Position numbers and translations under genes: made by a program
Source of the DNA: Patescibacteria group bacterium
GTDB taxonomy: Bacteria > Patescibacteriota > Kazan-3B-28 > UBA10110
Length of the DNA: 64,000 nucleotides
NCBI GenBank assembly: GCA_041659905.1
Contig: JBAZXK010000002.1
Location: 30,723 to 94,722 of the forward strand
Reading direction: 5' to 3'
Notes under the pieces: model-generated
Told to the model about the DNA's origin: nothing
The model's database searches: none
Seen by the model: only the letters and a program-made list of their open reading frames with translations
Part shown: piece by piece, positions 1 through 64,000 of the stretch
How the letters are laid out: each line of letters begins with the position of its first letter
Numbering within the stretch: the first letter of the stretch is position 1

Positions 1-1
1 A

Positions 2-481
2 GAAGAAAAGTATCAATCTAAAAACTTTATTGAAGAATTAAAACAGAGAGCAGACGGAGTTGTTTTCCTATATTCATTTCCAAAAGAACCTATTATTGCT
101 ACCGGTAAAGTTTTTACAGAATTTATGAAAGATATGCAAAAAGAAATCGTAGAACAAGTACAAGAAATTTATGGAATGACTGCTTCCAGCGGATACGCTG
201 TAGGTAAAGTAATCGTATGTACGGATATTGATTCTATACATAAAGTTCAGGAGGGCGACATTCTGGTTGCAAGCATGACCAGGCCTGAATATTTGCCTGC
301 CATGAAAAAAGCCTCTGCCATAATCACCGACGAGGGAGGTATAACGTGCCATGCCGCAATAATTTCTCGGGAGTTAGGCATCCCCTGTATAATTGGTACT
401 AAAATTGCGACTCAAGTCTTGAAAGATGGCATGACCGTGGAGGTAAAAGCAAACCATGGAGTAGTAAAAATAATTCAATAA
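2..481 (+). CDS. PEP-utilising enzyme mobile (phosphohistidine swivel) domain protein, 5' partial (runs off window start)
   Basis: Frame is open from nt 2 with no upstream stop. The C-terminal motif GGITCHAAIISRELGIPCIIG matches the PEP-utilising-enzyme phosphohistidine signature of PEP synthase, PPDK and rifampin phosphotransferase. Confidence 0.75.
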   Translation, partial: EEKYQSKNFIEELKQRADGVVFLYSFPKEPIIATGKVFTEFMKDMQKEIVEQVQEIYGMTASSGYAVGKVIVCTDIDSIHKVQEGDILVASMTRPEYLPAMKKASAIITDEGGITCHAAIISRELGIPCIIGTKIATQVLKDGMTVEVKANHGVVKIIQ

Positions 482-517
482 TAAAATATCAAGAAAATAG
501 TAATTTAAGGATATAGT

Positions 518-1354
518 ATGGAAAATGAACGATTTGTTCCTGAGACTGATTTTGTTATGGCAAGGCATAGCAAAAAAGGAAAGGATTCGACAGAGTATGA
601 AGGATTGTCAAACGAAGGAGTGGAATTGGCAAAACAGGAAGCCAGCAAGTGGCTTGGCCTACTTGATAACGCTGAGGAAGGCACTGTCATGTGGCTAGGC
701 GGGGCATCAGAACAAATAAGAACTAAATCTACCATTAGAGCCTTGACTGAAGAAATTAATAATATTTTATCCCAAAGAGAGAATAACAACATTGAATTGA
801 TTGCCAATGATAGTATTGACTTTGAAAAAGGTTTTAATAAAGCGATCGAAGAATTGTCAGAAAAAATTAACTCGAGCCCGGATAAAAAATTTATAATTTC
901 CGCCCCATTATTTATTAAAGAATTTAGCGGAGAAAAGAATAGATGGATTGGCAAGGATAACGAACCAATCGCATATTATAATGAACTGAGCAAAAAATGC
1001 GATGGCAACGAAAAAGAAATGTTAAAGGAATGGCTGAATAATCAGGGCCATTTAGACGGTCTCGAAGGCCCTAGCCCAGCCCAGGTTGCAGAAGAGCATT
1101 TGTATGGAATTAAAAGATTGTCAGATCTCGCAAAAGAATATATTCCCAACAATCCATTAATTATCGGCGGCGTAGGACAAAGCGTGGGTCTTGATGCGTT
1201 GGCCATCTATCTTGCAAATGACGGTAAAGTAAATTTGGAGGGATACGAAAAAGTTAATGCAACAGGCATTCAAGAGTTAGAACCAATAAAAATAATTGAT
1301 GGTAAATTTTCGTATGGTGATCGCTTGGAGATTGATTTAAACGAGCATGAATAA
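518..1354 (+). CDS. hypothetical protein (weak RHS..G histidine-phosphatase-like N-terminal motif)
   Basis: 278-aa ORF with an AAGGA ribosome-binding site 8 nt upstream. It lies between two PEP-synthase-like domain genes. I recognise no confident domain. Confidence 0.5.
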   Translation: MENERFVPETDFVMARHSKKGKDSTEYEGLSNEGVELAKQEASKWLGLLDNAEEGTVMWLGGASEQIRTKSTIRALTEEINNILSQRENNNIELIANDSIDFEKGFNKAIEELSEKINSSPDKKFIISAPLFIKEFSGEKNRWIGKDNEPIAYYNELSKKCDGNEKEMLKEWLNNQGHLDGLEGPSPAQVAEEHLYGIKRLSDLAKEYIPNNPLIIGGVGQSVGLDALAIYLANDGKVNLEGYEKVNATGIQELEPIKIIDGKFSYGDRLEIDLNEHE

Positions 1355-1428
1355 AATCAACTTCGAAAAGATGGAGATGCAGCAGGAGTTGATGTTGATA
1401 AAGGTATGATAAAAAATAATAAATAAAA

Positions 1429-2370
1429 ATGAAATATTCCAGATTATTTCACGAACTTACTAAGAAAGATACGGATATCGCTGGCGGAAAAGGCGCCTCG
1501 CTTGGTGAAATGGTACAGATTAATATCCCAATACCTCCGGGATTTGTGGTGTTAGCAGGTTCGTTTGACCATTTTTTGGAAAAAAACGAGATTAAAGCCG
1601 ATATTGAAGCGATTTTAGAAAAGGTTAATCATCAAGACATTAATTCGGTTGATGGCGCGTCTGCTGAAATTCAAAGCATTATTCACCATATGCCGTTTCC
1701 TGAAGACATTGCCCAAGAAGCTTTAAAGCAATTTTCAGAACTAAATACTATCTATGTCGCCGTAAGATCTTCCGCAACAGCCGAAGATTCATCAGCAGCA
1801 TCATGGGCCGGTGAACTAGAAAGCTATTTAAATGTCACCGAAGATGCATTGTTGGATTGTATCAGGAAATGCTGGGCATCACTCTTTACACCCAGGGCAA
1901 TATTCTACAGATTTGAGAACAAGATGAATCTAGAAAAAGTTTCCGTTGCAGTTGTAGTGCAAAAGATGGTTCAATCCGATGTTTCAGGCATAGTCTTTAC
2001 GGTTCACCCGGTAACAAAGGATGAAAATCAAATGATTATTGAGGCTGGTTATGGTTTAGGGGAAGCTATCGTCGGCGGGAAAATCACGCCAGATAATTAT
2101 ATAATCAATAAATCTACTTTGGATATTACCAATAAATACATTTCTGAACAATCAATGATGATTATTAAAGCCAAAGATGCTCCAACGAAAGAAGAAGAGA
2201 TACCACAAGCAGATAGAGGAAAACAGAAATTAGCTGATGACAAGATAATTGATTTAGCTAAAATTTGTTTAAACATTGAGAAACATTACGGCTTTCCCTG
2301 CGATATCGAATGGGCTATGGAAAAGAATAGATTATATATAGTGCAGTCTAGGCCTATAACTACTTTATAA
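1429..2370 (+). CDS. PEP synthase / pyruvate phosphate dikinase N-terminal nucleotide-binding (PPDK_N, ATP-grasp) domain protein
   Basis: N-terminal GGKGASLGEM motif is typical of PEP synthase N-termini. 313 aa, ATP-grasp only. Confidence 0.75.
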   Translation: MKYSRLFHELTKKDTDIAGGKGASLGEMVQINIPIPPGFVVLAGSFDHFLEKNEIKADIEAILEKVNHQDINSVDGASAEIQSIIHHMPFPEDIAQEALKQFSELNTIYVAVRSSATAEDSSAASWAGELESYLNVTEDALLDCIRKCWASLFTPRAIFYRFENKMNLEKVSVAVVVQKMVQSDVSGIVFTVHPVTKDENQMIIEAGYGLGEAIVGGKITPDNYIINKSTLDITNKYISEQSMMIIKAKDAPTKEEEIPQADRGKQKLADDKIIDLAKICLNIEKHYGFPCDIEWAMEKNRLYIVQSRPITTL

Positions 2371-2422
2371 ACGAGAATTAAATATCTTACTCTGCTTTCC
2401 TGAATTTGAATCACAGCATACA

Positions 2423-2456
2423 AAAAACTGCCATTCAGAAAGAATGTCAGTTTTTT
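2423..2456 (+). terminator. bidirectional Rho-independent terminator
   Basis: A-run, then stem CTGCCATTC / GAATGTCAG (8 of 9 bp) with loop AGAAA, then TTTTTT. It lies downstream of the 1429..2370 gene and abuts the 3' end of the minus-strand tRNA. Confidence 0.65.
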
Positions 2457-2532
2457 GGTAGCGGGGGTTGGATTCGAACCAACGGCCTCAAGGTTATGAG
2501 CCTTGCGAGCTACCAGACTGCTCTACCCCGCG
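2456..2532 (-). tRNA. tRNA-fMet (initiator, anticodon CAU)
   Basis: Reverse complement folds as a cloverleaf with anticodon loop CUCAUAA. C1 is unpaired with position 72, and there is an A11:U24 pair. It closely resembles E. coli initiator tRNA. CCA is encoded. Confidence 0.8.
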
Positions 2533-2572
2533 GCGACGCCTGTAATGTTAGCAGAGAAACTGATGGTTGTCT

Positions 2573-2607
2573 ACAACAAAACGGCTATGAATAGCCGTTT
2601 TGTTTGA
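2573..2607 (-). terminator. Rho-independent terminator downstream of the RRM gene
   Basis: Hairpin AAACGGCTAT-GA-ATAGCCGTTT followed on the minus strand by UUUUGUUGU. Confidence 0.5.
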
Positions 2608-2617
2608 TAAAGCAAAT

Positions 2618-2896
2618 TTAGAACCGTTGGCCGCCAGCCGGACGATCAGTCATCGGCCGAGCTTCGCTAACGGTAATATTGCGGCCTTCTACTTCTGTGC
2701 CATGCACAGTAGAGATGGCTGCTTGAGCTTCTTCTTCGGTAGACATCTCTACAAAACCAAAACCTTTGGATTTGCCAGACATCTTGTCCTTGATGATAGT
2801 AGCGGATTCCACTGTACCAACACCGGCGAACAACTTACCTAAATCTTCGTCGGTCATAGCCCAAGGAAGTCCACCTACAAACAATTTCTTGCCCAT
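2618..2896 (-). CDS. RNA-binding protein with RRM domain
   Basis: RNP-2-like LFVGGL and RNP-1 KGFGFVEM motifs. 92 aa. Confidence 0.85.
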   Translation of the reverse strand: MGKKLFVGGLPWAMTDEDLGKLFAGVGTVESATIIKDKMSGKSKGFGFVEMSTEEEAQAAISTVHGTEVEGRNITVSEARPMTDRPAGGQRF

Positions 2897-3102
2897 AGTT
2901 ACCTCACATAATACTTAATATACCCGCGGTCGATCTACTTTCCTGGCTAGATCCTCGGGTATAGGCAAACTGCTTTTGACCAGAGGGAACTTTACACAAG
3001 AAACCCGCAACTGGCTTATCTTATCCTATCCCCGCCAAAAGTCAATGGAACACATTAAAAAACCCCTGCAAGGGCTTAGCCGGCTGATAAATTGGTTTTT
3101 AA

Positions 3103-3609
3103 CTAACTTTTCTTGGGTTTCTTGACAGCGGCTTTCTTAACTGCCACTTTTTTAGTAACTGGCACTGATTCTTTCTCTGTTTTACTATCAGTTTTGTTTT
3201 CTGCCATGATATCTACCAACCGATTGATAGACACTGTAAGTTTATCTAATTTAGCGTTAATGGCTTCGAACTCACGTTTATTGTCTCCGCCGCCAGTGTT
3301 CCTATAATCTGGGCTTTTGACAAAGCTGGGACGGCCAAAGTCCTTTCTGGGAGCCCTATCGCCACCGTCTTGGGTGTTTCTAAAGCAAGCACTGCAATAT
3401 ACCGGTTTGTCGCCAGAAGGGCGAAAAGGTACCTCACAGGCCTCTCCGCAGCTGGCACAAGTGGCTTTGTGCATAGTTACCGGCCCCCGGTCGCGGTCGC
3501 CAAAACTCGGACGGCCAAAACCCCTGTTGCCGCCTGATTTGAACCCCCCTCGACTGCCTCCCCGCTGGTTAAAATCTCTCATAGCTCTGGTACTATACGC
3601 CAGTATCAC
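3103..3609 (-). CDS. RG/RGG-rich zinc-ribbon protein with lysine-rich tail
   Basis: CASCGEAC...CSAC (CxxC-x17-CxxC) ribbon flanked by duplicated (K/G)DFGRPSF motifs and RGG boxes. C-terminus is K-rich. The true start may be the internal Met at MRDFNQRGG. Confidence 0.6.
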   Translation of the reverse strand: MILAYSTRAMRDFNQRGGSRGGFKSGGNRGFGRPSFGDRDRGPVTMHKATCASCGEACEVPFRPSGDKPVYCSACFRNTQDGGDRAPRKDFGRPSFVKSPDYRNTGGGDNKREFEAINAKLDKLTVSINRLVDIMAENKTDSKTEKESVPVTKKVAVKKAAVKKPKKS

Positions 3610-3632
3610 CTAAGAAGCAAGTAGAAACTTTG

Positions 3633-3666
3633 ATTTCAACGGCTCAACTGGTTGAGCCGTTGAAAT
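3633..3666. repeat. palindromic element TTTCAACGGCTCAAC-TG-GTTGAGCCGTTGAAA
   Basis: Perfect 15-bp arms between two minus-strand genes. The same core recurs at 18524..18552, and a partial copy is at 45143..45165. Confidence 0.5.
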
Positions 3667-3686
3667 TCTAGATAAAACAAGGATTT

Positions 3687-5321
3687 CTATTGGACAACTA
3701 TCTTCCCTTTCATAAAGGGATGGAGGGTGCAAATATAACTGAATGTCCCCTTGGTATTAAATGTAAAAGAAAATTCTTTTCCTTGAGTTAAATTGCCCGA
3801 ATCAAAGTTGCCTTGGCTAGTCACAGTATGGAGCATCGCATCCTCATTTTTCCAGGTCACTTTCGTCCCGACCGGGATAGTGAGAGTGGCCGGACTAAAA
3901 GCAAAATTTTTGATACTGACTCTTTCTTCTTTGTTGTTCATTCCACTAGTTGAATTATTGATTGAATTATTCGGTACATTGCTTTCAGCCGGAATTAACT
4001 TGAATATTTTACCGCTAGTCCCGCTGGGGCCGAGCGCTTCGGTGGTTAATAAATATAATTCGCCCATATCGTCCTGCCCTACTCCTTTGACAAACAAACC
4101 TAAGCGTCCATTACTATTGCCGGAAATTTTTAACTCCCGCCATAACCAACTTCCTTTATTGTTTAGAGCAGCGAACACGCCGCCATCGCCCGCAGTAAAA
4201 CTTTTGCTCCAATCGGCAAACACATAGTTGCCTGTTAAGCCGGCGAGGGCTGCCCCTCGATAGACATATCCTCCGACATTGGCTATCCCCACGCCCCCAT
4301 TACCCGGATGACCATATTCGAATACAGGATCCACCAGCGGTTCACCTTTAGCTCCGGTAGTGGGACACTCTGCTGGTGATTGATCGGGAGTTTGCGCACT
4401 AAAGCAATGCTTCCCCTCTCTGATATTCCAACCGTAATTATTCCCTTTTTTAACTATATCTACTTCTTCCCATAAATTTTGGCCGACATCGGCGACGAAT
4501 AATTCGTGGTTTCCTCCCGCATCAAAAGAAATATGATAAGGATTACGGAAGCCATAAGCGAATATTTCATCTTTACCGTCTTTGCCGATAAAAGGATTAT
4601 CTTGAGGGGCAGCATAGGGATCGCCTTTATCAATATCGATCCGCAGAACTTTCCCTAACAAAGTAGTAAGATCTTGGCCGTTACCACTGGCAGAATGCCC
4701 CAGACCGACATCATTGCCTTGACCACCGTCGCCGGTAGGAATATAGAGGTACCCATCCGGCCCAAATGCAATATGCCCTCCGTTATGATTGAACTGCGGC
4801 TTATCAATTTGTAAAATTATTTTTTCGGAACTCAAGTCAGCTATATTCGGATTACTGGCACTGACTTTAAATTCGGAGACACGGTTAGTACAATTCCATC
4901 CTGCTGGTGCGGTCTTGTTTAATGGCGCGCTGTAATAGACAAAAAAGCGGCCATTGGTTTTGAAATCGGGATGGAAGGCTAACCCCAGCAAACCTCTCTC
5001 GTCATAGTTCGTGGTTAATTTTACCAATTTACTATGCAGATCCAAGAAATTGTCTTTTAACACTTCTCCTGTAGAAGTGACTACCTTTATAACTCCGACT
5101 TGATCTACCAAGAACATTCTGCCCGTACCATCATTGGACGAAACAAAAGCGACAGGAGAAGTAAACCCCTGTGCTATTAACTTAATAGCAACTTCTTGAG
5201 TTGGTTGGTTGTTTATTGTATTTTGACTGGCTGGCAACTTGTACCCTTTGATAAGAAAATATACAACAGCGATAACTAATATACCCCCCAATACTACCCC
5301 TATTTTTTCTGTCGTATTCAT
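3687..5321 (-). CDS. membrane-anchored PQQ-dependent (soluble glucose/sorbosone dehydrogenase family) beta-propeller fused to a C-terminal cupredoxin (type-1 copper) domain
   Basis: N-terminal TM helix. GSDH-like motifs HNGG.IAFGPDGYLY and GDGG. C-terminal cupredoxin with His...Cys-x2-His-x2-Met copper ligands (MLHTV ... YICTLHPFM). Confidence 0.7.
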   Translation of the reverse strand: MNTTEKIGVVLGGILVIAVVYFLIKGYKLPASQNTINNQPTQEVAIKLIAQGFTSPVAFVSSNDGTGRMFLVDQVGVIKVVTSTGEVLKDNFLDLHSKLVKLTTNYDERGLLGLAFHPDFKTNGRFFVYYSAPLNKTAPAGWNCTNRVSEFKVSASNPNIADLSSEKIILQIDKPQFNHNGGHIAFGPDGYLYIPTGDGGQGNDVGLGHSASGNGQDLTTLLGKVLRIDIDKGDPYAAPQDNPFIGKDGKDEIFAYGFRNPYHISFDAGGNHELFVADVGQNLWEEVDIVKKGNNYGWNIREGKHCFSAQTPDQSPAECPTTGAKGEPLVDPVFEYGHPGNGGVGIANVGGYVYRGAALAGLTGNYVFADWSKSFTAGDGGVFAALNNKGSWLWRELKISGNSNGRLGLFVKGVGQDDMGELYLLTTEALGPSGTSGKIFKLIPAESNVPNNSINNSTSGMNNKEERVSIKNFAFSPATLTIPVGTKVTWKNEDAMLHTVTSQGNFDSGNLTQGKEFSFTFNTKGTFSYICTLHPFMKGKIVVQ

Positions 5322-5429
5322 ATAAATAGATGGTTAATAATGACGACTTCATTTTACCAATTCTACCTCTTATATAGATATACCAAAATTCTCCGCCTCC
5401 ATAGCAGATAATATTTTGGCCTACCTGCT

Positions 5430-5472
5430 GATATAGAAAACCCCCTTGAATTGAATCATTCAGGGGGTTAAT
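5430..5472 (-). terminator. putative Rho-independent terminator downstream of 5480..5815
   Basis: GC-rich hairpin ACCCCCTTGAA / TTCAGGGGGTT with one bulge, followed on the minus strand by UUUUCUAU. Confidence 0.4.
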
Positions 5473-5479
5473 ATTCATG

Positions 5480-5815
5480 CTATTTTATTGCATCGATTTC
5501 ACGCAACATCGCAGTTACTTTCGTAACAGCTTTGCGAAACCAGGGCTGAGAGAACCGACCGCACGAAATAGACCTTATACTTTTGGGTAAGTAGATCAGA
5601 TGGCCAACCGTCGGGTCAATCATAATTGGACCGCCCACTATCCCAACCGGATAAACATCGATAACGTTCCCTGTCGGAGTAAGCAGCCAACTATGTTCGA
5701 ATCCAATAGCAGGGAAAAAACCATCCTGATATTTCAGGTTGTACACTTTAGCGGCCGCACGCACCAGGATATGACAGGACAAAACCACTGTTTGTTTACC
5801 TGCTAAGTCCAGCAT
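5480..5815 (-). CDS. hypothetical protein
   Basis: 111-aa ORF. An in-frame stop lies 36 codons upstream of the annotated Met. No recognisable domain. Confidence 0.45.
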   Translation of the reverse strand: MLDLAGKQTVVLSCHILVRAAAKVYNLKYQDGFFPAIGFEHSWLLTPTGNVIDVYPVGIVGGPIMIDPTVGHLIYLPKSIRSISCGRFSQPWFRKAVTKVTAMLREIDAIK

Positions 5816-5956
5816 ACCGTCATCGATATCATCTGGCAGTCTGTTTACTGCCTTAGATATGCGATAGAAAAGTTCTACTTCGTCTGGTGGTAGATTGCAT
5901 TCTGTATAAGTTTTGATAGTCCATCACCTCTTGCGGGGATTAATAATCCGTACAAA

Positions 5957-6532
5957 TTAATTATCTGATTGGTTCTGTTGGTTAGCAGATAGATCTTCTG
6001 GTTTTATACCCTTTTTCTGATAATAAACCAGTGCTGCCCGCGAGTGTTTAAATACGGCTTCATCTAGACCCGCTTTCAATCCATCTGTTGTGTCGTACTG
6101 CACACAAGCAATGATAGCTGCTAGATAAATGAACAACCAAACAATATACGATATCGGTGGGGTTACATATATAATTGCAACAATCAAAGCAGTGAACGAC
6201 ACAGTGAATGCAGAAAACATCCAGAATGTAATAATCATCGCCACTTGTATCAGCTTCGCCGGTATGCCACCAAACGAAACTGTAAACCAAGCTGTTCCCA
6301 TAACAGCCACTGGCGCTAAGAGAGCGAATATTACCGTAGCAATATCATTTTCTGGAGTTTTTCCGAGAGCAAAATAAACAACTATGGCGGCTATTACATT
6401 TAACCATAGTACTTTTCGATGCTTACTGAGATTGTCGAGCAAGAATCTATGCTCTTCTTTTGTGAGATCAGCATGGAAAAATCCATTCAGAACAAACCTT
6501 TTTAGTAACCAGTAAATTGGATCTAAATTCAT
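5957..6532 (-). CDS. hypothetical integral membrane protein
   Basis: 191 aa with 4-5 predicted hydrophobic helices. Confidence 0.55.
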   Translation of the reverse strand: MNLDPIYWLLKRFVLNGFFHADLTKEEHRFLLDNLSKHRKVLWLNVIAAIVVYFALGKTPENDIATVIFALLAPVAVMGTAWFTVSFGGIPAKLIQVAMIITFWMFSAFTVSFTALIVAIIYVTPPISYIVWLFIYLAAIIACVQYDTTDGLKAGLDEAVFKHSRAALVYYQKKGIKPEDLSANQQNQSDN

Positions 6533-6700
6533 TTCGATTTCATCTCCTTGTTTTCAAGTTCCCTCTTTAGGTGACATTAAAACATACCAAGAAAACTAGC
6601 TCCTGGTCAAGTTATTCCCCTATGTATTCTCCGGGGCGGAGCTGCCCGCCTTGATTCGCCAACCTCGACTGATAAACAGACACCAAGCCGGCAGATTAGA

Positions 6701-7201
6701 TTAGTTTATCTGCGCGAAAAGCACCACATAATTCTTGCCGTAGGCCTTGGCGCATTTTGGACAGGTGGTGTAGGAAAAATAAAGCTTTTTTAGTTCCTTG
6801 TCCTGACTTTTGACGTATGCTTTCATCTCGGCTGCCCATTTACCCACATTTTGGTAAGGGCCTTCAAATATTTTAGTTAAAAATGTGCCGGAAAGTTTTG
6901 CCATTTGCGCGCCCGGAACATCTTTCGCCACATCAATGTAAATATCAGAACCCCACAGTGATTTTTCATTAGTCAACATTAATTGGTAGGGAGATTTAGC
7001 ATTAGCTTTTTCAATCAAGCCCATATTCTTGACTATCTTCTTCCCCATATCAAGCGGTATGTGCAAGAAATTACAGATATGATCTTTGACAAATAGTTTG
7101 TCATTCCAAACTACCTCTTTATCCTGCCACGGTTCCGGATTAAAAGGTTCGCAGCAACCAGTTGATTTTATTGTTTGCATAACCATATATTTATTATTCA
7201 T
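6701..7201 (-). CDS. hypothetical protein (C-terminal CxxC)
   Basis: 166-aa ORF. Its start overlaps the pepE-like stop by 1 nt, consistent with an operon. Confidence 0.5.
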   Translation of the reverse strand: MNNKYMVMQTIKSTGCCEPFNPEPWQDKEVVWNDKLFVKDHICNFLHIPLDMGKKIVKNMGLIEKANAKSPYQLMLTNEKSLWGSDIYIDVAKDVPGAQMAKLSGTFLTKIFEGPYQNVGKWAAEMKAYVKSQDKELKKLYFSYTTCPKCAKAYGKNYVVLFAQIN

Positions 7202-7842
7202 TATGATTTAAAAATATTTTTCTCACCTTCGCCAATAATCTTTGTCTTTTTGCCTTTAACTAAGACGGCTTGCTTGTCAGTTAAGGCAATAACTGGATAT
7301 TTAGCTTTATTGGCAGCTTTGGTTATCACTTCTCTTAAACCCTCTTCAAAATGAGCTGTAATTAGAAAGGGAACCAAGTTTAATCCTCTTAAATCAGTCA
7401 GTTTCATATAGTTTCTATCGGCGTGCTTCCAAGAAGCTGCTTCGATAGTTGGACAAGCCACATAACTACCTGCACTAACCCCTACATATACCCCATCTTT
7501 TTTAACAAACGCCTTAATAACTTTATCTAAGCCAGTTTTTCTGAGACCGGCAAGATATTCAAAGGTATTGCCGCCAAAAACAAAGATAACATTTATTCCC
7601 TTTATATCTTCCGGTTTAATTTTTCTTTCAAACTGGAAAAAAGTTATATTCGACTTTGGTATATTAACTCCCTTAAGCTGTCTAAATAGCCGACGAATAT
7701 ATTTATCGCGGTCAGCGTATTTAGTTGGGGTGATTACGAATAATATTCTGATGTTAGTTGGTTTTTTGCCAACCAGTTTAATAAACTCATCACCAATAGA
7801 CGGACATTTCCACCAACCTGACGATGTAAGAAGCAATTTCAT
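7201..7842 (-). CDS. peptidase S51 family (dipeptidase E / cyanophycinase-like)
   Basis: LLTSSG, FGGNTFEYL and GVSAGS motifs of the S51 Ser-His-Glu peptidases. Confidence 0.7.
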   Translation of the reverse strand: MKLLLTSSGWWKCPSIGDEFIKLVGKKPTNIRILFVITPTKYADRDKYIRRLFRQLKGVNIPKSNITFFQFERKIKPEDIKGINVIFVFGGNTFEYLAGLRKTGLDKVIKAFVKKDGVYVGVSAGSYVACPTIEAASWKHADRNYMKLTDLRGLNLVPFLITAHFEEGLREVITKAANKAKYPVIALTDKQAVLVKGKKTKIIGEGEKNIFKS

Positions 7843-8231
7843 AATCCTATTTCATCTAATAAAGGGATTCCGTTTGGCCAAATTAACTCTCTGGCTTTAG
7901 TAGCATCCACCCATTCAACATTCCCTTCCCCTTCATCAATTTTTTCTATAGGTTTAGCCCAAAACATAGCTACTCTAATAGGTTCACCAGTTTCTCCATG
8001 GTGGTAAACCACATCTTGTAAACGCTTGATTATTTCTACCTTATAGCCAGTTTCTTCCAGCGTTTCTCTTAAAGCAACTTGCTCAATATCTTCACCTGTT
8101 TCGGCATGTCCTTTTGGAAAAGCCCAGGCACTTCTGTCTTCAGTGGTGACAAGAAGAACATTAGAGCCATCAACCACTACACAACCAGCCTTTAATATCT
8201 CTCCTGCATCATTCTTTATTTCCATATTCAT
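7839..8231 (-). CDS. NUDIX hydrolase
   Basis: Canonical Nudix box GHAETGEDIEQVALRETLEETGY. Confidence 0.85.
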   Translation of the reverse strand: MNMEIKNDAGEILKAGCVVVDGSNVLLVTTEDRSAWAFPKGHAETGEDIEQVALRETLEETGYKVEIIKRLQDVVYHHGETGEPIRVAMFWAKPIEKIDEGEGNVEWVDATKARELIWPNGIPLLDEIGL

Positions 8232-8273
8232 ATCTTACCAATTCTAACTCAGCAGTAGGCATACAAACTTTTA

Positions 8274-8810
8274 CTAAAGAAGATTTACTATCTCTTGAGC
8301 AACCTCTTCTGGTGTTTTGTTTTCCGTATCAATAATGGGCGCGCCTTCTTTCTTGAATATGTCGTATAACCAAGGTGCAGCTGATAAGATATCCTCAATA
8401 AATTTATCTAAGGGAACACCTGCCGCCCTGCTGATTTCTGCTATACTCTCTGGGGTTTGGTATCTGCTTAGCAACCGTTTTTTGATAGTGTCATTTGAAG
8501 CATGCAGCAAAACCAGCTGAGCCGGAGGGTGGTTTTCTTTACTGTATACTTTCCAAAAACGTTCCGGTTCTACAAAACCGCAAACAATAGTAGACTTCCC
8601 GAGCTCTGCATTTTCGGCAGCAGTTTCTAACCAATAGAGAGTCTCGGCATTGTGCCACTCGTGACCACCACCAGCTGGGACACCTCGTTCATCAAAATCT
8701 CGGATATCATATTCATCTGCTGAGAGCAGGCTTTTCAGATACTTAATAACTGAGGACTTACCGACTCCGCTAACACCGGAAATAAAATATACTATCGGAC
8801 TATTTTCCAT
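8274..8810 (-). CDS. P-loop NTPase, predicted nucleotide/nucleoside kinase-like
   Basis: Walker A GVSGVGKSS at the N-terminus. 178 aa. Confidence 0.55.
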   Translation of the reverse strand: MENSPIVYFISGVSGVGKSSVIKYLKSLLSADEYDIRDFDERGVPAGGGHEWHNAETLYWLETAAENAELGKSTIVCGFVEPERFWKVYSKENHPPAQLVLLHASNDTIKKRLLSRYQTPESIAEISRAAGVPLDKFIEDILSAAPWLYDIFKKEGAPIIDTENKTPEEVAQEIVNLL

Positions 8811-9018
8811 ATTGATATTGTATCCCCTTAGAAGCGGCTGAGTAAAACTCGAGGAAGCGCTATTCTTGCCCTAGGATCGGGATTAATTGCTCCACAGGTA
8901 AATGACATTGTAAATTGTCAGTACTCACTGTCGATATACTAGACGGTAATTATCTGAGATTCAAAAGATCGCCCCAACATTGGAGCGATCATGTATTCTT
9001 TGGCTTAACGACCAAGGA

Positions 9019-10335
9019 TCAATAATCAACCTTGAATTGAAACGGACTGTATCCATCGTTGACCGTTGCTTTGAAAGCAGTGAAAATTTCCTCTCGGGCT
9101 ACTCTTGGGTCTACCTCGTAAGGATAGTCGTAAAGTATGCTCCGACGATGCCACTGGCTGTAGTCTTGATGACAAATCCATGATTTGGTTTTGTCGTAGA
9201 TCTCGGTCCCCGGGAAAGGAACTAAGTATGACACCCCTAGCTCGTAGGGCTTACATTTCTGCACTAGACGAATAGTCGCTTCGATGTCTGCCCGTGTCTC
9301 TCCGGGTATAGCTACAATCAAGCACATCCCGGTTTTTATCCCGACTTGTTTGCACAAATCGAAGGCTAACGCCACCTGTGAGTCAGTGAATCCTTTATGG
9401 AGTTCTCTCAGAATTCGATTGCTCCCCGACTCAACACCAAAACATAGTTGAGAACAACCAGCTTCTTTCATTTTCCTTAACAGCGCCAAGTCAACGCTAT
9501 CAACTCGGGTTTCGGCACTCCAGGAAATTGTTGGACCTCCTTTGACCAGCTTTTCACAAATCGACATGACTCGATCACGCTGGTAGCATAAGAAGTCGTC
9601 ACAGAGCATGATTTCGTCAACGGAGTAGCGCTGATAGAGATACTGCATTTCTCCAACCACTCGTTGTGGTGAATGCGGCCGGAAGCCTTTCCCAGAAACG
9701 CCCTTATCGCAAAAACTACATCCATAAGGGCATCCTCTGGAACTAAACATCGTGGCGATGGAAATGCCCACTTCTTTACTTAGATTTTCCAGGTATCTTT
9801 CCAACGGCAACAATTCGCGATTTGGTTCTGGAATGGCATCCAAATCTTGCGGTGGCTGGCATTTCACCATTGCCGGTCCAATCAATTTTCTTTGGCGAAT
9901 CCAATCTTCCAAAGAAACTGATGCCAACAAATCAACCAACATCACGGGAAAATTTTCGGCTTCTCCCTGGACAACCATATCTACATTATCTGCAGATAAG
10001 CCCCCATGGGTGATGGCACTAATACCGGGTCCACCAAAGATAATCATTTTCTGGGGATCATTTTCTTTGATACATCGAGCGATACGTAGCGCCTCGCCAA
10101 TTTCAGTGATAGTAGTGCTGATGCCAATGATACGAGTCCGGATGTTGTCGATACTAGCCTGGTAATCATGTTCGGCCAAGAGCTGGCCATTGATAAATGA
10201 AGTTTCCCAGCCGTTCTTTTGGAAAGCTGCTATCAAATAGAGCAATCCCAGCGGTGGATATAATCTAAATTCAATTTCCTCCGCTGGACGGGGAAAAATC
10301 AAGGTGATTTCCTTTGCTACCCACTTGGCAGTCAT
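9019..10335 (-). CDS. B12-binding domain radical SAM protein (class B radical SAM)
   Basis: N-terminal B12-binding-like Rossmann region, then the CPYGCSFC (Cx3Cx2C) radical SAM motif. 438 aa. Confidence 0.8.
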   Translation of the reverse strand: MTAKWVAKEITLIFPRPAEEIEFRLYPPLGLLYLIAAFQKNGWETSFINGQLLAEHDYQASIDNIRTRIIGISTTITEIGEALRIARCIKENDPQKMIIFGGPGISAITHGGLSADNVDMVVQGEAENFPVMLVDLLASVSLEDWIRQRKLIGPAMVKCQPPQDLDAIPEPNRELLPLERYLENLSKEVGISIATMFSSRGCPYGCSFCDKGVSGKGFRPHSPQRVVGEMQYLYQRYSVDEIMLCDDFLCYQRDRVMSICEKLVKGGPTISWSAETRVDSVDLALLRKMKEAGCSQLCFGVESGSNRILRELHKGFTDSQVALAFDLCKQVGIKTGMCLIVAIPGETRADIEATIRLVQKCKPYELGVSYLVPFPGTEIYDKTKSWICHQDYSQWHRRSILYDYPYEVDPRVAREEIFTAFKATVNDGYSPFQFKVDY

Positions 10336-10402
10336 GGTGGCCTCCTTTCAAAGAGCGAGATTAAGATAGAATATCATAACATATTAATTAATATGGTTGA
10401 TA

Positions 10403-10440
10403 CAAAAAAAAACGGATGGCCGAGAACGGCCATCCGTTGG
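10403..10440 (-). terminator. Rho-independent terminator after ABC-F gene
   Basis: Stem AACGGATGGCC / GGCCATCCGTT followed on the minus strand by U9. Confidence 0.75.
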
Positions 10441-10460
10441 AATACTCAATGGTTATTACT

Positions 10461-12104
10461 TTAAAGCATATTGATCAGTCGCTTAGCTTCCCGCTCAGCG
10501 TCAGCCAAATATGCTTCGTAGTTTTGTTGACGGTCGAGCTTACCGTCAGAAAGAACATAGGTGTCAGTGGGATTGAACTTCTGGAGAAAATATCGATCGT
10601 GTGACACCAACACAATCGTACCTTCATAGTGAGTAACTGCTTCTTCCAGTGCTTCTAGTGCTTCTATGTCCAGATGATTAGTCGGCTCATCAAGAAGCAA
10701 AGTATTCACCGATAAAGCAGAGAATAACGCCAATAGCAACCGTGATCTCCCGCCGGGAGAAAGGTTACTCACAGTCTTGCCAATTTCTTCAGGACTAAAA
10801 CCGTAATGAACAGCTAAAGCATATGCATCAGGAACTGGCAAATGACCTTTTTGCGTTAACAGATCAGAAAGGGTTGTCTCACGAGGAAGATTGTCATGTT
10901 CTTGCATTAAATTGCCTATAATCAGCGCATTGCCGACTCTCACCTCCCCCGCTAGGGGCGACAACTCCCCCCCAATTGTTTTGAGGAGAGTGGACTTGCC
11001 TGATCCATTCAAACCAAGAATCACCACTCGGCTACCGTAAGGAAAAATAGCAGATATGGGCCCGATTTGAAAACCGCTTTGGGCATATCCGGCAACCACA
11101 CCTTGCAATACTATGTCCTTGGATCCTCCGGGTTTTAATGGTCTGATATTGATGCGAAACAATTCTCGCTCGAGCGGTTTTTCAACTTTCTCCATCTGCT
11201 CAATGCGCTTTTCGATTGCCTTTGCAGCTCGACTAGAGCCGGCCGCCCGATCCCGTTTAAACCCTTGCAGAAACTTGTCGCTAGCGGAGCCGCGAAAGTT
11301 GGCACCTTTGGCCGCTTGAGCCCGTTTAGACTTAGCTGCCCCAACCAGCCGTTGAGTTTCCTCTTGTTGTGCCTCATAATCAGCTGCCTGTTTTCTGCGT
11401 TCCTTTTCTCTCCGTTCCAAATAGTCGGAATATCGACCATTAGTAACATTGAGCGAACGAGTATGCCAGTCAATTTCGAAAATCTTTCTAACCACTCGAT
11501 CAAGAAACGTGCGGTCATGAGAAACCACCAAACAAGCTGCTGGTGATCGCATCAAAAAATCTTCGAGCCAAATCAAAGCTGAGAGATCAAGGTTGTTGGT
11601 CGGCTCGTCTAATAGCAGTAAATCCGCATCGGACAATAGCACACCGGCCATCAATACCTTGCTTTTCTGACCGGATGACAATGTGTTAATCGATCGATCA
11701 TTGTCAACACCGCTCAAACCGAATCCCGCTAGGGTTATTTGCATTCGATAGTCGAAAGAATAACCTCCTCGGCTCTCGTATTCTTCAACTGCTTCTGGAG
11801 ATGTTTCAAGCTGGGCTTCCAGATCCCCAATACCCGTTACTCTACGTAAATAGTCACCAATGGTTTCGTCGGTCATCAGGCTGGTGTCCTGCGGCATATA
11901 GCCAATAGTTAGGCCCTTGCGCAAAGTGACAGTGCCGGCATCAGGCTCAACTAACCCCGCAATGATTTGCAGGAGAGTTGATTTACCCGTGCCATTACCA
12001 CCAACTAGCCCTACCTTCTGACCTTTTTCCAACGAAAACGAAATATCATTGATGACCGTAACGGTCTCGTAGGTTTTGCCAATTCGTTCAATCTTGACTT
12101 CCAT
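10461..12104 (-). CDS. ABC-F family ATPase (tandem ABC domains, no transmembrane domain; EttA/Uup/ARE-like)
   Basis: Two Walker A motifs (GGNGTGKST, GLNGSGKST) and two signature motifs (LSGGQKSKV, LSPGGRSRL) with a charged linker between them. 547 aa. Confidence 0.85.
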   Translation of the reverse strand: MEVKIERIGKTYETVTVINDISFSLEKGQKVGLVGGNGTGKSTLLQIIAGLVEPDAGTVTLRKGLTIGYMPQDTSLMTDETIGDYLRRVTGIGDLEAQLETSPEAVEEYESRGGYSFDYRMQITLAGFGLSGVDNDRSINTLSSGQKSKVLMAGVLLSDADLLLLDEPTNNLDLSALIWLEDFLMRSPAACLVVSHDRTFLDRVVRKIFEIDWHTRSLNVTNGRYSDYLERREKERRKQAADYEAQQEETQRLVGAAKSKRAQAAKGANFRGSASDKFLQGFKRDRAAGSSRAAKAIEKRIEQMEKVEKPLERELFRINIRPLKPGGSKDIVLQGVVAGYAQSGFQIGPISAIFPYGSRVVILGLNGSGKSTLLKTIGGELSPLAGEVRVGNALIIGNLMQEHDNLPRETTLSDLLTQKGHLPVPDAYALAVHYGFSPEEIGKTVSNLSPGGRSRLLLALFSALSVNTLLLDEPTNHLDIEALEALEEAVTHYEGTIVLVSHDRYFLQKFNPTDTYVLSDGKLDRQQNYEAYLADAEREAKRLINML

Positions 12105-12244
12105 GATTTCGCTCCTTTTTTATTATTTTCTCATGGAACTAAGAAAAATTTGTCAAAGCCCCATTTCCCCCTGGGGACAGAATGTTCCCATTCTTACAAT
12201 TGAGGGTAGCACAACCTGGTAGCTTTGTCCATGAATAAACACAT

Positions 12245-12278
12245 ACGGAAATCTCCCCAGATTGTGGGGAGATTCAGG
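12245..12278 (-). terminator. putative terminator after MTAP gene
   Basis: Hairpin AATCTCCCCA-GATTG-TGGGGAGATT just downstream (minus strand) of the stop at 12295. The U-tract is weak. Confidence 0.4.
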
Positions 12279-12294
12279 TTCAAATTTAACTGGG

Positions 12295-13170
12295 TCAACT
12301 TCGAGCTTTGTAATACTCCGCTATTCTGGTACCCGCACAGTTACAAGTCACCAGTTCCGTAGCATGCCCCGCCAGCCGGGAAATCAGTTTTAGTGTATTG
12401 ACAGTGTTGCTCTGGAAGATGGCTAAAACCTTCTCCATATTGCCAGGTTGCATTGATAGACTGCTAGGCACTCCTACATCGTAATCAGTTACTGATGCGA
12501 CTGCGCCATAGCAAATTCCGAGCTCGTGAGCAAAATAACATTCTGGGTACTGAGTCATATTGACTACATGCCCTCCCCACAGCATGAACATCTTGCTTTC
12601 CGCCACGGTAGAAAACCGTGGCCCTTGGATAACAACCACTGTTCCGCCAATCCGATGGGGTATTCCGCTCAACTCCAGCTCCCGCTCCATTATCCCGCTC
12701 AGGTGAGAGCAATAAGGAGCACTCATGCCAAGATGAACAACTTCAGAGTCCACCGTCGAGGTATCATCACGCCCCCAGGTAAAGTTGATGAACTGGTCTA
12801 GGATCACCAGTGTACCTGGAGCTATACTTTCCTGCAGACTACCCACCACACAAGTCGCAATAACATGGTTCGCGCCGACGGATTTTAACGCGAATAAGTT
12901 GGCCTTATAGGGCACTTTATGCGGTAGGATGGTGTGGTCTTTGCCATGCCGAGGTAAAAAAGCAATTCGACTGCCATTACAATCGCCCACACTAATTGCA
13001 GACGAAGGTTTTCCATATGGCGTGTCTACATCCACTTCTTTTTGGATATTAAACCCCGGCAGACTACATAGGCCCGATCCTCCGATGATACCGATAACTC
13101 CAGAAAGGGATTTGCCCGTTGAGAAGTTGGCATCGCCGGTTTGGCTCAAGAATTCTCCAGATGAGTCCAT
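12295..13170 (-). CDS. mtnP: 5'-methylthioadenosine / purine nucleoside phosphorylase (MTAP family)
   Basis: IGIIGGSGL N-terminal motif and PRHG...H family motifs. The ORF is open up to 13221, but the Met at 13170 (MDSSGE) is the plausible start. It overlaps the 3' end of the upstream radical SAM gene in another frame. Confidence 0.75.
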   Translation of the reverse strand: MDSSGEFLSQTGDANFSTGKSLSGVIGIIGGSGLCSLPGFNIQKEVDVDTPYGKPSSAISVGDCNGSRIAFLPRHGKDHTILPHKVPYKANLFALKSVGANHVIATCVVGSLQESIAPGTLVILDQFINFTWGRDDTSTVDSEVVHLGMSAPYCSHLSGIMERELELSGIPHRIGGTVVVIQGPRFSTVAESKMFMLWGGHVVNMTQYPECYFAHELGICYGAVASVTDYDVGVPSSLSMQPGNMEKVLAIFQSNTVNTLKLISRLAGHATELVTCNCAGTRIAEYYKARS

Positions 13171-14575
13171 GTGTAATCTCCTGGGTAAAGACAGTATTTC
13201 CTGCATCTGTAGCAGTAACACTGCCTAATAGCTCGTGTGTTCCCCATGCACATCCTCCACCATCCAACATGCCGTAATTCTTGCCAAGGATTTTACGATC
13301 ACTAATGAGAGGAACACGCTGCCTCCAAGCTTTCACTGTTTTAGTGTCAGCAATTCTGAAAGAAGCAGGCAGTTCGCTAACATGTCCCTGATCACACCGA
13401 AGAAATGGACAATTAGTTACTTGGCCATCAGGCTGAATTACCAACTGGCTGCCATAACAAGTGCAATCAATGCTAAAAGGTAGTGCTTGGCGCAAGGCCG
13501 TCAGTTTTTTCTCCAGCTGATACTCAAAAAAATCATCGCCATCGGTTTGATGTGCATCATTCCAGCCGGAAAGGACACCCTGAGCAGCGGCTAGGTAATA
13601 ACTGTCCGGATCGATCGCTAACGGAGACTCTAACAAAGCATTCCCTTTCAGTAAATTAAAGCCAAACTTGGACACGCCTAGATCTTGCAAGAATTTCGGA
13701 TACTCGTCCAGGATGGCGATATTCTCTGCATTAATGATCACCGATGCTACAACCTTTACTCGGTTAGCCGTCAGGATTTTGATTGCCTGGGCAATTCCGG
13801 CAAAAGTTGGTTCCCCGGCAGAGGTCCGCCTTGATTTGTTATTGATTGCAGAAGGACCGTCAATGCCGACTGCTACCATAACCTTATGGTCCGCTAACAG
13901 CTTGACTAGCTCCTCATCGATCAATATGCCATTAGTACATAACATTAGCTCCAAATTCTGGGGTAGCCTTCCCAGAGCCTTCTCTGCTTCCACAAAAGGC
14001 AAAACCTTCTCGAACACTGGGCGGTTCAATAGAGGTTCTCCTCCGTAGAAAACTAGAAAGAAGGGCTCACTGTCTTCACCTGAAAAGTCCTCGATATGTT
14101 TCTCCCATAATTGGATCCCGGCAACTGCATCGTCCCAAGACAATTTACTGTCACCGTATTGTTTTGCCAATTTGGGGATCGGACAATATCCGCAGGCAAA
14201 GTTACAGTTCTGTGCCAACATTAAATACAGGATGGTTGGCCGATCTAAGAGCTGGATTGCCCATTTCTGGGCAACTTCCAACTCTTGCTGGTCGATCTCC
14301 GATGATGCTATCAACATCTTTTTCTCGCATAGTTCAACGACTAGATCATTCAAGCAGAGATTACCCGGCAACCTGCCATCCATGGCATTCCAAACTGTGG
14401 TTGGCAAATACACAGGCTCCGGATGTAATTGATGGAAAAGTGCTGATATTCCATCCTGCTCCAAATGACAAAGAAATCGAGATTCCTGGAAAAACTGATC
14501 CATAATTATCCCTTCTTTCTGAAGAAAAAGCCCCCGTGTCCAAACGGGGGCTACATGTGGTCTCACTGTACGCAA
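13064..14575 (-). CDS. radical SAM/SPASM-domain enzyme with N-terminal RRE-like extension (peptide-maturase-like)
   Basis: CNFACGYC (Cx3Cx2C) about 100 aa into the protein. C-terminal Cys-rich SPASM-like region (CTCYG...NCPFLRC...DGGGCAWG). The N-terminal ~95 aa contain a PqqD-like motif TVWNAMDG..LNDLVVEL. The alternative start MDQFF is at 14503. Confidence 0.8.
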   Translation of the reverse strand: MRTVRPHVAPVWTRGLFLQKEGIIMDQFFQESRFLCHLEQDGISALFHQLHPEPVYLPTTVWNAMDGRLPGNLCLNDLVVELCEKKMLIASSEIDQQELEVAQKWAIQLLDRPTILYLMLAQNCNFACGYCPIPKLAKQYGDSKLSWDDAVAGIQLWEKHIEDFSGEDSEPFFLVFYGGEPLLNRPVFEKVLPFVEAEKALGRLPQNLELMLCTNGILIDEELVKLLADHKVMVAVGIDGPSAINNKSRRTSAGEPTFAGIAQAIKILTANRVKVVASVIINAENIAILDEYPKFLQDLGVSKFGFNLLKGNALLESPLAIDPDSYYLAAAQGVLSGWNDAHQTDGDDFFEYQLEKKLTALRQALPFSIDCTCYGSQLVIQPDGQVTNCPFLRCDQGHVSELPASFRIADTKTVKAWRQRVPLISDRKILGKNYGMLDGGGCAWGTHELLGSVTATDAGNTVFTQEITHGLIWRILEPNRRCQLLNGQIPFWSYRYHRRIGPM

Positions 14576-14592
14576 AAGCGAATTGCGGTCGG

Positions 14593-14769
14593 TTACTCTC
14601 TTACCTTTTCGGCCGCTTCGAGCAACTGCTCCTTGGTCAACTTGACCTGGTTGCCATCATCGTCAGTGATCTTCACGTTGCCTTCGCGCTTGTTGACTTC
14701 CACGGTGGGGCAACAGCCTTTAACACCGCAGAGTTTGTAGCGCTTAATGTCCTCATTATTGGGCATCAT
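14593..14769 (-). CDS. small Cys-containing protein, candidate RiPP precursor or small metal-binding protein (not in the ORF track because it is under 60 aa)
   Basis: ATGATG start preceded by AAGGAGG 5 nt upstream. Translation is MMPNNEDIKRYKLCGVKGCCPTVEVNKREGNVKITDDDGNQVKLTKEQLLEAAEKVRE (58 aa, Cys at 14, 19 and 20). Its stop lies 18 nt upstream of the radical SAM ORF. Confidence 0.5.
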   Translation of the reverse strand: MMPNNEDIKRYKLCGVKGCCPTVEVNKREGNVKITDDDGNQVKLTKEQLLEAAEKVRE

Positions 14770-14992
14770 TGGCCCTCCTTTTTCATGAATTTGAGGTCAA
14801 AGATCATGCAGAACTACTTCTGCTTAACCCAAACTTACCTCATTAAACAGAATTAGTCCATATGACGGTCTCTACAGGCACAAATGAGACAATGGCAAGG
14901 GGATATGAAAATATCTCATATATGGCCTAATAATCAGTCTAATAGTCAAATCAACCAAGATAGGCACCTCGGTCATTTGATTCGTTTTTATT

Positions 14993-15275
14993 TGGCTCCG
15001 GGGGAGGGATTCGAACCCACGACCAATTGATTACACAAATCCATAATTTTCATTATGGCGTGGACTATATCTTTACCATGCCTCATTTGGAGAGGTTTAG
15101 GCATCTCGGTATCTAGTCTCTACGGCGCCCTCAATTTTAAATTGAGGTTCCCACGGTGTTAACATATCTCACGACTTAGTCTTCACCGTTATCCCAAGAT
15201 GTTCACTTTGGCGTTTCCACCAAAGGCTGCGTTTTATGATCACAGTCAACTGCTCTACCGCTGAGCTACCCCGGA
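14993..15275 (-). tRNA. tRNA-Asn (anticodon GUU) interrupted by a 208-nt group I intron
   Basis: The 5' exon is 15275..15242 (UCCGGGGUAGCUCAGCGGUAGAGCAGUUGACUGU). The 3' exon is 15033..14993 (UAAUCAAUUGGUCGUGGGUUCGAAUCCCUCCCCCGGAGCCA). Joined, they give a 75-nt cloverleaf with anticodon loop CUGUUAA, a U1:A72 pair and a G73 discriminator, as in bacterial tRNA-Asn. Confidence 0.8.
15034..15241 (-). ncRNA. group I self-splicing intron (ORF-less) in tRNA-Asn anticodon loop
   Basis: The 5' exon ends in U, which can pair as U.G with a GCAG guide sequence about 12 nt into the intron. There is a P2 hairpin CUUUGG...CCAAAG. GUAGAGACUAGA and AAGAUAUAGUCC elements are present, and the intron ends in G. 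Confidence 0.75.
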
Positions 15276-15305
15276 TTGTCAAATTACTTACCTATATATT
15301 CTAAC

Positions 15306-16751
15306 CTATTCGAGATAATCCTTTAATTTCTTAGAATCTTTAGATTTTTTGAGTTTCGCGAGGGCTTTGGCTTCGATCTGGCGAATGCGCTCGCGCGTTA
15401 CTCCAAATTCATGCCCGACTTCTTCTAAAGTATGTGCCCACTCCCCGTCTAAGCCAAAGCGCATCTTTAATATTTTCTGTTCCCGCGGGGTAAGTAGATG
15501 CAACACACTACCTATATCTGACTTCAATAAATCTTGGGCGGATTGTTCATCTGGCGTTAAACTATCTTCATCTTTGATAAAATCGCCCAGCAGGCTATCG
15601 TCTTCATCACCGACAGATTTCTCTAACGACACGGTTTCCTGTGAAATTTTAAGGATGTGGTTAACCTTTTCTAATTCAATCCCCATTTCGTTGGCAATTT
15701 CCTCAGGTGAAGGCGGCCGACCCAACTCTTGCACCATCTGCCGCTGAGTGCGTGCCAAGCGATTCATCGTTTCGACCATATGCACCGGAATCCGGATAGT
15801 GCGGGCTTGGTCTGCGATCGCCCGGGTAATGGCCTGTTTAATCCACCAGGTCGCATAAGTAGAGAATTTAAACCCGCGTTTGTAGTCGAATTTATCTACC
15901 GCTTTCATCAAACCGATATTGCCTTCCTGGATTAAATCCAGGAGCGACAATCCCCGGCCGATATATTTCTTAGCAATACTTACAACTAACCGCAAGTTGG
16001 CTTCGGCTAAGGCTTTGGCAGCCATCGTGTCGCCAGCTGCCACCCGTTTAGCTAAAGCCACTTCTTCCGGCTTCTTCAATAAGGCGATCTGCCCAATTTC
16101 CTTCAAATACATCCGCACCGAATCTTCGCCAATCGCTTCGGTGGATTCTTCTTCGCTCAATCCTTTTTTGACCGGTTTTTTACTCTTGCGGACTTTCTTA
16201 GTTTCTACATCCGAAGCTCCGGATTGCCAAATCAGATCCTCGCGCAAATCTACCACTTCTATCCCTAAATCTAAGAAGGATTCGTACAGCTTATCCAGTA
16301 GCTCGATGTTATTTTCGGCATCAGGAACTGCTTGATTTAATTCCTGCTGCGTAACAAAATTTTGGTCTTGCGCTTTCAGTAATAAATATTCGATCTCTGG
16401 CGGAAAATTGTACTTTTTTAGTTTATCCTTAAAACTTTGAACTTCTTCTATCTCGTCTTCCAGTTGTAATTCCGGCTCCTGTTGTTCTACGACTGGAATA
16501 ACTAGTTCTTCGATTTTTTTTATTTTCTTTTTTGGTTTAATTACTGCTTTGACAGGTTTCTTGGCTGCTTTTTTGGCCGCTGGTTTTGCGCGGTGCGGGG
16601 CCTTCACCGCTTTCTTCAATTTATGAGCCGTTTTTTTCACCGGCTTAGTTGCCTTTTTGGCAAATTTAGCCTTCTTTCTTGAAGGCATAGTGGTTTTTCT
16701 CTGCTTAGCTTTTGCCGAAGCAGACTTCTTGGCTGATTGTTTCTTCGCCAT
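15306..16751 (-). CDS. rpoD: RNA polymerase sigma-70 factor (primary sigma)
   Basis: Regions 2-4 are conserved ([63 protein letters not shown]). N-terminus is K-rich. Confidence 0.9.
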
Positions 16752-16766
16752 ATAAAAATAAAATAA

Positions 16767-18503
16767 TTAAAATTGTCGGTTGAATTCCTCTAAAAATTCT
16801 TGCAACTTAACTGCATCACCCATCTGCTCGGCTACAATAATCTGGCGATTGAGTTCTGCCAGGGTCAGTTTGGTTTGGCGTTGCTTCAGTAGATTAATGT
16901 AAAATTTCAACTCTTGTTCCACATCCTTCTCTGGCATATCGGCATAATACTCCTCTGTCGTCATGAGAGTTTCTAGGAGATCCACCTTTTCCTGATAGTC
17001 CAGTTTGGCCAGCAGACCGTCAAGAGAAAATTCTCTCCCAGTATAGCAATTTTTTAGTTCCGCGTAAACTTTTTCTGTAAAAGGGTGGGGCCATTTCAGA
17101 TTATTCAGCTCACTCTGGACTTTTTCCCAATAATTTGGCCTAAAAGTTAGTATGCCCAAAATCCGCTTTTCCAGCCAATCCGTTCTGTCTGCCGGCTTAA
17201 TTTCTCCTTTAGGCAAGCCGATCTTATTCGGCTTACGCTTAACTTCTAGATTTTTCAACGCCTCGTACAAATTGGTTTGACTGATACCTAACGTTTCGGA
17301 AAGTTTTTTGACATACTGATCTTTTTCGACCGGACTGCCTAATAAATTGATCGCTGGCAGCACTTCGGCGACAACTTTCTTTTTATCGTTAACGGAAGTA
17401 GTGCCATATTTTTTAGTAGCATAACTGATATAAAAATCAACGATCGGGATCGCTGCCGCGACGGTCGCTCGCCATTTGGCCGGATCAGCTTTAGCACATT
17501 CATCCGGATCTTTGAATCCTTCTAAAACAGCTATTTTGATTTCTAAATCCTTTGCCGAAGCCAATTCAATTACCCGCTTGGTGGCTTCACTGCCCGCTCC
17601 ATCGGCGTCTAAGGCTAAAATCAAAGTTTCGGCGTGTCGGCGCAAAATATCCAGTTGCTCGAGAGTAAGTGCCGTGCCCGATGAGGCTACTACATTGGTC
17701 ACGCCAGCTTGGTACGAAGATAGGGCATCCATTTGTCCTTCCACTAATACAACTGTTTTCTTTTCTTGGATACTTTCTTTAGTCACTGACAGGCCATATA
17801 AAATTCTGCCTTTGTTAAATATGGGGGTTTCGGGTGAATTTAGATATTTAGGCTGATCGTTATTATCCAAAACCCGGCCAGTAAACCCCACCACTCTCCC
17901 ACCAACATCTGTGATGGGGAACATCAAGCGATGACGAAATTTATCGTATTGTTTACCGTTGCGATTGACGATCAGTCCAGCTTTTTCAATTTCTTCCGGG
18001 GTGAATTCTTTGCGCCGTAAAAATTTAAACAAGAAATCCCAGCCAGCAGGGGCATAACCTAACCGAAATTTGGTAATAGTTTCCGGGGCCACCCCGCGAT
18101 TAATCAAGTAATTCATTGCTTGCCGCCCCGCCACCGTATCTGCCATATATTTCTCAAAAAACTTAGCCGATAGCTCGTTGATAGCGAGCAACTTGCTTTT
18201 GACCCCCCAATCCCGCGGTCGGGTTTTTAATTCTACTCCGGCACGCTCGGCGAGCTCTCCTAAAGCTTCTGTGAATTCTAACCCCTCCTTTTTCATCAAG
18301 AACCCAAAGATGTCGCCGCCCGCCCCACAACCAAAACAGTGCCAGATCTGCTTATCTGGGCTCACGATCAGCGAGGGGTCTTTGTCCCCATGGAATGGGC
18401 AAACCGTCCGGAAGTTGCGTCCGGCTTTTTTCAGGGGTAGATACTGCCCAATAAACTCGACAATATCTACTTTGGCTTTGATTTCGTCCAGCTGGTCCAT
18501 CAC
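16767..18503 (-). CDS. dnaG: DNA primase
   Basis: CHC2 zinc finger (CPFHGDKDPSLIV...WHCFGCGAGGD) and a TOPRIM domain. It is adjacent to rpoD as in the macromolecular-synthesis operon. Confidence 0.9.
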   Translation of the reverse strand: MMDQLDEIKAKVDIVEFIGQYLPLKKAGRNFRTVCPFHGDKDPSLIVSPDKQIWHCFGCGAGGDIFGFLMKKEGLEFTEALGELAERAGVELKTRPRDWGVKSKLLAINELSAKFFEKYMADTVAGRQAMNYLINRGVAPETITKFRLGYAPAGWDFLFKFLRRKEFTPEEIEKAGLIVNRNGKQYDKFRHRLMFPITDVGGRVVGFTGRVLDNNDQPKYLNSPETPIFNKGRILYGLSVTKESIQEKKTVVLVEGQMDALSSYQAGVTNVVASSGTALTLEQLDILRRHAETLILALDADGAGSEATKRVIELASAKDLEIKIAVLEGFKDPDECAKADPAKWRATVAAAIPIVDFYISYATKKYGTTSVNDKKKVVAEVLPAINLLGSPVEKDQYVKKLSETLGISQTNLYEALKNLEVKRKPNKIGLPKGEIKPADRTDWLEKRILGILTFRPNYWEKVQSELNNLKWPHPFTEKVYAELKNCYTGREFSLDGLLAKLDYQEKVDLLETLMTTEEYYADMPEKDVEQELKFYINLLKQRQTKLTLAELNRQIIVAEQMGDAVKLQEFLEEFNRQF

Positions 18504-18523
18504 CCACCATTATACCCTGTGGG

Positions 18524-18552
18524 ATTCAACGGCTCACAGGTGAGCCGTTGAT
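18524..18552. repeat. palindromic element ATTCAACGGCTCAC-AGG-TGAGCCGTTGAT
   Basis: Same CAACGGCTCA / TGAGCCGTTG core as 3633..3666. It lies immediately upstream of the dnaG start. Confidence 0.5.
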
Positions 18553-18575
18553 CACAAACTTTATTTAATCCTCTC

Positions 18576-18842
18576 TTACTCCAAAGAAATTATCTGAATA
18601 CCTTTATCTAGGATTTCTTCGGTGGGCCAAAAAGAATTTTTAAGATCAAGCTTGCCCACATAAGTCACTTTTTTCTCGACATTTCTCCCGGTGTATTGTT
18701 TGGTAGCCGGATCCCATTCTTCTAATACTAATGTGTCGCCTTCATTAACCTCAAAATCATTCAGACGCCAATCATACTTTTTCTTGCCGGAGGCTATATC
18801 TTCGAGATATCCCGGCCACATTTTCTTCTTTACAATCGCCAT
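18576..18842 (-). CDS. hypothetical small protein (ASCH/PUA-like?)
   Basis: 88-aa ORF with no confident domain. Confidence 0.45.
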   Translation of the reverse strand: MAIVKKKMWPGYLEDIASGKKKYDWRLNDFEVNEGDTLVLEEWDPATKQYTGRNVEKKVTYVGKLDLKNSFWPTEEILDKGIQIISLE

Positions 18843-18855
18843 ATTTCCTCCCTAA

Positions 18856-19908
18856 TTAATAACTATTTCTATCCAACCTTTTTATTCTACCAAACAGCCA
18901 GACAATTACGGCAAGAGGCACCGTTGTCCAGATCAACATATGATCGCAGGGTAATAACCAATAAGTTAGATCAATCACTACCCAATGTGCTACATAAATA
19001 AACAACGAAGCATCTCCTAACACTTGCAATACCCCCAGAATCCATTTAACTATTGATGATTTGATTAGTTTAATGATTTTTAGTAGCCAGACCAGCCCAA
19101 GCATGACTGCAAAACCAGCGACAATAGCATACAAGTTAAGCGGATAGATGTGCCAATTAAATGACCACGGGCTAGGACCGGTTTGCCAAACTAAATAAAT
19201 CAGCGTAGCTAATCCGGCCAGTCCGATGAATAATTTACCGGCATACTTTTCAAATCCCCACATAGCTAGATAAAAACCAGCCAAATACGGTATCAGCCAA
19301 AGCGCCAAGGGAAACATAATATTGCTTCGTGCCCACAAAAAATCTGTGAACATGTTATGCGGCCAAGTCACTCCGTAATTCAGCAACACTACTAATAACA
19401 AGGTGATGGCAATAGTAATTCTTGAATACTTGACCCGTTGAACCAGATAAATAAATAGCGGAGAAATAATTAAATAAGCTCCGATAGTCAAAAGAATACT
19501 GATGGGAACGGTAAATGATTTTAAAGTCAAAACATGCCCAAGATCCAGCCAGCCTTTTTCACTAAACTGCCAATAGAATGGTTCGGTGTCAAAATTAAAC
19601 ACCCACAATTTTATTAAATTATACGCATAATAAATACCGATTAGTTTTAATCCATGCCCTACTAACCGCCAGCCTACCTGGGGAGAATTTGTGTTGCGAG
19701 CATAGGCAATAAACACTACACTCCCAGCTAGAGCTACAAAAAATATCAACCCCAAATAAAGCCACTCCTGGCCGGCCTTGCCAAACGAACTAAGTTCAGC
19801 CCCCGACCAATCTACTAAATGAATCGTGATAATAGCCAAAATCGCTAATCCCCGCAGATAAGAAATATATGGATTGCGATTCGATTTAATCTTGGATTGA
19901 TTCTTCAT
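18856..19908 (-). CDS. acyltransferase family 3 (OafA/YrhL-like) membrane protein
   Basis: N-terminal RNPYISYLRGLAILAIITIH motif and about 10 TM helices. Confidence 0.7.
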   Translation of the reverse strand: MKNQSKIKSNRNPYISYLRGLAILAIITIHLVDWSGAELSSFGKAGQEWLYLGLIFFVALAGSVVFIAYARNTNSPQVGWRLVGHGLKLIGIYYAYNLIKLWVFNFDTEPFYWQFSEKGWLDLGHVLTLKSFTVPISILLTIGAYLIISPLFIYLVQRVKYSRITIAITLLLVVLLNYGVTWPHNMFTDFLWARSNIMFPLALWLIPYLAGFYLAMWGFEKYAGKLFIGLAGLATLIYLVWQTGPSPWSFNWHIYPLNLYAIVAGFAVMLGLVWLLKIIKLIKSSIVKWILGVLQVLGDASLFIYVAHWVVIDLTYWLLPCDHMLIWTTVPLAVIVWLFGRIKRLDRNSY

Positions 19909-20282
19909 TACATTACCCTACCTCGAAGCTCTTTTCTGATCTGCTTATGATCTGGGATGGTTTTGGCGACTAATTCCCAGAATTTTTTTGAGTGATTAAA
20001 CTCCCCTAAATGGCACAATTCGTGCACAACAATATAATCCGCTACTTCTAGGGGTAATAAGACCACTCGATAATTAAAATTGAGATTGCCTTTTTTAGAA
20101 CAGCTCCCCCAACGGCTGCGCTGGTTCCGAATACTAACCCGCTTAATCGGAAATTGATACTGTCGGTTAAAATGAGCTAGTCGCTCCGACACCAATGCCC
20201 GAGCTTGTTCTTTATACTCTAAGAATTCGGCCCTTTTATATCGCCGGATCCTGAATCTAACAATAGAGCCCAATCGTGCCAA
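19908..20282 (-). CDS. YgjP/DUF45-family metal-dependent hydrolase (short form)
   Basis: HELCHL zinc-binding motif with flanking similarity to YgjP C-terminal half. Only 124 aa, so it lacks the usual N-terminal domain. Confidence 0.6.
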   Translation of the reverse strand: MARLGSIVRFRIRRYKRAEFLEYKEQARALVSERLAHFNRQYQFPIKRVSIRNQRSRWGSCSKKGNLNFNYRVVLLPLEVADYIVVHELCHLGEFNHSKKFWELVAKTIPDHKQIRKELRGRVM

Positions 20283-20298
20283 TTCAGACTTTTAGTTC

Positions 20299-20670
20299 TT
20301 ATGATCTTATCGGTGAATAAAAAACTAGCTTGTATCCATCCGGATCTTTTACGACAAACTCGCGTTTGCCCCAAGGCCAGGTTTTCGGCTCGGTCCTGGG
20401 AACAATACCATTACTCTGAATGGTTTCAAAGTATTTATCCGCATCATCAACTTCTATATAGGTATATATACCTAGTCCTTTTGGTTGCAGCCCCGATTCG
20501 TTCCGAATGGGAGTTTTATTCTCATCAATGAACACTAAAGTGAAATCGCCCAGTTTTATCTTCAATTGATCTTCTGATTTTTGTATATCAAAACCTAGCT
20601 GCGTATAAAATTGCGCGGTTTGCTCGAGATTACTGACAAAAAACAAGTTGGAGTGAAATCTTTTAATCAT
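20299..20670 (-). CDS. VOC / glyoxalase-bleomycin resistance family protein
   Basis: 123 aa with the glyoxalase-like fold pattern. Overlaps the next gene by 4 nt. Confidence 0.65.
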   Translation of the reverse strand: MIKRFHSNLFFVSNLEQTAQFYTQLGFDIQKSEDQLKIKLGDFTLVFIDENKTPIRNESGLQPKGLGIYTYIEVDDADKYFETIQSNGIVPRTEPKTWPWGKREFVVKDPDGYKLVFYSPIRS

Positions 20671-21227
20671 AATAGAATTCGTTTTATCTTATTTCTTTTA
20701 TTAAGAATGATTTCCAAGTTTTTATTATGTCCATGTGGGCTCGCCGGGGATGGATGCCAGAGCGGTAATATAAACAGTTTTTTATATTGATAAACAACCG
20801 GGTTGATCTCCCCTATCACCAGTTTAACGCCAAAAACTTCTTCTAATATATCTTTGGTAATTACTCCTAAGGAAAAGATAATTTTTATTGGATATGTGCT
20901 TACCTGAGACAAAAGATGATCTCCCGAACGAAGACCACAAGATTTTAGTATTTTACGATTATTTCCTATATAACACTTGGCTATTTCTGTAAAAGCACAT
21001 CTCTCAAGAGTGAGATTAAGACCAGCTAACTCTTCGTTCAGTCGTTTGCCCGTAGGCACCAACTTACCTTCCGGAGTATAGAAAGCTTTTCCAGAATTAA
21101 CCCAACCATTCCGAGCTAGCGATTCACCTAGGATAAGAACCTTACTGCCAACCCCGACCCCTGGTTGAAAGAAAAATGAAGGCGGTTTAGTTTGGATACT
21201 GCCACAGTTATGAATTTCTTCTACCAT
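20667..21227 (-). CDS. uracil-DNA glycosylase superfamily protein (family 4/5-like)
   Basis: GESLARNG motif A-like and HPSPAS motif B-like. Confidence 0.6.
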   Translation of the reverse strand: MVEEIHNCGSIQTKPPSFFFQPGVGVGSKVLILGESLARNGWVNSGKAFYTPEGKLVPTGKRLNEELAGLNLTLERCAFTEIAKCYIGNNRKILKSCGLRSGDHLLSQVSTYPIKIIFSLGVITKDILEEVFGVKLVIGEINPVVYQYKKLFILPLWHPSPASPHGHNKNLEIILNKRNKIKRILL

Positions 21228-21710
21228 CTACTCTGACTGACTTGAGGTATTTTTCGTTTTCTGTAAATATCCTTTAGCTATATCGGCCACACCTTCATTT
21301 TCAGTAAATTCGGTTAGTGTAGATTGGATTTTGTCTAATAGAGAGATAATCCGTTCATCAGAACTGCGCTGAGCTAAAGCACAAGCAGCTCGGAATCTAG
21401 GGTAAGGATTCTCTTCATCAGTTTTCTGCATTAAGTTAAGTAGATTCTCTATATCGGAATCTTCTAATTCCTGATTGGTTAATTCTAAAGTGCTGGCGGC
21501 CAAATCGCGCAATCCAGAATCTTCATTATCTAAATTATCCTTGGCCCATTCCACTACCGCGGGGCTATCGGCAATTTCTGGCAAAGTGGCATCTATCTCT
21601 TTCCAACCCTCGGAATCATTGCGCTGAGCTAAAGCTATTATTTTTTCCAAAGTCTCGCGCTCTTCTTCATTATCCATATTGTTTTCCCCCATTCTTTCTT
21701 GGTATTTCAT
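21228..21710 (-). CDS. hypothetical acidic protein (possible HEAT-like repeats)
   Basis: 160 aa, highly acidic. Confidence 0.5.
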   Translation of the reverse strand: MKYQERMGENNMDNEEERETLEKIIALAQRNDSEGWKEIDATLPEIADSPAVVEWAKDNLDNEDSGLRDLAASTLELTNQELEDSDIENLLNLMQKTDEENPYPRFRAACALAQRSSDERIISLLDKIQSTLTEFTENEGVADIAKGYLQKTKNTSSQSE

Positions 21711-21831
21711 ATTTCTTAATTATTAGTTTATTCCAGCTGGTAAACGCCTCTCGGCTACGCTCGAGGCACTCGACTGTCCGCTCTGGTCGTAGACCACGAG
21801 CGAGCTTAACTTTATAGTTAAGCGAGTCGAG

Positions 21832-21919
21832 TGGCGGAGAGGGCGGGATTTGAACCCGCGATACCTTGCGGTATGCCCGCTTTCCAAGCGAGTGCACTAG
21901 GCCACTATGCGACCTCTCC
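21832..21919 (-). tRNA. tRNA-Ser (anticodon GGA)
   Basis: Cloverleaf with anticodon loop UUGGAAA, a long variable arm, a G73 discriminator and encoded CCA. Confidence 0.85.
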
Positions 21920-22017
21920 ACTAAACGCCTCTCGGCGCAATTAACCAATTGCCAATTTAACCAATGTGCACCAATATAACACCAATTACCTTATTATTGT
22001 AGCAGGAGTTAGTATAC

Positions 22018-22241
22018 GATTCTGGAGTCGCTTTGTAAGCTCCCCAGAATGACGCCCAAGCCAGCCATTGGAGGAGGGATGTTCTGAATTGAGCCAAATC
22101 CTTGGCGCGGGGAGATGTTTGAGGCCGATGTGCTATCGGCCGAGTTTCGACCTAAAGCGGTAAGAGGATTTGGCCAATGAATAATCCCGACGAACGAGCT
22201 GGGACTTTGGTGTTACCTTTCTAGAAAGGTAACAGAAAAAA
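22018..22241. repeat. ~220-bp intergenic element, copy A
   Basis: Begins TTCTGGAGTC...CCATTGGAGGAGGGATGT. Ends GACTTTGGTGTTACCTTTCTAGAAAGGTAACAGAAAAAA. Homologous in order and ends to 58130..58337. Confidence 0.5.
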
Positions 22242-22244
22242 TGA

Positions 22245-22320
22245 TTTCTGGAGATCCTGAAACAAGTTCAGGATGACGGGAAGAAAAAGGCCTAGATTCC
22301 GGATCAAGTCCGGAATGACA
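22245..22320. repeat. cluster of hairpin-TGACR miniature repeats
   Basis: CTGGAGATCCTGAAacaagTTCAGGATGACGG and TTCCGGAtcaagTCCGGAATGACA. These are short hairpins each followed by (A/G)TGAC(A/G). Confidence 0.45.
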
Positions 22321-22345
22321 AAAAATCATAGGAAACTACATAGGG

Positions 22346-22374
22346 TTGACGGGAAGGGCAAAATGCCCTACACT
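22346..22374 (+). promoter_or_regulatory. putative sigma-70 promoter for rpsF-ssb-rpsR
   Basis: TTGACG, 17 bp spacer, TACACT. It lies about 80 bp upstream of the rpsF start. Confidence 0.35.
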
Positions 22375-22455
22375 CGGATTACTTTATAACTTAACCTTTT
22401 CTCCCCTTCGACCATGCTCAGGGGGATTCCCCATGGGAAAGGAAATTTTTTGCTT

Positions 22456-23085
22456 ATGGAAGAAAATAATGTCTATGAATTAGCTGTGGTTATCTCCCCT
22501 GACCTATCAGAGTTCGATGTCCAAAAGATTGTCGACAAGGTCAAAATCTCTATTGCCTCTAAGGGAGGTTCGGCTCAACAGGAACATACTTGGGGGAAAA
22601 AGCGCTTGGCTTATCCCATCGGTAAAGCCGAGTTTGGGTATTATCAGACCTTGATTTTCGACTCCCCTAAAGAGGCTATTGCCGAAATCGATAAAGATAT
22701 TAGACTAACCCCGGAAATCATTCGGCATTTGATTATCTCATTGGAAAAAGAAGGAATCACGGCAGAGCAATTATTTACACCTGAGAAAGAAGCGGTTTTG
22801 ATCGCGACGATAGCCAAAGAAAAAATGGAACCGAGCCGGCCACATCAGACTAGAGCGAGTAGAGGCAGGATAACGCCGGCGATAGTTGCGGATATTCCAG
22901 GAACCAAAGATTCTGGAGTCGCCCCAGAGGAAAGCTCCCCTGCCTACCGGCAGGCAGGCCAGAATGATGACATAAAAGAGGTGGTAGATATTGCTGAGCC
23001 TGTGGTAGAAGAGACTGCCGATGAAGCGGCCAAGCGGAGAGAAGAATTAGATAAGAAATTAGACGAATTATTAAAAGAAGAATAG
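22456..23085 (+). CDS. rpsF: 30S ribosomal protein S6 with long acidic C-terminal extension
   Basis: YELAVVISPDL...WGKKRLAYPI...GYY S6 core. The Met at 22456 is preceded by a GGGAAAGGAAA ribosome-binding site. The ORF-track start at 22414 is probably too early. Confidence 0.85.
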   Translation: MEENNVYELAVVISPDLSEFDVQKIVDKVKISIASKGGSAQQEHTWGKKRLAYPIGKAEFGYYQTLIFDSPKEAIAEIDKDIRLTPEIIRHLIISLEKEGITAEQLFTPEKEAVLIATIAKEKMEPSRPHQTRASRGRITPAIVADIPGTKDSGVAPEESSPAYRQAGQNDDIKEVVDIAEPVVEETADEAAKRREELDKKLDELLKEE

Positions 23086-23100
23086 AGATTCCTCGACAAG

Positions 23101-23155
23101 CTCGGAATGACACTCTTTCTGTCATCCTGAGCGGAGTCCTTTCTGGACGGAGTCG
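23101..23155. repeat. hairpin-TGACR miniature repeat between rpsF and ssb
   Basis: CTCGGAATGACActctttcTGTCATCCTGAGCGGAGTCCtttctGGACGGAGTC. Confidence 0.45.
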
Positions 23156-23197
23156 AAGGATCTGAAACAAAAGTTATAGTGAATAACTTTTAAGGAA

Positions 23198-23710
23198 ATG
23201 CGTGATCTAAATAAAGTAATGCTGATTGGTAATGTCGTCCGCGATCCGGAAATCCGGACCATTCCGTCCGGACAAAGCGTGGCGGCTATTTCGATCGCCA
23301 CCAATAGAAGCTGGAACGATAATGCCGGTGAACTCCAGAAAGCGGTGGAATATACCGATATTGTAGCTTGGGGCAAACTGGCGGAAATCGCCGGACAAAT
23401 CCTCAAAAAAGGCCGCAGAATGTATGTGGAAGGTAGATTGCAAACCCGGAACTGGGAAGGCCAAGATGGTGTCAAAAGATATAAGACCGAGGTAATCGCG
23501 AGCGACTTAATCGTTTTAGATAAACCGCAAGGAATTAACATGAACGGCACTACTGAAGCTACAACTATGCCAGAAATAACCACTCCAGCAACAGTTATGC
23601 CAGCAGCTGAATCCCCGGTAGAACCAGCTGGATCAGTGCCTCAGCCGATGGCAGTGGGCGCCACCGCCGCTCCCGCCGAGGAAATTGATATCGAAGATAT
23701 ACCGTTTTAA
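23198..23710 (+). CDS. ssb: single-stranded DNA-binding protein
   Basis: OB-fold SSB core and C-terminal acidic tail ending in DIPF. Confidence 0.9.
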   Translation: MRDLNKVMLIGNVVRDPEIRTIPSGQSVAAISIATNRSWNDNAGELQKAVEYTDIVAWGKLAEIAGQILKKGRRMYVEGRLQTRNWEGQDGVKRYKTEVIASDLIVLDKPQGINMNGTTEATTMPEITTPATVMPAAESPVEPAGSVPQPMAVGATAAPAEEIDIEDIPF

Positions 23711-23790
23711 AAAATTACTGTTCGAGGCAGATGCCGAGAACTATAGTTCTCACTTCGTTCGAACAATAAATTAAATAATAATTAATAAAT

Positions 23791-24051
23791 ATGGCTTTTA
23801 AATCATTCAAGAAAAAACCAGCAACTTTCCCCCGCTACACTACGACAGTCAAAAAATATTGTCATTTTTGTCATGAAAAGATCGATTATATCGATTATAA
23901 AAATGTCAAAACTCTATCCAAATATTTGTCGCGGTATATGAAGATTGAACCGCGTCGCCGGAGCGGCAATTGTGCCAAGCATCAACGCATGGTGGCAACA
24001 GCCCTAAAACGGGCCCGGCATCTGGCTTTAATGCCTTACACCATCCACTAA
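23791..24051 (+). CDS. rpsR: 30S ribosomal protein S18
   Basis: Conserved S18 motif [34 protein letters not shown]. Canonical rpsF-ssb-rpsR gene order. Confidence 0.9.
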
Positions 24052-24055
24052 ATCA

Positions 24056-24613
24056 ATGTTAGACATCACTGATCTTAAAACTGGTGTCATTATCGAATTA
24101 GAAGGCGCCCCTATGGAAGTAGTGCGGTATCAGCACACTAAAATGGGCCGGGGCGGTGCAATTTTACGCACAACTCTAAAAAACTTACTGACTGGCGCTA
24201 ATGTCGAACGGACATTCAGGAGTGAAAAGTTCAACGAAGCCGATATCACTCGCAGTAAAGCCCAATATCTTTATAAAGACGGTGGGAACTTTACTTTTAT
24301 GGACAGCATCACCTTTGAGCAGTTTAACCTGAGCCAAGACGTAATTGGTCATAATGCCAATTATCTAGCAGAAGGCCGGGAAGTGGAATTGGTTTATTTT
24401 AACGGTAACCCAATTAGCATCCAATTGCCGCTGAAAATGAAATTTAAAATTATTCAGGCCGATCCAGCCGTTAAGGGCGACACTGTCACTAATCCTTCTA
24501 AAAACGCTACCCTGGAAACGGGTATGCATATCAAAGTACCTATGTTTGTGAAAGAGGGTGATACGATTTTAGTAGATACCCGCGATGGCAGCTACATCGA
24601 ACGGGTTAATTGA
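24056..24613 (+). CDS. efp: elongation factor P
   Basis: EF-P KOW/OB architecture. Loop sequence is KMGRGGAILR, with Arg at the modification position. Confidence 0.9.
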   Translation: MLDITDLKTGVIIELEGAPMEVVRYQHTKMGRGGAILRTTLKNLLTGANVERTFRSEKFNEADITRSKAQYLYKDGGNFTFMDSITFEQFNLSQDVIGHNANYLAEGREVELVYFNGNPISIQLPLKMKFKIIQADPAVKGDTVTNPSKNATLETGMHIKVPMFVKEGDTILVDTRDGSYIERVN

Positions 24614-24691
24614 CGACATATTCCTTGTGTCGTCATCCCTGCCTACCGGTAGGCAGGCTCGCCTCGTCGGGGATCGTATAAATTAATATAA

Positions 24692-24725
24692 GATTCTGGA
24701 CGCACTTCGTTTGCCAGAATGACGG
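24692..24725. repeat. hairpin-TGACR miniature repeat upstream of ychF
   Basis: GATTCTGGacgcacttcgtttgCCAGAATGACGG. Confidence 0.45.
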
Positions 24726-24739
24726 ATAAAAAATAAGTT

Positions 24740-25831
24740 ATGGGATTATCAATCGGTATTGTCGGGTTACCCAATGTTGGAAAATCGACGCTGTTTAACG
24801 CCTTGATGGGCAAGGCCCAGGCGGCAGCGAGCAATTTTCCGTTTTGTACGATTGAACCTAATGTCGGTACCGTGCCTGTTCCCGATTCCCGACTAGACGT
24901 ACTGGCCAAATTAGAAAATTCTGAAAAAAGCGTTCCCACGGCCGTAGAATTTGTGGATATTGCCGGATTAGTCAAAGGTGCCAGTGAAGGTCAGGGCCTG
25001 GGCAATCAATTTTTGGGCCATGTCCGAGAATGCGACGCCATTATTGAAGTGGTGCGCCTATTTAATGACACCAATGTGATTCATGTCAGCGGTGCCGTAG
25101 ACCCTAAAGAAGACATCTCGACTATCAATACGGAACTTCTGATCGCGGATATGCAGGCTCTGGAAAAACGCGTTGGGCGAGAAACCAAAGAAGCTAAAAC
25201 CGATATTAAACTACAGCCCCGAGTAGAATTTTTGCGTAAGATCAAATCACATATCGATGCGGGACAACCGGCGAGAACTTTTGCGGCCAATGATGAAGAA
25301 AAAATTTGGCTCCGAGAACTCTGCTTACTCACTAGTAAACCAATTTTATATGTGGCTAATGTGGACGAAGAACAACTAAAACAACCGGACTTAATCGAAA
25401 AACTCAAACAGCAGGTTGAGGATGTTTTCCCCGAAATTATTGCCCTTAATGCTAAAGCCGAGTCCGAACTTTCGCAGATGTGCATGGAAGATCAGGATTT
25501 ATTACTGAAAGAATTGGGTATGGACGAACCCGGATTAAACAAAGTCATTCGCGCTGGCTATAAATTACTTAATTTAATTACCTTTTTTACGGCTGGACCC
25601 AAAGAGGCCCGAGCCTGGACGATCCGCTTGGGCGCCAAAGCGCCCCAGGCCGCCGGGGTAATTCATACCGATTTTGAAAAAGGCTTCATCCGGGCCGAAA
25701 CTATCAGCTACGCTGACTTTGTCCAGTACGGTGGCTGGAAGGGCGCTGGCGAGGCTGGAAAAGCCCGCCAAGAAGGCAAAGAATACATCGTCCAAGATGG
25801 CGATGTCATGCTCTTCCGATTCAATGTCTAA
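24740..25831 (+). CDS. ychF: ribosome-binding ATPase YchF (OLA1 family GTPase-like)
   Basis: GIVGLPNVGKSTLFNAL G1 motif and a C-terminal TGS domain. Confidence 0.9.
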   Translation: MGLSIGIVGLPNVGKSTLFNALMGKAQAAASNFPFCTIEPNVGTVPVPDSRLDVLAKLENSEKSVPTAVEFVDIAGLVKGASEGQGLGNQFLGHVRECDAIIEVVRLFNDTNVIHVSGAVDPKEDISTINTELLIADMQALEKRVGRETKEAKTDIKLQPRVEFLRKIKSHIDAGQPARTFAANDEEKIWLRELCLLTSKPILYVANVDEEQLKQPDLIEKLKQQVEDVFPEIIALNAKAESELSQMCMEDQDLLLKELGMDEPGLNKVIRAGYKLLNLITFFTAGPKEARAWTIRLGAKAPQAAGVIHTDFEKGFIRAETISYADFVQYGGWKGAGEAGKARQEGKEYIVQDGDVMLFRFNV

Positions 25832-27181
25832 TTATTGGCGGAGTTTAGAGAAAATACTTGTCAGAGTCTGAGTAACTTTCTGATAAATTCTTTCAATATT
25901 ATCTGTAAATAACAGCGCCTCTTTAGGCTGGAATGGCAACTCGACTTTTCCACCTGTTGAAGGTACTGTCGGTTTAATTACAACTGGGGTAGTTGGTTTG
26001 GAGAAGATCTTTTGCCAAAAACTTTGTTTTTTAACTGTCAGCGTCCATTCAACTTGATTGTTTCCTTTCATCCAAGTTTTCCATTCTGCTACAGGACGAA
26101 AAGCTTCAGTATAGATTTTGGCTGTCCAGGGCGCTTGAATGGTAAATTCAAATCGGCCGATCTCTCCCGGTTTAACCACCCGGTTGACTAACACTGGTCG
26201 ATTATATTTCAGCCAAGACGAATGATAAAAACTGCTCCGGCGATCTCGCTTGGCGTCCGTGCCTAATCGAACCGGGTTTTCACCATCCTGATACCAGGTG
26301 GCCGTACCGGTATTTTTAAATTCTACCCAAAGTACTGCCGTTTCTTTATATTTCAACGTGAGCGCAGGAGATTGATTAACTAAATCAGCGATATATTCCT
26401 CATTCACCCCACCCGTGGTAGGTGGTGTGATTTGGGTTTTATCTGTGACAGTAATCAAATGTGAGTAGCAATCGGATTGAATAAGTGCGTTGTATGCACA
26501 CAACCGATAAGTTCCGACAGCTAATGTGTTAGGTAAAAGATTCAGTGTCATGAGATCTCGGGTGTGTGGTTTTTCAACTGGGAAAACAATTTGATTAAGC
26601 GTAACCCAAGCCTGATTTTCAAACCCCAATCCACGAATAACTAATTCGGTAGCAGATCCATAATAAAAACTCATCGGACTAACACTGTCGATCATCGGGT
26701 AAGTTGGCAGATAACCGCCAGGCGAGCTCGACCCCGCTGGAACAGCTGAGACAGTGAATACAGCGTCACTACTATCCGTAATAGCCGGAACCGTGACACT
26801 ACTAATCCGCACTGTGGCTGTGGTAGTAGCCGGCTCAGTAACTAGCCACGGATAATCTCCATCATTAGTTGTGGAAGCCGTCAAGGTTTCCCAAGCCCCT
26901 GCTACAGTTCTTTGTAGCTCAATTTTCACATTGGACACGCTCCCGGTGCTAGTCCAGATAATGTGTTGGGAAGAATCAACCTGCCAATTCTCGCCGCCAT
27001 TAGGATCTGCAACTGTCAGCGTGCCAGCATCCAAAATAACAAAGGACATATCAGTAGTATCACTAGCCGCATTGACCAGCCACATACTTAATGAAACAAA
27101 ACAAATCGCCAGGACGGCAATAAGTTCTTTTTCTAGGAGTTCCCAGATAAAAATTTTTATTTTTGATATTTGTTGGAGCAT
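25832..27181 (-). CDS. hypothetical membrane-anchored extracellular protein with C-terminal NTGTxTW...GExGRF repeat-domain
   Basis: N-terminal TM anchor and a Thr/Ser-rich region. The C-terminal ~90 aa are homologous to the two N-terminal repeats of the SpoIID-like protein at 51319..53301. Confidence 0.55.
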   Translation of the reverse strand: MLQQISKIKIFIWELLEKELIAVLAICFVSLSMWLVNAASDTTDMSFVILDAGTLTVADPNGGENWQVDSSQHIIWTSTGSVSNVKIELQRTVAGAWETLTASTTNDGDYPWLVTEPATTTATVRISSVTVPAITDSSDAVFTVSAVPAGSSSPGGYLPTYPMIDSVSPMSFYYGSATELVIRGLGFENQAWVTLNQIVFPVEKPHTRDLMTLNLLPNTLAVGTYRLCAYNALIQSDCYSHLITVTDKTQITPPTTGGVNEEYIADLVNQSPALTLKYKETAVLWVEFKNTGTATWYQDGENPVRLGTDAKRDRRSSFYHSSWLKYNRPVLVNRVVKPGEIGRFEFTIQAPWTAKIYTEAFRPVAEWKTWMKGNNQVEWTLTVKKQSFWQKIFSKPTTPVVIKPTVPSTGGKVELPFQPKEALLFTDNIERIYQKVTQTLTSIFSKLRQ

Positions 27182-27243
27182 TCCTGAGGATATTATGATA
27201 TTTATTTATTATATCATAAATATCTCTCTTCGTCAAGACAGAA

Positions 27244-27801
27244 TCATGAGACAAACTTTGAGGTTTTCAGATAAAACCGCCACGGTTTGCTGGCATAGTC
27301 TTTAGCGTAAGTTATTCCCCGACGCGCTGATTGTCCCATTTGTTCCGGTTTCACTATATAGCCATCATCTTCGACCCATAAACCACTAATTCGATTTAGT
27401 CTGTGACAATTAAACTCACTGCCAATATTTAATTCGCGACAAAGTCGACCTGGCCCGATAGGTTTTTGTAAGGTAGAGGATAACGGCTCGACTGAACGAA
27501 TCAGTACCGCTTCGGCTTCTCCTTTTCCCGCTGTAACTAAATTAAGACAATGGTACATGCCATAAATTAAATAAACGTAAATGCGTCCGGCTGGCCCAAA
27601 CATTACTTCTGTGCGCCGTGTCCGCCCTTTAGCCGCATGGCAAGCTAAATCTTGCACGCCGCAATAAGCTTCTACTTCGGTAATGCGATAGCGCTCTATT
27701 CCCTGGGGAAATTTCCTAACCAAAACTTTACCCACTAAATCCGGGGCGACTTGCAGAGCGGGGCGAGCAAACCATTTAGCATTAAGAATTTTCCTGTGCA
27801 T
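27244..27801 (-). CDS. mpg: DNA-3-methyladenine glycosylase (AAG/MPG family)
   Basis: RITEVEAYCGVQDLACHA...MFGPAGRIYVYLIYGMYHCLNLV, the characteristic MPG core. Confidence 0.8.
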   Translation of the reverse strand: MHRKILNAKWFARPALQVAPDLVGKVLVRKFPQGIERYRITEVEAYCGVQDLACHAAKGRTRRTEVMFGPAGRIYVYLIYGMYHCLNLVTAGKGEAEAVLIRSVEPLSSTLQKPIGPGRLCRELNIGSEFNCHRLNRISGLWVEDDGYIVKPEQMGQSARRGITYAKDYASKPWRFYLKTSKFVS

Positions 27802-28765
27802 TTGTCCCCACGACTACCGGCTGAACTGGATTATCGCCATTAGTGATGGTCGCAAAAATCATTTTACCAGCCACGGTTTGAAAAACTCGCGTTACCATCG
27901 CCTTAACTTCTTTGCCAATGGAACGATAGCCATTCTCCACTACTACCATAGTACCATCGCCTAAATACCCGACGCCTTGGTTGCGATCTTTCCCTTCCTG
28001 TACCAATTTAATCGTCAGTTCTTCGCCGGGCAACACCACTGGCCGCAGTACATTGTTGAGTTCATTTACATTCAAAACTAAAATGTTTTGGATTTGCGCC
28101 ACTCGATTAAGATTATAATCCACCGTCATCAACCGAGCTCGGCGCTTTTTAGCTAAGCGCACAATTTTAGCGTCCACATCGAGCTCAGTAGGAAAATCAT
28201 CATCTATTACCGCCACTATAATACCTTTCTCTTTGCGCAATTCGCTTAAAATATCTAGACCCCGGCGGCCCCGGCTGCGTCTGAGCTCATCCGGAGAATC
28301 GGCAATGGATTGCAGTTCGTTCAACACAAACCGCGGAACCAAAAGGCGGCCGATCAAAAATCCGGTGCGCACGATTTCTAAAATACGTCCGTCCACGATC
28401 ACTGAAGTATCGACTAAAATATCTTCCGTGGCTGTCGGACTAACCACTTCCCGCTTGGCCACCGTAGCCAGCACCGAAAACAAGTGCGTTAAGAATCTTA
28501 TGATCGAGTTTCTTTGATTGTAAAAATAGGTTGTGACTACCGCTGCACTAAACACATTAATAATTAATGGCAGCCATTGCCCGAAGGGATCCCGGAGTCG
28601 CCCAAGCGGTAAAGACACTAAGGTGCCAATAGACAGGCCTAGAATTACTCCCACGATCACGATAGCAAAATCCGCCGATTTCATCTCAATCGACTTCCGG
28701 ACAAACACCAGATAAATGGCTACTAGCACTAAAACAACGCCCCCAAAAATTTGTCCTAACAACAT
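27782..28765 (-). CDS. PIN/TRAM domain membrane protein (YacL-like)
   Basis: N-terminal TM helices, a PIN-like nuclease domain, and a C-terminal TRAM-like beta-barrel. Confidence 0.6.
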   Translation of the reverse strand: MLLGQIFGGVVLVLVAIYLVFVRKSIEMKSADFAIVIVGVILGLSIGTLVSLPLGRLRDPFGQWLPLIINVFSAAVVTTYFYNQRNSIIRFLTHLFSVLATVAKREVVSPTATEDILVDTSVIVDGRILEIVRTGFLIGRLLVPRFVLNELQSIADSPDELRRSRGRRGLDILSELRKEKGIIVAVIDDDFPTELDVDAKIVRLAKKRRARLMTVDYNLNRVAQIQNILVLNVNELNNVLRPVVLPGEELTIKLVQEGKDRNQGVGYLGDGTMVVVENGYRSIGKEVKAMVTRVFQTVAGKMIFATITNGDNPVQPVVVGTNAQENS

Positions 28766-28821
28766 GGTTTTATAAAAATAATTAAAGATAAATCCCTGGA
28801 TAAATTGTCTAAAGAACTAAA

Positions 28822-31311
28822 TTATTTAACGGCCTTGGCTCGGGCGCTGCTTAAGATTAGCTTGCCTGATTTAACATCAACTTTAACTTTAGCACCTTTT
28901 TTAAAGTTATCACTTAAAATGCCTTCTGCCAACTGATCTTCAATCATATTTTGAATAACTCGCCGCACTGGCCGCGCTCCACTATCCGGGTCAAAGCCCT
29001 GATCAGCAATAAACTGACGAGCAGCTGCAGTTACATCCAAAGTAATTTTCTGCGCAGCTAATCGTTGCATTAATTGATTTAATTGCAGGTCGACAATTCT
29101 TTGGATATCTTCTTTAGCGAGAGCATGGAATACTACAATTTTATCAACTCGGTTCAAAAACTCAGGCCGAAAAGTTTTTTTGAGATCTCCCATCACTTGT
29201 TCGCGTAAATTATCATAGTCTTCCGTGGATTGCTTATTCGCTTGTCCAAATCCGATCACCGCTTGGCGATTCATTAGGCCAGTCCCGACATTAGAGGTCA
29301 TGATTACTACTGTATTTTTAAAGGATACGCGGCGACCTTTAGCGTCCGAGAGAAATCCATCTTCTAATATTTGCAATAAAATATTCATGACATCGGGATG
29401 GGCTTTTTCTACTTCATCCAACAGCACTACAGCATAGGGCTTACGCCGAATGGCTTCTGTCAACCGGCCCCCTTCTTCGTAACCCACATATCCTGCCGGA
29501 GCCCCGATCAAACGAGCCACATTGTGCTTTTCCATAAACTCGCTCATATCAATGCGCACCAAAGCGCTTTTATCCTTAAAGATCTCTTCGGCTAAGGCTT
29601 TAGCTAACTCAGTTTTACCCACGCCAGTCGGACCCAAGAACATAAAAGAACCCATCGGTCGATCCGGATTGCCAATCTGCACCCGAGAGCGGCGGATAGC
29701 AGAAGCAACAGCTTCTACCGCCTCATTCTGCCCGACAATGCGTGATTTCAAGGCTCCTTCTAAATTAGTCAGGGTTTTGACTTCCTCACTGGCTAATTCT
29801 CCCACGGGGATATTGGTCCATAATGACACGACTTGGGCAATTTCATGGGGAGTTACTTTAGGCCAATGTGATCGATCTCCGCCGGCCGATTCTTTTTGGG
29901 CAGTAGAGATCTTTTTTTGTAATCTCAGTTCTTGGGCCCTCAGTTTAGCCGCTTTTTCGTAATCCTGTCCTTCCACCGATGCTTCTTTTTCTTTCATAAT
30001 ATTATCCAGCTGGACTCTTTCTGCTGTAGTGCCTACTTGCGCTAAGCCAGCCGAAATCCGCACTGCCGAAGCAGCTTCATCAATTAGATCAATCGCTTTA
30101 TCTGGCAAGAAGCGGTCATTAATATAACGCACCGAGAGCGACACTGCCGCCTCGATAGTTTCTACGGGAATAATCACTTTATGGTACGTTTCATATTTTT
30201 CTTTAATCCCCATCAAAATCCCGATGGTTTCTTGCGGGGTGGGTTCGCCGACTAAAATAGGCTGGAAACGGCGCTCCAAAGCAGCATCTTTTTCAATATG
30301 TTTCCGGTATTCTTCTAAAGTAGTCGCACCGATCATTTGCAGGTCGCCTCTGGCTAGGGCTGGTTTTAAAATATTAGCGGCATCTAGACTGCCTTCGGCA
30401 CTGCCCGCCCCTACCAGCGTGTGCAATTCATCTACAAATAGAATTACGTCTTTTGCCTTGCCCACTTCTTCTACGATTTGATTAATCCTTTCTTCAAATT
30501 CGCCGCGATATTTGGTTCCGGCTACCATCGCCGAAGGATTGAGTACCATAATTCTTTTACCGGCAATATTCTCCGGCGCTTCTTTATTAATAATTTTAAT
30601 TGCCAGTCCTTCAACAATGGCAGTCTTGCCAATACCCGGGTCACCGATCAGAACTGGATTATTTTTAGTCCGCCGGTTTAAAATTTGAATCACCCGTTGG
30701 ATTTCTTTATCTCGCCCCACGATCGGATCAACTTTGCCAGATTTAGCCATGCCGGTGAGATCGATGCTAAAAGTGTCTAGAATGGGCGTGCTGGACTTGC
30801 TAGCCCCTCCGCGAGCCCGTCCTACTCTCGGCTCGTCGCCCATGGCTGTCCCCATCATCCGGTCATCAGCACTAGCCTGGATGGCATCTGCCGCCAAACG
30901 AGAGACTTCGGCTGGATTAGTACCTAATTTTTGAATTACTTGAAAAGCCTCACTGCTGCTATCCTGCATCATGGCCAACAGCAGATGTTCCGTACCAATA
31001 TAGAAACTACCATACTGAGCCGCAATCAAAACCGCTGTTTCCACTAACCGCCGCGCTCCCGGGGTTAAACCGATTTTAGCTACTGCTTCTTCTTTGCGCG
31101 AGAGATTAACTATCATATCGGCTTTTTCCCAACTGACTCCGAGACTGCCTAAAACCTCAAAAGCAGTACCGCTCTTAATATTAAGCATGGCGAGTAGCAG
31201 ATGTTCGGTACCGAGATGAGCTGACCCTAAATCCCGCGCTACCTTTTGAGCGTTAGTGAGGACTTTCTTAGCATTGGTGGTGAATTTATCTAAATAGTTA
31301 TAACCATTCAT
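28822..31311 (-). CDS. clpC: ATP-dependent Clp protease ATP-binding subunit ClpC (two AAA+ modules, Clp-N repeats, short UVR-like middle domain)
   Basis: Duplicated Clp_N (GTEHLLLAM). Two Walker A motifs ([16 protein letters not shown]). The short linker favours ClpC over ClpB. Confidence 0.8.
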
Positions 31312-31339
31312 ATTCTATTTATACCACCGTTTGCGGAAA

Positions 31340-32524
31340 CTACGCGGCAGCTTCCCCGGACTCTGATTTATTTTCCTCAGTGGGAGCGGATTCTTCGGAA
31401 ACTTCGGGTACAGATTCAGGAATAGCGATATTTTCCGGCTCAGTTACCGCTTCATCGCCAGCCGGAGGTGTTTCGGTACCTCCAATCGGCGGCATCCCTT
31501 CTTTATCCACTTCGATCTGATAACCAGTCAAGCGGCTAGCTAACCTGACATTCTGACCAGCCTTGCCGATAGCTAAAGATAACTGGTCACTATCTACTTT
31601 GATCTTGGCCGCTTTGAGTGATTCGTTAATTTCTACTTCCCGCACTTTAGCCGGGGCCAGCGAATTGACAATAAAGGCTTTAGGATCAGCATCCCATAAG
31701 ACAATATCAATTTTTTCATCGCCGATTTCTGCCATCACCGCTTGTACCCGCACTCCCCGCCGACCGACTAACGAACCTACGGGATCGATAGATTCCTGGT
31801 GAGAAATCACCGCTACTTTAGACCTGACTCCCGCTTCCCGGGCGATAGCTTTCAACTCCACGGTGCCAGCGGTAATTTCGGGCACTTCCATTTCAAACAA
31901 TTTTTTAATCATATCAGGATGGGCTCGCGAGAGCACGACTTGGGGATCCTTTCCTCCCGTCTGAGCTTCTACCACATAAACCTTTAAACGCTGACCCACA
32001 TAATACCGATCGGAGCGCGATTGCTCGGAAGGAAATAAAATGCCGGAGGCTTTGCCGATATCGATCATCACCACGTCGCCTTCAATCCGCTGCACTGTGC
32101 CAGTAATCAACTGGCCTTCTTTGGATTTATATTCTTGGAAGATCACATCACGCTCAGCTTCCCGGAGACGTTGCAAAATAACTTGTTTAGCGGTTTGGGC
32201 AGCAACGCGACCATACTCGGCCGGTGGAAAAACTTCTTCCCGAATTTCGCCATCAATTTGCGCATCGGGATTAACCTTCTGGGCGTCTTCTAAAGAAATT
32301 TCCCGCATCGGTTCTTCAACTGTTTCGACAATTTTATGCACAATAAATAGCCGCACTTTTTCCGAAGTGGGGTCGATGGTAGCCGCAATCATTTGCTCCT
32401 TTTGCCCAAAATCTTTCCGGTAGGCGGCGGCGATTGCGGCGGCGACGGTATCTAAAATTACTTCCTTACTGATGCCTTTTTCTTCGGCGATTTGATTGAT
32501 CGCTGACAAAAATTGTGAATCCAT
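31340..32524 (-). CDS. nusA: transcription termination/antitermination factor NusA
   Basis: NusA N-terminal domain, S1 domain and two KH domains. Acidic C-terminus. Confidence 0.9.
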   Translation of the reverse strand: MDSQFLSAINQIAEEKGISKEVILDTVAAAIAAAYRKDFGQKEQMIAATIDPTSEKVRLFIVHKIVETVEEPMREISLEDAQKVNPDAQIDGEIREEVFPPAEYGRVAAQTAKQVILQRLREAERDVIFQEYKSKEGQLITGTVQRIEGDVVMIDIGKASGILFPSEQSRSDRYYVGQRLKVYVVEAQTGGKDPQVVLSRAHPDMIKKLFEMEVPEITAGTVELKAIAREAGVRSKVAVISHQESIDPVGSLVGRRGVRVQAVMAEIGDEKIDIVLWDADPKAFIVNSLAPAKVREVEINESLKAAKIKVDSDQLSLAIGKAGQNVRLASRLTGYQIEVDKEGMPPIGGTETPPAGDEAVTEPENIAIPESVPEVSEESAPTEENKSESGEAAA

Positions 32525-32607
32525 AATACTCCTTAGGTTTTAAAAAAGTGGGCGCACCCACTTTCAGAATACTCCCAGTTTAAAACTAGGGACAAGAAAT
32601 GTCAAGA

Positions 32608-32961
32608 CTAGAAGGCATTAGGGATAAAATTAACCTGATAGCGTCGGCGCCAAGTCTGGTAGAGAACCTCAACTACCCCAAAAGCGACCGGCCCCCGGTA
32701 ATGCCCGGCAGATAGATAGTATAAGGCCAGTCGCCGTAATTTGTTTTGCTTGCGTAGTGTCACTGACTCAGCCGGCCAACCCCTCTTAATACTGGTACGG
32801 GTTTTCACTTCGATAAAATACAAAACTCCGCGATGAGTAGCAATAAGATCAATTTCACCTAAGTAACATTTGTAATTTTTAGCTAAAATCTGGAAATTAC
32901 TAGCCAGCAAAAACTTTTCGGCAACCGTTTCTCCAGCCTTACCTAAACTCAAATTTAGCAC
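32608..32961 (-). CDS. YraN family (UPF0102) endonuclease-like protein
   Basis: GEIDLIA...YFIEVKTR motif. Conserved position after rnhB. Confidence 0.75.
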   Translation of the reverse strand: MLNLSLGKAGETVAEKFLLASNFQILAKNYKCYLGEIDLIATHRGVLYFIEVKTRTSIKRGWPAESVTLRKQNKLRRLALYYLSAGHYRGPVAFGVVEVLYQTWRRRYQVNFIPNAF

Positions 32962-33602
32962 TTAATCTCTAAATTAGACCGCATAGAAATGGCTTCTTTA
33001 ATAGGACGGTAGCTTTTACGATGCCACTCGCAAATGCCGTGTTCTTTAATTTTCAATTGATGAATGGCAGTTCCGTAGCCTTTATTAATATGAAAATTAT
33101 ACGCAGGAACTGATTTGTGGATTTCTTTCATCATCCGATCCCGGGCTACTTTTGCCACAATCGAAGCTGCGGCAATCGAAACCGATTTGCGATCACCATC
33201 AATAATGCCTTGGGACGGCGCTTCCGCAAAACCCACCCTAAAACCATCCACTAAAACATACTGCGGCTGGACGGATAAATTCTCCACTGCTCGGCGCATA
33301 GCTAAATACGTTGCTCTCCCTACGCCCATCTCGTCTATTTCTGAGGTCTCGGCGATGCCGATACCAATATCTACCGCTAGTTGGTAAATTTTCTGTAACA
33401 AAATTTCTCGCTGCAATGGAGAGAGTAGTTTAGAATCATTAATGCCATAATAACGATTTAAAAACGGCAGCACTACGGCGGCGGCTACTACTGGGCCCGC
33501 CCACGCTCCTCGGCCCGCCTCATCAACTCCCGCAATCGCTAAAAACCCCTCCTGCTGGAGCGCTTTCTCGACTTTAAGATTGGGAATCCTGTTTTTCACC
33601 AA
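32955..33602 (-). CDS. rnhB: ribonuclease HII
   Basis: AGVDEAGRGAWAGPVVAAAVVL catalytic motif. NDSKLLS. Confidence 0.9.
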   Translation of the reverse strand: MVKNRIPNLKVEKALQQEGFLAIAGVDEAGRGAWAGPVVAAAVVLPFLNRYYGINDSKLLSPLQREILLQKIYQLAVDIGIGIAETSEIDEMGVGRATYLAMRRAVENLSVQPQYVLVDGFRVGFAEAPSQGIIDGDRKSVSIAAASIVAKVARDRMMKEIHKSVPAYNFHINKGYGTAIHQLKIKEHGICEWHRKSYRPIKEAISMRSNLEIKC

Positions 33603-34158
33603 CGCTTTCCTCCCCCTCTACTGTATCACCTTTTTCGGATACGGCTGGGGGTGTGTCGACTGGTTCGTTACTAACTTCTGTAGTATCCGCGACTGTTTCA
33701 GTTGGTTCAATTTCCTGTTCTTCTTTTTCTTTGGCGGCTTGCACGGCTTCTTCTAAGACTTCTTTGCTAAGTTCTTCTGGTTCATCGACTTTAGCCACTA
33801 ATTCCCAAATATCCTGATCGATTTTCTTTTCCTTCATCTTTAAAGATTTTCCAGACAACTTCCGCAGATAATACAATTTGGCCCGGTGGACTTCGGAACC
33901 TTTTTTGAATTCAATTTTCACAATATTAGGAGATTGCAGCGGATAGGTTCTTTCTACTCCTACGCCGTAAGTAATCTTGCGTACTGTAAAGCTGGCATTG
34001 GAGCCAGTTTTGCCATGAGTTTTGATCACAATACCTTCAAAAACCTGGACCCGCTCCTTGCCGCCTTCTTTAATCTTCTGGTGCACCCGAACAATATCTC
34101 CTGGATGGACCTCAGGCAAACCCTGGTTTTTGGTGGATGGTTTTAACATTCCTGTCAT
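33574..34158 (-). CDS. rplS: 50S ribosomal protein L19 with C-terminal acidic extension
   Basis: L19 core (VHPGDIVRVHQKIKEGGKERVQVFEGIVI...). The probable start is the Met at 34149. Conserved rplS-rnhB-yraN gene order. Confidence 0.9.
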   Translation of the reverse strand: MTGMLKPSTKNQGLPEVHPGDIVRVHQKIKEGGKERVQVFEGIVIKTHGKTGSNASFTVRKITYGVGVERTYPLQSPNIVKIEFKKGSEVHRAKLYYLRKLSGKSLKMKEKKIDQDIWELVAKVDEPEELSKEVLEEAVQAAKEKEEQEIEPTETVADTTEVSNEPVDTPPAVSEKGDTVEGEESVGEKQDSQS

Positions 34159-34212
34159 AATAGATTATCTTAATCTCCCGCTATGGTAGCAGAAAACTTA
34201 TTTGGAAGCAAG

Positions 34213-34247
34213 TAAAAACAAGGGGGCGGCTGAGCCGCCCCGTTTTT
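34213..34247 (-). terminator. Rho-independent (bidirectional) terminator
   Basis: Stem GGGGCGGC-TGA-GCCGCCCC flanked by an A-run and a T-run. It lies downstream of 34288..34725. Confidence 0.65.
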
Positions 34248-34287
34248 GTGTCAATCTTATTGATTCGCCCCTGGTGGCTTATGCCAC

Positions 34288-34725
34288 TCAGCCTGAAACC
34301 AACTTTTCAATACCAACTGCATAGTCTTCTTTCAGGTGCGCAACACCTGATACCTTTGCCTGTCCCCCGCCATTCCGCTTGGGAATATTACCAGGAAAAA
34401 AATCGATAACTACTCCCCAGTTATTCCCCACCAGAACAGCGTCTTCCTCAGGGCAGCCCTGCTGTTTAAGTATCTGGGCTATCTTCAGGTTAAGCTGCTG
34501 ATCGATCTTGCCTTGAATAGCAGGCAAATCATCTTTCTGTTTCACCCCTTCAACACAGATTCGGATTGGCATTCCTTGCTTAATACCAAACGTCGCATAT
34601 AACGCGTGGTTTAAAGCCTTCTCGCGATGATCGTTTCTGGCCAATTTTGTTTGTTCCTCCGTATAGATAGGTTGAGATTGAATGTACAGGCAGCTTGTTG
34701 CCGCCAAGTAAGACCAAGATAACAA
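34288..34725 (-). CDS. hypothetical protein
   Basis: 145-aa ORF with no recognisable domain. It is flanked by terminators on both sides, so it looks like a monocistronic unit. Confidence 0.45.
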   Translation of the reverse strand: MLSWSYLAATSCLYIQSQPIYTEEQTKLARNDHREKALNHALYATFGIKQGMPIRICVEGVKQKDDLPAIQGKIDQQLNLKIAQILKQQGCPEEDAVLVGNNWGVVIDFFPGNIPKRNGGGQAKVSGVAHLKEDYAVGIEKLVSG

Positions 34726-34743
34726 ATAAAACTGTTCTAGTAA

Positions 34744-34780
34744 AGAAAAATCCGCCGGTTATTCATCGGCGGATTTTATT
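34744..34780 (-). terminator. Rho-independent (bidirectional) terminator
   Basis: Stem ATCCGCCG / CGGCGGAT with a 9-nt loop, flanked by an A-run and a T-run. It lies downstream of the lipoprotein gene. Confidence 0.6.
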
Positions 34781-34846
34781 TTATATCTGACTGGAATCCT
34801 TGCAGAACCAGTGTAAAATTTGGAAAAGATCAGTTAAACCGGCCTG

Positions 34847-36787
34847 TTAGTCAACGGTAGGGTTAATATCCAATTGATGGGCACCAGGACAAACTTCATC
34901 CCAGCGCGGATCTTCGCAATAAACCCCCTTCCACCCTATATCAACCGTAACGCTAAATAACTGGATACCTAAATCAGTTTCCACATATAAGGCAAAATTA
35001 TCAGCTTGATCCAGCGTAACAGCTCTGACCGGTACAGGATCAGGCGTGTTAATCATAAAATCCAATTTATCCCAGGAAAAAAGAGGAGCTTCCGCGTCAT
35101 TTTGAAATTCACAAGAGAAATTGGTTAATAGACTATTGGACACAAGATCAAATCGTGGAGTAAGAACGGTACCGCTACCAGCTACTATGCCATTGATCAT
35201 CCCTCGAGCCAAGAATATAGAGGTGCAGTTAGCCACAACTATATCCACAGGCGATAACTCCCGATCGCGCACTCGAGGGCTCACCACATACAGATCGGTT
35301 GTTCCATTAGCAGATCGGCTGACAAAATAAATTTTGCCCACCAAGCCTTGGGTGACCCAAAGCGGCGGACAAATTAAATCCACTCCTTTTATCACGCATT
35401 GTTCTGGCTGATCGGCAGATAACGACATAATACGCAACTCGTCACTGCTTTGATAGACTAACCAATCCCCATTCGGTGAAAAGTCGGCGTAATACCCGGA
35501 GGCGATGGCGGTAGCAACGGCATCGGTATCTTTAAGAAGATAGATACCGGATTCATTAGTTACCGTTTGGGTCCAAACTAAGTTAGATCCATCTGAACTA
35601 AATCGCGGGAAGGAACTAACTCCCTCCGTCGAAATAGTTGTCAGAGACTGCCAAGCTGCATCAGCCAAAATCAGTTGGCCGTTCAAAACATAGGCAAATC
35701 TTGCCTCAGCCAAAGGTTGAGCAGAAAAAATACTAATCTCAGGCAGAGATGGAATACTGGAATCTTCTGGAAATTCTGGTGCCAGATGCAACACCCGATC
35801 TAAATGTTCGAGAGTGGCTTGATCCAAATCCCTCGCTCCTTGGCCGGTTAGTAAATCGTAATGATTATAATCCGGCCAAATCCGATAGTACCTACCTGTT
35901 CCCCAGAGCGCAGAAGCCACAGGGACAACCCCATCGCTTTCGTGGCACCAATCTTCTTCGTAGCCACTGGGAAATTGGCAATCAGTTGTGTAATCCCAAA
36001 CGGAGTGCTGAATTAACAGAGCCGCCAGTTTAGCTGCTTCCCTTGTGGGTTGCTGATGATTCAACCGTGTACTGTAGCCCATAATTAGGTTAGCTGAAAT
36101 GTGCCGAGAATTAAGGGGGTCAATTCGGCCAGCAAACATAGCCAAGTCGCTTTTGGCCTCACAGTCCTCAAAATAAAGAGGTTGGAGAAATTCCGTGCTT
36201 AGCACTTCTGAGTCGAACACAGAAATCGCATATTCCTGTAGATCGTTGGGAACAACTTCTTGAATAGCGGCATTACGCACATCGGGATGCGCCAAGGGTG
36301 TGGAGAGTAAAGGCGCTCCCAAAAGAACACCTCCACTAATCAGCCCTTCGTAATTTTGATCCAGCAACCAAGCCACGACTCCGCCCTCGCTATAAGCGAC
36401 GACGGCAATCTGGCTACTAGAGAGTTCGGCATTAGCGCGAATGGCAGCTGCCAGGTCTGCAGCAATCTGATCAACTGGTTGCTGAGAATTATACTCATAC
36501 AACCAAAATTTGGCCAACTTTGATGTTCGACAGCCAAATTGTTCCTCGCCCAACAGGTCGAGGTTATCTAGCTTAAAAGAAAACAGCTCTTCCAAAGTGG
36601 CTTGATCCGGCACAATTCCCCGACGCCCGTGGATGAAAAGAATCACCTTCGGCGCCGAATGAGCTGGCTGACGCGACCAAAGATATAACCCCGGCACGCC
36701 AGATGTGGCAGAATTATTTCCGTCACAACCAAACAACAGTCCTAAACTTAGGCTGCAAATCCAAAACCAGCACCTCATATAGATCAC
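34847..36787 (-). CDS. lipoprotein with alpha/beta-hydrolase (esterase/lipase-like) domain and C-terminal TolB-like beta-propeller
   Basis: Lipobox LLFGC. GxSxG-like AYSEGG nucleophile elbow. C-terminal repeated FS.DGS..V/FSPNGDWLVY propeller blades. Confidence 0.55.
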   Translation of the reverse strand: MIYMRCWFWICSLSLGLLFGCDGNNSATSGVPGLYLWSRQPAHSAPKVILFIHGRRGIVPDQATLEELFSFKLDNLDLLGEEQFGCRTSKLAKFWLYEYNSQQPVDQIAADLAAAIRANAELSSSQIAVVAYSEGGVVAWLLDQNYEGLISGGVLLGAPLLSTPLAHPDVRNAAIQEVVPNDLQEYAISVFDSEVLSTEFLQPLYFEDCEAKSDLAMFAGRIDPLNSRHISANLIMGYSTRLNHQQPTREAAKLAALLIQHSVWDYTTDCQFPSGYEEDWCHESDGVVPVASALWGTGRYYRIWPDYNHYDLLTGQGARDLDQATLEHLDRVLHLAPEFPEDSSIPSLPEISIFSAQPLAEARFAYVLNGQLILADAAWQSLTTISTEGVSSFPRFSSDGSNLVWTQTVTNESGIYLLKDTDAVATAIASGYYADFSPNGDWLVYQSSDELRIMSLSADQPEQCVIKGVDLICPPLWVTQGLVGKIYFVSRSANGTTDLYVVSPRVRDRELSPVDIVVANCTSIFLARGMINGIVAGSGTVLTPRFDLVSNSLLTNFSCEFQNDAEAPLFSWDKLDFMINTPDPVPVRAVTLDQADNFALYVETDLGIQLFSVTVDIGWKGVYCEDPRWDEVCPGAHQLDINPTVD

Positions 36788-36811
36788 CTCCTTTCAGGTT
36801 ATCAAGGTACT

Positions 36812-39800
36812 CTAGGCTAACACTGTCTCGAGCTCTTGTTCGAGCTCTTTAACTTGGGCAGTTTTTGTCGTCGTCTTGAGTTTTTGCCACTGCCCTTGGG
36901 CAAAAACTTCTAACTCTACGTTAACCCCGCCGGGATATTTTTCCAATATTCCTTTCAGGGTCTTTAATTTCTCTCCATCAAAACCGCGCGGGACTTTAAT
37001 TAATAGATTATCCCCTCTAAATTGAAACGGGCGTAGAGTTGGGACCGGTATTTCGGTAATTAAAGGTGTTTGCAATAATTGAGCCAGATATTCATCAGTA
37101 ATTTCTACCAGACTATCCGCCACCAATTTAGCTTCGCTATGAACAATCAATTCGTCCCCTTCTTCCGACACTCGATCCTTAACATTGACTTTGCCTTCGA
37201 CTAATAAAATCTTGTCTGTCTTCAACAACTCTCCGTGACTATTCATCAGGTTCGGAAAAATAATAACTTCCAGGCTGCCGCTTAATTCTTCCAATCGCAT
37301 AAAAGCCATCGGCTCGCGATTGCGCGTATTCACTTTTTGTACTTTAGTAACAATTCCCGCCACTTTGATTTTTTTATTGTCCGAAGAATTGTTTAAAGAA
37401 TTTATTTCCTTGAATCTGCCTTTTAGCTTAGGCATCATTTCTTTTAAGGGGTGTTTGGACACAAAGGTGCCCAAGAGTTCTTTTTCCCAAGCCAGTCTTT
37501 CTCTTTCGGTAGATAATTCGCTGTCTCGCAAACTGAAAGTGGGTTTTTGCATTATTTCTTCCCCAAAAATACCGATCTGATTTAGGCTGTGATCTTTATG
37601 CACACTGCTCACAAAATCTACCATGGTGTCCACATTATTGAGCAATTGTTTGCGGTCACCAAAATCTTCTAAAGCCCCGGCTTTAGCTAATGACTCTAAA
37701 ACTTTTTTGTTTAAGCCTTCTTTGGGCACGCGCGTGAGAAAATCAGTTAAACTAGCATAACCACCCTTCTGTTGACGCTCTTCCTCAATAATTTCCGAGA
37801 CTTTGCGACCAACATTTTTAATCACATTGAGCCCAAACCGGATATTGCCAGTTTCTTTCACTACCGCAAAATCTATAAAGCTTTCATTCACTGACGGTGG
37901 CAACACTTTAATGCCGAAGCGCTCGGCTTCCGCAATATCTTTAGCCACTTTGTCTAAATCAGTTTGGTCGGAAGTGAGCAAGGCCGCTAAGAATTCATTG
38001 GGATAATGCACTTTTAGATAAGCGGTCCAATAAGCAATCACTGCGTAAGAGGCCGCGTGCGCTTTGTTGAAACCATAATCGGCAAACGGCTTCACGAATT
38101 CAAACAACTGCTCGGCAACTTTGTGATCAATGCCATTATCCACAGCTCCTTTAACAAACTTCATCTGCTGTTCAAACAACATCTCTTTTTTCTTTTTGCC
38201 GATCGCCTTGCGCAACACATCAGCTTCTCCCAAACTAAACCCACACAGATCTCGAGCAATTTGTAATACCTGTTCCTGATATACAGCAATCCCATAAGTT
38301 GCTTTGAGAATCGGTTCCAACTTAGGATGTAAATACTCAATTTTTTTCCGCCCATGCTTCCGATCAATAAAATCCGGGATGAGCGATATGGGGCCGGGCC
38401 GGTACAGCGCTACCATAGCAATTAAGTCACCCAAAACGGAAGGCTTTAATTCTTGAAGATTACGCCGCATCCCTTCACTTTCAAATTGGAATACACCCAC
38501 GGTTTCACCGCGGCTTAATAAATTATAGGTAGCCGCGTCATTGAATAGGATTTGTTCAATAATAATATGTTCTTCTCTGGTCTTCCGAATAATACGCAAA
38601 GCATTTTTGATAATAGTGAGGTTCTTTAATCCCAAAAAATCAATTTTCAAAAGCCCGAGTTTTTCAATGGGCCCCATCGAGTATTGGGTAACTAAGGACA
38701 CTTCCCCTTTCACGGCTCTCTGTAAAGGGGCGTAATTAACCAGTTCCTTGTCCCCAATTACCACTCCCGCCGCATGTGTAGAAGTATGTCGCACTACTCC
38801 TTCTAGCTTCTTGGATAGATCAATTAAGCGCTTTATTTTCGGGTCCGCATTATAAAGTTTTTTTAGTTCATCGACTGCCGCCACGGCTTCGTCCAAGCTT
38901 AAACCAAACGGAATCAACTTAGCAATATGATCAACGTCGTTATAAACAAACCCCAATACCCGTCCGGTGTCCCGGATGGCCGCTCGTGAGGCCATAGTAC
39001 CAAAAGTAACAATTTGCGCCACGCGATTTTCACCATATTTTTCCACCACATAGCGGATAACTTCCTCCCGTCTGTCATCGGCAAAATCGATATCAAAATC
39101 TGGCATGCTGATACGTTCCGGATTTAAGAACCGTTCGAAAAATAAACCATATTCCAACGGGTTGAGGTCGGTAATATACAGCACATACGACACCATGCTG
39201 GCCGCTCCGCTTCCTCGTCCCGGACCCACTACCACGCCATGGTCCCTGGCCCACCTGATTAAGTCTTCGACTACCAAAAAATATGATTCGTAATTCATTT
39301 GATTGATCACGCCCAACTCGTACGTAATGCGATCTAAAATATCCTGAGTAGGATGATCGCCAAATCTTTTATTAATACCGATTCTCACTAATTTATCCAG
39401 ATACTCTTTGTCGGAGGTTTCGCCGGAAGGTAAATCAAATTTTGGTAGAATGATTTTCCCTAATTCTAATTTCACATTGCATTTCTCGGCAATTTTTTCT
39501 GTATTCTCAACTGCTTCCGGTACATCCAAAAAGGCTGCTTTAACCACGTCGGGATGTTTAAAATCAAACACATCGGCATGCATATTAAAACGGTTTTCAT
39601 CGGCCAGCAGCGCCCCTGTTTGCACACACAGAAGCACATCTTGCGCCTCAGCATCTTCCGGCCGCAGATAATGCGCATCACAAGTAGCTACCAGCGGGAT
39701 GTGCAACTCTTTGGCAATAGTCTTGATGGCCGCATTGGCTTTAATTTGTTCGGGCATACTAAATGGCATCACTTCCAGGTAATAATCTTCACCAAACAGA

Positions 39801-40285
39801 CCTTTGTGCCACTGGGCAATCTTCTTAGCATCTTCTAACCGATCTTCTAAAATAGCCTGGGAAACTTCTCCGGCCAGGCACCCTGACATAGCCACTAACC
39901 CTTCCGCATGTTGCGCCAAAAAATCATGGTCAATCCGGGGACGGTAATAATAGCCATCGACATGGGCTTTGGTAGTGATAGTTAGAAGATTGAGATAGCC
40001 AGTGTAGTTTTTGGCCAGGAGAGTGAGATGAAAATAACCTTTTCTGCCTGGAGTAGCAACTTTCTCTTCCAAACTTCCTTTAGCCATATAAACCTCGCAA
40101 CCCAAAATTGGCTTGATCCCGGCTTTTTGGCATTCCATATAAAACTCGATAATGCCATACATCACCCCGTGATCGGTCAATGCCAAAGCCGTGGCGCCTT
40201 GGGCTTTCGCAGCAGCTACCAAATCTGGAATCTTAGTTAAGCCATCCAGTAGGCTGTAATGACTGTGTACATGTAAATGGATCAA
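36812..40285 (-). CDS. dnaE: DNA polymerase III alpha subunit
   Basis: PHP domain start MIHLHVHSHYSLLDG, then palm/fingers and OB domain. 1157 aa. Confidence 0.9.
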   Translation of the reverse strand: MIHLHVHSHYSLLDGLTKIPDLVAAAKAQGATALALTDHGVMYGIIEFYMECQKAGIKPILGCEVYMAKGSLEEKVATPGRKGYFHLTLLAKNYTGYLNLLTITTKAHVDGYYYRPRIDHDFLAQHAEGLVAMSGCLAGEVSQAILEDRLEDAKKIAQWHKGLFGEDYYLEVMPFSMPEQIKANAAIKTIAKELHIPLVATCDAHYLRPEDAEAQDVLLCVQTGALLADENRFNMHADVFDFKHPDVVKAAFLDVPEAVENTEKIAEKCNVKLELGKIILPKFDLPSGETSDKEYLDKLVRIGINKRFGDHPTQDILDRITYELGVINQMNYESYFLVVEDLIRWARDHGVVVGPGRGSGAASMVSYVLYITDLNPLEYGLFFERFLNPERISMPDFDIDFADDRREEVIRYVVEKYGENRVAQIVTFGTMASRAAIRDTGRVLGFVYNDVDHIAKLIPFGLSLDEAVAAVDELKKLYNADPKIKRLIDLSKKLEGVVRHTSTHAAGVVIGDKELVNYAPLQRAVKGEVSLVTQYSMGPIEKLGLLKIDFLGLKNLTIIKNALRIIRKTREEHIIIEQILFNDAATYNLLSRGETVGVFQFESEGMRRNLQELKPSVLGDLIAMVALYRPGPISLIPDFIDRKHGRKKIEYLHPKLEPILKATYGIAVYQEQVLQIARDLCGFSLGEADVLRKAIGKKKKEMLFEQQMKFVKGAVDNGIDHKVAEQLFEFVKPFADYGFNKAHAASYAVIAYWTAYLKVHYPNEFLAALLTSDQTDLDKVAKDIAEAERFGIKVLPPSVNESFIDFAVVKETGNIRFGLNVIKNVGRKVSEIIEEERQQKGGYASLTDFLTRVPKEGLNKKVLESLAKAGALEDFGDRKQLLNNVDTMVDFVSSVHKDHSLNQIGIFGEEIMQKPTFSLRDSELSTERERLAWEKELLGTFVSKHPLKEMMPKLKGRFKEINSLNNSSDNKKIKVAGIVTKVQKVNTRNREPMAFMRLEELSGSLEVIIFPNLMNSHGELLKTDKILLVEGKVNVKDRVSEEGDELIVHSEAKLVADSLVEITDEYLAQLLQTPLITEIPVPTLRPFQFRGDNLLIKVPRGFDGEKLKTLKGILEKYPGGVNVELEVFAQGQWQKLKTTTKTAQVKELEQELETVLA

Positions 40286-40353
40286 TTTTCCTCCTACCCT
40301 AAAACTACGCTCCGACGTACTTTTTATTCTAACAAATTAATCACTTCTCCGCC

Positions 40354-41001
40354 CTACCGCTTGCGCCGCTCAAAGAATAACCAGCTAACCAAAACAACAA
40401 CTAAGATTGCCCCTAAAACAATGACAAATCCCCAAGCCCAAGTAAGAATAAACTGGGTAATCCCCACGGCAATACCAACTAAATATTGGCCCCAAGTTGT
40501 TCCGGACAAAAACCAAACCCCGATCAAAAAAATCAGGATACCCAGAAAGATATCCCGAATTAAATGTGGATGTGATTCGCTAAAATAGACCAGCTCGTTA
40601 ATAAATACCTGCCAACTGCTTTTCTCGCGATAATCTTTGCCCATCATATCCAAGATGGATCGAAGATAGATAGCCGTAGCCTCTTGGGCTGTTTTTAAAT
40701 CCGTGAAAAATCCTGGTACTTCTACAATATCCTCGTAAACTTTGCGTGCTTCCAACAATCCTTTCATATTCGAGAAAAGATTGGCTGAATTTTGGATTGC
40801 CTCATTCACCGTTTCGCCAAAACTAATAATCCCCAACACCTCCCGAAATAGTTTATCGGCTTCCACTATCGCCATATTTAAGGAAGCTTGGTGTTTCTGA
40901 GCCAACAATTTCTCGATGCGATCCCACTCTTTCTCGATAATTATTTCTTCTTGTTCAATCTCTTGTTCGGGAGAGGATTGATCTATGATGTCGTCTTCCA
41001 T
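40354..41001 (-). CDS. hypothetical membrane protein
   Basis: Acidic N-terminus and 3 C-terminal TM helices. 215 aa. Confidence 0.5.
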   Translation of the reverse strand: MEDDIIDQSSPEQEIEQEEIIIEKEWDRIEKLLAQKHQASLNMAIVEADKLFREVLGIISFGETVNEAIQNSANLFSNMKGLLEARKVYEDIVEVPGFFTDLKTAQEATAIYLRSILDMMGKDYREKSSWQVFINELVYFSESHPHLIRDIFLGILIFLIGVWFLSGTTWGQYLVGIAVGITQFILTWAWGFVIVLGAILVVVLVSWLFFERRKR

Positions 41002-41003
41002 GT

Positions 41004-43445
41004 TTAGTAGAAATTAATAATTTTATCCGGTACAAACTTATACTGCGACTTTTCTGCAAAACCAGCCAGTTTAGCGTCTTGCTTGAGTAAGTTGATCACC
41101 ACGGCTTCATCGGCTCCCGCAGGAACCTCCAGACTCCCCCGTTTTTTCCCTTGTTCTTGGACAATGATAATCACTTTATCTAACTTGGCCTTAGCCGGGT
41201 CTGCTCCGGGCCATTTAGCCTTAAATACGCTATCTGGTTTCTTTAGTATGTTTTGCCAGAGTTCCTCCGCCAAATGCGGTGCAAACGGGGCTAGTAAAAT
41301 TACAAAGTCTTCTAGCCAATTAGTACTTGCACCATCTTCGATAGCACTATTCACAAAGATCATAAAAGCGCTCACCGCTGTATTGAAATGAAATTCTTCG
41401 ATATCACCGGTAATTTTTATGATCAGACGATGGAGGTCGCCCTCTTTGCTATTATCTTGAGATAATTTTACCCTTTCCTGGACTAAGCGGTAAACCCGGT
41501 CTAGAAATTTCTTAATTCCCTCGATCCCGGCAGTGCTCCAGGGCTTGGCCTGGTCAAACGGACCCATAAACATTTCGTACATCCGGAGAGCATCAGCGCC
41601 AAATCCTTCCACCACTTCATCGGGATTTATCACATTGCCTTTAGATTTGCTCATTTTTTCGCCATTTTCCCCCAAAATCATGCCTTGATGGCGCAACTTT
41701 AAGAAAGGTTCATTAAAATCGATATAGCCCAGTTTATGTAAAACTTTGGTGATAAATCTGGCGAAAATTAAATGGCCCGTAGCGTGTTCCGCTCCTCCCA
41801 CATAAACATCCACCGGTAGCCAATGTGCGAGCTCCTCTTTGCCGGTAAACTCTTTGGCATTTTTAGGATCTGCGTAGCGCAAATAATACCACGACGAGCA
41901 CACGAAAGTGTCTAGGGTATCGTATTCGCGCCGTACCGCTTCCGGATATCCAACTGGCAGTTTTTTAAATGCTTCCGAATAAGTTAAAGGCGACTCTCCG
42001 GTCGGACGAAATTCCACATCAGTCGGGAGCATTACCGGTAAATCTTTCTCTTTAACAGGAATCGGCTGATCATTTTTGTCATACAGAATGGGAATGGGCG
42101 CTCCCCAATAGCGTTGACGGCTTATTAGCCAATCCCGCAACCGATATTTAACGGTAATCTTGCCTTGTCCTTTCTCTTCTAACCACTCCATAATTCTTTG
42201 AGTAGCTTCGTGGATAGGCAAACCATTAAGAAATTCTGAATTGATCATGGTTCCATTCTTTTCTTGTACTTGCTCGGCACGTTCAATAGGAGAAATATCG
42301 CCATCTGTACCTATAACAACACGCACAATAGGTAAATCGAATTCTTTAGCGAATTCAAAATCCCGCATATCGTGACCAGGAACACCCACTACAGCTCCGG
42401 TACCAAAGCCGGCTAAGACAAAATCAGAAACCCAGATCGGAAGACGTTTGTTATTAAGGTTATTGATCGCGAAGAAGCCCGTGAATACACCTGTTTTCTT
42501 TTTACCTTCTTCCAGACGCTCAAGTTCTGTTTTAGAAAGCGCTTGTTGATAATAATCTCGAACTGCCTGGACATATGATTCACCCTGAGGAATAATTTCC
42601 TCATCCATAACTTTTTTAACCAACGGGTGTTCGGGCGCTAACACTACAAATGTGGCGCCAAAGTTAGTATCTGGCCTAGTCGTAAAGCACACTATCGTTT
42701 CGTTGGTTCCTTCAATTGGATAGGTGATATCGATACCCTGTTTCTTTCCGATCCAATTGCGTTGAATTTCCTTGGTACTGTCTGGCCAATCCAATTTGTC
42801 TAATCCGTTTAACAAATCCTCGGCAAAATCAGTGATCTTAAAGAACCATTGTTTGCGTTTTTCTTGCACTACGGCGGTACCGCAGCGCTCGCAGCAGCCC
42901 CCCACTACCTGCTCATTGGCCAGTACGGTTTTGTCATTCGGACACCAATTTACAAATGCTTCTTTTTGATAAGCTAAACCATTTTTATATAGTTCCAGAA
43001 ACAGCCATTGAGTCCATTTGTAATACTCGGGATCGGAGGTAACTACCTGTCGACTCCAATCATAAGAAAACCCGAGCATATTGAGCTGTTCTTTGAACCG
43101 TTGAATATTTTTAGCTGTATTTTCGGCTGGCGGAATGCCTTTTTTGATGGCCGCGTTTTCCGCCGGCAATCCAAAAGCATCAAACCCCATCGGATGTAAT
43201 ACATTAAAACCCTTCAGTCGATAATAGTGGCTGGTAATGTCGCTGGCGATATACCCTTCCGGATGTCCTACATGCAGACCCTCGCCGGAAGGATATGGAA
43301 ACATATCCAAAACATATTTTTTTTCGCCGGTTTCATTAGTCGCAAAAATTTTATGTTTTTCCCAATATGCCTGCCATTTGGCATCTAATTTTTGGTGATC
43401 GTATTTCTCTTTTATCTCTGCCATACTATTAAATAATACCCCCAT
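41004..43445 (-). CDS. leuS: leucyl-tRNA synthetase
   Basis: HVGHPEGY (HIGH) and KMSKS motifs with editing and anticodon-binding domains. The likely start is the Met at 43424 (MAEIKEKY). Confidence 0.9.
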   Translation of the reverse strand: MGVLFNSMAEIKEKYDHQKLDAKWQAYWEKHKIFATNETGEKKYVLDMFPYPSGEGLHVGHPEGYIASDITSHYYRLKGFNVLHPMGFDAFGLPAENAAIKKGIPPAENTAKNIQRFKEQLNMLGFSYDWSRQVVTSDPEYYKWTQWLFLELYKNGLAYQKEAFVNWCPNDKTVLANEQVVGGCCERCGTAVVQEKRKQWFFKITDFAEDLLNGLDKLDWPDSTKEIQRNWIGKKQGIDITYPIEGTNETIVCFTTRPDTNFGATFVVLAPEHPLVKKVMDEEIIPQGESYVQAVRDYYQQALSKTELERLEEGKKKTGVFTGFFAINNLNNKRLPIWVSDFVLAGFGTGAVVGVPGHDMRDFEFAKEFDLPIVRVVIGTDGDISPIERAEQVQEKNGTMINSEFLNGLPIHEATQRIMEWLEEKGQGKITVKYRLRDWLISRQRYWGAPIPILYDKNDQPIPVKEKDLPVMLPTDVEFRPTGESPLTYSEAFKKLPVGYPEAVRREYDTLDTFVCSSWYYLRYADPKNAKEFTGKEELAHWLPVDVYVGGAEHATGHLIFARFITKVLHKLGYIDFNEPFLKLRHQGMILGENGEKMSKSKGNVINPDEVVEGFGADALRMYEMFMGPFDQAKPWSTAGIEGIKKFLDRVYRLVQERVKLSQDNSKEGDLHRLIIKITGDIEEFHFNTAVSAFMIFVNSAIEDGASTNWLEDFVILLAPFAPHLAEELWQNILKKPDSVFKAKWPGADPAKAKLDKVIIIVQEQGKKRGSLEVPAGADEAVVINLLKQDAKLAGFAEKSQYKFVPDKIINFY

Positions 43446-43489
43446 AGGAGCAGTTTAATTTTAACACAAACCTGATTCGGTGCTGGATG

Positions 43490-43520
43490 ATAAAAAACAA
43501 CCCCGCGAAATGCGGGGTTG
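43490..43520 (-). terminator. Rho-independent terminator after purB
   Basis: Stem AACCCCGC-GAAAT-GCGGGGTT followed on the minus strand by UUGUUUUUUA. Confidence 0.65.
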
Positions 43521-43545
43521 GGTGGACTGTTTTAACCGAATGGGT

Positions 43546-44925
43546 TTAGGCGAGCAAGCGTTTCTGCCAATTGCGGCACACTTTTCCGGCTTTATCAGGA
43601 GCAATACCGATATATTGTGTGGGGTCAGAGATAATACTCCTCTGATGCTGTGTCATATCTTTGAAATAAGGCTCCACTTCCGGATCAGCCAAAGCCACTG
43701 CCTCAAGTGTACTGCGGTTTTGTTGGGCGATGAGTGTGAGCTGTCTGACTTTTTCATGGGCATCAGGATGACCAAGATAAGACAGAATAATATAGAGCGG
43801 TTCGGCAGCGCCGAGGTTTCGGCTCATAGCTAAATTCCGATCCATATTCCCCTTATTCACTCGCATTTTCGCCATTGTGTTAGATAATCGATCGGCCATC
43901 GCAACTACATAGGCGATAGTTTCACCATTGATGCGAGCTGATGCTGAATTGGTGAGATCTCGCTGGTGTTCACTGATCTGATCCATAAACACAGTGATAA
44001 TCCGAGCCACCACAATTTTCCAACAGCTCTTTACATTCTCGAAATTGATGGGATTCTGCTTTTGAGGCATAGTTGATGACCCAACCTGATCGCTTTGGAA
44101 CTCTTCACCGATTTCACCAATTTCGGAACGTTGGAGGTGGCGCATGTCATCAGACAGATTAGCCATAATGCCGGCAGCAATAGTGACTTCGGTCATGAGA
44201 CGAATTAAGCCCTCTGGAGGCACCACCTGAGTGGAGCACTCCGCTGGCAATAAGTCCATTTCCGCCAACACCTCGGTCTCAAATTGTTCTGGATCATCGA
44301 AAAATAATCCAGATGCATTGTAGGCCCCGACTGCTCCAGAGAACTTCCCTCTCAACGCTTTGGCTCGATCTTTTAACATCTCTATACACTCGCCTAAACG
44401 AGAGACATAGGACGTAATAGCAAAGCCAAAGGTAATCGGGTTGGCATGTTGGCCGTGAGTCCGGCCGATTTGGCGAACATTAGCGGTTTCCAGCGCTAAA
44501 GTCATCAGCACCTGCTCAAGTTTAACCAGAGATGGTACCAGCACATTCATGACTACGTCGCGATACCGAGCAGCATTAGCTGTGTCCGAGATATCAAACG
44601 AAGTAGCCGTCATGTGAACAAATCGTTTAATTGTATCAGCGATCCACTTCCGGATGCAGTTGACCAGTGCTCGAATGTCGTGACCAATTCGCTTTTCTTC
44701 AGCGTAAACATCTGGTGCAGTCACTTTGTCGCAAGCAGACTTAACCTGATCAACTGCTTCGGGAGGGCAGATCTTCCAGCGACAGAGTACCGTGATAAGA
44801 GCCAGTTCTACCAAAAGTTTATATTTGATAAAGGCTCTCTCAGACAGATATTCCGCCACCTTCTGTTTCCAATACCGATAATCGATCGGGGAAATATTGT
44901 CATATATGTCCCATTGACCGTCCAT
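43546..44925 (-). CDS. purB: adenylosuccinate lyase
   Basis: Fumarate-lyase signature GSSTMPQKQNP and the N-terminal ISPIDYRY motif typical of adenylosuccinate lyase. Confidence 0.8.
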   Translation of the reverse strand: MDGQWDIYDNISPIDYRYWKQKVAEYLSERAFIKYKLLVELALITVLCRWKICPPEAVDQVKSACDKVTAPDVYAEEKRIGHDIRALVNCIRKWIADTIKRFVHMTATSFDISDTANAARYRDVVMNVLVPSLVKLEQVLMTLALETANVRQIGRTHGQHANPITFGFAITSYVSRLGECIEMLKDRAKALRGKFSGAVGAYNASGLFFDDPEQFETEVLAEMDLLPAECSTQVVPPEGLIRLMTEVTIAAGIMANLSDDMRHLQRSEIGEIGEEFQSDQVGSSTMPQKQNPINFENVKSCWKIVVARIITVFMDQISEHQRDLTNSASARINGETIAYVVAMADRLSNTMAKMRVNKGNMDRNLAMSRNLGAAEPLYIILSYLGHPDAHEKVRQLTLIAQQNRSTLEAVALADPEVEPYFKDMTQHQRSIISDPTQYIGIAPDKAGKVCRNWQKRLLA

Positions 44926-45107
44926 AATGAATTCCTCCTCGGAATTTAATTTGAGTTAATTTGAAAAGGACACTACAGCCAATCTGGAGTAGTGATAGTT
45001 TATTATAGCAAACTCAGCGATGTCTTCTAGATATGCCGTTTGTCACAACTATTTTACAGGCCTCCTGGTAGAAAGGAATATTTCTTATTAAAAATGTCTT
45101 TTTTGTT

Positions 45108-45133
45108 GGTATCACAGTACGTACTGTGATACC
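45108..45133. promoter_or_regulatory. perfect 26-bp palindrome GGTATCACAGTAC|GTACTGTGATACC (candidate operator)
   Basis: Perfect 13-bp inverted-repeat arms with no adjacent U-tract, so it is not a terminator. It lies about 185 bp upstream of purB, between purB and tRNA-Ala. Confidence 0.35.
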
Positions 45134-45233
45134 GTAGGATAAATTCAACGGCTCACGAGTGAACCTCTCCCCGGCTCTCACCCGATACTTTCACCAAAAA
45201 CACAAAAAACTCCCTCACAGGAATTTTCCGTTT

Positions 45234-45310
<77 letters not shown>

Positions 45311-45322
45311 ATATGATAATTT

Positions 45323-45430
45323 TACTGGAGATCCTGAATCATAATTAGATCCTTCGACTCCGGAACGTCTGACGTTCCTCCGCTCAGGATGACAAAGCAA
45401 GGAAGACTTTGTCAGTTCAGGATGACGGAG
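45323..45430. repeat. cluster of hairpin-TGACR miniature repeats upstream of MBL gene
   Basis: TACTGGAGATCCTGAATC...CTCAGGATGACAaagcaaggaagactttGTCAGTTCAGGATGACGG. Shares the CTGGAGATCCTGAA segment with 22249. Confidence 0.45.
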
Positions 45431-45484
45431 GGATCGTTCATACAATAGCTGACAATCTCTATCTTATCAAGCTATACTAGGGAT

Positions 45485-46840
45485 ATGAATATTTCTATTC
45501 AATTTCTAGGGGCTTGCGGCACTGTTACTGGCTCTAATTATTTGGTTACTTGTGGTGCGACTAAATTATTGGTGGATTGTGGGTTATTCCAAGGCGACTG
45601 GGAAAATCAACAGCGCAATTATCAACCTTTTGCCTTCAACCCCCAAGACATTGATTTTATGGTGCTCACTCATGCTCATTTAGACCATTGCGGGCGGATC
45701 CCTAAACTCTACCGCGAAGGCTTCCGGGGCAAGATTTATTGCACGCCAGCTACAGCTGATTTAGCTAAAATTATTTTGACGGATGCCGCCCAAATTCAAG
45801 AACACGGCGTCCGGGAAGACCAATTAGACATCTTGTTTAACCGCCAGGATGCCATTAATGCCATCAAGTTATTTCGTAAGTTAGATTACCGAACTGAATT
45901 TGAAATTAATCCCCAAGTCAAACTCTGTTTGCAGGATGCTGGACATATTTTGGGTTCCGCTATAGCGGAGCTTTGGCTAGAAGATAAAAAAATAGTTTTT
46001 TCCGGAGATCTCGGCAACAGTCCGGTGCCTATCTTGAATGACCCGGCCACTATTCCAGAAGCAAACTATGTTGTGTGCGAATCAACCTACGGAAATCGCC
46101 TGCACACTCCCATAGTTTCGCGGGAGGAAGACCTGCAAAATGCGGCTATTTTTGCCCAAAAGCATCACGCTCAAATTATTATTCCCGCTTTTGCTCTGGA
46201 GCGAACTCAGGATCTCTTGTACACTTTTAATCTTCTAAAAAACCAGGGAAGATTCCCTAATATCCCGGTGATTTTAGACAGTCCTTTAGCTACAGAAATT
46301 ACAGCGGTTTATAAAAAATATACTGATTTATTTGATCAAGACTTTCAGGCCTATCTTAAGACCGATCCCGATCTATTCGACTTTCCAAATTTCCGACTTA
46401 TTTCCACCAAAGAAGAATCGAAGCAGTTGAATAATTTACAAGAAGCGGCTGTAATTATCGCGGGATCCGGTATGGTCGATGCTGGCCGCGTACCGTATCA
46501 TATCGTGCATCACGCCAGTAATCCAGATAACCAAATTATCTTTACCGGCTATCAGGTCCCAGGCACGCCTGGACGCAAAATCTTAGATGGCGCCAAACAT
46601 ATCGAGTTGTACCATGAATTTGCCAACATTCGCGCCCGGGTGTTCGGCATCGAGTCATTTTCTTCACATGCTGACCAAAAAGGTTTGCTTACTTGGCTAA
46701 ATGGCTTTAAAACCCAGCCGACAGTGTTGATCACGCATGGCGATGACGATTCGCGGCAAATCTTGGCTACCAAAATCAGCCAGCAGCTTAAATTTAAGAA
46801 TCATCAGCCCCAGTTCCAAGAAACTTACGACCTAATCTAA
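45485..46840 (+). CDS. MBL-fold metallo-hydrolase, beta-CASP RNA-metabolising family (CPSF/RNase J-like)
   Basis: VLTHAHLDHCG (HxHxDH) and a beta-CASP region with C-terminal SHADQ. Confidence 0.8.
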   Translation: MNISIQFLGACGTVTGSNYLVTCGATKLLVDCGLFQGDWENQQRNYQPFAFNPQDIDFMVLTHAHLDHCGRIPKLYREGFRGKIYCTPATADLAKIILTDAAQIQEHGVREDQLDILFNRQDAINAIKLFRKLDYRTEFEINPQVKLCLQDAGHILGSAIAELWLEDKKIVFSGDLGNSPVPILNDPATIPEANYVVCESTYGNRLHTPIVSREEDLQNAAIFAQKHHAQIIIPAFALERTQDLLYTFNLLKNQGRFPNIPVILDSPLATEITAVYKKYTDLFDQDFQAYLKTDPDLFDFPNFRLISTKEESKQLNNLQEAAVIIAGSGMVDAGRVPYHIVHHASNPDNQIIFTGYQVPGTPGRKILDGAKHIELYHEFANIRARVFGIESFSSHADQKGLLTWLNGFKTQPTVLITHGDDDSRQILATKISQQLKFKNHQPQFQETYDLI

Positions 46841-46855
46841 CTGGCCGACTAGCAA

Positions 46856-47311
46856 TTAGAGCTTGATGTTTTTGGCAAACACCTCTACCCAGGGTAGGGA
46901 TTTTTCTTTGCCAGTTATAGCCCAATATACTCCCGCCACACTGACCACAGCGAACAATAACCAAATTAGTTTATACAGCCAAACTACCACTATGGCAGCT
47001 GGCATAGAAAATAGAGCGATTAAAAACGATTCGATCAACCAAAGAATAAACCAAGCAATCAATTCGGCAGCGAATAAAACCATTCCCCTTTTGATATGAA
47101 AGGCAACAAACGAATTATCTTTTTTGACAACCCAAGGCACTACAAATAATATTGAGAAGTAACTCAACGCCGCAAACACTTTAATATCCGCTTCAAGTGC
47201 TGTGTGGCTAGAATGAATAGGCGGAATAGCCGAAATCGGATCAACAGGAGTTGGTTCCTCTAGTGATGGCCCTGAAGGGGGCGAAGAAATATTATCTATA
47301 GTTTCATTCAT
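46856..47311 (-). CDS. DUF4870-like small membrane protein
   Basis: FHIKRGMVLF motif and 3 TM helices. Confidence 0.45.
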   Translation of the reverse strand: MNETIDNISSPPSGPSLEEPTPVDPISAIPPIHSSHTALEADIKVFAALSYFSILFVVPWVVKKDNSFVAFHIKRGMVLFAAELIAWFILWLIESFLIALFSMPAAIVVVWLYKLIWLLFAVVSVAGVYWAITGKEKSLPWVEVFAKNIKL

Positions 47312-48683
47312 TGGCTATTTCCTTATTTTTATTCTGATATAACACAGCTATGATCCCGATAGTTAAAAATAGTATAAGCCGACCTGGTTGTAAAGTCCAA
47401 AGATAATGATCAAACAAACCCAGGATAACAATAGCGGTTACTGAACTCAGAGCCACTACCCCCAATAAACTTCGGCCCAGCTTAAACAGACTCCCACTGA
47501 CCCAGATTAGACCGCCCAACAGAACAATAAACAAAACTTCTCCTACCCAACCCAGCTCTGCTAAAACTAACAGAAAAATGTTATGGACCGGCTGATAGTC
47601 CCAGATCTGGCGGCTAAGATTATATACCCAACTCGACAACTTAGAATTATATTGCCAGCCCAATTTATTAGTATCTTGTTGAAGCAAATAAATAGTGTAT
47701 TGCCCCACGCCTACTCCTGTAAGCGGATATTTATCATAGACTAATTTAGCTTGTTGCAGCTGGTCAATCCGAGCAGTGACCGATCCCTGTTCCAAGGCAG
47801 TTTGTTCTGGATGAAATCGAGACACCAGGGCCGGATACTGGCTGAGCGCTATTACCATAACGATAGCGATTAAGCCCCCATCCCACCCTTGCCAACGCGG
47901 CCGACCTGAAATCAACCGCCAGATTATAACTACCAGGCAAGTTAGGCCGATAGCCAACCAAGCTGAACGAGAAAAACTGAACAGCAAAGCCACGCTGCCA
48001 ACTGTTAAAATCAGCCAATAAATCCATGGCCGTTTTATAGCTTTTACTACGCCAAGATAAATCAATCCCAGCCAGGGCAAAACTAAGGCCAAATAACCGC
48101 CCAAAACATTGGCATGAGGCAAGGTCCCGTGCGCCCGTAAATGTCTTACTCCGTTAATCAGCACCACTGGGATGCCGAGTTCAGCCGGTTGCAGAGGTGA
48201 TTCGCCTAAAAATTTTAAGCCGAGAGAACGATTTAGGCCATATTGGCCGATGGCAATGATTGCCTGCAAGCCAGTCCCCCAGGCCAGAGGCAATAGAATA
48301 TCGGAAAGGTTTTTTACTGCGTTAACTAAATAAATATAGAATAGATAAAATAAAGAAAAATGCGCGGCATTATTTAGCCCCACCGCCCAGTTGCCGGTGA
48401 TAGAATTACCGTAACCCACCGAAATCCACAGCCAAACGATTAGAAATGTAAGGGGCCAAAAAATTACAGCCGGTCCCGTTTTAAATTCAGTTTTCTTGGC
48501 AAAGATAAACCAAGTTAATAACACTAGGATAATTAAAATATCCGATAAATAAATACTGATGGAGGCGTATTCAAAAAATTGTCCCTGATGTTCTGCAAAT
48601 ATTAATGTATGGCGGAACTGCCACGGCAACACAAAAAAAGCCGACCACAGTAGGAATCTATTTATTTTTTGCCAAGAGATCAT
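47304..48683 (-). CDS. O-antigen ligase-like (Wzy_C) polytopic membrane protein
   Basis: About 12 TM helices. Central FSFSRSAWLAIGL motif typical of Wzy_C/WaaL. Confidence 0.6.
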   Translation of the reverse strand: MISWQKINRFLLWSAFFVLPWQFRHTLIFAEHQGQFFEYASISIYLSDILIILVLLTWFIFAKKTEFKTGPAVIFWPLTFLIVWLWISVGYGNSITGNWAVGLNNAAHFSLFYLFYIYLVNAVKNLSDILLPLAWGTGLQAIIAIGQYGLNRSLGLKFLGESPLQPAELGIPVVLINGVRHLRAHGTLPHANVLGGYLALVLPWLGLIYLGVVKAIKRPWIYWLILTVGSVALLFSFSRSAWLAIGLTCLVVIIWRLISGRPRWQGWDGGLIAIVMVIALSQYPALVSRFHPEQTALEQGSVTARIDQLQQAKLVYDKYPLTGVGVGQYTIYLLQQDTNKLGWQYNSKLSSWVYNLSRQIWDYQPVHNIFLLVLAELGWVGEVLFIVLLGGLIWVSGSLFKLGRSLLGVVALSSVTAIVILGLFDHYLWTLQPGRLILFLTIGIIAVLYQNKNKEIANE

Positions 48684-49575
48684 CTAGTGCCTGTTCTATG
48701 ACGTCGCGCACTTGCGCCCGCCGATCATTAAAATGCAATTTAATTATATCTCGGTTATACAAAACACTGGGATTGGTGCCGAGCCGACGAATATTTTTAT
48801 CAATAATTCGCCGCTGTTTGGTGTAGGCCCATTCTTCGAATTGATCTCCCCATTTTCCAGATAAAATCTTTTCTATCAGCCTTCGTAGAACAGATGGTTT
48901 GAGATATTTTAAACGGCGCAGCTTCGGATTGCGCCAAGCTCCTGGCAAAACTGATTTTACCCATTGATTAGCCTGCCGCAGCGACCGATGTTCCCCATCC
49001 GGCCAAATTGGCACCAAGTCAGCTAACCAATAAGTCAAATAATAATCTTTCTCAATAGCTAGCTTATTAATATTTAAACTCCGGGTACTTAAGAAAAATT
49101 CCGGGGAAAATTTGCCCCACCTCTGGGGGCTACGGACGCGCAATTTAAACAGGTTCATCATCACCAACAAACAAGCGCGCGTAGTCCACAGCCGCTCTGG
49201 CTGAGCTACTACTAATAAATCAATATCGCTATTGGCGTGGGCATTATTATAAGCTAGCGTATTAGTAACATAAACCTGAGCTAAAAATGGCATATAGCCA
49301 AACAGCCACCGCCAATTATTTACTTTATCCCACAACCGATCGGCTAAAGCTATCCGCTCCAGGCGTTCTCCAATAGATAAATCTCCCTGCCAAACTAACT
49401 CGCCCACTCGGCTAATTTTGGGTAATTCATTAATGGCTGCCTTGAGCTCTATTTCATCAATTTCCCGCTGCCAGGCATACCGCTTTAATTCTGACAAAGT
49501 TAAAGGGAACCTAAACCAGCTAAAGAAAATTATCGGCACCAAGACTGATTTTTTTATGGCTTGGCTAACTTTCAT
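48658..49575 (-). CDS. nucleotidyltransferase-fold domain protein (hypothetical)
   Basis: NAHANSDIDLLVV minimal nucleotidyltransferase motif. It overlaps the downstream Wzy-like gene by 26 nt. Confidence 0.45.
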   Translation of the reverse strand: MKVSQAIKKSVLVPIIFFSWFRFPLTLSELKRYAWQREIDEIELKAAINELPKISRVGELVWQGDLSIGERLERIALADRLWDKVNNWRWLFGYMPFLAQVYVTNTLAYNNAHANSDIDLLVVAQPERLWTTRACLLVMMNLFKLRVRSPQRWGKFSPEFFLSTRSLNINKLAIEKDYYLTYWLADLVPIWPDGEHRSLRQANQWVKSVLPGAWRNPKLRRLKYLKPSVLRRLIEKILSGKWGDQFEEWAYTKQRRIIDKNIRRLGTNPSVLYNRDIIKLHFNDRRAQVRDVIEQALDDLLAKNK

Positions 49576-49648
49576 CTTTAATAATTACCTTTTAGTATAC
49601 CCTACTTTATCTTACCGCTCCCCTGAAACTGTGTTACTTTAGTCTTAT

Positions 49649-50635
49649 ATGAAGAAAGTGGTTTTTAGTGGCATTCAGCCCACCGGCATTCTGCATCTCG
49701 GCAATTATTTTGGCGCCATTAAACAATGGATCGATTTGCAGAACAAAAACAAATGTTATTTTTGCATTGTAGATCTGCATGCCATTACTGTCCCTCAAGA
49801 CCAGACCAAACTACACCAACAAATATCAGACATGGCAGCAATTTATTTGGCAGCTGGGCTAGATCCTAAAAAAGTGGTTTTGTTTGTCCAGTCCCAAGTG
49901 CCTGCCCACAGCGAAGGAGCCTGGCTTCTAAATACGATCGCTTCCATGGGCGAAATGTCGCGGATGACTCAATTTAAAGAAAAACAGGAAGGCAAGCCTA
50001 ACGTATCCGTCGGATTGTTCGATTATCCTGTCTTAATGGCGGCCGATATCTTGCTGTACGACACTAACTTAGTCCCGGTGGGAGAAGATCAAAAACAACA
50101 TGTCGAACTGGCTCGGGATTTAGCTATCCGATTTAATAACCGGTTTGGCGAAACTTTTGTCATTCCAGAACCGATGTTGCCCAAATTTGGGGCTAGAATT
50201 ATGGGTTTGGATGATCCTACCGTAAAAATGAGTAAATCAGCGGCCAGTCCTAATAACTATATTGCCTTGACTGATACTCCAGAAATCGCGCGAGAAAAAA
50301 TTATGCGCGCCGTGACTGATTCTGGTTCGGAAATTAAATTCGATTCTACTAATAAACCAGCCATTTCTAATCTACTTACCATCTATACTCTCCTGACCGA
50401 TATACCCATATCTGACCTGGAAATCAAATATCAAAATAAAGGTTACGGCGAATTTAAAAAAGATTTAGCCGAAGCTGTCGCTGTTTTTCTAATTGATTTT
50501 CAAACCAAGTTGACTGCAATTAGACAAGATCCCGACAATATCAAAACGGTTTTGACAGCGGGAGCCAAAAAAGCCAAAAAAATCTCTAACAAAAAGATCG
50601 AGATCCTCCAACAAAAAATGGGTTTGGGGATCTAG
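49649..50635 (+). CDS. trpS: tryptophanyl-tRNA synthetase
   Basis: VFSGIQPTGILHLGNYFGA (HIGH region) and KMSKS. Confidence 0.9.
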   Translation: MKKVVFSGIQPTGILHLGNYFGAIKQWIDLQNKNKCYFCIVDLHAITVPQDQTKLHQQISDMAAIYLAAGLDPKKVVLFVQSQVPAHSEGAWLLNTIASMGEMSRMTQFKEKQEGKPNVSVGLFDYPVLMAADILLYDTNLVPVGEDQKQHVELARDLAIRFNNRFGETFVIPEPMLPKFGARIMGLDDPTVKMSKSAASPNNYIALTDTPEIAREKIMRAVTDSGSEIKFDSTNKPAISNLLTIYTLLTDIPISDLEIKYQNKGYGEFKKDLAEAVAVFLIDFQTKLTAIRQDPDNIKTVLTAGAKKAKKISNKKIEILQQKMGLGI

Positions 50636-51309
50636 GCTTTCGCTAGCACTAATCCCCAAACATCCCGAGCGCCATTCTGGCGAAGGATTTTAGCGCACTC
50701 ATTTATAGTTGCCCCAGTAGTCACAATATCATCCACTAGCACTACGGTTTTATTGGCCAGATTTTGGCTGAGAGCAACATTAATACTAAAAGCTCCCTCA
50801 ATATTATCTCGGCGAGCCGATTTACTTAAACCAAATTGCGGCTGGGTAGATCTTTTCCGGAATAAGATTGGCAGCAAGGGCCAACCGGTTTGTTGAGCCA
50901 CTACTTCAGCGAGCAAACGCGCTTGATTAAATCCCCTGTCCCAGAGCCGTCCCCGATGCAGCGGCACCGGCACAATCACCAGACCAGTGGTAGCTGTAGT
51001 TTGGTTGATCGTCTCTACCAACCAACCACCTAAAATTTTTACCAGTGGTCGCAATCGGCGATATTTTAAACTATAAACTAATTCTTTTAATGGTGATTGC
51101 CAATAACCATACACTATTAAACGACTGGCTGCGCCGGTCGGACGACACTTACCACACACCTTAAAATCTGCCGACAAACGATGGCAATGATAACAAATCG
51201 GTGTCTTAATAATTTCGATGCGCTTTGCACAAACAGAGCAAATCCAGTCACCTTGAGCATGGCAACTAGCACACCGGGGTGGGAAAACGATGTCGAGTAG
51301 ACTTCCCAT
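50632..51309 (-). CDS. ComF family protein (phosphoribosyltransferase domain)
   Basis: N-terminal 4-Cys zinc ribbon and a C-terminal PRTase motif VLVDDIVTTGAT. Confidence 0.75.
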   Translation of the reverse strand: MGSLLDIVFPPRCASCHAQGDWICSVCAKRIEIIKTPICYHCHRLSADFKVCGKCRPTGAASRLIVYGYWQSPLKELVYSLKYRRLRPLVKILGGWLVETINQTTATTGLVIVPVPLHRGRLWDRGFNQARLLAEVVAQQTGWPLLPILFRKRSTQPQFGLSKSARRDNIEGAFSINVALSQNLANKTVVLVDDIVTTGATINECAKILRQNGARDVWGLVLAKA

Positions 51310-51318
51310 AACCTTACC

Positions 51319-53301
51319 TTAAGCCACGCCGATATTAACTCCTGTGTAAAAGTATTTCAAAATTTGATCATAGGTCTGACCGGCGCTGGCCATATTATAA
51401 GCACTCCATTGCGGCATACCCACGCCATGCCCCCAGCCTTTCCCTTTTAGAATAAACGTAGGTGAATTAGCGGCTCCGAATTTCTCGACAGTAAAATTAG
51501 TACTTTTAACATAACCTGTATCAATCGAGGCTTCAAAGACAGCCGTGGTGACCGTGATGCGTTTGCCAGTGCTAGTTACCAGTGTCAGTGTGCTCAAGCG
51601 GCCGGATGGATAACGATTATCGATTACCAAATCCACGATGGTTTCACCTATCGCAGCTGCTTTAGTGAGCGGACCAGAAAAGCAATCCATCAAATATGCC
51701 TGTTCTACAGTAGCCTCCCATAAAATTGGTTTGGCATAGGGGTCAGCCACTCCCTTAAGGTACGGGGTGGCCTTCTGCGGATTACCGTTACTCCAGGCAT
51801 TTTCGACATTTTCAGTGGCTCCTCCGCTATCAGAAAAATAATACGCCGAGATAGGCTCATTATTATATGTAATGATCATGCCGGGGGTAGCAGACACAGC
51901 CACAGTGATACCGGGTTTATTTAATTCATAATTATAACCATAGTAAACTTGGTCGCGGGTATCGTCGTATAAATTAAAGATGTCGGCGCGAGGAGCTTGG
52001 AGTTTTTTGGCGGCAAATGTCCTAGCGGCAATTACTTGGGCTTTGCGAGCCTCCAGTGGCCAGGTATCCGGCACTTCCGCTAACCCCTTGAGATAGTCTT
52101 CCAATTCCACCTCGTTCACCATCCAAATATTCCCGCTCATCGCTGAGCGACGAATTGTGATAATACCACGGAATCTATTATATTGACTACTAACCTTTTC
52201 GTTGTTCACCGTCAGAATGGAACTACGCAATGGGATACACCGGATCCAGTCGCCGACATCATAGGTTACCCCATTGGCATTAATCACATACCCACCTGAC
52301 CGAGCCGTAACAGTAGCGCTAACCCCGGCTTCTGCCCGCACCACTAAAGCTTTATCGCTGCCCCGGCGAATGACCATGCCGTTATCGCTACTCACAGCGA
52401 TAGAACTGTCCGTGGAACTTAGTCCGACTAAAATCGGCTTCTGTAAGACTAATTCTTCGTTCACAGTGATTTCCCAAACTAGTCCCACATCATTCATCCA
52501 GGTAATTCCCTCTGCCACGGGCCGAAAATATTCTTTATATTTACCAATTTTATCCGGTGCTCGCACCGTAAAACTGAACCGACCGATTTCACCCGGATTA
52601 ACTATTTTATCAGCCACGGCAGCACGGTTATTACTCAACCAACTAGTTGCATAAAAATTACTAACACGATCCAGCGGCTGAGCCGTGCCTAATTTAACGG
52701 CATTATTGCCGGTCGTTGTCCAAGCGGTGTTGCCATCATTGCGCAAATCTACCCACAGCATTGCTTCTCCCCCGGGAGCCAGGGTGATATTGCCTGATTG
52801 ACTCACTAAACTTGTTTTATAAATAGCCGGAAGGATCTGGATTTCGACATAAAAATAAAATTTATCAAACCAGGTGATTCCGTCAGCCACTAAACCAAAA
52901 TATTCACGATATTTTCCAGCTGGCCCTTCAGCAGTAATGGTAAAATTGAATCTGCCCACTTCACCAGGAGCAACCGTGGTCGCTACCGAAGAAGCCATGC
53001 GGTTATCACTTAGCCAAGATGAGTGATAGAGCTTGCTTTTGCGATCTTGGGGCCGAATCGTGCCAATTTTGACAGCATGCAGGCCAGAATTTTCCCAAGT
53101 CGCTGTGCCGGTGTTCTTAATATCCACCCAGGCTTCTACGCTCTCGCCCTGCTTAACCGACATACCTTCCAGCTGATCGATCCATTTAGCCGCATACAGA
53201 TTAGCGGCTTGACCAGGAAAAGGTATGCTAAAAATTTGCGCAATTGTTAAAATTGCTCCGAGCCATCCCCCTATACCTTTAATTAGTTTGGTTTTGTTCA
53301 C
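51319..53301 (-). CDS. SpoIID/LytB domain protein with two N-terminal NTGTxTW repeat domains
   Basis: SpoIID region AARTFAAKKL...YYGY and a signal anchor. Tandem ~95-aa repeats are shared with the 25832..27181 protein. Confidence 0.75.
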   Translation of the reverse strand: MNKTKLIKGIGGWLGAILTIAQIFSIPFPGQAANLYAAKWIDQLEGMSVKQGESVEAWVDIKNTGTATWENSGLHAVKIGTIRPQDRKSKLYHSSWLSDNRMASSVATTVAPGEVGRFNFTITAEGPAGKYREYFGLVADGITWFDKFYFYVEIQILPAIYKTSLVSQSGNITLAPGGEAMLWVDLRNDGNTAWTTTGNNAVKLGTAQPLDRVSNFYATSWLSNNRAAVADKIVNPGEIGRFSFTVRAPDKIGKYKEYFRPVAEGITWMNDVGLVWEITVNEELVLQKPILVGLSSTDSSIAVSSDNGMVIRRGSDKALVVRAEAGVSATVTARSGGYVINANGVTYDVGDWIRCIPLRSSILTVNNEKVSSQYNRFRGIITIRRSAMSGNIWMVNEVELEDYLKGLAEVPDTWPLEARKAQVIAARTFAAKKLQAPRADIFNLYDDTRDQVYYGYNYELNKPGITVAVSATPGMIITYNNEPISAYYFSDSGGATENVENAWSNGNPQKATPYLKGVADPYAKPILWEATVEQAYLMDCFSGPLTKAAAIGETIVDLVIDNRYPSGRLSTLTLVTSTGKRITVTTAVFEASIDTGYVKSTNFTVEKFGAANSPTFILKGKGWGHGVGMPQWSAYNMASAGQTYDQILKYFYTGVNIGVA

Positions 53302-53326
53302 GGTATAAACATTATAACATCACTGC

Positions 53327-53356
53327 TTAGCCAAACTGACTTCATCGGGATATAAT
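53327..53356 (+). promoter_or_regulatory. putative promoter of hsp20 operon
   Basis: TTAGCC, 18 bp spacer, TATAAT. It lies 22 bp upstream of the hsp20 start. The same region is the divergent promoter region for the SpoIID gene. Confidence 0.3.
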
Positions 53357-53377
53357 TTAATCAGTTAAAGAGAACCG

Positions 53378-53791
53378 ATGAAACCTATGCATGTTCCCTG
53401 GCAGCCACAATCTACTTCATCATCGGAGTCCTTGGAAGATGATGATATAAATACATTTTCTGAATCCGAAGAGGTAGAGCTACCCGTCGACATTGCTCGC
53501 CAGGGAGATTATTTAATTATTCGAGCTCCTCTAGTGGGAGCCAAAAATGAAGATATAAGTATCACAGTCAATAATGATATCTTATTTATTCATAAGAATA
53601 ATTACACTCCCGAAGAAAAACTAGACAATTACTATGTGCGTGAATGCCATTGGGGCCCATTAGCCCGAGAAATCCAATTGCCAGTATCGGTTGACCCGAC
53701 TGGCGCCAAAGCTTCTTTAGCTGACGGGATTCTCAAGATTGTCCTGCCCATTATGGGCCATCGGCAAACTCGTATTATCAAAATTAGATGA
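53378..53791 (+). CDS. Hsp20/alpha-crystallin family small heat-shock protein
   Basis: Alpha-crystallin domain with a C-terminal GILKIVLP motif. Confidence 0.85.
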   Translation: MKPMHVPWQPQSTSSSESLEDDDINTFSESEEVELPVDIARQGDYLIIRAPLVGAKNEDISITVNNDILFIHKNNYTPEEKLDNYYVRECHWGPLAREIQLPVSVDPTGAKASLADGILKIVLPIMGHRQTRIIKIR

Positions 53792-54654
53792 AACTTGATT
53801 CCGCAAAAGTCACCAAAGGAGTGATTGCTATTGCTGGGTTTGGCACCAGATTTTTGCCCGTAACAAAAGCCACCCCCAAAGAAATGCTCCCTATTATTGA
53901 TAAGCCGATTATTCAATATATCGTTGAGGAAATGGCCGCCGCTGGAATCACTGATATTATTTTAGTGACTAATTGGCAAAAGCGTTCGGTCGAAGACCAC
54001 TTTGACCGTTCCCGAGAGATCGAAAAACATCTCGAAGAACAGAATAAGTTATCAATATTAAAAGAAATTCGCAAGATTGATAAATTGGCCAATTTTATCT
54101 ATGTCCGCCAAAAAAATGGTTATGGTAATGGGGCCCCTCTGCTAGCCGTACAAAATCTAGTTAAGAACGAACCTTTTGTGTACGCTTTTGGAGATGATTT
54201 AGTCAAATCCAAACAATCATTCTGCGCTCAGTTAATTAAGGCTTACCAGGCAAATCATTGTTCCGTAGTCGGCGTACAGGAAGTACCGCATAACGAAGCC
54301 TGTAAATACGGCATTGCCGAATTAATCCCTGGCACTGACCAAATTAATACCATCATTGAAAAGCCGACGCCCCAACAAACCAAATCCAACCTGGCAGTAT
54401 TCGGGCGTTATCTGCTGACTCCGGATATTTTCCCAGCCTTAGCCCACACCCCGACAGGCAAAGGTGGAGAACTTTGGCTGACTGACGCTTTAAGGTTAAT
54501 GCTGCAAAAAGATAAAATTATTGTCCATAAAGTTAAAGATGGCCAATGGTATACTACAGGTGATCCCTTAAATTATTTAAAAACTACTTTGGCTTATATA
54601 AACGATCAGCCGGATCTGAAACAAGAAATAATAAATTTTATTAAATCACTATGA
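53788..54654 (+). CDS. galU: UTP--glucose-1-phosphate uridylyltransferase
   Basis: GFGTRFLPVTKATPKEMLPI nucleotidyltransferase motif. Overlaps the hsp20 stop by 4 nt. Confidence 0.85.
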   Translation: MKLDSAKVTKGVIAIAGFGTRFLPVTKATPKEMLPIIDKPIIQYIVEEMAAAGITDIILVTNWQKRSVEDHFDRSREIEKHLEEQNKLSILKEIRKIDKLANFIYVRQKNGYGNGAPLLAVQNLVKNEPFVYAFGDDLVKSKQSFCAQLIKAYQANHCSVVGVQEVPHNEACKYGIAELIPGTDQINTIIEKPTPQQTKSNLAVFGRYLLTPDIFPALAHTPTGKGGELWLTDALRLMLQKDKIIVHKVKDGQWYTTGDPLNYLKTTLAYINDQPDLKQEIINFIKSL

Positions 54655-56045
54655 ACAAAAAAATATTTAGCTACGCTGTACTCGCGTCTAGTTTGCTGCT
54701 TATTTTGGGGGCGGCTGCGTGCAGTCGCGGCGGTTCTGGCGGGAGCGGTGGCAAAGTTACTCTCGACCAAACCACTCCCATCACTTTAGAGTATGTCCGT
54801 TTGTTTGATGATAGCACTGCTTTAGACGAAATCATCGCCTCTTATCAAGAAAAACATCCGAATATTAAGATAGTTGTGCGAAAGGTCAACCTTCCAGCTG
54901 GAGAAACAATTTACGACTATCAGCAAGATATCATTAAACAGATCGCCGATGGAGCTGGCCCCGATATCTTTATGATTCATAATGACTGGCTGCCTTACCA
55001 GGTCAACCAAATCTCCCCCATGCCTAGCGGCTTAATGACACTGGAAGATTACCAGGCAAGATTTCCGCAAGTAGTGGTAGATGATTTTGTGACTAATAAC
55101 CAGATTTACGCTGTCCCCTACTATATTGATAATTTGATGCTGTATTACAACATAGATATGTTTACAGCCGCTAAAGTCAAGAAAGCCCCGCGCACTTGGC
55201 AGGAATTAGTAGAAATTGTTCCCAAATTGACTAAAAAAGATGCCAATGGAAATATTATTCAATCGGCTTTACCTTTCGGCGTAGCGGATGGCATCCCTCG
55301 CTTTGCAGAAATCTTAGCTAACCTCATCATGCAATACGGCGGCGAAATGACTAGCTCTGACCGCACTAAAGCTACTTTTGATTTACCGGTGCCAAATTCT
55401 AATCCTCCGGTTTACCCCGGCAGTGAGGCTCTCAAATTTTATACTAGTTTTGCTGACCCCCAATCTCCTCTTTATACCTACACTGATGCCAAAAATCCTG
55501 ACGGTACCCGGAAATTGCCTGAGGATGTGCAAGCTTTTATGGAACACAAAGCAGCTATGTTCATCGGTTACTCTTACCAGGTGGAATACATTAAGAAATT
55601 TATGACGACGCGGCTCAACTTCGAAACTGCTCCTCTGCCTCAATTGCGACTGGAAAACCCCATTGTAGTAGCTAATTATTGGGGTGAAACGGTTTCTAAG
55701 ACATCTAAGCACCCCAATGAAGCCTGGGATTTTATTAAATACGTCGTCACTAAATCTAGCAATTTAAACAAATTGTTCAGCGCCACTCACCATGTCCCCG
55801 CTACTAAAGAATCTGTCGATACTTACAAGGGTAGGCAATATTATGGACCAGTGGCTGAACAACTCCAACTGTGTGCCTCCTGGTATAGACAAAATTCATC
55901 GGACATCGAAAAGATATTTACCGAGATGGTTAATAACGTGTTGCATAACCGCATGGCTGCCGAAGTGGCAGTGAGTGCAGCCATTAGAGATATTAATGAT
56001 TTAAGCAGCTACCGCGCCCGGACTTCACCCGTGCCCCAACGATAA
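54651..56045 (+). CDS. ABC transporter substrate-binding lipoprotein (sugar-type, solute-binding family 1), orphan
   Basis: Lipobox LGAAAC followed by a Gly/Ser linker. Solute-binding protein fold. No permease or ATPase genes are adjacent. Confidence 0.7.
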   Translation: MNKKIFSYAVLASSLLLILGAAACSRGGSGGSGGKVTLDQTTPITLEYVRLFDDSTALDEIIASYQEKHPNIKIVVRKVNLPAGETIYDYQQDIIKQIADGAGPDIFMIHNDWLPYQVNQISPMPSGLMTLEDYQARFPQVVVDDFVTNNQIYAVPYYIDNLMLYYNIDMFTAAKVKKAPRTWQELVEIVPKLTKKDANGNIIQSALPFGVADGIPRFAEILANLIMQYGGEMTSSDRTKATFDLPVPNSNPPVYPGSEALKFYTSFADPQSPLYTYTDAKNPDGTRKLPEDVQAFMEHKAAMFIGYSYQVEYIKKFMTTRLNFETAPLPQLRLENPIVVANYWGETVSKTSKHPNEAWDFIKYVVTKSSNLNKLFSATHHVPATKESVDTYKGRQYYGPVAEQLQLCASWYRQNSSDIEKIFTEMVNNVLHNRMAAEVAVSAAIRDINDLSSYRARTSPVPQR

Positions 56046-56052
56046 AAAACCC

Positions 56053-56295
56053 ATGGACACTACCATAATTGATTTTATGAATGCCCTAAAGATGGCTGTT
56101 TGGAATTTCTTAACTGAGCAACTACTGCCCATCGGAGCAGTTTTAGCTGCGCTAGTTATCATTTGGGGGGGCTGGCTCTATATCCAAAATCGGCCTGAGG
56201 AAGGTAAAAAAACCATCGGAGCAGCTATTCTCGGCTTAATTATCATGGCGCTAGCGTTGTTGATTATCAATACTGTCATTACCTTATTCGGTTAA
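56053..56295 (+). CDS. TrbC/VirB2-like mini-pilin (two hydrophobic helices)
   Basis: 80 aa: hydrophobic helix, IWGGWLY motif, charged loop, second helix. Paralogous to the next gene. Confidence 0.5.
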   Translation: MDTTIIDFMNALKMAVWNFLTEQLLPIGAVLAALVIIWGGWLYIQNRPEEGKKTIGAAILGLIIMALALLIINTVITLFG

Positions 56296-56381
56296 TCAAT
56301 CACCGTCACCTCTTGCCGAGAGCAAGATATGTCTTGTATAATTACCTTGATAGATATTTAGATATAAAAAGGAGGTATGTT

Positions 56382-56720
56382 ATGAAAAAATTTCTGTACC
56401 AAGTGGCGGGCCGCGCCGTTTTAGTTAGCACATTATTATTGGCTCCCACTCGGGTAATGGCGCAGAGTGTAGAACCGATTACTTTTGCTACCGGTTCTCT
56501 TGAGAGTATTATCACACTTCTGGCTAACTGGGCCGCTGGTATAGCTGGGGCTATCGCGGTAGCTTTTCTTATCTATGGTGGATTTGTCTATATCACCGGG
56601 GGGGAAAAAGGAGCTGAAAAAGCTAAACCTCTTATCATCAATGCTATTATTGGTTTATTCGTCATCGCTTTAGCTTTCGTGATTGTCAACACAGTGGTGG
56701 GTGCTCTCGGCGGAGAGTAA
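56382..56720 (+). CDS. TrbC/VirB2-like pilin with signal peptide
   Basis: Strong ribosome-binding site AAAAGGAGG before MKKF. Signal peptide ...VMAQS, IYGGFVY motif, GGEKGAEKAK loop, second helix. The ORF-track start at 56313 is probably too early. Confidence 0.55.
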   Translation: MKKFLYQVAGRAVLVSTLLLAPTRVMAQSVEPITFATGSLESIITLLANWAAGIAGAIAVAFLIYGGFVYITGGEKGAEKAKPLIINAIIGLFVIALAFVIVNTVVGALGGE

Positions 56721-56744
56721 ATCTAAAGTTAACTTAAACCTATC

Positions 56745-56786
56745 AACTCACCCCTCTTATTAAGAGGGGTGAGTTATTTCTAAATC
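56745..56786 (+). terminator. Rho-independent terminator ending the hsp20-galU-SBP-pilin transcription unit
   Basis: 12-bp stem AACTCACCCCTC / GAGGGGTGAGTT followed by a T-rich tract. Confidence 0.7.
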
Positions 56787-56792
56787 CTTTTC

Positions 56793-56868
56793 TGGCGCGC
56801 CCGAGAGGATTTGAACCCCTGGCCTTTCGGTCCGTAGCCGAACGCTCTATCCCCTGAGCTACGGGCGC
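56793..56868 (-). tRNA. tRNA-Arg (anticodon ACG)
   Basis: Cloverleaf with anticodon loop CUACGGA and encoded CCA. Confidence 0.85.
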
Positions 56869-56883
56869 ATGATATTTTCTGAA

Positions 56884-57366
56884 TTATATTTTGAGAATAC
56901 GACCCAGTTTATCTACAAAATTATCCTTATTAGTATCCGATTCCGGTAACATCTTACTGAGAGCTATCCGCAACCTGTCTTGATAATCTGCCGGTATAGT
57001 CAGGGAGATAGGCGGAAGCATGCGAGAGGTTGATAGCAAGTTTAAGTATAGCTTACCCTCGGCTTGATGAAACCAAAACAACTTTAATTGATCATAAGTA
57101 AATTTGCGCTCATTAATGGTTAGCCCGGCTGCATCTATCCGACATTTTAGCAGCTTGGGTTTCGCTCGATCTACTATAAAAATGGCTACCAACAAAATAA
57201 TTACTGTCACTCCGAACAACCATTGTTTGGCATAAATGGCATAAGCTAAGATAAATACCGCTAAAACAATAGCTATTACATACCAGCGCCAGTCTTTTTT
57301 ATACGGCACAAATTCTGTTGATTCCCATTCGATGGGCATAAAACTACCTAGTATTTGTTCATTCAT
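56884..57366 (-). CDS. hypothetical membrane protein
   Basis: 160 aa with 2 TM helices, then a soluble domain. Confidence 0.5.
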   Translation of the reverse strand: MNEQILGSFMPIEWESTEFVPYKKDWRWYVIAIVLAVFILAYAIYAKQWLFGVTVIILLVAIFIVDRAKPKLLKCRIDAAGLTINERKFTYDQLKLFWFHQAEGKLYLNLLSTSRMLPPISLTIPADYQDRLRIALSKMLPESDTNKDNFVDKLGRILKI

Positions 57367-57396
57367 AAATTTAAGTTAACCACTGTTTCATTATAC

Positions 57397-57486
57397 TGGC
57401 GGAGGCGACAGGGTTCGAACCTGTGAGAGGCTCTCGCCTCAACTAGTTTTCAAGACTAGCGCCATAAACCACTCGGCCACACCTCC
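57397..57486 (-). tRNA. tRNA-Ser (anticodon UGA)
   Basis: Long variable arm, anticodon loop CUUGAAA, G73 discriminator, encoded CCA. Confidence 0.85.
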
Positions 57487-57489
57487 CTA

Positions 57490-57792
57490 CTACAGATTAA
57501 TCAAAGAATATCTAATTATTTGTTTTAGTGACGATTTACCTTTATCTGTCTTAAAGTATCTTTCACGTCTTATGGCATCTCTCTTATCTTTGAAAGCTTC
57601 ATAAAATATAAGTTTAAACGGTCGGCGATCTTTTGTTGATCTCACTAAACCCTTTTGGTGTTCCTGAAACCGTTTCTGCAAATCAGTAGAATAACCAATA
57701 TACAATTTATTATCTTTCTGGCTTTTTAATACGTATGTGTAATACATAAAATTACAGGCGTCCATAAACCACTCGGGTTTATGGCTCGCCAT
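57490..57792 (-). CDS. GIY-YIG nuclease domain protein (UPF0213/YhbQ-like)
   Basis: YYTYVL...KLYIGYSTDLQKRFQEH GIY-YIG core. 100 aa. Wedged 3 nt after one tRNA-Ser and 17 nt before another. Confidence 0.75.
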   Translation of the reverse strand: MASHKPEWFMDACNFMYYTYVLKSQKDNKLYIGYSTDLQKRFQEHQKGLVRSTKDRRPFKLIFYEAFKDKRDAIRRERYFKTDKGKSSLKQIIRYSLINL

Positions 57793-57808
57793 GCACCCTA
57801 GCGGTGCA

Positions 57809-57901
57809 TGGCGGTGAGGGAGGGATTCGAACCCTCGCGGGGGATTTCTCCCCCCTACCGGTTTAGCAAACCAGCCCCTTCAGCCTCTTGGGTACCTCAC
57901 C
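57809..57901 (-). tRNA. tRNA-Ser (anticodon GCU)
   Basis: Long D-loop and variable arm, anticodon loop UUGCUAA, G73 discriminator, encoded CCA. Confidence 0.85.
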
Positions 57902-58129
57902 GTGTCGGAACGGCCTCCGCTCCGGCAGTTTGCCAATTAGGATTGGCAAACTTTACCGCTTCGTTGTTCCTCCTTTCCAAATTACAAACAGCACTCCGTG
58001 CTTCGGTTTGTAATTTAGGGAAATCAGCAAAGCTGATTTCATAACCTATCCACCTATATTAAGGTAAGTATCTGACTATTTAAGAATACCATCAATATAC
58101 CTCTCCTGAAAAAGGGGTTGTACCAACCC

Positions 58130-58337
58130 TTCTTGGAGTCCAGAGCCGCCATTGAAGGAGGGATGTATTTTTTGTCTGCAACCCGGGCATTGGAGTTTGA
58201 GCGTTACGGTTCAATAAAATTGGCGCTGTGAAGCCGGTTATACCGGCGAGAACGGAAAGCCATATTTTATTAGAACCGCAGCAAAAACGACTGTCCGGAG
58301 ACTTTGGTTACTTTCCTTGGGAAAGTAACAGAAAAAA
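58130..58337. repeat. ~210-bp intergenic element, copy B
   Basis: Begins TTCTTGGAGTC...CCATTGAAGGAGGGATGT. Ends GACTTTGGTTACTTTCCTTGGGAAAGTAACAGAAAAAA. A plus-strand hairpin with T-run follows at 58346..58386. Confidence 0.5.
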
Positions 58338-58341
58338 GTCC

Positions 58342-60672
58342 TCAAAAGCCCACTTGGATAAAATCTTGGTAAGTGGCTTTTTTAGCTAATTCTTTCTCTG
58401 GGTCAATCACCCCAATTTCCCCGACTAAGGCATCCCACAATTCTAGCAACTCTCCGGCGATGGGTGTTTGATAGATCTCTCCCCCATTATCAGCAGTAAA
58501 AATAAATTCTGCTGGCGTAGTCACTCCCAGATCGGCGATATTGTAAATAAAATTAACTCCCATCTTGCTGAACACGCCATTATCAAGAGGAGCACGGCTA
58601 AAATGATCGTCGTAATCATTATGAATACCATCTCTCATGGTGTCATCAAAACCCACCCCCCCTACTCCCACAGAAGTAATGCCAGAAGGAAAGATATCCA
58701 ACCGATCCAGCCCATTATCCAGATCGTCCTCGGGCGAATAGGTAATAATTTGCTTAACTACCATATCCTTATCAAAAAGCCGAGACTCTCCTCGTAAAGC
58801 TATTTTAGTCGGCATATCTAACAGCTCTTTGATGACTAAACGAATTTTATTCCGAGCCTCATAAGCTTTTAACATTTCTAAATTTCCTCCGGCAGCGATA
58901 GATTTATTCCAACCCACCATATTGGCAACCTGAGTAGCTTTATACGCTTGGCCAATACCAAGTCGTAAATTATTCAGAGCCTCAGGCGTGCCTAAGGCTT
59001 CGACCAGGGCTGTTATTTGGCTATTGCTTAAAGTGCTGGGATCCAGGCCAATTTCATTTTGGAGATTCGAAAAAACATTATTGGCTTGGGATAGATAATC
59101 TTGAGTACGGTCATCTAGTTTAGTTATAGCGGCAGCCCGATCTAATAAATTTTTAACTCGGTTGATAAATTGAAAATACTGCACAAAGAACAGCTTATTG
59201 AGAGGGGCATTCTGCAAGGCTGCCACAATTTGATCATGATTTTTATCAGTCAAGAAAACCCGGTAGTCAGCCATGGTGGTGTCCAACCAACCCGCCACAT
59301 AACCCAATTCTTCCCAAAGCGGCCGGACCTCAGCTTCGGCCAGAGTTCTTTGCCAACTAATTTCGATAGGTTGTCCCGACATCTCTGGAATTTGACTGCG
59401 ATCTACTGCCACAATCGCCAGGGCTTGTCCTTCAGAAAAAGCGGTGAAGGCTCCCAGTTCCTCTGTACTCTCTTCTCCGTCGCTACTATAGGCAGCTAAA
59501 CTTTTAACTAATTTGTAGCGCGATTGGCGCGGAGAGTTAGTTTTAATCAAACCGATCTTTAAATAATCATGGAGATCAGACAAGTACGAGATGGTACGCA
59601 ATAGTCGGTAATCCAAGGTGTGCGTACACGGCCCGCTGGTACCGCAGTTCCATTGGTTTAAATCTCCTATACCTGAACTATAAATCACCAAACTGCCGTT
59701 GGTCACTTTTTCTTGGAGACTATGGATAAACTCATTATTAACTGCCATCATATTACCTTCACTGTCTCGTGTGACTTCGCTGGCCGGAGCTACTAGTTCA
59801 GTTTTAACCGAACCACCCGCCTCGCTCATATTGCCATTGCGTCCACAGGTGAATATGCCGATGATAATGACAAATATCAGTATGATGATCAAAATTACCC
59901 AGCCGACCGGATTAGATACCAAAAATACCACTGCCTCCGTGATAGCATGAATAGCCACCTGGGCAGCCTGTACGGCTGCTTGGTAAACCGCTTGCGCCGC
60001 TTGGGCCGCAGCTTGTGCCATTCTAATACTCACCTCAATGGCTTTTTGGGCAACTTGCACTGTTCTTTGAGCAACTTGCACTGTTCTTTGGGCAACTTGC
60101 ACTGTTCTTTGGGCAATTTGCACTGCTCTTTTGGCCGCCTCTGCTGCTTCGCGAATTTTTTGCGGCGTTTCGATAATTCTTTTGGCTGTTTCCGCAGCTT
60201 CCTTCACTTTGTTAGCAGTCTGCCCCGCTAACCGCTGGGTTTTTTGCAGAGGGCTTTCGGCCGGTTGATTTTGTTGATCAGATGAATTATTTTGTGAAGA
60301 ACCACCCATCCGGCCAGCTGCACCGCGCGCCAACTGCCCAGCACCACGCAAACCTTGTTTGCCCAAATTAGCCGCTTTCCCTTTCCAACCTCCCGCTCCC
60401 CCCACTTTCGGAGTACTAGCTGGACGTTTTCCGGCAGTAGCTAATTTATTAGGCTGAGTTGACCGATCTGCTGGTTTTTCTTGTTGTCGAGTTTGATGTT
60501 TTTTCTCTTTAGTAGGCGAGGTGCGTCTTGGTTCCCGCGACGATTGCCTCGCAGGTTCTTCGGCGGTTGGTTCCGTTTCAGCCTCTTCTGATACAGGTTG
60601 GTCCTCTTCTGGGTTCAGATTTTCCTCTAACGGTTCTTGGTCGAGATCTTCATTGGTATCCTGATCAACCAT
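58342..60672 (-). CDS. large single-pass membrane protein with cytoplasmic acidic/basic low-complexity and heptad-repeat region, and ~480-aa extracytoplasmic domain
   Basis: 776 aa. AQRTVQV heptads encoded by 21-bp tandem repeats. TM helix VVFLVSNPVGWVILIIILIFVIIIGIF. Ends 4 nt from the PEGA gene. Confidence 0.6.
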   Translation of the reverse strand: MVDQDTNEDLDQEPLEENLNPEEDQPVSEEAETEPTAEEPARQSSREPRRTSPTKEKKHQTRQQEKPADRSTQPNKLATAGKRPASTPKVGGAGGWKGKAANLGKQGLRGAGQLARGAAGRMGGSSQNNSSDQQNQPAESPLQKTQRLAGQTANKVKEAAETAKRIIETPQKIREAAEAAKRAVQIAQRTVQVAQRTVQVAQRTVQVAQKAIEVSIRMAQAAAQAAQAVYQAAVQAAQVAIHAITEAVVFLVSNPVGWVILIIILIFVIIIGIFTCGRNGNMSEAGGSVKTELVAPASEVTRDSEGNMMAVNNEFIHSLQEKVTNGSLVIYSSGIGDLNQWNCGTSGPCTHTLDYRLLRTISYLSDLHDYLKIGLIKTNSPRQSRYKLVKSLAAYSSDGEESTEELGAFTAFSEGQALAIVAVDRSQIPEMSGQPIEISWQRTLAEAEVRPLWEELGYVAGWLDTTMADYRVFLTDKNHDQIVAALQNAPLNKLFFVQYFQFINRVKNLLDRAAAITKLDDRTQDYLSQANNVFSNLQNEIGLDPSTLSNSQITALVEALGTPEALNNLRLGIGQAYKATQVANMVGWNKSIAAGGNLEMLKAYEARNKIRLVIKELLDMPTKIALRGESRLFDKDMVVKQIITYSPEDDLDNGLDRLDIFPSGITSVGVGGVGFDDTMRDGIHNDYDDHFSRAPLDNGVFSKMGVNFIYNIADLGVTTPAEFIFTADNGGEIYQTPIAGELLELWDALVGEIGVIDPEKELAKKATYQDFIQVGF
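60049..60132. repeat. 4 x 21-bp tandem repeat (GGGCAACTTGCACTGTTCTTT) inside CDS
   Basis: Four near-identical direct 21-mers. They encode (AQRTVQV)x4 in the 58342..60672 protein. Confidence 0.8.
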
Positions 60673-60675
60673 TGC

Positions 60676-62190
60676 TTAAACAATTAAATCTAAACTAAGC
60701 ACCTTGTTATCGCTACTAATAATAAATAATTTATTGATAACGGCACTGAACAGCAGTTTATTAATTTGCATTTGGCCGACTGCGCTCAAAAATTGGATCG
60801 GGCGTTCTTTACCATCTAGATACCAGCGCCAGAGCGAACCGTCAGGCAACCCAACGATCAACTGATCTTCTGAGCGCCAAGTAAAAGTGCTGATCGGACG
60901 ATCAAAGACTTTCTCGACCTTCTGTTCGGCAATATTCCAGATCGATAATTGTTGCATTCCTCCAACATTCGCCCAGTAGGCAATCCGATTCCCTTCCGGC
61001 GAGTTGCTCCAAAATGTTTGCTTGACCCGATCGGGCATAATTTCCATAAACTCCTTTTCCACGAGATCAAAAATTTTATCAGTTCCCACCGTATCATCTG
61101 CCCACAGGACATAGCGATCATTATTCAGCCAAGTTAATGTAGGGTCATTAAAATTAAGCCCGCTCTGCAAGCGTTCCCATTCCGTGCCATCCGCCTGCGC
61201 CAACACCACGGACTTCTCACCATTGGCGGTTTCGTAAAAATAAATTATGTTGTCACCTTCCGGCGAGAAGCTTAGATCCCGCACATTCCCATTTAATAGA
61301 ATCGGCTGCCAACCGATAGCGTTGATTTGCGTACTTTTAAATGACCAGGCACTAATCCCATTATCTTGCAGAGCACCTTGGGCGGGGCGTTCCCCGAGCG
61401 GAATAAATCTTCCCCGCACATTAGAGTTATCAATCGCGTTTGGCAAGCGCAGTTGGCCAATGAGCCGAACTAAGGCATTGCTCTCCACGGTTGACCAGAC
61501 CACTTTTTTTAAATTAATGAAATTACCTTTAAATAAAGGGGCTCGGGTTAAAGTCGCTATCTCTAATACTTCAAAACCTCCGGCCGCATTAACAAATGCG
61601 AGCGCCCGCCCATTATTGGTGATACTCGGCCAGCTGACCGGTTCGTCGATTAGTTTTTCAATAGTTGGCACCGCATGCAGCACAACGGTCAAAGTGATAA
61701 TTTCTTTACTAGTCAGATCAATGTCTTGTTCAAAATCAACGTAACCATCTTTAGCTACTAACAAATTATGCGAGCCGGCTTTCAATTTGATGGTTAAAGA
61801 GTTAACCGAATCTTTCTGAAACTTGTTATCAATAGTCACCCGCACATTCCCGGGATCAAAAGTTAAGGCTAAAGTTCCGCGCTGAAAATCTAGCAGCGGC
61901 AAGACGACATAGGCCGTGCCCGCCAAAAGCGCCAGCACTACCGCTCCGATTACCCAATTCAACCATCGCCTCCCCCGCCGAGGCCGCATTGGTTTAGTTG
62001 TTGGTACATTCAGAGAATTATCGATCGGTAAAGCAGGGGCAGCCTTGGAAAGCAGCTGATTTCCTACATCTTTACGCGGGACAAACTGCGGCGCTGGAGA
62101 GTTTACCGGCACCTGCAAATCATCCGGCAATCCCCCCGCAGGGCTTTGGTTGGTATTAACGGAACTATTTTGGTTTTGTTCTTCTGCCAT
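60676..62190 (-). CDS. PEGA domain protein with Pro-rich N-terminus, TM anchor and TolB-like beta-propeller
   Basis: TM helix, PEGA-like segment VRVTIDNK...LKAGSHNLLVAKDGYVDFEQDIDL, then WD40/TolB-like repeats. Confidence 0.6.
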   Translation of the reverse strand: MAEEQNQNSSVNTNQSPAGGLPDDLQVPVNSPAPQFVPRKDVGNQLLSKAAPALPIDNSLNVPTTKPMRPRRGRRWLNWVIGAVVLALLAGTAYVVLPLLDFQRGTLALTFDPGNVRVTIDNKFQKDSVNSLTIKLKAGSHNLLVAKDGYVDFEQDIDLTSKEIITLTVVLHAVPTIEKLIDEPVSWPSITNNGRALAFVNAAGGFEVLEIATLTRAPLFKGNFINLKKVVWSTVESNALVRLIGQLRLPNAIDNSNVRGRFIPLGERPAQGALQDNGISAWSFKSTQINAIGWQPILLNGNVRDLSFSPEGDNIIYFYETANGEKSVVLAQADGTEWERLQSGLNFNDPTLTWLNNDRYVLWADDTVGTDKIFDLVEKEFMEIMPDRVKQTFWSNSPEGNRIAYWANVGGMQQLSIWNIAEQKVEKVFDRPISTFTWRSEDQLIVGLPDGSLWRWYLDGKERPIQFLSAVGQMQINKLLFSAVINKLFIISSDNKVLSLDLIV

Positions 62191-62294
62191 CTATATTATT
62201 GAAGGTCTTTAGTTAAATTATATCATATATTGGTTGATTTGTAAATACTGTTAGGTGATATTACCCCCTCTGCGGTCATTCTGGACATCTGGGG

Positions 62295-62323
62295 TTGACC
62301 AAATAGAAGAATTGTGATATAAT
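62295..62323 (+). promoter_or_regulatory. sigma-70 promoter (TTGACC, 17 bp spacer, TATAAT, with TGn extended -10)
   Basis: Near-consensus -35 and -10 hexamers with 17-bp spacing, 32 bp upstream of the ATG at 62355. It is also the divergent region for the PEGA gene. Confidence 0.5.
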
Positions 62324-62354
62324 GAAACAATAAGAATATAAAAGAACCTGGGCG

Positions 62355-64000
62355 ATGAAACTAAAACAAAAACTATTTCTCCTTCTCCTATTAACTCTGG
62401 TCGGCTGGCAAGTCTGGAGTTTAGCCCAACCGGCTCAAGCGGGGTTGACTTCTTCGATGGTAGAAATGATCCAAACCCTGGCTGAAGCTATTTATACCGG
62501 TTTGATGCCTTTCATTCTTCAACTACTCAAGCCTCTTTTAGAGAATCCAGTTTATTTTCTAGACTTTAGCCAAGTTAATTTTCCGGGCGGATTGCCTGAC
62601 TTTGGATCCACCTCAGTTCTGATTACACGAATTTGGAACCTCTGCATGTTGGCGGCTAACTCTATTTTCATTATCGCTCTAGTTTATTCGATTATTAATA
62701 TCATTATCGGCACCAATGCCAATGTCTACAACATCAAGGTGGTGCTAACCAAATTAATCCCCGCCGTATTGCTGGCTAATTTAAGTTTAGCCATCATTCG
62801 GGCTTTTGTCAGTATAGGCAATTTATTCACTCAAGGATTTGCAGCTTTGTTTGACATATCTACAGATGCTGCCGTGCTCTTTATTAGCGATCTGGGCACC
62901 TTAGGCAACGGCACCGGATTTTGGAGCGGCGTGGGTAATTTTTTTGGCAACCTTGGCGAAGGAGTAATTTCGGTATTCTCTAACGATAACGCCAGCACTG
63001 GACCGGCAGTGGCTAGTTTTATTTTATTGATCATCATTTTCTGGGTCTTCTTAAAAATAACTTTAATTTTACTAGAAAGAACCTTTTGGTTATTTATTCT
63101 AACCGTATCGGCCCCTTTGGCTTTTGCCGCTGATTTACTCCCCTTATCATTTACTCAAAAATTATCCAGCAAATGGGCAGAAAATGTTTTGAAATGGATT
63201 ATTATCTTCCCGCTAATACAAACTGCTATCTTTGCTGCCATACATATTTGGACAACCTCTGAACCTGCTCTGGATGCGACTACGATCAACAACCTGATCA
63301 AAAACAGCGCCTTGATCCACGATATGCCCGCAGGACAACTGGGCCCGCTATTTATCGGCATCACTATTTTATATTTTGCCGGTAAGATTCCGGAATATAT
63401 CAAGCCGGGCGGAGCGACGCCTTTGAGCGGATTTGTGGGCAGCTCCCCTATGCAAGGCTACAAAGCTGTTTCTAAACCAATCACGGAAACTCTGACTGGC
63501 AAAAATGCGCTAGGTAAGTCTACAGCTGCTCAGTTCGGTATGGGCTATAAACTGGCCTTGGGAACTAAAACTGGGAGAGCCTTAGAAGCTAAGCGCCAAA
63601 CCTTAAGCGCCGGCGGTCATACTATAGGTAGCGTGCCTTGGTTAATTGCTAAAACTCTTAACCCCAAAGGTGAAATTGCCCGGACTACCGCCGAAAGAAA
63701 TATCGACATGGGTAAGGCGAGATTAAATACTACCAGCGACCAGCTCTCTAAATTAAAACAGAATTTTAGCAAAATAACTAGCGGTATGAATTGGGATGAT
63801 CTTTCTTCAAAAGAGAAAGACGATTTCAAAAAAGACAAAAATATCAGCATCCGTAACCATGCCAACTCTATCGACAAGAAACAGGATCAATTAGACTGGT
63901 TGGCTAACACCTCGGTTAAAGAGGCCCCGATCGAAGAAATGAAACCGGTGGCAAACATGTTGGGTAAGATCCTTAAACCGGGTGCGACAGCGGCGGATGT
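62355..64000 (+). CDS. polytopic membrane protein with signal peptide, 3' partial (possible TrbL/VirB6-like)
   Basis: Open frame to the window end with no stop. Signal peptide ...LAQPAQA, at least 6 hydrophobic helices, then a hydrophilic K/D-rich tail. Not in the ORF track because no stop is inside the window. Confidence 0.55.
   Translation, partial: MKLKQKLFLLLLLTLVGWQVWSLAQPAQAGLTSSMVEMIQTLAEAIYTGLMPFILQLLKPLLENPVYFLDFSQVNFPGGLPDFGSTSVLITRIWNLCMLAANSIFIIALVYSIINIIIGTNANVYNIKVVLTKLIPAVLLANLSLAIIRAFVSIGNLFTQGFAALFDISTDAAVLFISDLGTLGNGTGFWSGVGNFFGNLGEGVISVFSNDNASTGPAVASFILLIIIFWVFLKITLILLERTFWLFILTVSAPLAFAADLLPLSFTQKLSSKWAENVLKWIIIFPLIQTAIFAAIHIWTTSEPALDATTINNLIKNSALIHDMPAGQLGPLFIGITILYFAGKIPEYIKPGGATPLSGFVGSSPMQGYKAVSKPITETLTGKNALGKSTAAQFGMGYKLALGTKTGRALEAKRQTLSAGGHTIGSVPWLIAKTLNPKGEIARTTAERNIDMGKARLNTTSDQLSKLKQNFSKITSGMNWDDLSSKEKDDFKKDKNISIRNHANSIDKKQDQLDWLANTSVKEAPIEEMKPVANMLGKILKPGATAAD

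Follow-up and report, generated by a model that had tools for sequence, protein, structure and literature searches.

The reverse strand of the window, the entire 64-kb stretch of DNA that was analyzed, carries at positions 12295..13170 a gene for a predicted MTAP-family purine nucleoside phosphorylase of 291 amino acids. The longest open reading frame, 12295..13221 (-), contains both IGIIGGSGL and PRHG in its translation, as an earlier sequence-only reading of this DNA had reported. The gene product matches Pfam PNP_UDP_1 with 126.5 bits (cutoff 25.1) and the TIGR01694 MTAP model with 260.5 bits, slightly short of the equivalog cutoff of 274.85. Scores against the remaining MTAP equivalog models also fall under their cutoffs, and those against PNP and XapA models are much lower still. 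All of its closest solved relatives are MTAPs (E ~1e-52), and both human and archaeal MTAPs were aligned with it. GGSG, PRHG and NMT are retained at the phosphate site, as is TDYD at the purine site, and the alignment with human MTAP recovers GGSG (where Ser replaces T18, a substitution shared with archaeal MTAPs), PRHG, PRFST, NMT and TDYD. Among the human residues that we take to form the phosphate and purine sites (T18, R60/H61, T93/A94, M196/T197, F177 and D220/D222), the sole deviation is a Cys-Val pair that replaces T93/A94. The Cys at the human T93 position is invariant in 18 of 18 aligned sequences, even in P0115, a CPR MTAP that has no radical SAM partner, and is thus a lineage trait. 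Judged by its sequence, this is a genuine MTAP-family gene. With the full set of canonical MTAP ligand residues retained, MTA might also serve as a substrate.

The phosphorylase gene begins, as previously proposed, inside the 3′ end of an upstream radical SAM gene. However, the GTG at 13221 that opens the longest reading frame was rejected as the start codon in favor of ATG 13170, because the latter is preceded by a Shine-Dalgarno sequence and yields a conserved N-terminus. The AGGAG element (13178-13182, (-)) resides within the radical SAM codons T-Q-E and is separated from the ATG by a 7-nt spacer, and the resulting N-terminus, M-[DNS]-[SL]-S-G, is common to homologs of 287-292 amino acids. 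With the radical SAM stop codon at 13064-13066, the two genes share 107 nt (13064..13170, (-)), and not the 158 nt that would result from use of the GTG. This segment is dual coding, with one frame specifying the C-terminal helices of the radical SAM enzyme and the other specifying the N-terminus of the phosphorylase, including IGIIGGSGL.

An overlap in the same +1 relative frame recurs in 13 of 13 other module loci computed (14 with the window's own), and is therefore far more than a chance adjacency. Its size is 98-137 nt in most loci, with values of 182, 119, 41 and 11 nt for loci L011, L013, L012 and L019, respectively; the called radical SAM and MTAP genes of L020 and L021 likewise overlap. 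Most of the other loci likewise have a GGAG element 7-8 nt 5′ of the conserved internal MTAP start. Constraint on the shared DNA is split between the two frames, such that the radical SAM motif ELIW.LLP.E.A.ALR.GE..HWSYR is kept opposite the variable head of MTAP, and the tail of the radical SAM protein varies opposite the invariant MTAP motif IG[VI]IGGSGLC. Residues 441-470 of the radical SAM protein have pLDDT values of 91-93 in an AF2 model. Gene callers shorten the MTAPs of this module to 246-255 amino acids and so avoid the overlap, a systematic annotation error that leaves the called proteins 35-45 residues short and deprives them of the phosphate-binding GGSG motif.

The upstream gene (13064..14503, (-), start ATG 14503) encodes a radical SAM enzyme of 479 amino acids with a predicted RRE-like N-domain, a CX3CX2C core and one auxiliary-cluster motif. 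A start at TTG 14575 was rejected, since a conserved hairpin (see below) would fall within the gene and homologs begin near ATG 14503. The sequence-only reading had named this protein a radical SAM-SPASM enzyme. The first half of that assignment holds, in that the protein matches PF04055 with 57 bits, and its CX3CX2C motif (present as CNFACGYC) and SAM-binding YGGEP are invariant in 40 homologs; by these motifs the enzyme would be of the canonical 5′-deoxyadenosine-generating type. The second half needs to be qualified. A full SPASM motif, CX9-15GX4C ... CX2CX5CX3C ... C, binds two auxiliary clusters. The conserved cysteines of the family are C100, C104, C107, C347, C349, C365 and C418, of which only the last four are C-terminal, and these correspond to the CX9-15GX4C part plus one additional Cys. 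Because so few are kept and Pfam SPASM finds no match in the window's enzyme, this is a degenerate SPASM, or twitch-like, enzyme, although a distant variant of the module (L019) retains CRNCSAKRICGGGC and matches PF13186.

The best NCBIfam matches to the radical SAM enzyme are without exception peptide maturases, all with scores far under their cutoffs. An AF2 model of the protein (pLDDT 89.9, pTM 0.90) places three strands followed by three helices at the N-terminus, and its top Foldseek matches are TigE, CteB, anSME, ChlB, SkfB and SuiB, with E values of 8e-19 for TigE and 2e-17 for CteB over ~460-480 aligned columns each. The modeled structure is that of a peptide maturase with an N-terminal RRE-like domain.

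A small open reading frame (14593..14769, (-)) immediately 5′ of the radical SAM gene encodes a protein of 58 amino acids, LCGVKGCCPTVEV...ITDDDGNQVKLTKEQ, that presumably is either the substrate of the enzyme or else its partner. An open reading frame of 45-65 codons occupies this position in 16 of 16 distinct loci. A word-indexed search for homologs returned the query alone, and an exhaustive search was required to recover the family, which comprises 74 representatives at E<1e-3. Residues C14, C20, D36 and D37 are invariant, and L13, C19, P21 and G39 are nearly so. The protein is conserved over its entire length and is predicted to be folded, with four strands and one helix in an AF2 model (pLDDT 82.5). 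No family in Pfam, NCBIfam or PHROG matches it. A pattern resemblance to DUF397 (CVEV ... RDS ... W) was dropped as no such Pfam match is obtained even at E = 10.

In the L019 variant, the radical SAM enzyme lacks its N-domain and the small protein lacks its N-terminal strand, such that leader and RRE covary through joint loss. Leaderless relatives of the small protein stand alone in phage-like regions, with neither a radical SAM nor an MTAP gene directly adjacent, which suggests that the small protein may function unmodified. It might therefore be a partner, for example a metal or redox protein, instead of a substrate. Between the small open reading frame and the radical SAM start, a terminator scan detects a GC-rich hairpin leading into a U tract (14529..14552, (-)), an element that resembles an attenuator or terminator. 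All 11 loci that were folded have an equivalent stem, GCCCCTG...CAGGGGC, that ends in a U-rich tail.

A fourth gene conserved in the module lies 3′ of MTAP (10461..12104, (-)). Its 547-amino-acid product is an ABC-F ATPase with two ABC domains and a linker (two ABC_tran and ABC_tran_Xtn matches) and, as is characteristic of the ABC-F class, no transmembrane domain. It scores 403.5 bits against NF000355, “ribosomal protection-like ABC-F” (cutoff 380), and its solved relatives are YheS, EttA, VmlR/ExpZ and YbiT. Orthologs with 47-67% identity adjoin the module in 12 of 15 assessable loci. The two ABC domains and inter-domain linker are shared with EttA, Uup, YbiT and YheS, which are housekeeping proteins, as well as with the resistance or self-resistance ARE class, and the protein aligns to ribosome-bound ABC-F structures as known ABC-Fs do. 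What sets it apart from those proteins is its co-inheritance with a radical SAM enzyme, an MTAP and a small protein, a link for which no description was found in the literature searched. A strong terminator-like hairpin of 12 base pairs followed by T8 (10411..10438, (-)) closes the four-gene unit.

Beyond this hairpin is a gene for a B12-binding radical SAM enzyme of 438 amino acids (9019..10335, (-); PF02310 and PF04055), whose best NCBIfam match is ApyD, far under cutoff. The sequence-only reading had associated a B12-type radical SAM gene about 3 kb downstream with the pair. This gene is indeed on the same strand, ~2.8 kb from the MTAP start, but it does not belong to the conserved unit. 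The ABC-F gene and the hairpin at 10411-10438 intervene between it and MTAP, a second terminator-like hairpin is found by the scan on its other side (8967-8990), and no homolog is present at any other module locus. It was rejected as a module member on these grounds and is better viewed as an accessory specific to this genome that may share the module's substrate. Farther along, a P-loop kinase gene (AAA_18; 8274..8810, (-)) might be a loose accessory. Other P-loop kinases, of the AAA_18/33, PRK or KTI12 type, occur 3′ of ABC-F at L005, L014, L017, L020 and L021. However, their families differ and none is similar to the window's kinase, and a fifth orthologous component was rejected for this reason.

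Comparison of loci reveals that the conserved module is composed of a small Cys protein, a hairpin with a U tract, a radical SAM enzyme with an RRE-like domain, MTAP and usually ABC-F. The order small protein, radical SAM, MTAP is found in 16 of 16 distinct loci, and the MTAP start lies inside the radical SAM gene in every one of them. The hard-wiring of MTAP to a radical SAM gene that had been suspected from this one locus is thus borne out by relatives from several CPR lineages. The window itself comes from a Patescibacteria bacterium with a reduced genome, going by the NCBI name given to identical proteins. The 16 loci derive from CPR/Patescibacteria MAGs or unlabeled metagenome contigs, except for two short contigs with other labels, and they represent Giovannonibacteria, Uhrbacteria, Kerfeldbacteria, Paceibacterota and further Parcubacteria-group MAGs, with unrelated flanking genes throughout. 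When loci were retrieved with the radical SAM enzyme only, MTAP was present in 9 of 9; a radical SAM gene was alongside in 7 of 8 when MTAP homologs were examined. The lists of the best 120 matches for the two proteins have 43 identical longest-contig values in common. MTAP is present in all 16 modules, and ABC-F is absent from some.

Our literature searches uncovered no description of this module, which appears hitherto uncharacterized and is confined almost wholly to CPR-labeled genomes. No protease or exporter is among the conserved genes at any module locus. Genes for uridine-kinase-type kinases, Nudix proteins and HD proteins recur close to the module; such salvage-type neighbors lack orthology between loci. 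Other settings were considered and dropped: a phage origin, as a viral contig collection contains no relatives of the module's radical SAM enzyme; an anti-phage defense system, as PADLOC finds nothing beyond generic matches to radical SAM proteins and ATPases; and riboswitch control, as Rfam detects no riboswitch in 7500-15500, whether for SAM, SAH or anything else.

Disposal of 5′-deoxyadenosine is usually regarded as housekeeping that methionine-salvage enzymes perform on the side. Searches (tblastn) of the 64-kb window and the module loci with queries from locus L016 reveal no homolog of MtnA, class II aldolase or APRT, which over this DNA agrees with the earlier expectation that methionine salvage is lacking. 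The L016 locus itself, from a Peregrinibacteria genome, encodes an MTAP with 53% identity to that of the window in an operon with Aldolase_II, IF-2B (MtnA) and APRT, and has no radical SAM partner. By its gene content this operon looks DHAP-shunt-like, and thus close CPR relatives of the module MTAP occur in a 5′-deoxy-nucleoside salvage context. The activity that the sequence-only reading had ascribed to some MTAP phosphorylases is documented for MtnP, which cleaves MTA and also 5′-deoxyadenosine both in vivo and in extracts (PMC8102628). The MtnP of the DHAP shunt, or 5-deoxyribose salvage, in Synechococcus elongatus belongs to the same family and has the same catalytic motifs as the module MTAP, and the reaction that we propose for the latter would also be the same, with 5′-deoxyadenosine and phosphate giving adenine and 5-deoxyribose-1-phosphate. 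In the known systems, however, the enzyme is a promiscuous housekeeping protein that either is unlinked to radical SAM genes or is grouped with MtnA, MtnK or aldolase, whereas the module MTAP has no shunt genes nearby and is translationally embedded in one radical SAM gene.

These sequence comparisons incline us, by somewhat more than an even chance, to the explanation that MTAP clears 5′-deoxyadenosine and regains adenine for its partner radical SAM enzyme. The sequence-only reading had envisioned a stand-alone disposal module. That view does not fit the conserved operon and, because the pair is flanked by a small Cys protein gene upstream and an ABC-F gene downstream, the unit is better read as a peptide- or protein-modification operon with its own scavenger. 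In such an operon, the RRE-like domain of the radical SAM enzyme would grip the N-terminal strand of the small protein, which would then be modified through 5′-deoxyadenosyl radicals. Most likely the chemistry would engage the Asp-Asp turn together with the invariant Cys loop, and might yield Cys-to-Asp thioether cross-links like those made by QhpD and PapB. Every turnover would yield methionine and 5′-deoxyadenosine. With its start codon ~100 nt inside the radical SAM gene, MTAP would be produced jointly with the enzyme it serves, and its phosphorolysis of 5′-deoxyadenosine to adenine and 5-deoxyribose-1-phosphate would lift product inhibition and return adenine to an organism that we expect to rely on purine salvage. 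ABC-F would handle the ribosome-level side of the process, and may either aid translation of the small protein or counter what the modified product does to the ribosome. The hairpin ahead of the radical SAM gene would be leaky. Within the module, we identified no enzyme that would process 5-deoxyribose-1-phosphate further.

Along its full length, the predicted structure of the radical SAM enzyme has the fold and order of domains of CteB, TigE, PapB, QhpD and anSME relatives. Moreover, RRE-dependent maturases have a small substrate gene immediately 5′, the position of the presumed one in the module, and the invariant Cys and Asp residues of the small protein bring to mind the thioethers formed by QhpD and PapB. 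The module enzyme differs from RRE-dependent maturases in that it scores far below all curated cutoffs and keeps only one auxiliary-cluster motif, and in that the mini-protein on which it presumably acts is conserved and predicted to fold. An obligatory MTAP and a near-obligatory ABC-F are companions that have not been described for the CteB, TigE, PapB, QhpD or anSME systems. Two further considerations weigh against a scavenging role. By-product removal needs no dedicated gene in cis, and other radical SAM enzymes of the same genomes would gain equally, so the tight coupling may mean more than scavenging. In addition, a disposal function leaves the conserved ABC-F unexplained.

Alternatively, the small protein might be a RiPP precursor that the radical SAM enzyme matures into a ribosome-targeting agent, directed at the ribosomes of the episymbiont's host or of the producer, with ABC-F conferring immunity and MTAP serving only as a helper. 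The operon does resemble that of a RiPP, with a precursor gene, a conserved and possibly leaky hairpin and an RRE-bearing radical SAM enzyme, and its co-inherited ABC-F exceeds the NCBI cutoff for “ribosomal protection-like ABC-F”. Resistance-type neighbors, namely nucleotidyltransferases and P-loop kinases, also recur. Yet the module includes neither a protease nor an exporter, and its supposed core is highly conserved within a protein that is predicted to fold as a whole, which differs from typical RiPP precursors. Furthermore, ABC-F is as close to the housekeeping proteins YheS, EttA and YbiT as to resistance ABC-Fs. Housekeeping ABC-Fs rescue sequences that are hard to translate, which offers a simpler link (PMC11162784). 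We consider a self-protected RiPP unlikely.

Less probable still is that MTAP is a general phosphorylase for MTA, 5′-deoxyadenosine or adenosine that became linked to the radical SAM gene by operon drift, with the overlap reflecting compactness. CPR genomes are compact and carry many nucleotide-salvage genes. The canonical sequence of MTAP, the recurrence of the uridine-kinase-type, Nudix and HD genes noted above, and the general salvage operon that houses the related CPR MTAP of L016 are all compatible with ordinary salvage. However, drift predicts neither an arrangement that is kept across CPR lineages amid differing flanks nor a start codon and ribosome-binding site maintained within a conserved radical SAM motif, and the salvage-type genes nearby are not orthologous from one locus to the next.

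A further alternative is that the radical SAM enzyme adds a 5′-deoxyadenosyl group to a substrate, whether the small protein or another molecule, and that MTAP strips adenine from the adduct such that ribosyl-1-phosphate stays in place. The natural substrates of MTAPs are 5′-thio- and 5′-deoxy-adenosines, and a Cys-linked 5′-thioadenosine would structurally mimic MTA. If the two enzymes acted in sequence on the small protein, adenosylation of the Cys loop and clipping of adenine would produce a protein-bound (thio)ribosyl-1-phosphate with an ABC-F-linked function at the ribosome; this would be a previously unknown protein modification, and we regard it as a long shot. The coupling, with its conserved internal start and an MTAP that is retained even where ABC-F is absent, is far tighter than scavenging requires, and pairs of radical SAM and PNP-family enzymes that process adducts in this manner are documented (PMC13459092). 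As in the module, a radical SAM enzyme is paired with a PNP- or MTAN-family enzyme in HpnH/HpnG (adenosylhopane to ribosylhopane) and in MqnE with MTAN or MqnB (aminofutalosine; futalosine pathway). In those systems the radical SAM enzyme adenosylates an olefin, producing the adduct on which the phosphorylase then acts. In contrast, the module pairs a true MTAP, and not an HpnG- or MqnB-type enzyme, with a radical SAM protein whose modeled fold and N-terminal domain are those of SPASM/twitch peptide maturases such as TigE, CteB and anSME. To our knowledge, hydrogen abstraction is the chemistry of every characterized member of that group, and adenosylation of none. Nor does the module have an evident olefin acceptor, or a dehydratase or other route to one, and the MTAP residues that we take, from the human enzyme, to line the 5′-substituent pocket look canonical in the alignment. 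Adenosylation followed by adenine removal is thus highly improbable for this module.

If MTAP indeed serves as a scavenger for its partner enzyme, then selection can make by-product removal or adenine recovery part of a radical SAM system in cis, in organisms whose metabolism is minimal. A phosphorylase appears to have become an integral part of one radical SAM operon, to the point of sharing dual-coding DNA with it, and to have stayed so across CPR lineages. Co-expression of the partner MTAP would be a practical hint for radical SAM enzymes that are difficult to reconstitute. More broadly, a module composed of a small Cys/Asp protein, an RRE-bearing radical SAM enzyme, MTAP and ABC-F would link protein modification to the ribosome.

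The open reading frame at 12295..13221 on the minus strand encodes IGIIGGSGL and PRHG motifs, and its product matches Pfam PNP_UDP_1 with 126.5 bits. Human and archaeal MTAP structures align to the protein (E ~1e-52), with conservation of GGSG, PRHG, PRFST, NMT and TDYD, so that its assignment as an MTAP in the sequence-only reading is borne out. Its score against the MTAP equivalog TIGR01694 (260.5 bits) is slightly below the cutoff of 274.85, and PNP and XapA models score far lower. The gene does begin inside the rSAM gene, as had been proposed, but its extent must be shortened. The earliest in-frame ATG preceded by a ribosome-binding site is that at 13170 (AGGAG at 13178-13182, 7-nt spacer), and the resulting N-terminus, M-[DNS]-[SL]-S-G, is common to homologues of 287-292 amino acids. 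With the rSAM stop codon (TAG) at 13064-13066, the overlap amounts to 107 nt and takes in the codons of the phosphate-loop motif of MTAP. To sidestep this overlap, public gene callers begin MTAP at a GTG or ATG within the gene, which yields products of 246-255 amino acids that lack GGSG.

MTAP homologues at 51-68% identity show the same arrangement on unrelated contigs. An independent scan with an rSAM alignment, which used one genome per species and took no account of MTAP, returned nine loci, all with MTAP immediately downstream of rSAM. Seven carry the labels of CPR/Patescibacteria metagenome-assembled genomes (Giovannonibacteria, three Uhrbacteria, Kerfeldbacteria, Parcubacteria and one given as "Saccharibacteria"), the label of the eighth reads simply "bacterium", and the ninth, a 2.5-kb fragment assigned to Gammaproteobacteria, is probably mis-binned. 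Conservation of the adjacency in relatives, which the sequence-only reading had named as a check, is found in every one of the 16 distinct loci examined, the window included. An indirect sign of co-location is that 43 identical longest-contig sizes are common to the best-120 match lists of MTAP and of rSAM. The module also occurs on short contigs of 2.5-3.8 kb (L010, CAYGGS010000122.1, and the contig encoding homologue P0189) labelled Gammaproteobacteria and Chlamydiota in public assemblies; these labels probably reflect mis-binning, given that the remaining occurrences with a taxonomic label are CPR.

Wherever start and frame were computed (14 loci), the MTAP start falls within the rSAM gene and keeps the same relative frame. 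Ten of these loci have an overlap of 98-137 nt, which elsewhere measures 182 nt (L011), 119 nt (L013), 41 nt (L012) and 11 nt (L019). Called genes overlap in loci L020 and L021 too, with starts that are possibly truncated. Both frames of the overlap are genuinely coding, and they are constrained in different parts of it. The first part keeps rSAM ELIW.LLP.E.A.ALR.GE..HWSYR conserved against a variable MTAP head, and the last part has an invariant MTAP IG[VI]IGGSGLC alongside a variable rSAM tail. Helices with pLDDT >90 are predicted for the rSAM residues of the overlap.

The rSAM enzyme (13064..14503, minus strand) carries CX3CX2C and YGGEP, and NCBIfam matches it only to peptide maturases (FibroRumin system, QhpD, YhhB, anSME and PapB), in each case far under cutoff. 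In an AF2 model based on 40 homologues (pLDDT 89.9, pTM 0.90), the rSAM barrel is preceded at the N-terminus by three strands and then three helices, the topology of an RRE. Full-length Foldseek alignments of this model are to RRE-containing TigE (E 8e-19) and CteB, followed by anSME, ChlB, SkfB and SuiB. The earlier label of rSAM-SPASM calls for qualification: conservation of the SPASM motif extends only to its CX9-15GX4C portion and a single additional Cys, with no match to Pfam SPASM, and the enzyme is therefore better described as degenerate SPASM or twitch-like.

The rSAM-MTAP pair recognized at the outset proves to belong to a larger unit that had been missed, a four-gene module of small protein, rSAM, MTAP and ABC-F. 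An ORF of 45-65 amino acids lies directly upstream of rSAM in every locus; that of the window (14593..14769, minus strand) encodes MMPNNEDIKRYKLCGVKGCCPTVEVNKREGNVKITDDDGNQVKLTKEQLLEAAEKVRE. Among 74 representatives from an exhaustive search, C14, C20, D36 and D37 are invariant and L13, C19, P21 and G39 nearly so, and family libraries including Pfam, NCBIfam and PHROG gave no match. The AF2 model (pLDDT 82.5) is compact, with four strands and a helix, and places the Cys residues in the strand 1-2 loop and Asp-Asp at the strand 3-4 turn. A GC-rich hairpin with a U tract separates the small ORF from the rSAM start in all 11 loci folded, just ahead of the rSAM ribosome-binding site. This layout resembles that of many peptide-modification operons, in which precursor is made in excess over enzymes. 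At L008, the small ORF is found on the opposite strand, ~1.2 kb further downstream of MTAP, and this copy of the module appears to have decayed or been rearranged.

The divergent rSAM of L019 (371 amino acids) retains a full CX2CX5CX3C and lacks the N-terminal domain, and the accompanying small ORF begins at MCGVQGCCP without the N-terminal strand. This joint absence supports, at the level of sequence covariation, a putative role of the RRE-like domain in recognizing the N-terminus of the small protein. Nonetheless, a substrate role must be qualified, because leaderless family members (for example, MKKYLCGHGKCCPSIEF...ITDDDNNQV) turn up singly, surrounded by numerous small ORFs of which some are zinc-finger-like, in regions that look phage- or virus-derived (L022:4947-5138, L023:2700-2837 and L024:1223-1402). 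No rSAM or MTAP gene lies directly beside them in these three regions; L022 does encode an unrelated rSAM, at a distance of 3 kb and on the opposite strand. The small protein might thus be active in its own right, or might be not the substrate but a partner with a metal or redox function.

Further upstream in the window is a group I intron (15041..15251, minus strand; Rfam RF00028, 68.8 bits against a gathering threshold of 50, E 2.9e-16), flanked on the same strand by tRNA-like exons at ~15275-15243 (5' half, TCCGGGGTAGCTCAGCGGTAGAGCAGTTGACT) and ~15030-14994 (3' half, ending GGTTCGAATCCCTCCCCCGGAGCCA). This tRNA-like gene went uncalled by ARAGORN, and trial splicing of its halves gave no clear splice junction and no readable anticodon.

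Downstream of MTAP, an ABC-F ATPase (10461..12104, minus strand; NF000355, 403.5 bits against a cutoff of 380) has YheS, EttA, VmlR and YbiT as solved relatives. Orthologues with 47-67% identity adjoin the module in 12 of 15 assessable loci; at L005 the gene is upstream of the module but still adjacent, it is absent in L007 and L012, and a remnant is found downstream of MTAP at L008:8319-8471, with the last ~55 residues detectable. A strong terminator-like hairpin (10411-10438, minus strand) follows ABC-F in the window. Beyond it is the B12-binding rSAM (9019..10335, minus strand), which the sequence-only reading had pointed out as a second rSAM downstream. This gene is a genome-specific addition outside the conserved unit. 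Since it is flanked by two terminator-like hairpins (the second at 8967-8990) and no counterpart was found in the other module loci, it looks like a single gene inserted between ABC-F and a kinase. P-loop kinase genes often follow ABC-F, and Nudix (in the window, 7839..8231), HD and nucleotidyltransferase genes recur nearby; these neighbors represent different, non-orthologous families. A conserved nucleotidyltransferase-fold protein of ~260 amino acids (MKYPSL...SSDIDLVV; weak NTP_transf_2/Polbeta matches) is encoded beside the module at L007:8270-9049, L011:4497-5291 (minus strand) and L013:9933-10715 (minus strand), and stands in the place of ABC-F in L007. SAM synthetase (MetK) and Nudix genes (L020:1-725 and 2508-2981) lie ≤3 kb upstream of the module.

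Searches with tblastn for MtnA, class II aldolase and APRT found none in the 64-kb window or in any module locus. The sole examined MTAP homologue without an rSAM partner (53% identity) is from Peregrinibacteria GW2011_GWA2_43_8, in a compact operon with short gene overlaps (L016:4077-6810, LCGT01000002.1) that encodes Aldolase_II, an MtnA-like IF-2B protein, an APRT-like phosphoribosyltransferase and MTAP. Judged by gene content, this operon looks like a DHAP-shunt-like salvage unit for 5'-deoxy-nucleosides in a CPR bacterium. Its context suggests that close CPR relatives of the MTAP serve 5'-deoxy-nucleoside handling, and that the module version has exchanged those partners for rSAM. MtnP cleaves both MTA and 5'-deoxyadenosine (PMC8102628).

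Overall, the earlier interpretation is partly supported, by the conserved rSAM-MTAP coupling and not by the B12-binding rSAM. We lean slightly toward a function of MTAP in clearing 5'-deoxyadenosine, the by-product of the rSAM enzyme. The rSAM enzyme would modify the small protein, whose invariant Cys and Asp residues are suggestive of QhpD/PapB-type thioether cross-links, and each turnover would yield 5'-deoxyadenosine. The co-translated MTAP would convert this compound to adenine and 5-deoxyribose-1-phosphate, easing inhibition and recovering purine for organisms that are expected to be unable to make purines themselves. Three points speak for a role beyond scavenging: the coupling is extreme, MTAP is a steadier module member than ABC-F, and rSAM enzymes are known to pair with PNP-family enzymes that process an adenosylated product, as in HpnH/HpnG and MqnE (PMC13459092). 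The modeled rSAM fold is that of a peptide maturase, however, which makes adenosylation improbable. ABC-F may help translate the small protein, by analogy with housekeeping ABC-Fs that rescue hard-to-translate sequences (PMC11162784), or may instead shield ribosomes from the modified product.

Neither this module nor the embedding of MTAP within an rSAM gene was described in the literature we searched. Clearance of 5'-deoxyadenosine by MTAP is already known as a biochemical idea; what is new is a dedicated, dual-coding and conserved genetic coupling of MTAP to rSAM, set within a four-gene module that occurs almost exclusively in CPR-labelled genomes and that includes an uncharacterised family of small proteins.

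Follow-up and report, generated by a model that had tools for sequence, protein, structure and literature searches.

A conserved three-cysteine mini-protein of CPR bacteria, encoded before a peptide-modifying-type radical SAM enzyme and most likely its substrate

Several described radical SAM (rSAM) systems offer a comparison for the locus reported here. SCIFF peptides carry six cysteines in 45 residues and are paired with an rSAM-SPASM maturase; SCIFF/ranthipeptide systems, whose maturases include CteB and PapB, often come without a protease or exporter and show lineage-wide conservation, not hypervariability. QhpD staples QhpC, the QHNDH gamma subunit, which is a small protein and not a released peptide, by Cys-to-Asp/Glu thioethers, and PapB likewise forms Cys–Asp/Glu thioethers. 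SkfB and other Twitch-domain maturases make a Cys thioether with a single auxiliary cluster. The anSME enzymes oxidize Cys or Ser to formylglycine on a C-x-P-x-R target. CPR/Patescibacteria, the lineage to which the present locus belongs, have tiny genomes in which biosynthetic clusters are scarce and a large fraction of the genes is uncharacterized.

We analysed a 64,000-nucleotide stretch of Patescibacteria DNA (the window) and found that in hundreds of CPR/Patescibacteria a small three-cysteine protein is encoded directly before a peptide-modifying-type radical SAM enzyme, of which it is most likely the substrate. By analogy, the nearest functional counterparts of the cassette appear to be the SCIFF/ranthipeptide and QhpD/QhpC systems. 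What would be new is an undescribed precursor or mini-protein family, an apparently derived single-auxiliary-cluster maturase clade, a housekeeping-like cassette and a phage offshoot. The features of the window are as follows.

16767-18503, minus strand: dnaG
15306-16751, minus strand: rpoD
15275-14993, minus strand: tRNA gene interrupted by a group I intron
14774..14780, minus strand: Shine–Dalgarno AAGGAGG, 4 nt from the first ATG and 7 nt from the second
14593..14769, minus strand: Cys-motif mini-protein gene, 58 aa, TAA included, tandem in-frame ATG ATG start (from sequence, conservation and purifying selection)
14701..14733, minus strand: codons 13-23, L-C-G-V-K-G-C-C-P-T-V, the C-x4-C-C-P loop (C14, C19, C20, P21), predicted between β1 and β2
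14653..14664, minus strand: codons 36-39, D-D-D-G, with D36, D37 and G39, predicted β3–β4 turn
14519..14552, minus strand: intrinsic-terminator-like hairpin of 9 bp (7 G-C), loop of 6, with T-tract, in the peptide–rSAM spacer
13064..14503, minus strand: radical SAM enzyme, 479 aa, C-terminal domain of a reduced SPASM/Twitch-like type (from sequence, profiles, AF2 and fold search)
12295..13170, minus strand: MTAP-like purine nucleoside phosphorylase (from profiles); start at TTG 13149, ATG 13170 or ATG 13206
10461..12104, minus strand: ABC-F ATPase, ribosomal-protection-like (NF000355, 403.5 bits against a cut-off of 380)
9019-10335, minus strand: B12-binding rSAM

Read on the minus strand, positions 14780-14764 give aaggagg-gcca-ATG-ATG, and the 58 codons from 14769, closed by TAA at 14595-14593, encode MMPNNEDIKRYKLCGVKGCCPTVEVNKREGNVKITDDDGNQVKLTKEQLLEAAEKVRE. 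The initial annotation of this DNA had already assigned the coordinates, sequence, ribosome-binding site, length and stop of the ORF, all of which proved correct when the strand was read again. GGAGG-like motifs are also found 5′ of many homologues. That annotation had further proposed a search for homologous small ORFs beside rSAM genes and a check of the three cysteines, and both gave clear answers. A word-indexed search with the mini-protein returned the query alone; phmmer, run exhaustively against 1.84 billion representatives, gave 74 matches at E<=1e-3, about 65 of them proteins of 45-127 aa with the same motif; and a profile search with the family retrieved 408 clusters at 90% identity, every one labelled ‘hypothetical’ and none containing a Pfam domain. 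A publicly available Patescibacteria MAG encodes an identical protein, annotated as ‘hypothetical protein WC805_02105’.

Among 195 distinct family members (median length 63 aa), C14, C20 and D37 are invariant (195/195), and C19 (192/195), P21 (194/195), D36 (193/195) and G39 (191/195) are nearly so, followed by L13 (186/195), G15 (185/195), V42 (183/195) and L44 (180/195). The C-x4-C-C-P motif is found in 186 of the 195, and the C-x4-CC arrangement first remarked on in the single sequence defines the family. Residues ~11-52 are conserved throughout; the first 2-30 residues at the N-terminus and the very end of the C-terminus are variable. The closest relative, L081, whose rSAM shares 93% amino acid identity with that of the window, encodes an identical mini-protein with three synonymous and no non-synonymous changes in the ORF; more distant pairs have dN/dS values of 0.05-0.25 with pS up to 0.85, synonymous sites being near saturation.

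These comparative data refute the reading that the ORF is untranslated and that the region is merely the 5′ UTR or leader of the rSAM mRNA, a reading for which only the small size of the ORF and its absence from a track of ORFs of at least 60 aa can be adduced. Amino acid conservation despite saturated synonymous change, the 408 homologous clusters, the exclusively synonymous changes in L081 and the strong ribosome-binding site all oppose it, and no riboswitch or ncRNA was found 5′ of the mini-protein gene: the only Rfam element in the region is the group I intron in the tRNA gene. We give it practically no credence. On comparative grounds, from sequence alone, the 58-codon ORF is a genuine, strongly conserved gene under purifying selection, and it founds an unannotated family of small three-cysteine proteins. 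The case illustrates that 60-aa ORF cut-offs conceal functionally central genes.

The family is covered by no model of Pfam or NCBIfam; the mini-protein and 60 relatives gave no match to an NCBIfam precursor, and a profile search of the PDB with the family gave none either. A suspected resemblance to DUF397 (PF04149) was dropped, as none of 60 members matched that model even at E<=10. Weak matches were seen to Myosin_VII_N in 13 of 60 members (none stronger than E 1.3e-4, which falls short of the gathering score) and to Permuted_GreAB-C in 7 of 60; both were taken as noise or generic β-hairpin similarity. Literature searches for the motif, and for CPR combined with radical SAM, RiPP, ranthipeptide or ABC-F, found no account of this system.

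With the family alignment, AF2 predicted a compact β4-α domain for the mini-protein (pLDDT 84.5, pTM 0.60), composed of the following elements.

Residues 8-12: β1
Residues 13-21: Cys loop
Residues 22-26: β2
Residues 31-35: β3
Residues 36-40: DD-G turn
Residues 41-45: β4
Residues 46-57: helix

The β1–β2 and β3–β4 connections share one end of the meander sheet, and the conserved Cys and Asp residues should therefore cluster; on this topology the Cys loop and the DD-G turn are predicted to be close in space. What had been described as an acidic, lysine-rich tail is, in both the alignment and the model, a conserved β-strand and helix of the predicted domain. There is no leader/core split in the mini-protein, given that conservation is continuous over the whole 45-residue core and a folded domain is predicted, and the RiPP hallmark of a leader or follower plus a core with proteolytic release is absent.

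A fold of this kind would also suit an autonomous Cys3(+Asp) metal-binding protein, holding Zn or a small Fe–S cluster, that acts as an accessory of the rSAM (for example by donating electrons, carrying clusters or sulfur, or serving as a chaperone) instead of being its substrate. The predicted stability of the β4-α fold, the placement by topology of the Cys loop and DD-G turn at the same end, and conservation over the full length of the protein all point this way; against it, neither sequence nor profile comparison revealed any similarity to known ferredoxin, rubredoxin or zinc-ribbon families. We consider such a role possible, if rather unlikely.

The genomic context was sampled from both ends. 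In an rSAM-first scan of one genome per GTDB species (loci L001-L080), 25 orthologous loci were compared. A mini-protein homologue with conserved ORF and reading frame accompanies the orthologous rSAM at 24 of them: at 23 of these it is encoded on the rSAM strand, 3-141 nt ahead of the enzyme gene, and in L002 it is found at the other end of the cassette. An MTAP-like gene follows the rSAM in all 25 loci, and an ABC-F gene, the fourth conserved member, is present in about 18. The order is mini-protein, terminator-like hairpin, rSAM with an RRE-like N-terminal domain, overlapping MTAP-like gene and ABC-F. This four-gene module is kept across Giovannoni-, Uhr-, Zambryski-, Berkel-, Kerfeld- and Paceibacteria-type lineages. 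No protease and no exporter or transporter belongs to the conserved cassette in the 25 related loci. The B12-binding rSAM at 9019-10335 was rejected as a member because it is absent from these loci, and dnaG and rpoD lie upstream in L025 and the window only.

In the peptide-first sampling, metagenome contigs were scanned for LCGVQGCC, and 72 loci with at least 500 nt of downstream sequence were counted. The rSAM gene lies directly downstream of the mini-protein gene in 49 of these and 1.5-2 kb away in 4; in 12 the mini-protein gene is convergent on ABC-F<-MTAP(<-rSAM); in 2 only the ABC-F gene was seen nearby; and 5 showed nothing within the available sequence. According to these counts, ~90% of canonical members reside in the cassette, and linkage to ABC-F is as faithful as linkage to the rSAM. 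A peptide gene adjoining a gene for a modifying-type enzyme, as expected of a RiPP pair, is thus the rule (49/72 directly, 24/25 rSAM-first). In some clusters further enzymes intervene: the GC-rich locus L132 carries a cytochrome P450 gene (PF00067, 309 bits) between the mini-protein and rSAM genes, and L159, L165 and L139 carry genes for a PhyH-type dioxygenase and an APH-family kinase in the same place. P450s, PhyH dioxygenases and APH kinases are typical tailoring enzymes of peptide natural-product clusters, and their position in these loci speaks against a metal-binding accessory.

The rSAM enzyme has a CX3CX2C core (C100/C104/C107), an RRE-like N-terminal domain at residues ~1-88 and more than 350 homologues, of which most share 43-57% identity with it and most come from CPR. 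The JGI label for its gene is AslB. The NCBIfam families closest to the enzyme are without exception peptide or protein maturases, and it stays far below the curated cut-off of each: FibroRumin TIGR04136 (121.5 bits against 400), QhpD TIGR03906 in second place (100.9 against 453), YhhB (89 against 445), anSME TIGR03942 (88 against 349.45), PapB NF047865 (78.7 against 340) and the SCIFF maturase TIGR03974 (48.6 against 425). In the AF2 model (pLDDT 86.5, pTM 0.88), the N-terminal domain (~11-87) consists of three β-strands followed by helices. A Foldseek search of the PDB with this model returned TigE (4.5e-17), CteB (1.7e-15) and anSMEcpe (1.6e-14), and further matches to ChlB complexed with its precursor leader, SkfB and SuiB. 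The N-terminal domain is included in the HMM alignment to TigE (query residues 7-287; TigE residues 5-106), and the whole-length Foldseek alignments to TigE and CteB take in the N-terminal domains of both. The model, the HMM alignment and the fold search agree in giving it the character of a PqqD-like RiPP recognition element, and we read it as a predicted RRE-like peptide-recognition element. A partner equipped in this way is more readily reconciled with a peptide substrate than with a metal-binding accessory.

The C-terminal half of the enzyme departs from the expected pattern. Its only invariant cysteines are C347, C349, C365 and C418, and C349-x10-G-x4-C365 corresponds to the first SPASM half-motif. 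The second motif, CX2CX5CX3C, is absent from all 108 CPR-type orthologues that could be scored, 96 of which keep its last cysteine alone (...GGGC418AW). The Pfam SPASM model does not match the window enzyme and matches 10 of 20 orthologues weakly (best E 0.0019), and the window enzyme lacks the full seven-cysteine pattern CX9-15GX4C ... CX2CX5CX3C ... C. The initial label ‘rSAM-SPASM’ therefore stands in part: a peptide-maturase-type rSAM does lie beside the ORF, but Pfam SPASM is unmatched and just four C-terminal cysteines are invariant. By anSME numbering, the three lost cysteines presumably ligate auxiliary cluster II and the retained one cluster I; by this analogy, the enzymes of the CPR clade resemble SPASM enzymes left with one auxiliary cluster. 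The complete CX2CX5CX3C is retained in GC-rich orthologues (37-42% identity; L132, L159), for example DCHDCEAKSICGGGCAW, from which it is evident that the reduced domain derives from a full SPASM domain. The clade would then be a maturase lineage that has shed the cysteines that hold the second auxiliary cluster in anSME.

In the window, 89 nt separate the mini-protein stop from the rSAM start, and this spacer contains the GC-rich 9-bp hairpin and T-tract listed above. Such a spacer indicates that the mini-protein gene is not translationally coupled to the rSAM, contrary to one of the options raised at the outset. The arrangement is general: among 56 distinct peptide–rSAM spacers of 58-159 nt, 50 (89%) contain one stable stem-loop, with a median of -21 kcal/mol and a T-rich tract immediately behind it, compared with 26% of same-length controls. 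The count uses an energy-based definition; a perfect-stem rule gave 41% versus 9% in controls. The hairpin sequences are unrelated between loci, meaning that structure and not sequence is conserved. The hairpin is likely an attenuator that sets the peptide:enzyme ratio. Its occurrence in 89% of spacers suits a substrate made in excess, which is a further point against the metal-binding alternative.

To judge by the overlapping frames, the gene that is translationally coupled to the rSAM is the MTAP-like gene, not the mini-protein gene. Its start lies within the rSAM gene, out of frame, with an overlap of at least 86 nt in the window and of 4 to ~122 nt in nearly every locus; in the clade of the window, the phosphorylase motif G-I-I-G-G-S-G is encoded within the last rSAM codons. 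The protein scores just below the cut-off of MTAP TIGR01694 (260.3 against 274.85 bits) and clearly above that of Pfam PNP_UDP_1 (126.5 against 25.1). rSAM enzymes release 5′-deoxyadenosine as a by-product and are inhibited by it, and an insertion mutant of MtnP, an MTA phosphorylase, has been built in a study of 5-deoxyadenosine salvage (PMC8102628). The coupled MTAP-like enzyme, as its candidate activity, could clear inhibitory 5′-deoxyadenosine and salvage adenine, and the locus shows clearly how a radical SAM gene can be translationally coupled to the gene of an enzyme that may clear 5′-deoxyadenosine.

The ABC-F protein raises the question of a classical antibiotic RiPP cluster, in which the product would be a secreted ribosome-targeting toxin and an ARE-like ABC-F would provide self-protection. 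Its score above the ‘ribosomal protection-like ABC-F’ cut-off (403.5 versus 380), a linkage as tight as that of the rSAM and the 12 loci in which the mini-protein gene is convergent on, and abuts, the ABC-F gene are what such a cluster would display. The conserved cassette nonetheless has no exporter, protease or leader-cleavage motif; whole-length purifying selection across deep CPR lineages is unlike that of diversifying toxin cores; and the ABC-F may be a plain housekeeping translation factor of these small genomes. We judge a secreted toxin to be very improbable.

Taken with moderate confidence, our preferred reading is that the mini-protein is a RiPP-like dedicated substrate of the downstream rSAM, probably cross-linked through its cysteines, and not a classical leader–core peptide. 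The substrate–enzyme relation draws its main support from the inserted tailoring genes, the RRE-like domain, the hairpin and the strict adjacency. The RiPP idea put forward in the initial annotation, taken as a cysteine ‘core’ near the N-terminus and a conserved part towards the C-terminus for recognition, is thereby the best-supported one, thanks to the RRE-like domain, the hairpin and the P450 or PhyH/APH inserts, and it has to be shorn of the leader/core organization, protease and exporter that a typical RiPP would bring. The points against a substrate are the folded domain, the missing protease and exporter, the lost SPASM cysteines, the sub-cut-off enzyme scores and a viral branch of the family, described below.

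From these features we infer the whole of the modification chemistry. Most transcripts would end at the hairpin, which would leave the peptide in excess over the enzyme. The RRE-like domain would bind the conserved C-terminal half of the mini-protein, and the enzyme would cleave SAM and, with its single remaining auxiliary cluster, modify the C-x4-C-C-P loop. Hydrogen abstraction followed by joining of a loop cysteine to an acceptor carbon, giving one or two thioether cross-links, is the most likely chemistry. D36 and D37 are attractive acceptors, as PapB and QhpD make Cys–Asp/Glu thioethers. Alternatively, C19 in C-C-P-T might be oxidized to formylglycine in the manner of anSME. With neither protease nor exporter in the cassette, the product would probably stay intracellular as a stapled mini-protein, and the linkage of the ABC-F and its ribosomal-protection-like score hint at a connection to translation.

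As in SCIFF/ranthipeptide systems, a small conserved Cys peptide is encoded directly 5′ of an RRE-bearing rSAM, and CteB is among the fold matches. In contrast to SCIFF, the mini-protein has three cysteines, located near the N-terminus, and a predicted folded domain; neither peptide nor enzyme reaches the SCIFF family thresholds; the cassette also comprises MTAP-like and ABC-F genes; and the CPR enzymes are without three of the four CX2CX5CX3C cysteines. The invariant C14, C20 and D37 and the nearly invariant C19 and D36 are the residue types that serve as thioether donors and acceptors in QhpD/QhpC. Unlike there, no dehydrogenase, QhpC-like sequence or protease is encoded nearby, the cassette genes being MTAP-like and ABC-F, and the Cys–Asp spacing is 16-23 residues, across a β-hairpin. 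The rSAM aligns with anSMEcpe over residues 103-381 (the fold match given above), and the C-C-P-T of the mini-protein is reminiscent of the C-x-P-x-R target; yet C-C-P-T-V has no sulfatase-motif Arg, no sulfatase is nearby, and the cysteines for the second auxiliary cluster, by the anSME numbering, are missing in the CPR enzymes. SkfB appears among both fold and sequence matches of the rSAM, but the similarity is weak (E 4e-4 by sequence), and the derivation of the reduced domain from a full SPASM domain sets the present clade apart from Twitch-domain maturases.

A broader reading, which we regard as doubtful, is that the cassette does not make a secondary metabolite and is a lineage-wide physiological module of CPR, in which a β4-α mini-protein, stapled by the rSAM or metal-loaded, acts within the cell alongside the co-inherited ABC-F translation factor, or else as a redox or metal cofactor of peptide origin. 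In the same, equally doubtful picture, phages would have acquired the mini-protein and given it a CxxC membrane protein as partner. Were the module reading true, rSAM-modified small proteins would gain a further functional class, not described before, and the cassette would join the handful of conserved biochemical systems that are enriched in CPR. The four-gene module, with its 55-65-aa protein and one rSAM, is a testable entry into CPR-specific biochemistry.

The viral branch just mentioned is a divergent part of the family, found in 12 IMG/VR viral contigs and in L082 and L083. The canonical mini-protein motif is absent from IMG/VR, and neither tblastn of a viral homologue against GenBank phages nor a BFVD fold search gave anything significant. 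No maturase, MTAP or ABC-F gene lies within 5 kb of the viral-branch gene in the 12 contigs or in L082 and L083. The branch nevertheless keeps the three cysteines and the DD turn, which shows that the fold and the Cys3/DD signature can exist without a dedicated maturase. In many viral members the sequence is LCCGK-GCP, with the third cysteine at position 15 and no longer at 19; a move of this kind is more usual for a metal site than for cross-links at set positions. Both observations favour the metal-binding accessory, and together with the lost SPASM cysteines, the folded domain and the missing protease and exporter they keep it a live rival to the substrate reading. The presence of QueD and a QueE-like rSAM within ~1 kb of the viral-branch gene in 7 of the 12 viral loci can be counted on the same side, although this link amounts to about two independent phage lineages: the other viral loci have ThyX, a CCA-adding enzyme, MazG or a SLOG protein as neighbours. 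In all 14 viral-branch loci, the gene is followed directly by that of an 82-103-aa membrane protein with a KCSLCLGFW motif, which matches no Pfam family and is encoded neither in the window nor at the CPR loci.

The genes of the radical SAM enzyme (rSAM) and the MTAP-like phosphorylase are interlocked in the window, where the 3′ end of the former runs out of frame into the 5′ end of the latter by at least 86 nt.

13064-13206, minus strand: out-of-frame overlap of the rSAM 3′ end with the MTAP-like 5′ end

An out-of-frame overlap of 4-122 nt recurs in nearly all related loci (including L001, L003, L004, L009, L081 and L085); in L081, one gene caller shortened the phosphorylase to avoid it. In the clade of the window, the conserved C-terminal tail of the rSAM holds the coding sequence for the GIIGGSG motif of the phosphorylase, which places both reading frames under constraint.

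The position of the peptide gene, encoding the 58-residue three-cysteine mini-protein, varies. Loci L002, L093, L095, L100-L102, L108-L110 and L120-L122 have a convergent arrangement: rSAM, MTAP-like and ABC-F genes follow one another, and the peptide is encoded at the opposite end of the cassette, facing the ABC-F gene. The linkage of the peptide to the module is kept even without adjacency to the rSAM. In GC-rich loci, additional genes stand between peptide and rSAM, either for a P450 (cytochrome P450) or for the pair of PhyH dioxygenase and APH-like kinase.

Extra genes of the GC-rich clusters
L132, 2040-3392
L159, 319-1738
L165, 3281-4938
L139, 3435-4250

The GC-rich clusters are apparently non-CPR, and L021 carries the label Pseudonocardiales. 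Their rSAMs keep the full SPASM motif CX2CX5CX3C, whereas the CPR enzymes have lost it.

The cassette of the window is itself followed by an additional gene.

9019-10335, minus strand: B12-binding radical SAM enzyme, directly downstream of ABC-F

Among NCBIfam models it scores highest with that of ApyD, a RiPP enzyme, reaching 156.6 bits where the cut-off is 750. Because no such enzyme was found in the 25 related cassettes, it is either an extra tailoring enzyme peculiar to this genome or unrelated to the cassette.

In the viral branch of the family, the mini-protein and a downstream membrane protein form a fixed two-gene module.

L169-L180 (IMG/VR contigs) and L082/L083, around locus position 5000-5500: viral two-gene module

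The membrane protein (82-103 residues) has a KCSLCLGFW (CxxC) motif and matches no Pfam family. The module lies in nucleotide-metabolism regions with QueD/QueE, ThyX, MazG, a CCA-adding enzyme and SLOG. On the L082/L083 contig (ENA ERZ26869290 ctg292604), the mini-protein gene and its neighbours are present twice, inverted; the contig either holds a large inverted repeat or is a palindrome produced by misassembly.

326-514, minus strand: first mini-protein copy
4001-4189, plus strand: second mini-protein copy

Further genes of the window lie upstream of the peptide gene.

14993-15275, minus strand: tRNA gene carrying a group I intron, flanked by rpoD and the peptide gene
15306-16751, minus strand: primary sigma factor RpoD

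The intron at 15041-15251 matches Rfam RF00028 (68.8 bits against a gathering score of 50). ARAGORN makes no call on the unspliced gene and calls a tRNA at 14993-15275 once about 200 nt are taken out in silico. At most cut points the call is His-GTG, but the actual splice site could make it Asn or Thr. RpoD opens with a long Lys/Ala-rich, histone-H1-like N-terminal extension (residues 1 to about 85), followed by region 1.1.

Follow-up and report, generated by a model that had tools for sequence, protein, structure and literature searches.

The four classical settings in which introns had been described in bacterial tRNA genes were extended to 21 by Williams in 2020 (bioRxiv 10.1101/2020.01.27.920355), and it is to that work that Nakagawa et al. 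credit the class “Asn.4Ug”, in which a tRNA-Asn gene is interrupted between positions 35 and 36 and which is sometimes miscalled “Thr.2Ug” (10.1101/2020.01.27.920355; PMC13011429). In a set of 95 complete Patescibacteria genomes, Nakagawa et al. counted 15 tRNA-Asn(GUU) genes with an intron at 35/36 (mSystems 2026, PMC13011429), and they report that insertions at 35/36 are enriched in Patescibacteria, that the members of the class range in size from 184 to 894 nt and for the most part contain no ORF, that HNH endonuclease genes are present in four of the Asn introns, and that in complete Patescibacteria genomes the interrupted tRNA gene is often the sole copy (PMC13011429). One Asn and one Asp intron at 35/36 (those of GCA_016700035.1 and GCA_001029755.1, respectively) were found to undergo precise, GTP-dependent self-splicing in vitro, with a change of omega-G to C blocking the ligation of the exons (PMC13011429). 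According to the survey, almost all introns at 35/36 fall into subgroup IA, and no Patescibacteria tRNA intron belongs to subgroup IC (PMC13011429).

The locus described in the present work lies in a 64-kb stretch of DNA, which was analysed over its whole length and which is referred to here as the window. The initial annotation of this DNA had presented a tRNA-Asn gene interrupted at 35/36 as a setting that was not yet known. That setting had already been described in 2020 and again in 2026, and it is abundant; the premise of novelty fails because Asn.4Ug had been catalogued in 2020 and self-splicing of Patescibacteria introns had been demonstrated in vitro in 2026. The intron in the window is one more member of a family which is already known, has been validated experimentally and is abundant. 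In the reading which we consider very probable, a bacterium of the Patescibacteria/CPR type has here a tRNA-Asn(GUU) gene which is functional, situated just 3' of dnaG-rpoD and interrupted between U35 and U36 by an ORF-less group I ribozyme of 208 nt. The features of the locus are collected in Table 1.

Table 1. Coordinates of the interrupted tRNA-Asn gene, of the structural elements of its intron and of the neighbouring protein-coding genes, counted from the first base of the window.
Feature	Position	Strand	Basis and remarks
dnaG primase	18503..16767	minus	Pfam DnaG domains; synteny
rpoD (sigma-70)	16751..15306	minus	Pfam Sigma70 r1-r4
tRNA-Asn 5' exon, tRNA positions 1-35, 34 nt	15275..15242	minus	sequence; 3' end GUUGACUGU
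Group I intron, 208 nt, ORF-less	15241..15034	minus	Rfam RF00028; reads GAUCAU...UUUGUG
P1 stem-loop	15245..15227	minus	exon C32-U35 and G+1 (15245..15241) pair with guide CGCAG (15231..15227); cmscan
P2 hairpin, 8 bp, GAAA tetraloop L2 (15217..15214)	15225..15206	minus	compensatory changes in 8/8 pairs; MFE
P3 5' strand	15201..15194	minus	pairs with 15109..15102; both-side changes in 5/8 pairs; MFE
P4 (15189..15184 with 15158..15153) around P5/P5a (15180..15162)	15189..15153	minus	alignment A1
P6/P6a hairpin	15152..15124	minus	alignment A1 and MFE fold
J6/7 (GUA) and P7 5' strand GAGACUA	15123..15114	minus	AGACUA matches the Rfam consensus
P3 3' strand	15109..15102	minus	alignment covariation
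P8 hairpin, receptor-type motif CCUAAA...CAUGG	15101..15076	minus	alignment A1 and MFE fold
J8/7 (UAAAGAUA) and P7 3' strand UAGUCC	15075..15062	minus	exact match to the Rfam consensus AAGAUAUAGUC
P9 hairpin of 7 bp with GAAA loop L9 (15051..15048), and 3' tail AUUUGUG to omega-G	15058..15034	minus	
tRNA-Asn 3' exon, tRNA positions 36-76	15033..14993	minus	starts UAAUCAAU, ends GGAGCCA

The coordinates of the two tRNA halves which the initial annotation had placed on the minus strand, 208 nt apart, proved exact to the base. The 5' exon, which reads in full UCCGGGGUAGCUCAGCGGUAGAGCAGUUGACUGU (15275..15242, minus strand), ends in C32, U33, G34 and U35, the last of which, at 15242, occupies position -1 relative to the 5' splice site, while the 3' exon, which reads in full UAAUCAAUUGGUCGUGGGUUCGAAUCCCUCCCCCGGAGCCA (15033..14993, minus strand), opens with U36, A37 and A38 and contains A72 at 14997, the discriminator base G73 at 14996 and an encoded CCA at 14995..14993. 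When the two exons are joined in silico they form a cloverleaf of 75 nt which ARAGORN calls as tRNA-Asn(gtt), and the spliced tRNA has, as had been claimed for the joined halves, the loop CUGUUAA (anticodon GUU), the pair U1:A72 and G73, together with the encoded CCA. The insertion separates anticodon position 35 from position 36 in a tRNA with G34-U35, as it does in the 35/36 class of Patescibacteria, whose hosts are tRNA-Asn, tRNA-Asp and tRNA-Tyr.

An Rfam search with RF00028 (Intron_gpI) had been proposed as a check on the assignment of the insert to the group I introns. When the whole window was scanned with Rfam at the gathering threshold, the insert was the only group I match across the 64 kb; the match, at 15251..15041 on the minus strand, is significant (68.8 bits, E 2.3e-15), lies above the gathering score of RF00028, which is 50, and extends untruncated over positions 1-253 of the model, that is, over its full length. 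The individual group I hallmarks that had been listed are likewise each present in the insert: the U·G with the GCAG guide, the P2 hairpin with its GAAA loop, GUAGAGACUAGA, AAGAUAUAGUCC and the terminal G, a base which is found in 44/44 of the collected Asn introns. The first base of the intron is G15241 and the terminal omega-G is G15034, no ORF of at least 40 aa is contained in the insert, and the minimum free energy (MFE) of the insert alone corresponds to z = -4.07 relative to dinucleotide shuffles. As judged from its sequence, the gene is a tRNA-Asn(GUU) gene split at 35/36 by a group I intron which is compact and contains no ORF.

The secondary structure was evaluated by mapping a P1-P9 model derived from the window onto a MAFFT alignment of 32 sequences (alignment A1), which comprises positions 15034..15247 of the window and 31 loci. 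For the structure as a whole, 91.0% of the cells in the alignment are paired, compared to 34-43% after displacement of the 3' partners by 1-3 columns; changes on both sides of a pair are seen in 262 cells, compared to 80.6 ± 9.0 in shuffles, of which 0/500 reach 262; and the covariation score is 0.412, compared to 0.151 in shuffles. The RNAfold MFE structure of the intron alone recovers P2, P3, P4, P5/5a, P6/6a, the distal part of P8, and P9. At the level of the individual elements, P4 is paired in 100% of the cells of A1, including a swap of A-U to U-A, one pair in P5 is CG in 15 sequences and GC in 15, compensatory changes are seen in 6/7 pairs of P9, and pairs within P4, P5 and P8 show such changes as well; taken together, the compensatory covariation is strong for P1-P6, P8 and P9. 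The two strands of P7 (GAGACUA/UAGUCC, with a bulged A) pair perfectly, and their columns are invariant in A1; this invariance carries no covariation signal, because these bases were fixed by the pattern used in the search for homologues. Within P7, the pair G15118-C15063 would be the guanosine-binding pair, with A15119 bulged, in an assignment which presumably carries over from the Tetrahymena and Azoarcus introns. Inspection by eye revealed no canonical P10, that is, no pairing of the guide with the 3' exon, and the latter is probably aligned by the anticodon stem instead.

There are two candidate junctions, one after U35 and one after U33, at which the intron would be preceded by a U and would end in a G. 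With the junction at 33/34 the gene would be a tRNA-Thr(UGU), in which exon 1 ends in ...GACU at 15244, the intron runs from 15243 to 15036 (...UUUG) and exon 2 starts with UGUAAUC; this is the solution that ARAGORN itself reports when it is applied with the -i option to the unspliced sequence (tRNA-Thr(tgt) i(33,208)), and it offers not only the preceding U and the intron-end G but also a valid cloverleaf. It nevertheless deserves practically no credence, and this tRNA-Thr(UGU), whose junction is displaced by 2 nt, was rejected on three grounds: the position of the U·G in P1, the identity of the tRNA body, and the intact homologues. In the cmscan alignment U15244 faces an A in P1, and the U·G wobble is found instead two bases downstream, at U15242·G15230; a U·G at the splice site is kept in 31/32 of the homologous ORF-less Asn introns of A1, and the neighbouring +1 pair, formed by intron position +1 and the base 5' of GCAG, covaries among the 32 introns (GC in 8, AU in 6, CG in 6). 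The combination of U1:A72 with G73 is typical for bacterial tRNA-Asn and atypical for tRNA-Thr, so the tRNA body bears the signature of Asn and speaks against Thr; U is also the first base in 32/32 of the loci called Thr(tgt) by ARAGORN among the matches listed from the homologue scan described below. The intact syntenic homologues in relatives are tRNA-Asn genes with the loop CUGUUAA, and when that of the metagenome contig L124 is compared with the product of splicing at 35/36, 64/72 positions are identical and the loop CUGUUAA is the same. The substitution of Thr 33/34 for Asn 35/36 is, furthermore, a documented miscall of ARAGORN/tFind, in which the sequenced products of in-vitro splicing showed 35/36 (PMC13011429).

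The consensus of the 11-nt GAAA receptor is CCUAAG...UAUGG, and the motifs in P5 and P8 of the window intron are variants of it, the receptor-type motif of P5/P5a being ACUAAG...UAUGU, together with a GUGA loop. In A1 the CUAA motif of P8 is exclusive to sequences in which L2 is GAAA (15/15, versus 0/9 when L2 is another GNAA loop; Fisher p = 0.001, kinship ignored), and the CUAA motif of P5 is exclusive to those in which L9 is GAAA (17/17 versus 0/6; p = 0.006, with kinship again ignored). The sequence suggests L2-P8 and L9-P5 clamps like those of the Azoarcus intron, and we infer tertiary contacts of this kind for the window intron.

The tRNA gene is separated from the stop codon of rpoD by only 30 nt (15276..15305, up to tRNA position 1), and the order dnaG-rpoD-tRNA-Asn recurs, by tblastn, in more than 20 CPR loci among the matches listed. 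A consensus scan, of a type which is doubtful for CPR promoters, yielded no promoter or terminator around the gene beyond shuffle expectation, and upstream of the tRNA it gave no promoter-like site on the minus strand; co-transcription of the tRNA-Asn with dnaG-rpoD is possible. The best identity of RpoD is 58% to a named Parcubacteria MAG among the matches listed and 76% to a metagenome contig (L122). The family of the intron, the gene order and the similarity of RpoD strongly suggest a host within Patescibacteria/CPR that differs from each of the named genomes compared. Elsewhere in the window, genes for tRNA-Arg(ACG), tRNA-Ser(UGA) and tRNA-Ser(GCU), all of them uninterrupted, are clustered within 1.1 kb (56793..57901, minus strand).

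In the metagenome relatives L122-L125, whose RpoD proteins are 72-76% identical to that of the window, the state of the same tRNA-Asn site differs by contig. L122 (Ga0209727_1006991; RpoD 76%) has exons which are 100% identical to those of the window and an intron of 218 nt which is 91% identical; relative to the window intron, a U-A pair in P2 is replaced by C-G and an A-U pair in P9 by G·U, and the tips of P6a and P8 are replaced, that of P6a by a different hairpin on a P6 base which is kept. The differences between the two introns are compensatory, as is characteristic of sequences whose structure is under selection. In L123 the intron measures 569 nt, belongs to another subfamily and contains an ORF of 115 aa, which gives no Pfam match at E <= 0.01 and which may be HNH-like, to judge by a CxxC...HH...CxxCH motif and by analogy to the PF01844 finding of Nakagawa et al. 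(PMC13011429). In L124 and L125 (RpoD 72-74%) an uninterrupted tRNA-Asn(GUU) gene lies downstream of rpoD. The site is thus empty, occupied by a short intron or occupied by a long one, depending on the contig, and is therefore evolutionarily dynamic. The Logan contig SRR18595301_811069 (6.6 kb), one of two on record with the exact RpoD, stops 60 nt past rpoD; that the assembly breaks off immediately short of the split tRNA may be due to chance or to differences between strains at the site of the intron.

The intact tRNA-Asn genes of close relatives such as L124 and L125 also have a bearing on the possibility that the locus in the window is a decaying pseudogene which does not splice, the tRNA-Asn being supplied by an intact gene elsewhere in a genome of which 64 kb are visible. 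This possibility appears very improbable in view of the state of the gene: its core elements all match the consensus over the full Rfam model, its exons give a perfect cloverleaf, and the exons of L122 have remained identical at an RpoD identity of only 76%, while the intron has changed in a compensatory manner. In addition, default ARAGORN and the Rfam tRNA model, which between them see six other tRNAs in the 64-kb window, find no second tRNA-Asn there, so that the earlier statement that this is the sole tRNA-Asn gene of the region, from which it had been concluded that splicing would be essential, holds within the window only; among the complete Patescibacteria genomes surveyed in the literature, a split gene is often the only copy (PMC13011429). 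A functional, interrupted gene remains the preferred reading.

The distribution of related introns was surveyed by an exact-pattern scan of the GTDB species representatives with two core motifs of this subfamily, which matched at least 120 stretches. The matches listed lie nearly all in MAGs named CPR/Patescibacteria, and among them 99 loci have a split-tRNA call by ARAGORN and 21 do not; in nearly all of the 99 parsed loci among the matches listed, the intron follows CUGU (C32-U33-G34-U35) at 35/36. The hosts among the matches listed include at least 43 tRNA-Asn and, by raw ARAGORN calls with no recount, roughly 31 Asp and 20 Tyr; several of the Tyr hosts are miscalled Ser by ARAGORN, and no tRNA-His host was identified among the matches listed. 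The occurrence of Asn, Asp and Tyr hosts fits a GCAG guide which recognizes any anticodon loop with G34-U35. No locus among the matches listed exceeds 80% identity. In comparisons with the sequences in Table S3 of Nakagawa et al. (PMC13011429), three of the 35/36 introns proved to be relatives from the same subfamily: the window intron is 74.2% identical to the Asn intron of GCA_030583765.1 (Paceibacteria, 205 nt), 78.7% identical to the Tyr intron of GCA_016699995.1 and 78.6% identical to the Asp intron of GCA_023898525.1.

Two further observations were made in the course of this survey. Ten of the listed loci (L019, L036, L046, L062, L086, L087, L108, L110, L114 and L121) have Asn introns of 500-560 nt, in which the P1 loop is enlarged, the additional sequence being situated after the 5' splice site and before the GCAG guide; by analogy, these are presumably the versions with an HNH homing endonuclease that were reported by Nakagawa et al. 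(PMC13011429). Some record titles, moreover, name organisms outside the CPR, namely “uncultured Gammaproteobacteria” (L008, L041, L046, L072, L077), “Bdellovibrionales” (L093, L097), “Bdellovibrio sp.” (L031), “Bacteroidetes” (L056) and “Ignavibacteriota” (L096). Several of the contigs with non-CPR titles bear the CPR-type dnaG-rpoD-tRNA-Asn(intron) arrangement; it is likely that such titles belong to mislabelled or contaminated MAGs, and less likely that they represent a true occurrence outside Patescibacteria.

The mechanism that would follow the course established for group I introns can be outlined for this gene as follows. In the folded precursor, exon bases C32-U35 would pair with the internal guide CGCAG to form P1, with U35 held in the U·G wobble, and an external guanosine bound in P7 would attack after U35. 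G15034 would next occupy the guanosine site, the freed 3'-OH of U35 would attack after G15034, and the ligation of U35 to U36 would restore the loop CUGUUAA. Throughout, the P3-P9 core would be braced by GAAA-tetraloop/receptor contacts between L2 and P8 and between L9 and P5, as in the Azoarcus intron. That the copy in the window does splice itself is expected by analogy with its relatives. Many group I introns require chaperones or maturases in vivo, and splicing could in principle depend on a host protein or some other cofactor, so that the intron would not act autonomously in vivo or in vitro. We regard such a dependence as unlikely: related Asn and Asp introns at 35/36 self-splice in vitro with GTP alone (PMC13011429), and the window intron itself contains no ORF and has a complete, compact core with two predicted tetraloop-receptor braces, in which it resembles the ribozyme of Azoarcus, known for its high degree of autonomy. 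It is similarly doubtful that splicing serves as a regulatory gate, as opposed to the intron being a passive parasite, but if the tRNA-Asn gene is the sole copy, GTP-dependent splicing could tie the supply of tRNA-Asn to the GTP level and to the expression of the primase and the sigma factor. A comparable regulatory idea has been raised in general terms by Nakagawa et al. (PMC13011429).

The locus has little bearing on basic biology, as earlier publications already cover the class, the site of insertion and the capacity for self-splicing. It does have value for annotation, since tRNA finders either miss the gene (default ARAGORN, the Rfam tRNA model) or mislabel it as tRNA-Thr(UGU), with the consequence that the genome seems to have no tRNA-Asn and is scored as less complete. 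The relatives in which the site is empty, occupied by a short intron or occupied by the 569-nt intron provide material for the study of intron gain and loss in reduced genomes.

Several known systems can be set beside the window intron. The tRNA-Leu(UAA) intron of cyanobacteria and plastids (IC3) is, like it, a group I intron in an anticodon loop, has an omega-G and a U·G pair where the 5' exon ends, and is usually ORF-less; it differs in its position at 34/35, in its greater length, which is 249 nt in Nostoc PCC 7120, and in its peripheral elements, and is about 66% identical. The likeness in size and in GUAGAGACUAGA to the tRNA-Ile(CAU) intron of Azoarcus sp. BH72 (IC3), to which the initial annotation had drawn attention, is real, and it extends to the GAAA loops and the receptor motifs. 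The Azoarcus intron is about 205 nt long and has the exact GUAGAGACUAGA; as in the window intron, P2 and P9 are capped by GAAA, 11-nt receptor motifs of the CCUAAG/UAUGG type are present in P5 and P8, P2.1, P5abc, P7.1/7.2 and P9.1 are absent, and the insertion lies in the anticodon loop of a tRNA. The two introns differ in host, position and guide, the Azoarcus intron being inserted after position 36 of tRNA-Ile(CAU) with the guide GUG and the window intron after position 35 of tRNA-Asn(GUU) with the guide GCAG, and the P3 strand sequences and J3/4 of the Azoarcus intron are unlike those of the window. Their global identity, calculated with eight N positions of the Azoarcus sequence (PMC8890501) filled in, is only about 66%, which is no higher than the identity to the Nostoc tRNA-Leu intron.

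By its anatomy, in which P7.1/7.2 are lacking, the window intron looks IC3-like. If its subfamily were an Azoarcus-like, IC3-type minimal ribozyme, a reading to which we give little weight, this would contradict the published statement that there are no IC introns in Patescibacteria tRNAs, and the GCAG guide would then let a single lineage hop among the tRNAs with a CUGU loop (Asn, Asp, Tyr). No sequence among those published or compared is identical to the window intron, the best being the metagenome contig L122 at 91%, and the Asn and Asp introns whose splicing has been demonstrated in vitro come from different sequence subfamilies, only about 65% identical to it. With the Patescibacterial Asn 35/36 class as a whole, the window intron shares the same host, the same site, the context CUGU|...G|UAA, the miscall as Thr(UGU) at 33/34, and a length within the size range of the class.

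Follow-up and report, generated by a model that had tools for sequence, protein, structure and literature searches.

The locus described here raises a simple question: what are two similar intergenic regions of about 200 nt, each next to a tRNA-Ser gene, that lie within one 64-kb stretch of Patescibacteria DNA (hereafter the window)? A first-pass annotation of the sequence had left two broad options, a structured RNA (either a small RNA or a leader with a mini-ORF) and a MITE-like, non-autonomous mobile element that targets the flanks of tRNA-Ser genes.

Two subfamilies of one uncatalogued family

The likeness between the two regions, which we call copy A and copy B, is specific. The 18-mer CCATTGRAGGAGGGATGT has two exact matches in the 64 kb, at 22065 and 58149, and allowing up to three mismatches adds no further site in the window (shuffled sequences give 0.1 matches); both copies also end, on the 3' side, in GACTTTGG, a 10-bp hairpin and AGAAAAAA (GTAACAGAAAAAA). 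Relative to shuffles, folding of the plus strand gives a z of about -5.3 to -5.4 for each region. All of the blocks listed in the first-pass annotation were recovered at their positions in both regions, and its placement of the copies relative to tRNA genes, rpsF and a convergent gene was borne out by ARAGORN and by the open reading frames. As both tRNA-Ser genes are on the minus strand (Table 1), copies A and B are located on the 5' side of the tRNAs and are oriented away from these genes. Downstream of copy A is rpsF, in the order rpsF-ssb-rpsR-efp, while copy B adjoins a convergent 776-aa ORF, the end of which is at 58342.

Two of the listed blocks are present but belong elsewhere. In copy A, TTCTGGAGTC is part of a separate REP-like hairpin (22018-22053) and not of the element; a near-identical copy of this hairpin adjoins the element in another genome (L061). 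In copy B, CCATTGAAGGAGGGATGT (58146-58166) comes from the 5' part of another subtype and stands as an orphan ahead of the core, and the core has its own box, CCGGGCATTGGAG (CCGGGCAUUGGAG), at 58183. The same order of orphan and core is found in L028, L012 and L010. Further upstream, the degenerate box and pyrimidine tract at 58129-58145 overlap a terminator-like hairpin of the minus strand (58115-58129).

Table 1. Features of the two regions and their surroundings, numbered along the window
Feature	Positions	Strand	Remarks
tRNA-Ser(GGA)	21832-21919	minus	ARAGORN
Composite 336-nt insertion: REP-like hairpin 1, copy A, REP-like hairpins 2 and 3	22009..22344	+	relative to empty L051
REP-like hairpin with GAATGAC end, holds TTCTGGAGTC	22018..22053	+	z -3.3
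Copy A core, subtype 1b	22053..22205	+	R1 153.2 bits, E 3e-40
Copy A helix P1	22061-22067/22196-22202	+	
Copy A internal loop UUGGAGGA / GACGAAC	22068-22075 / 22189-22195	+	
Copy A P2 5' strand GGGAUGU	22076-22082	+	
Copy A predicted kink-turn bulge UCU and GA	22083-22087	+	
Copy A 3' module: GACUUUGG, hairpin H1, A-rich tail pairing back to CUUU	22203..22241	+	
Copy A hairpin H1 GUUACCUUUCUAGAAAGGUAAC	22212-22233	+	H1 arms covary among copies
Two REP-like hairpins, ends GGATGAC/GAATGAC	22253-22277, 22295-22319 (span 22253..22319)	+	
rpsF promoter-like site TTGACG-17-TACACT, outside element	22346..22374	+	kept in relatives
tRNA-Ser(GCU)	57809-57901	minus	ARAGORN
Degenerate UUGGAG-type box CTTCTTGGAGTCCAGAG and pyrimidine tract	58129..58145	+	
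Orphan 5' fragment of a subtype-2 element CCGCCATTGAAGGAGGGATGT, and U-rich linker	58146..58182	+	without 3' partner strand
Copy B core, subtype 4	58175..58301	+	R2 116.6 bits, E 1.4e-26; fold z -5.4
Copy B P1 CCGGGCA / UGUCCGG	58183-58189 / 58292-58298	+	
Copy B loop UUGGAG / CGAC	58190-58195 / 58288-58291	+	
Copy B 3' module: AGACUUUGG, H1 GUUACUUUCCUUGGGAAAGUAAC, A-rich tail pairing with GACUUU	58299..58337	+	z -2.9
Hairpin and U6, overlaps end of convergent CDS	58344..58392	+	weak: -10.4 kcal/mol, z -0.9

The relation between the copies was placed on firmer ground with the covariance models that the first-pass annotation had suggested. One of these (R1) was built from 15 subtype-1 copies with a structure drawn by hand, and the other (R2) from five subtype-4 copies of other genomes, with the window excluded. 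R1 matches the window exactly twice, at copy A and at the core of copy B, and no third copy was found there by either model. Copy A scores 153 bits with R1 and 23.5 bits with R2; conversely, the core of copy B (58175-58301) scores 116.6 bits with R2 and 20.8 bits with R1. From these cross-scores, regions A (subtype 1b) and B (subtype 4) are two subfamilies of one family of structured elements. The family is uncatalogued: searches of Rfam 15 with the window and 17 homologous loci, at gathering and at permissive thresholds (E up to 10), returned no family that covers the element in either region, the matches that pass being limited to tRNAs, a single group I intron and a single fragment of 23S. 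Likewise, we found no description of the element in the literature on structured RNAs, kink-turns and repeats of Saccharibacteria and CPR.

The search for further copies, also suggested at the outset, returned many in Saccharibacteria and Patescibacteria genomes and in metagenomes. An exact-motif scan with the 18-mer, covering 185,579 genomes (one per GTDB species), found 26 loci; 19 are clear homologues, every one of them in Candidatus Saccharibacteria or 'Patescibacteria group' MAGs, and the remaining seven are chance matches in unrelated phyla. Another 14 copies came from metagenomes, and the covariance models recovered further divergent ones (R1 has 38 matches in the sequences searched, including copies that lack the 18-mer). 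A scan of viral contigs gave only two chance matches, both within a coding sequence. Within these scans the family is peculiar to Saccharibacteria-like Patescibacteria. The element is about 170-230 nt long and occurs two to six or more times per genome (e.g., six copies in CAYGIK, three in CAYGXX and, by the 18-mer scan, three in the complete 560-kb chromosome OY968788.1), often at contig ends and at sites that are not syntenic. Its nucleotide identity is 83-92% between genomes whose S6 proteins are 58-63% identical; for comparison, identities are 89-94% for tRNA-Ser, 80-83% for rpsR and 70-78% for rpsF. Such high identity can reflect either strong constraint or recent movement.

Fold, covariation and strand

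Along the plus strand the element folds into an elongated hairpin. It begins with a pyrimidine-rich tract of about 12-15 nt, followed by a closing helix P1 (CCRGCCA/UGGYYGG) and an internal loop (5' UUGGAG(GA) / 3' (GA)CGA(A)C) that is near-invariant in nearly all of at least 38 copies. Helix P2 (GGGAUGU / AYAAUCCC) has many variants, among them GGGAU/AUCCC, GGAAC/GUUCC, GGGUC/GACCU, CGGC/GCCG, CCC-GA-AU/AU-GA-GGG and UUU/AAA. It leads into a kink-turn sequence signature, that is, a 3-nt bulge and then GA, facing GA on the other strand, before a short NC stem. Beyond it lie a long helix P3/P4, which covaries freely and is wholly different in sequence between subtypes, a second conserved asymmetric loop (UGUUUGA/GAGUU) and a hypervariable apical hairpin that tolerates insertions. 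Small hairpins are tolerated at three points: the apex, the junction beside the kink-turn and the internal loop. In copy A the apical hairpin is GGCCGAU...AUCGGCC, and the core of copy B combines a UUU-GA-GCG arm of P2 with a long helix and the apical hairpin GCCGGUUAUACCGGC. On the 3' side of P1 come GACUUUGG and hairpin H1, the arms of which occur as GUUAC/GUAAC, GCCAC/GUGGC, GUGUC/GACAC and GCUACC/GGUAGC. The lower stem of H1 is formed by CUUU of GACUUUGG and the A-rich tail, so that the A-run lengthens the 3' hairpin and is more than a low-complexity stretch. In 11 copies H1 is followed by an H-type pseudoknot with stem sequences that differ in each, and almost no shuffle attains the level of pairing observed.

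Covariation gives strong support to the structured-RNA option. Among 38 aligned copies, 89.6% of cells are paired compared with 70% in shuffles, both sides have changed in 38 of the 44 pairs, and the score for covariation reaches 0.406, whereas shuffles give 0.143 (none of 500 as high; 0.03-0.08 in slid-partner controls), all of these figures being somewhat inflated by the fitting of the alignment to the model. The switches in P2 and P3 between copies are visible by eye. Because copies were ascertained via exact motifs, block 1 is in part invariant by construction.

The kink-turn-like module reads AUGU-NNU-GA-AUUG / CAAU-GA-AUAAU (in its longer form GGGAUGU-NNU-GA-AUUG / CAAU-GA-AUAAUCCC), and the stems on both sides of it, helices 2 and 3, covary. 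It thus has the C-stem, 3-nt bulge, tandem G.A/A.G pairs and NC-stem of known kink-turn RNAs, such as box C/D sRNAs, the U4 5' stem-loop and the SAM-I and T-box leaders, which have binders of the L7Ae/YbxF type. However, these RNAs are unrelated to the element in architecture and size, and the kink of the element is predicted from sequence. Two copies (L019:4310 and L046:2202) have Watson-Crick pairs in place of the G.A pairs. We did not identify a kink-turn-binding protein among the neighbouring genes or the window ORFs scanned.

Three observations point to the plus strand as the structured one: G.U pairs exceed A.C pairs by 79 to 34 when the element is read on that strand, the conserved tandem GA becomes UC/UC on the minus strand, and on the minus strand the U-runs stand before the hairpins and not after them. 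On the same grounds we rejected the reading of the element as a 3' UTR or terminator of the minus strand; in addition, REP-like hairpins with U-tracts seem to end the convergent genes before the element is reached. A hairpin formed at the level of DNA is conceivable, given that sheared G.A and G.T pairs can form in single-stranded DNA too, but an RNA accounts more naturally for the kink-turn-like module and the pseudoknot.

As for transcription, the space in front of several copies is too short for a separate promoter (those in L020 and L024 start about 20-25 nt past the terminator of the upstream gene), and few have a canonical terminator on the plus strand. The hairpin with a T-run that had been proposed 3' of copy B does exist (about 58344-58392), though at -10.4 kcal/mol it is weak; it is possibly the terminator of a copy B transcript and is bidirectional in form. 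One candidate promoter was discarded: if the orphan TTGGAG box were a -35 and TAAnCC a -10, transcription would begin within P1 or beyond it, although covariation extends to the 5' strand of this helix. A pairing between the purine loop and the 5' pyrimidine tract is unproven: base composition by itself accounts for the complementarity, and the divergent copy L010:7090, the loop of which has changed, has a tract of the same kind.

Cassette-like behaviour at the rpsF locus

The locus of copy A allows the behaviour of the element to be followed across nine lineages, which we fetched via S6 homologues. The arrangement tRNA-Ser(GGA)/rpsF-ssb-rpsR-efp-ychF is conserved, and variation is confined to one precise point between ATTATTGTAGCAGG(AG), where the divergent tRNA promoter has its extended -10, and (G)TTGACn, the -35 of rpsF. 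This spot is empty in two of the closest relatives of the window, and the empty lineages are L051/52 (S6 73% identical to that of the window) and L057/58 (60%); L048-50 (74%) have a single 45-nt insert that is mainly a REP-like hairpin. In the window it holds the 336-nt composite, made of a REP, a subtype 1b element and two REPs. The others carry a 1a-like element (L053, S6 58%), an orphan and a subtype 4 element (L055/56, 63%), a REP, an orphan and subtype 4 (L059/60, 46%), subtype 4 with insertions (L054, 49%) or a subtype 3-like element (L061, 51% over a partial match). The spot is thus filled with the element in six of nine lineages, by differing subtypes, and in all six the orientation is that of rpsF. 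The promoter of rpsF and its conserved 5' UTR (about 22381-22455 in the window), which is a sequence separate from the element, are intact with or without it.

The element DNA behaves like an insertion or replacement cassette. The pattern at the rpsF locus, which fits neither a fixed, vertically inherited gene nor an rpsF leader, points to targeted insertion, precise loss or the replacement of one subtype by another via shared end modules. In the empty site of L051, GCAGGAG/GTTGACG, the left flank ATTATTGTAGCAGGAG directly abuts the right flank GTTGACG..., and against it the junctions in the window (GCAGGAG/TTAGTA... and ...CATAGG/GTTGACG) reveal no clear target-site duplication; the insertion is composite and includes REP-like hairpins. 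These hairpins belong to a family of small repeats that recurs at 22253-22277, 22295-22319 and 23097, and they lie beside or inside many element copies elsewhere. Orphan 5' fragments are also common: about 20 nt long, of a different subtype and sometimes two in tandem, they precede at least 17 of about 41 copies. The gene downstream is convergent in about 15 of 17 loci. We also asked whether the two strands of the internal loop match the insertion site at rpsF, and dropped the idea, as GGAGG and GACGA match in L051 only and not in the other lineages.

The MITE-like option stands in part: the element is multi-copy, non-syntenic and present or absent at the rpsF locus, but it has neither terminal inverted repeats nor a clear target-site duplication nor a transposase. 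At its 5' end stands a pyrimidine tract and at its 3' end a hairpin followed by an A-rich tail, and the only end-like complementarity is the 5-7-bp P1, which is internal. No transposase and no recurrent neighbour protein were found in an all-against-all BLAST of 19 loci or in the window ORFs scanned, and a Pfam search of about 40 window ORFs for a partner gene returned housekeeping genes only. The proposed targeting of tRNA-Ser flanks did not hold: among the 19 copies that the genome scan returned, not one adjoins a tRNA-Ser gene, and just two are within about 200 nt of a tRNA of any kind. The link of copy A to tRNA-Ser(GGA) is explained by the conserved synteny of tRNA-Ser and rpsF at a single hot spot.

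Such behaviour brings up the main rival to a protein-bound RNA, namely that the element is a purely selfish intergenic repeat of the ERIC, BOX, Correia or REPIN type. Its hairpin would then serve its own propagation or the stability of mRNA, there would be no trans-acting RNA, and a host or unlinked enzyme would mobilise it. ERIC/IRU, pneumococcal BOX and Neisseria Correia elements are multi-copy intergenic imperfect palindromes of 100-250 nt that fold as RNA hairpins; in their modular design the ends are conserved while the middle varies, insertions occur at fixed internal sites, and orthologous loci show presence/absence. The present element resembles them in being an intergenic imperfect palindrome that occurs in several copies and is present at some orthologous loci but absent from others, as well as in size class, modularity and hairpin folding. 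The non-syntenic sites, often at contig ends, the clean presence/absence at the rpsF locus, the frequency of orphan fragments and nested small repeats, the usual place between convergent genes and the regular company of REP-like hairpins all favour this reading. On the other hand, the element has no sequence similarity to these families and is confined to Patescibacteria. It lacks terminal inverted repeats and any clear target-site duplication, it has a 3' pseudoknot that covaries, and its asymmetric, near-invariant loops and kink-turn-like motif are kept across subtypes with fully diverged helices. It is also conserved at the level of tRNA between genomes with S6 proteins only 58-63% identical. 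Overall, we regard a purely selfish repeat as rather unlikely.

From mini-ORF to a candidate RNP RNA

According to another reading, the element is a cis-acting leader or attenuator in which a start-stop mini-ORF controls the downstream gene (rpsF in the case of copy A). Its appeal is easy to see, with a strong SD-like GGAGGA 4 nt before an AUG, an in-frame UGA or UAA within one or two codons in all type 1 and type 2 copies, a pyrimidine tract able to pair with the SD-like loop, and a position upstream of rpsF, in the same orientation, in six of nine lineages. Yet what looks like an SD, an ATG and a stop is accounted for by three parts of the structure: the purine loop, GGGAUGU on the 5' side of P2, and the bulge of the kink-turn with its GA. 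The AUG and UGA either are base-paired or lie within the kink-turn. More precisely, AUGUNNUGA is the 3' end of P2 together with the kink-turn bulge and GA, and always has an in-frame stop. The products are M-F-stop in copy A, 22 aa in copy B and M-stop, M-Y-stop or M-C-stop elsewhere, and neither reading frame nor peptide is conserved among the copies. Moreover, subtype 4, including the core of copy B, has no AUG at this place, the gene ahead of about 15 of 17 other copies is convergent, and the promoter-like site and conserved 5' UTR of rpsF are downstream of the element and intact in relatives without it. The RpsF leader of Rfam (RF02893) resembles copy A and its five relatives in standing upstream of rpsF, but it is located in the 5' UTR, whereas the element is upstream of the promoter; its model gave no match to copy A and only a sub-threshold one, on the minus strand of copy B (14.5 bits, E 8.1, gathering 37). 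The leader with a mini-ORF put forward in the first-pass annotation is essentially excluded, and we consider such control of a downstream gene extremely improbable.

We also considered whether the element could be a guide-type RNA akin to IS110 bridge RNAs or to the units of TIGR stem-loops, in which case an unlinked protein (a recombinase or one with a Nop domain) would use the two strands of the internal loop, which CCA and UG border, to pair with a nucleic-acid target. In TIGR stem-loop units, box C (CCA) and box D (UG) border two spacers of 8-12 nt, and among the Tas proteins there is a CPR clade associated with stem arrays (PMC12045711). The loop of the element is framed in a comparable way, by ...GCCA/UUGGAGGA and GACGAAC/UGGC..., so that it shares with these systems a stem-loop with two short CCA...UG-framed strands as well as the occurrence in CPR, and it occupies the rpsF locus site-specifically. 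However, the would-be spacers show essentially no variation from one copy or genome to the next, unlike programmable guides, the inner flank is GG/CCC and not UG/CCA, and the copies are dispersed and form no regular arrays. In L010:7090 the loop has changed while the pyrimidine-rich flank is the same, and no Nop-domain (Tas) or IS110-type gene was found beside any copy or among the window ORFs scanned. A guide function is thus very unlikely.

The best explanation, which we hold with moderate confidence, is an uncatalogued structured RNA family that is at the same time a cassette, with a product that is probably a stable, protein-bound RNA; our best guess is that this RNA is carried on a mobile or recombining cassette. 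Under this explanation the element would be transcribed on the plus strand, its RNA would be stable and complexed with a kink-turn-recognising protein, and the invariant loop could be the working surface for a protein or for a pyrimidine-rich RNA. The copies may have spread, or been exchanged, without any transposase of their own, through recombination via the conserved modules at their 5' and 3' ends, a mechanism that we infer from end states alone. A more specific version, which we offer as a speculation and think unlikely to be right, is that the element represents a trans-acting RNP RNA of a new class, specific to Saccharibacteria/CPR. Here the purine loop UUGGAGGA, a mimic of an SD beside a forced start-stop, would act with the kink-turn to recruit a protein or the anti-SD of the 30S subunit and would be tied to the biology of the ribosome or the rpsF operon, with cassettes spreading by an undescribed form of recombination that leaves orphan 5' fragments.

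These results have practical implications. The element accounts for assembly breaks in these MAGs, and annotators should avoid calling its SD-ATG mini-ORF. The tRNA-Ser(GGA)/rpsF region offers a defined locus, with empty, REP-only and filled states, at which the movement of cassettes can be studied. More broadly, Saccharibacteria and other CPR have tiny, streamlined genomes in which non-coding RNAs are hardly known. An element of about 200 nt that combines a kink-turn-like module, invariant loops and a pseudoknot that covaries, and that is kept in multiple copies and conserved at roughly the level of tRNA, is unlikely to be neutral in such genomes, and it would represent either a new RNP RNA or a new structured mobile cassette.

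Introns and nuclease ORFs at tRNA genes

One tRNA gene of the window, situated directly downstream of rpoD and missed by ARAGORN, is split by a group I intron. The exon junction reads ...GUUGACU | UGUAAUCAAUU..., and on the basis of this exon sequence the gene probably encodes tRNA-Thr(UGU), with the break falling between positions 33 and 34. The window also carries a stand-alone GIY-YIG ORF with tRNA-Ser(UGA) on one side and tRNA-Ser(GCU) on the other, and in three relatives (L054, L059 and L060) a LAGLIDADG ORF lies within or overlaps tRNA-Ser(GGA), which suggests that this tRNA gene contains an intron bearing a homing endonuclease.

Coordinates of features in the window and, where a locus is named, in related contigs
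Feature	Position	Strand	Details
Group I intron in tRNA gene	14990-15290	minus	Rfam 68.8 bits at 15041-15251
GIY-YIG nuclease ORF	57490-57792	minus	100 aa
LAGLIDADG ORF	L054 831-1635; L059 361-1130; L060		245 aa
Single-RRM protein	2618-2896	minus	92 aa; Pfam RRM_1, E 2.6e-22
Element copies, three within 3 kb	L008 4104-6992	same strand	Saccharibacteria contig
REP-like hairpins	22018-22053; 22253-22277; 22295-22319; 23085-23111; ~45412; ~62275 (minus)
rpsF 5' UTR	22381-22455
Perfect palindrome CCTGCCTACCGGYAGGCAGG	22939-22958; 24638-24657		20 nt

Element clustering and a candidate RNA-binding protein

Copies of the structured RNA element can cluster, as seen from the three in L008: a subtype 1a copy and two subtype 4 copies. 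The single-RRM protein is a candidate RNA-binding partner of small RNAs in this genome, which does not imply a link to the element.

Small repeats around and within rpsF

The REP-like hairpins are small and form an abundant family, found in the window and in many related loci, whose members end in GGATGAC or GAATGAC. They occur in both orientations, in some cases as inverted pairs, and on the opposite strand, where a U-rich run follows, they resemble terminators for genes that converge on them. The rpsF hot spot of the related locus L050 holds a single such hairpin and nothing else. Two independently assembled Logan contigs (L001 and L002) with the identical S6 gene are both broken at ~22296 in window numbering, within the hairpins adjoining element copy A, which is consistent with repeat-induced assembly breaks.

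The rpsF 5' UTR is strongly conserved as ACTTTATAACTTAACCTTTTCTCCCC-hairpin-GGGGAYTCCCCATGGGAAAGGAAATTTTTTGCTTATGG in the window and in L050, L051 and L053-L059; it gave no match to the Rfam RpsF_leader model, and its hairpin loop, TTCGACNNNGCTCAG, is in several lineages the loop sequence of the REP-like hairpins. The longest rpsF ORF begins at 22414, but the true start is probably ATGGAAGA at 22456, since every relative begins there, as does the 209-aa database protein with 100% identity.

The palindrome recurs, also within element copies L017 and L020, against a chance expectation of 0. As the reading frame of rpsF contains, in its 3' extension, one occurrence of the palindrome accompanied by a REP-like hairpin, small repeats appear to insert into coding sequence.
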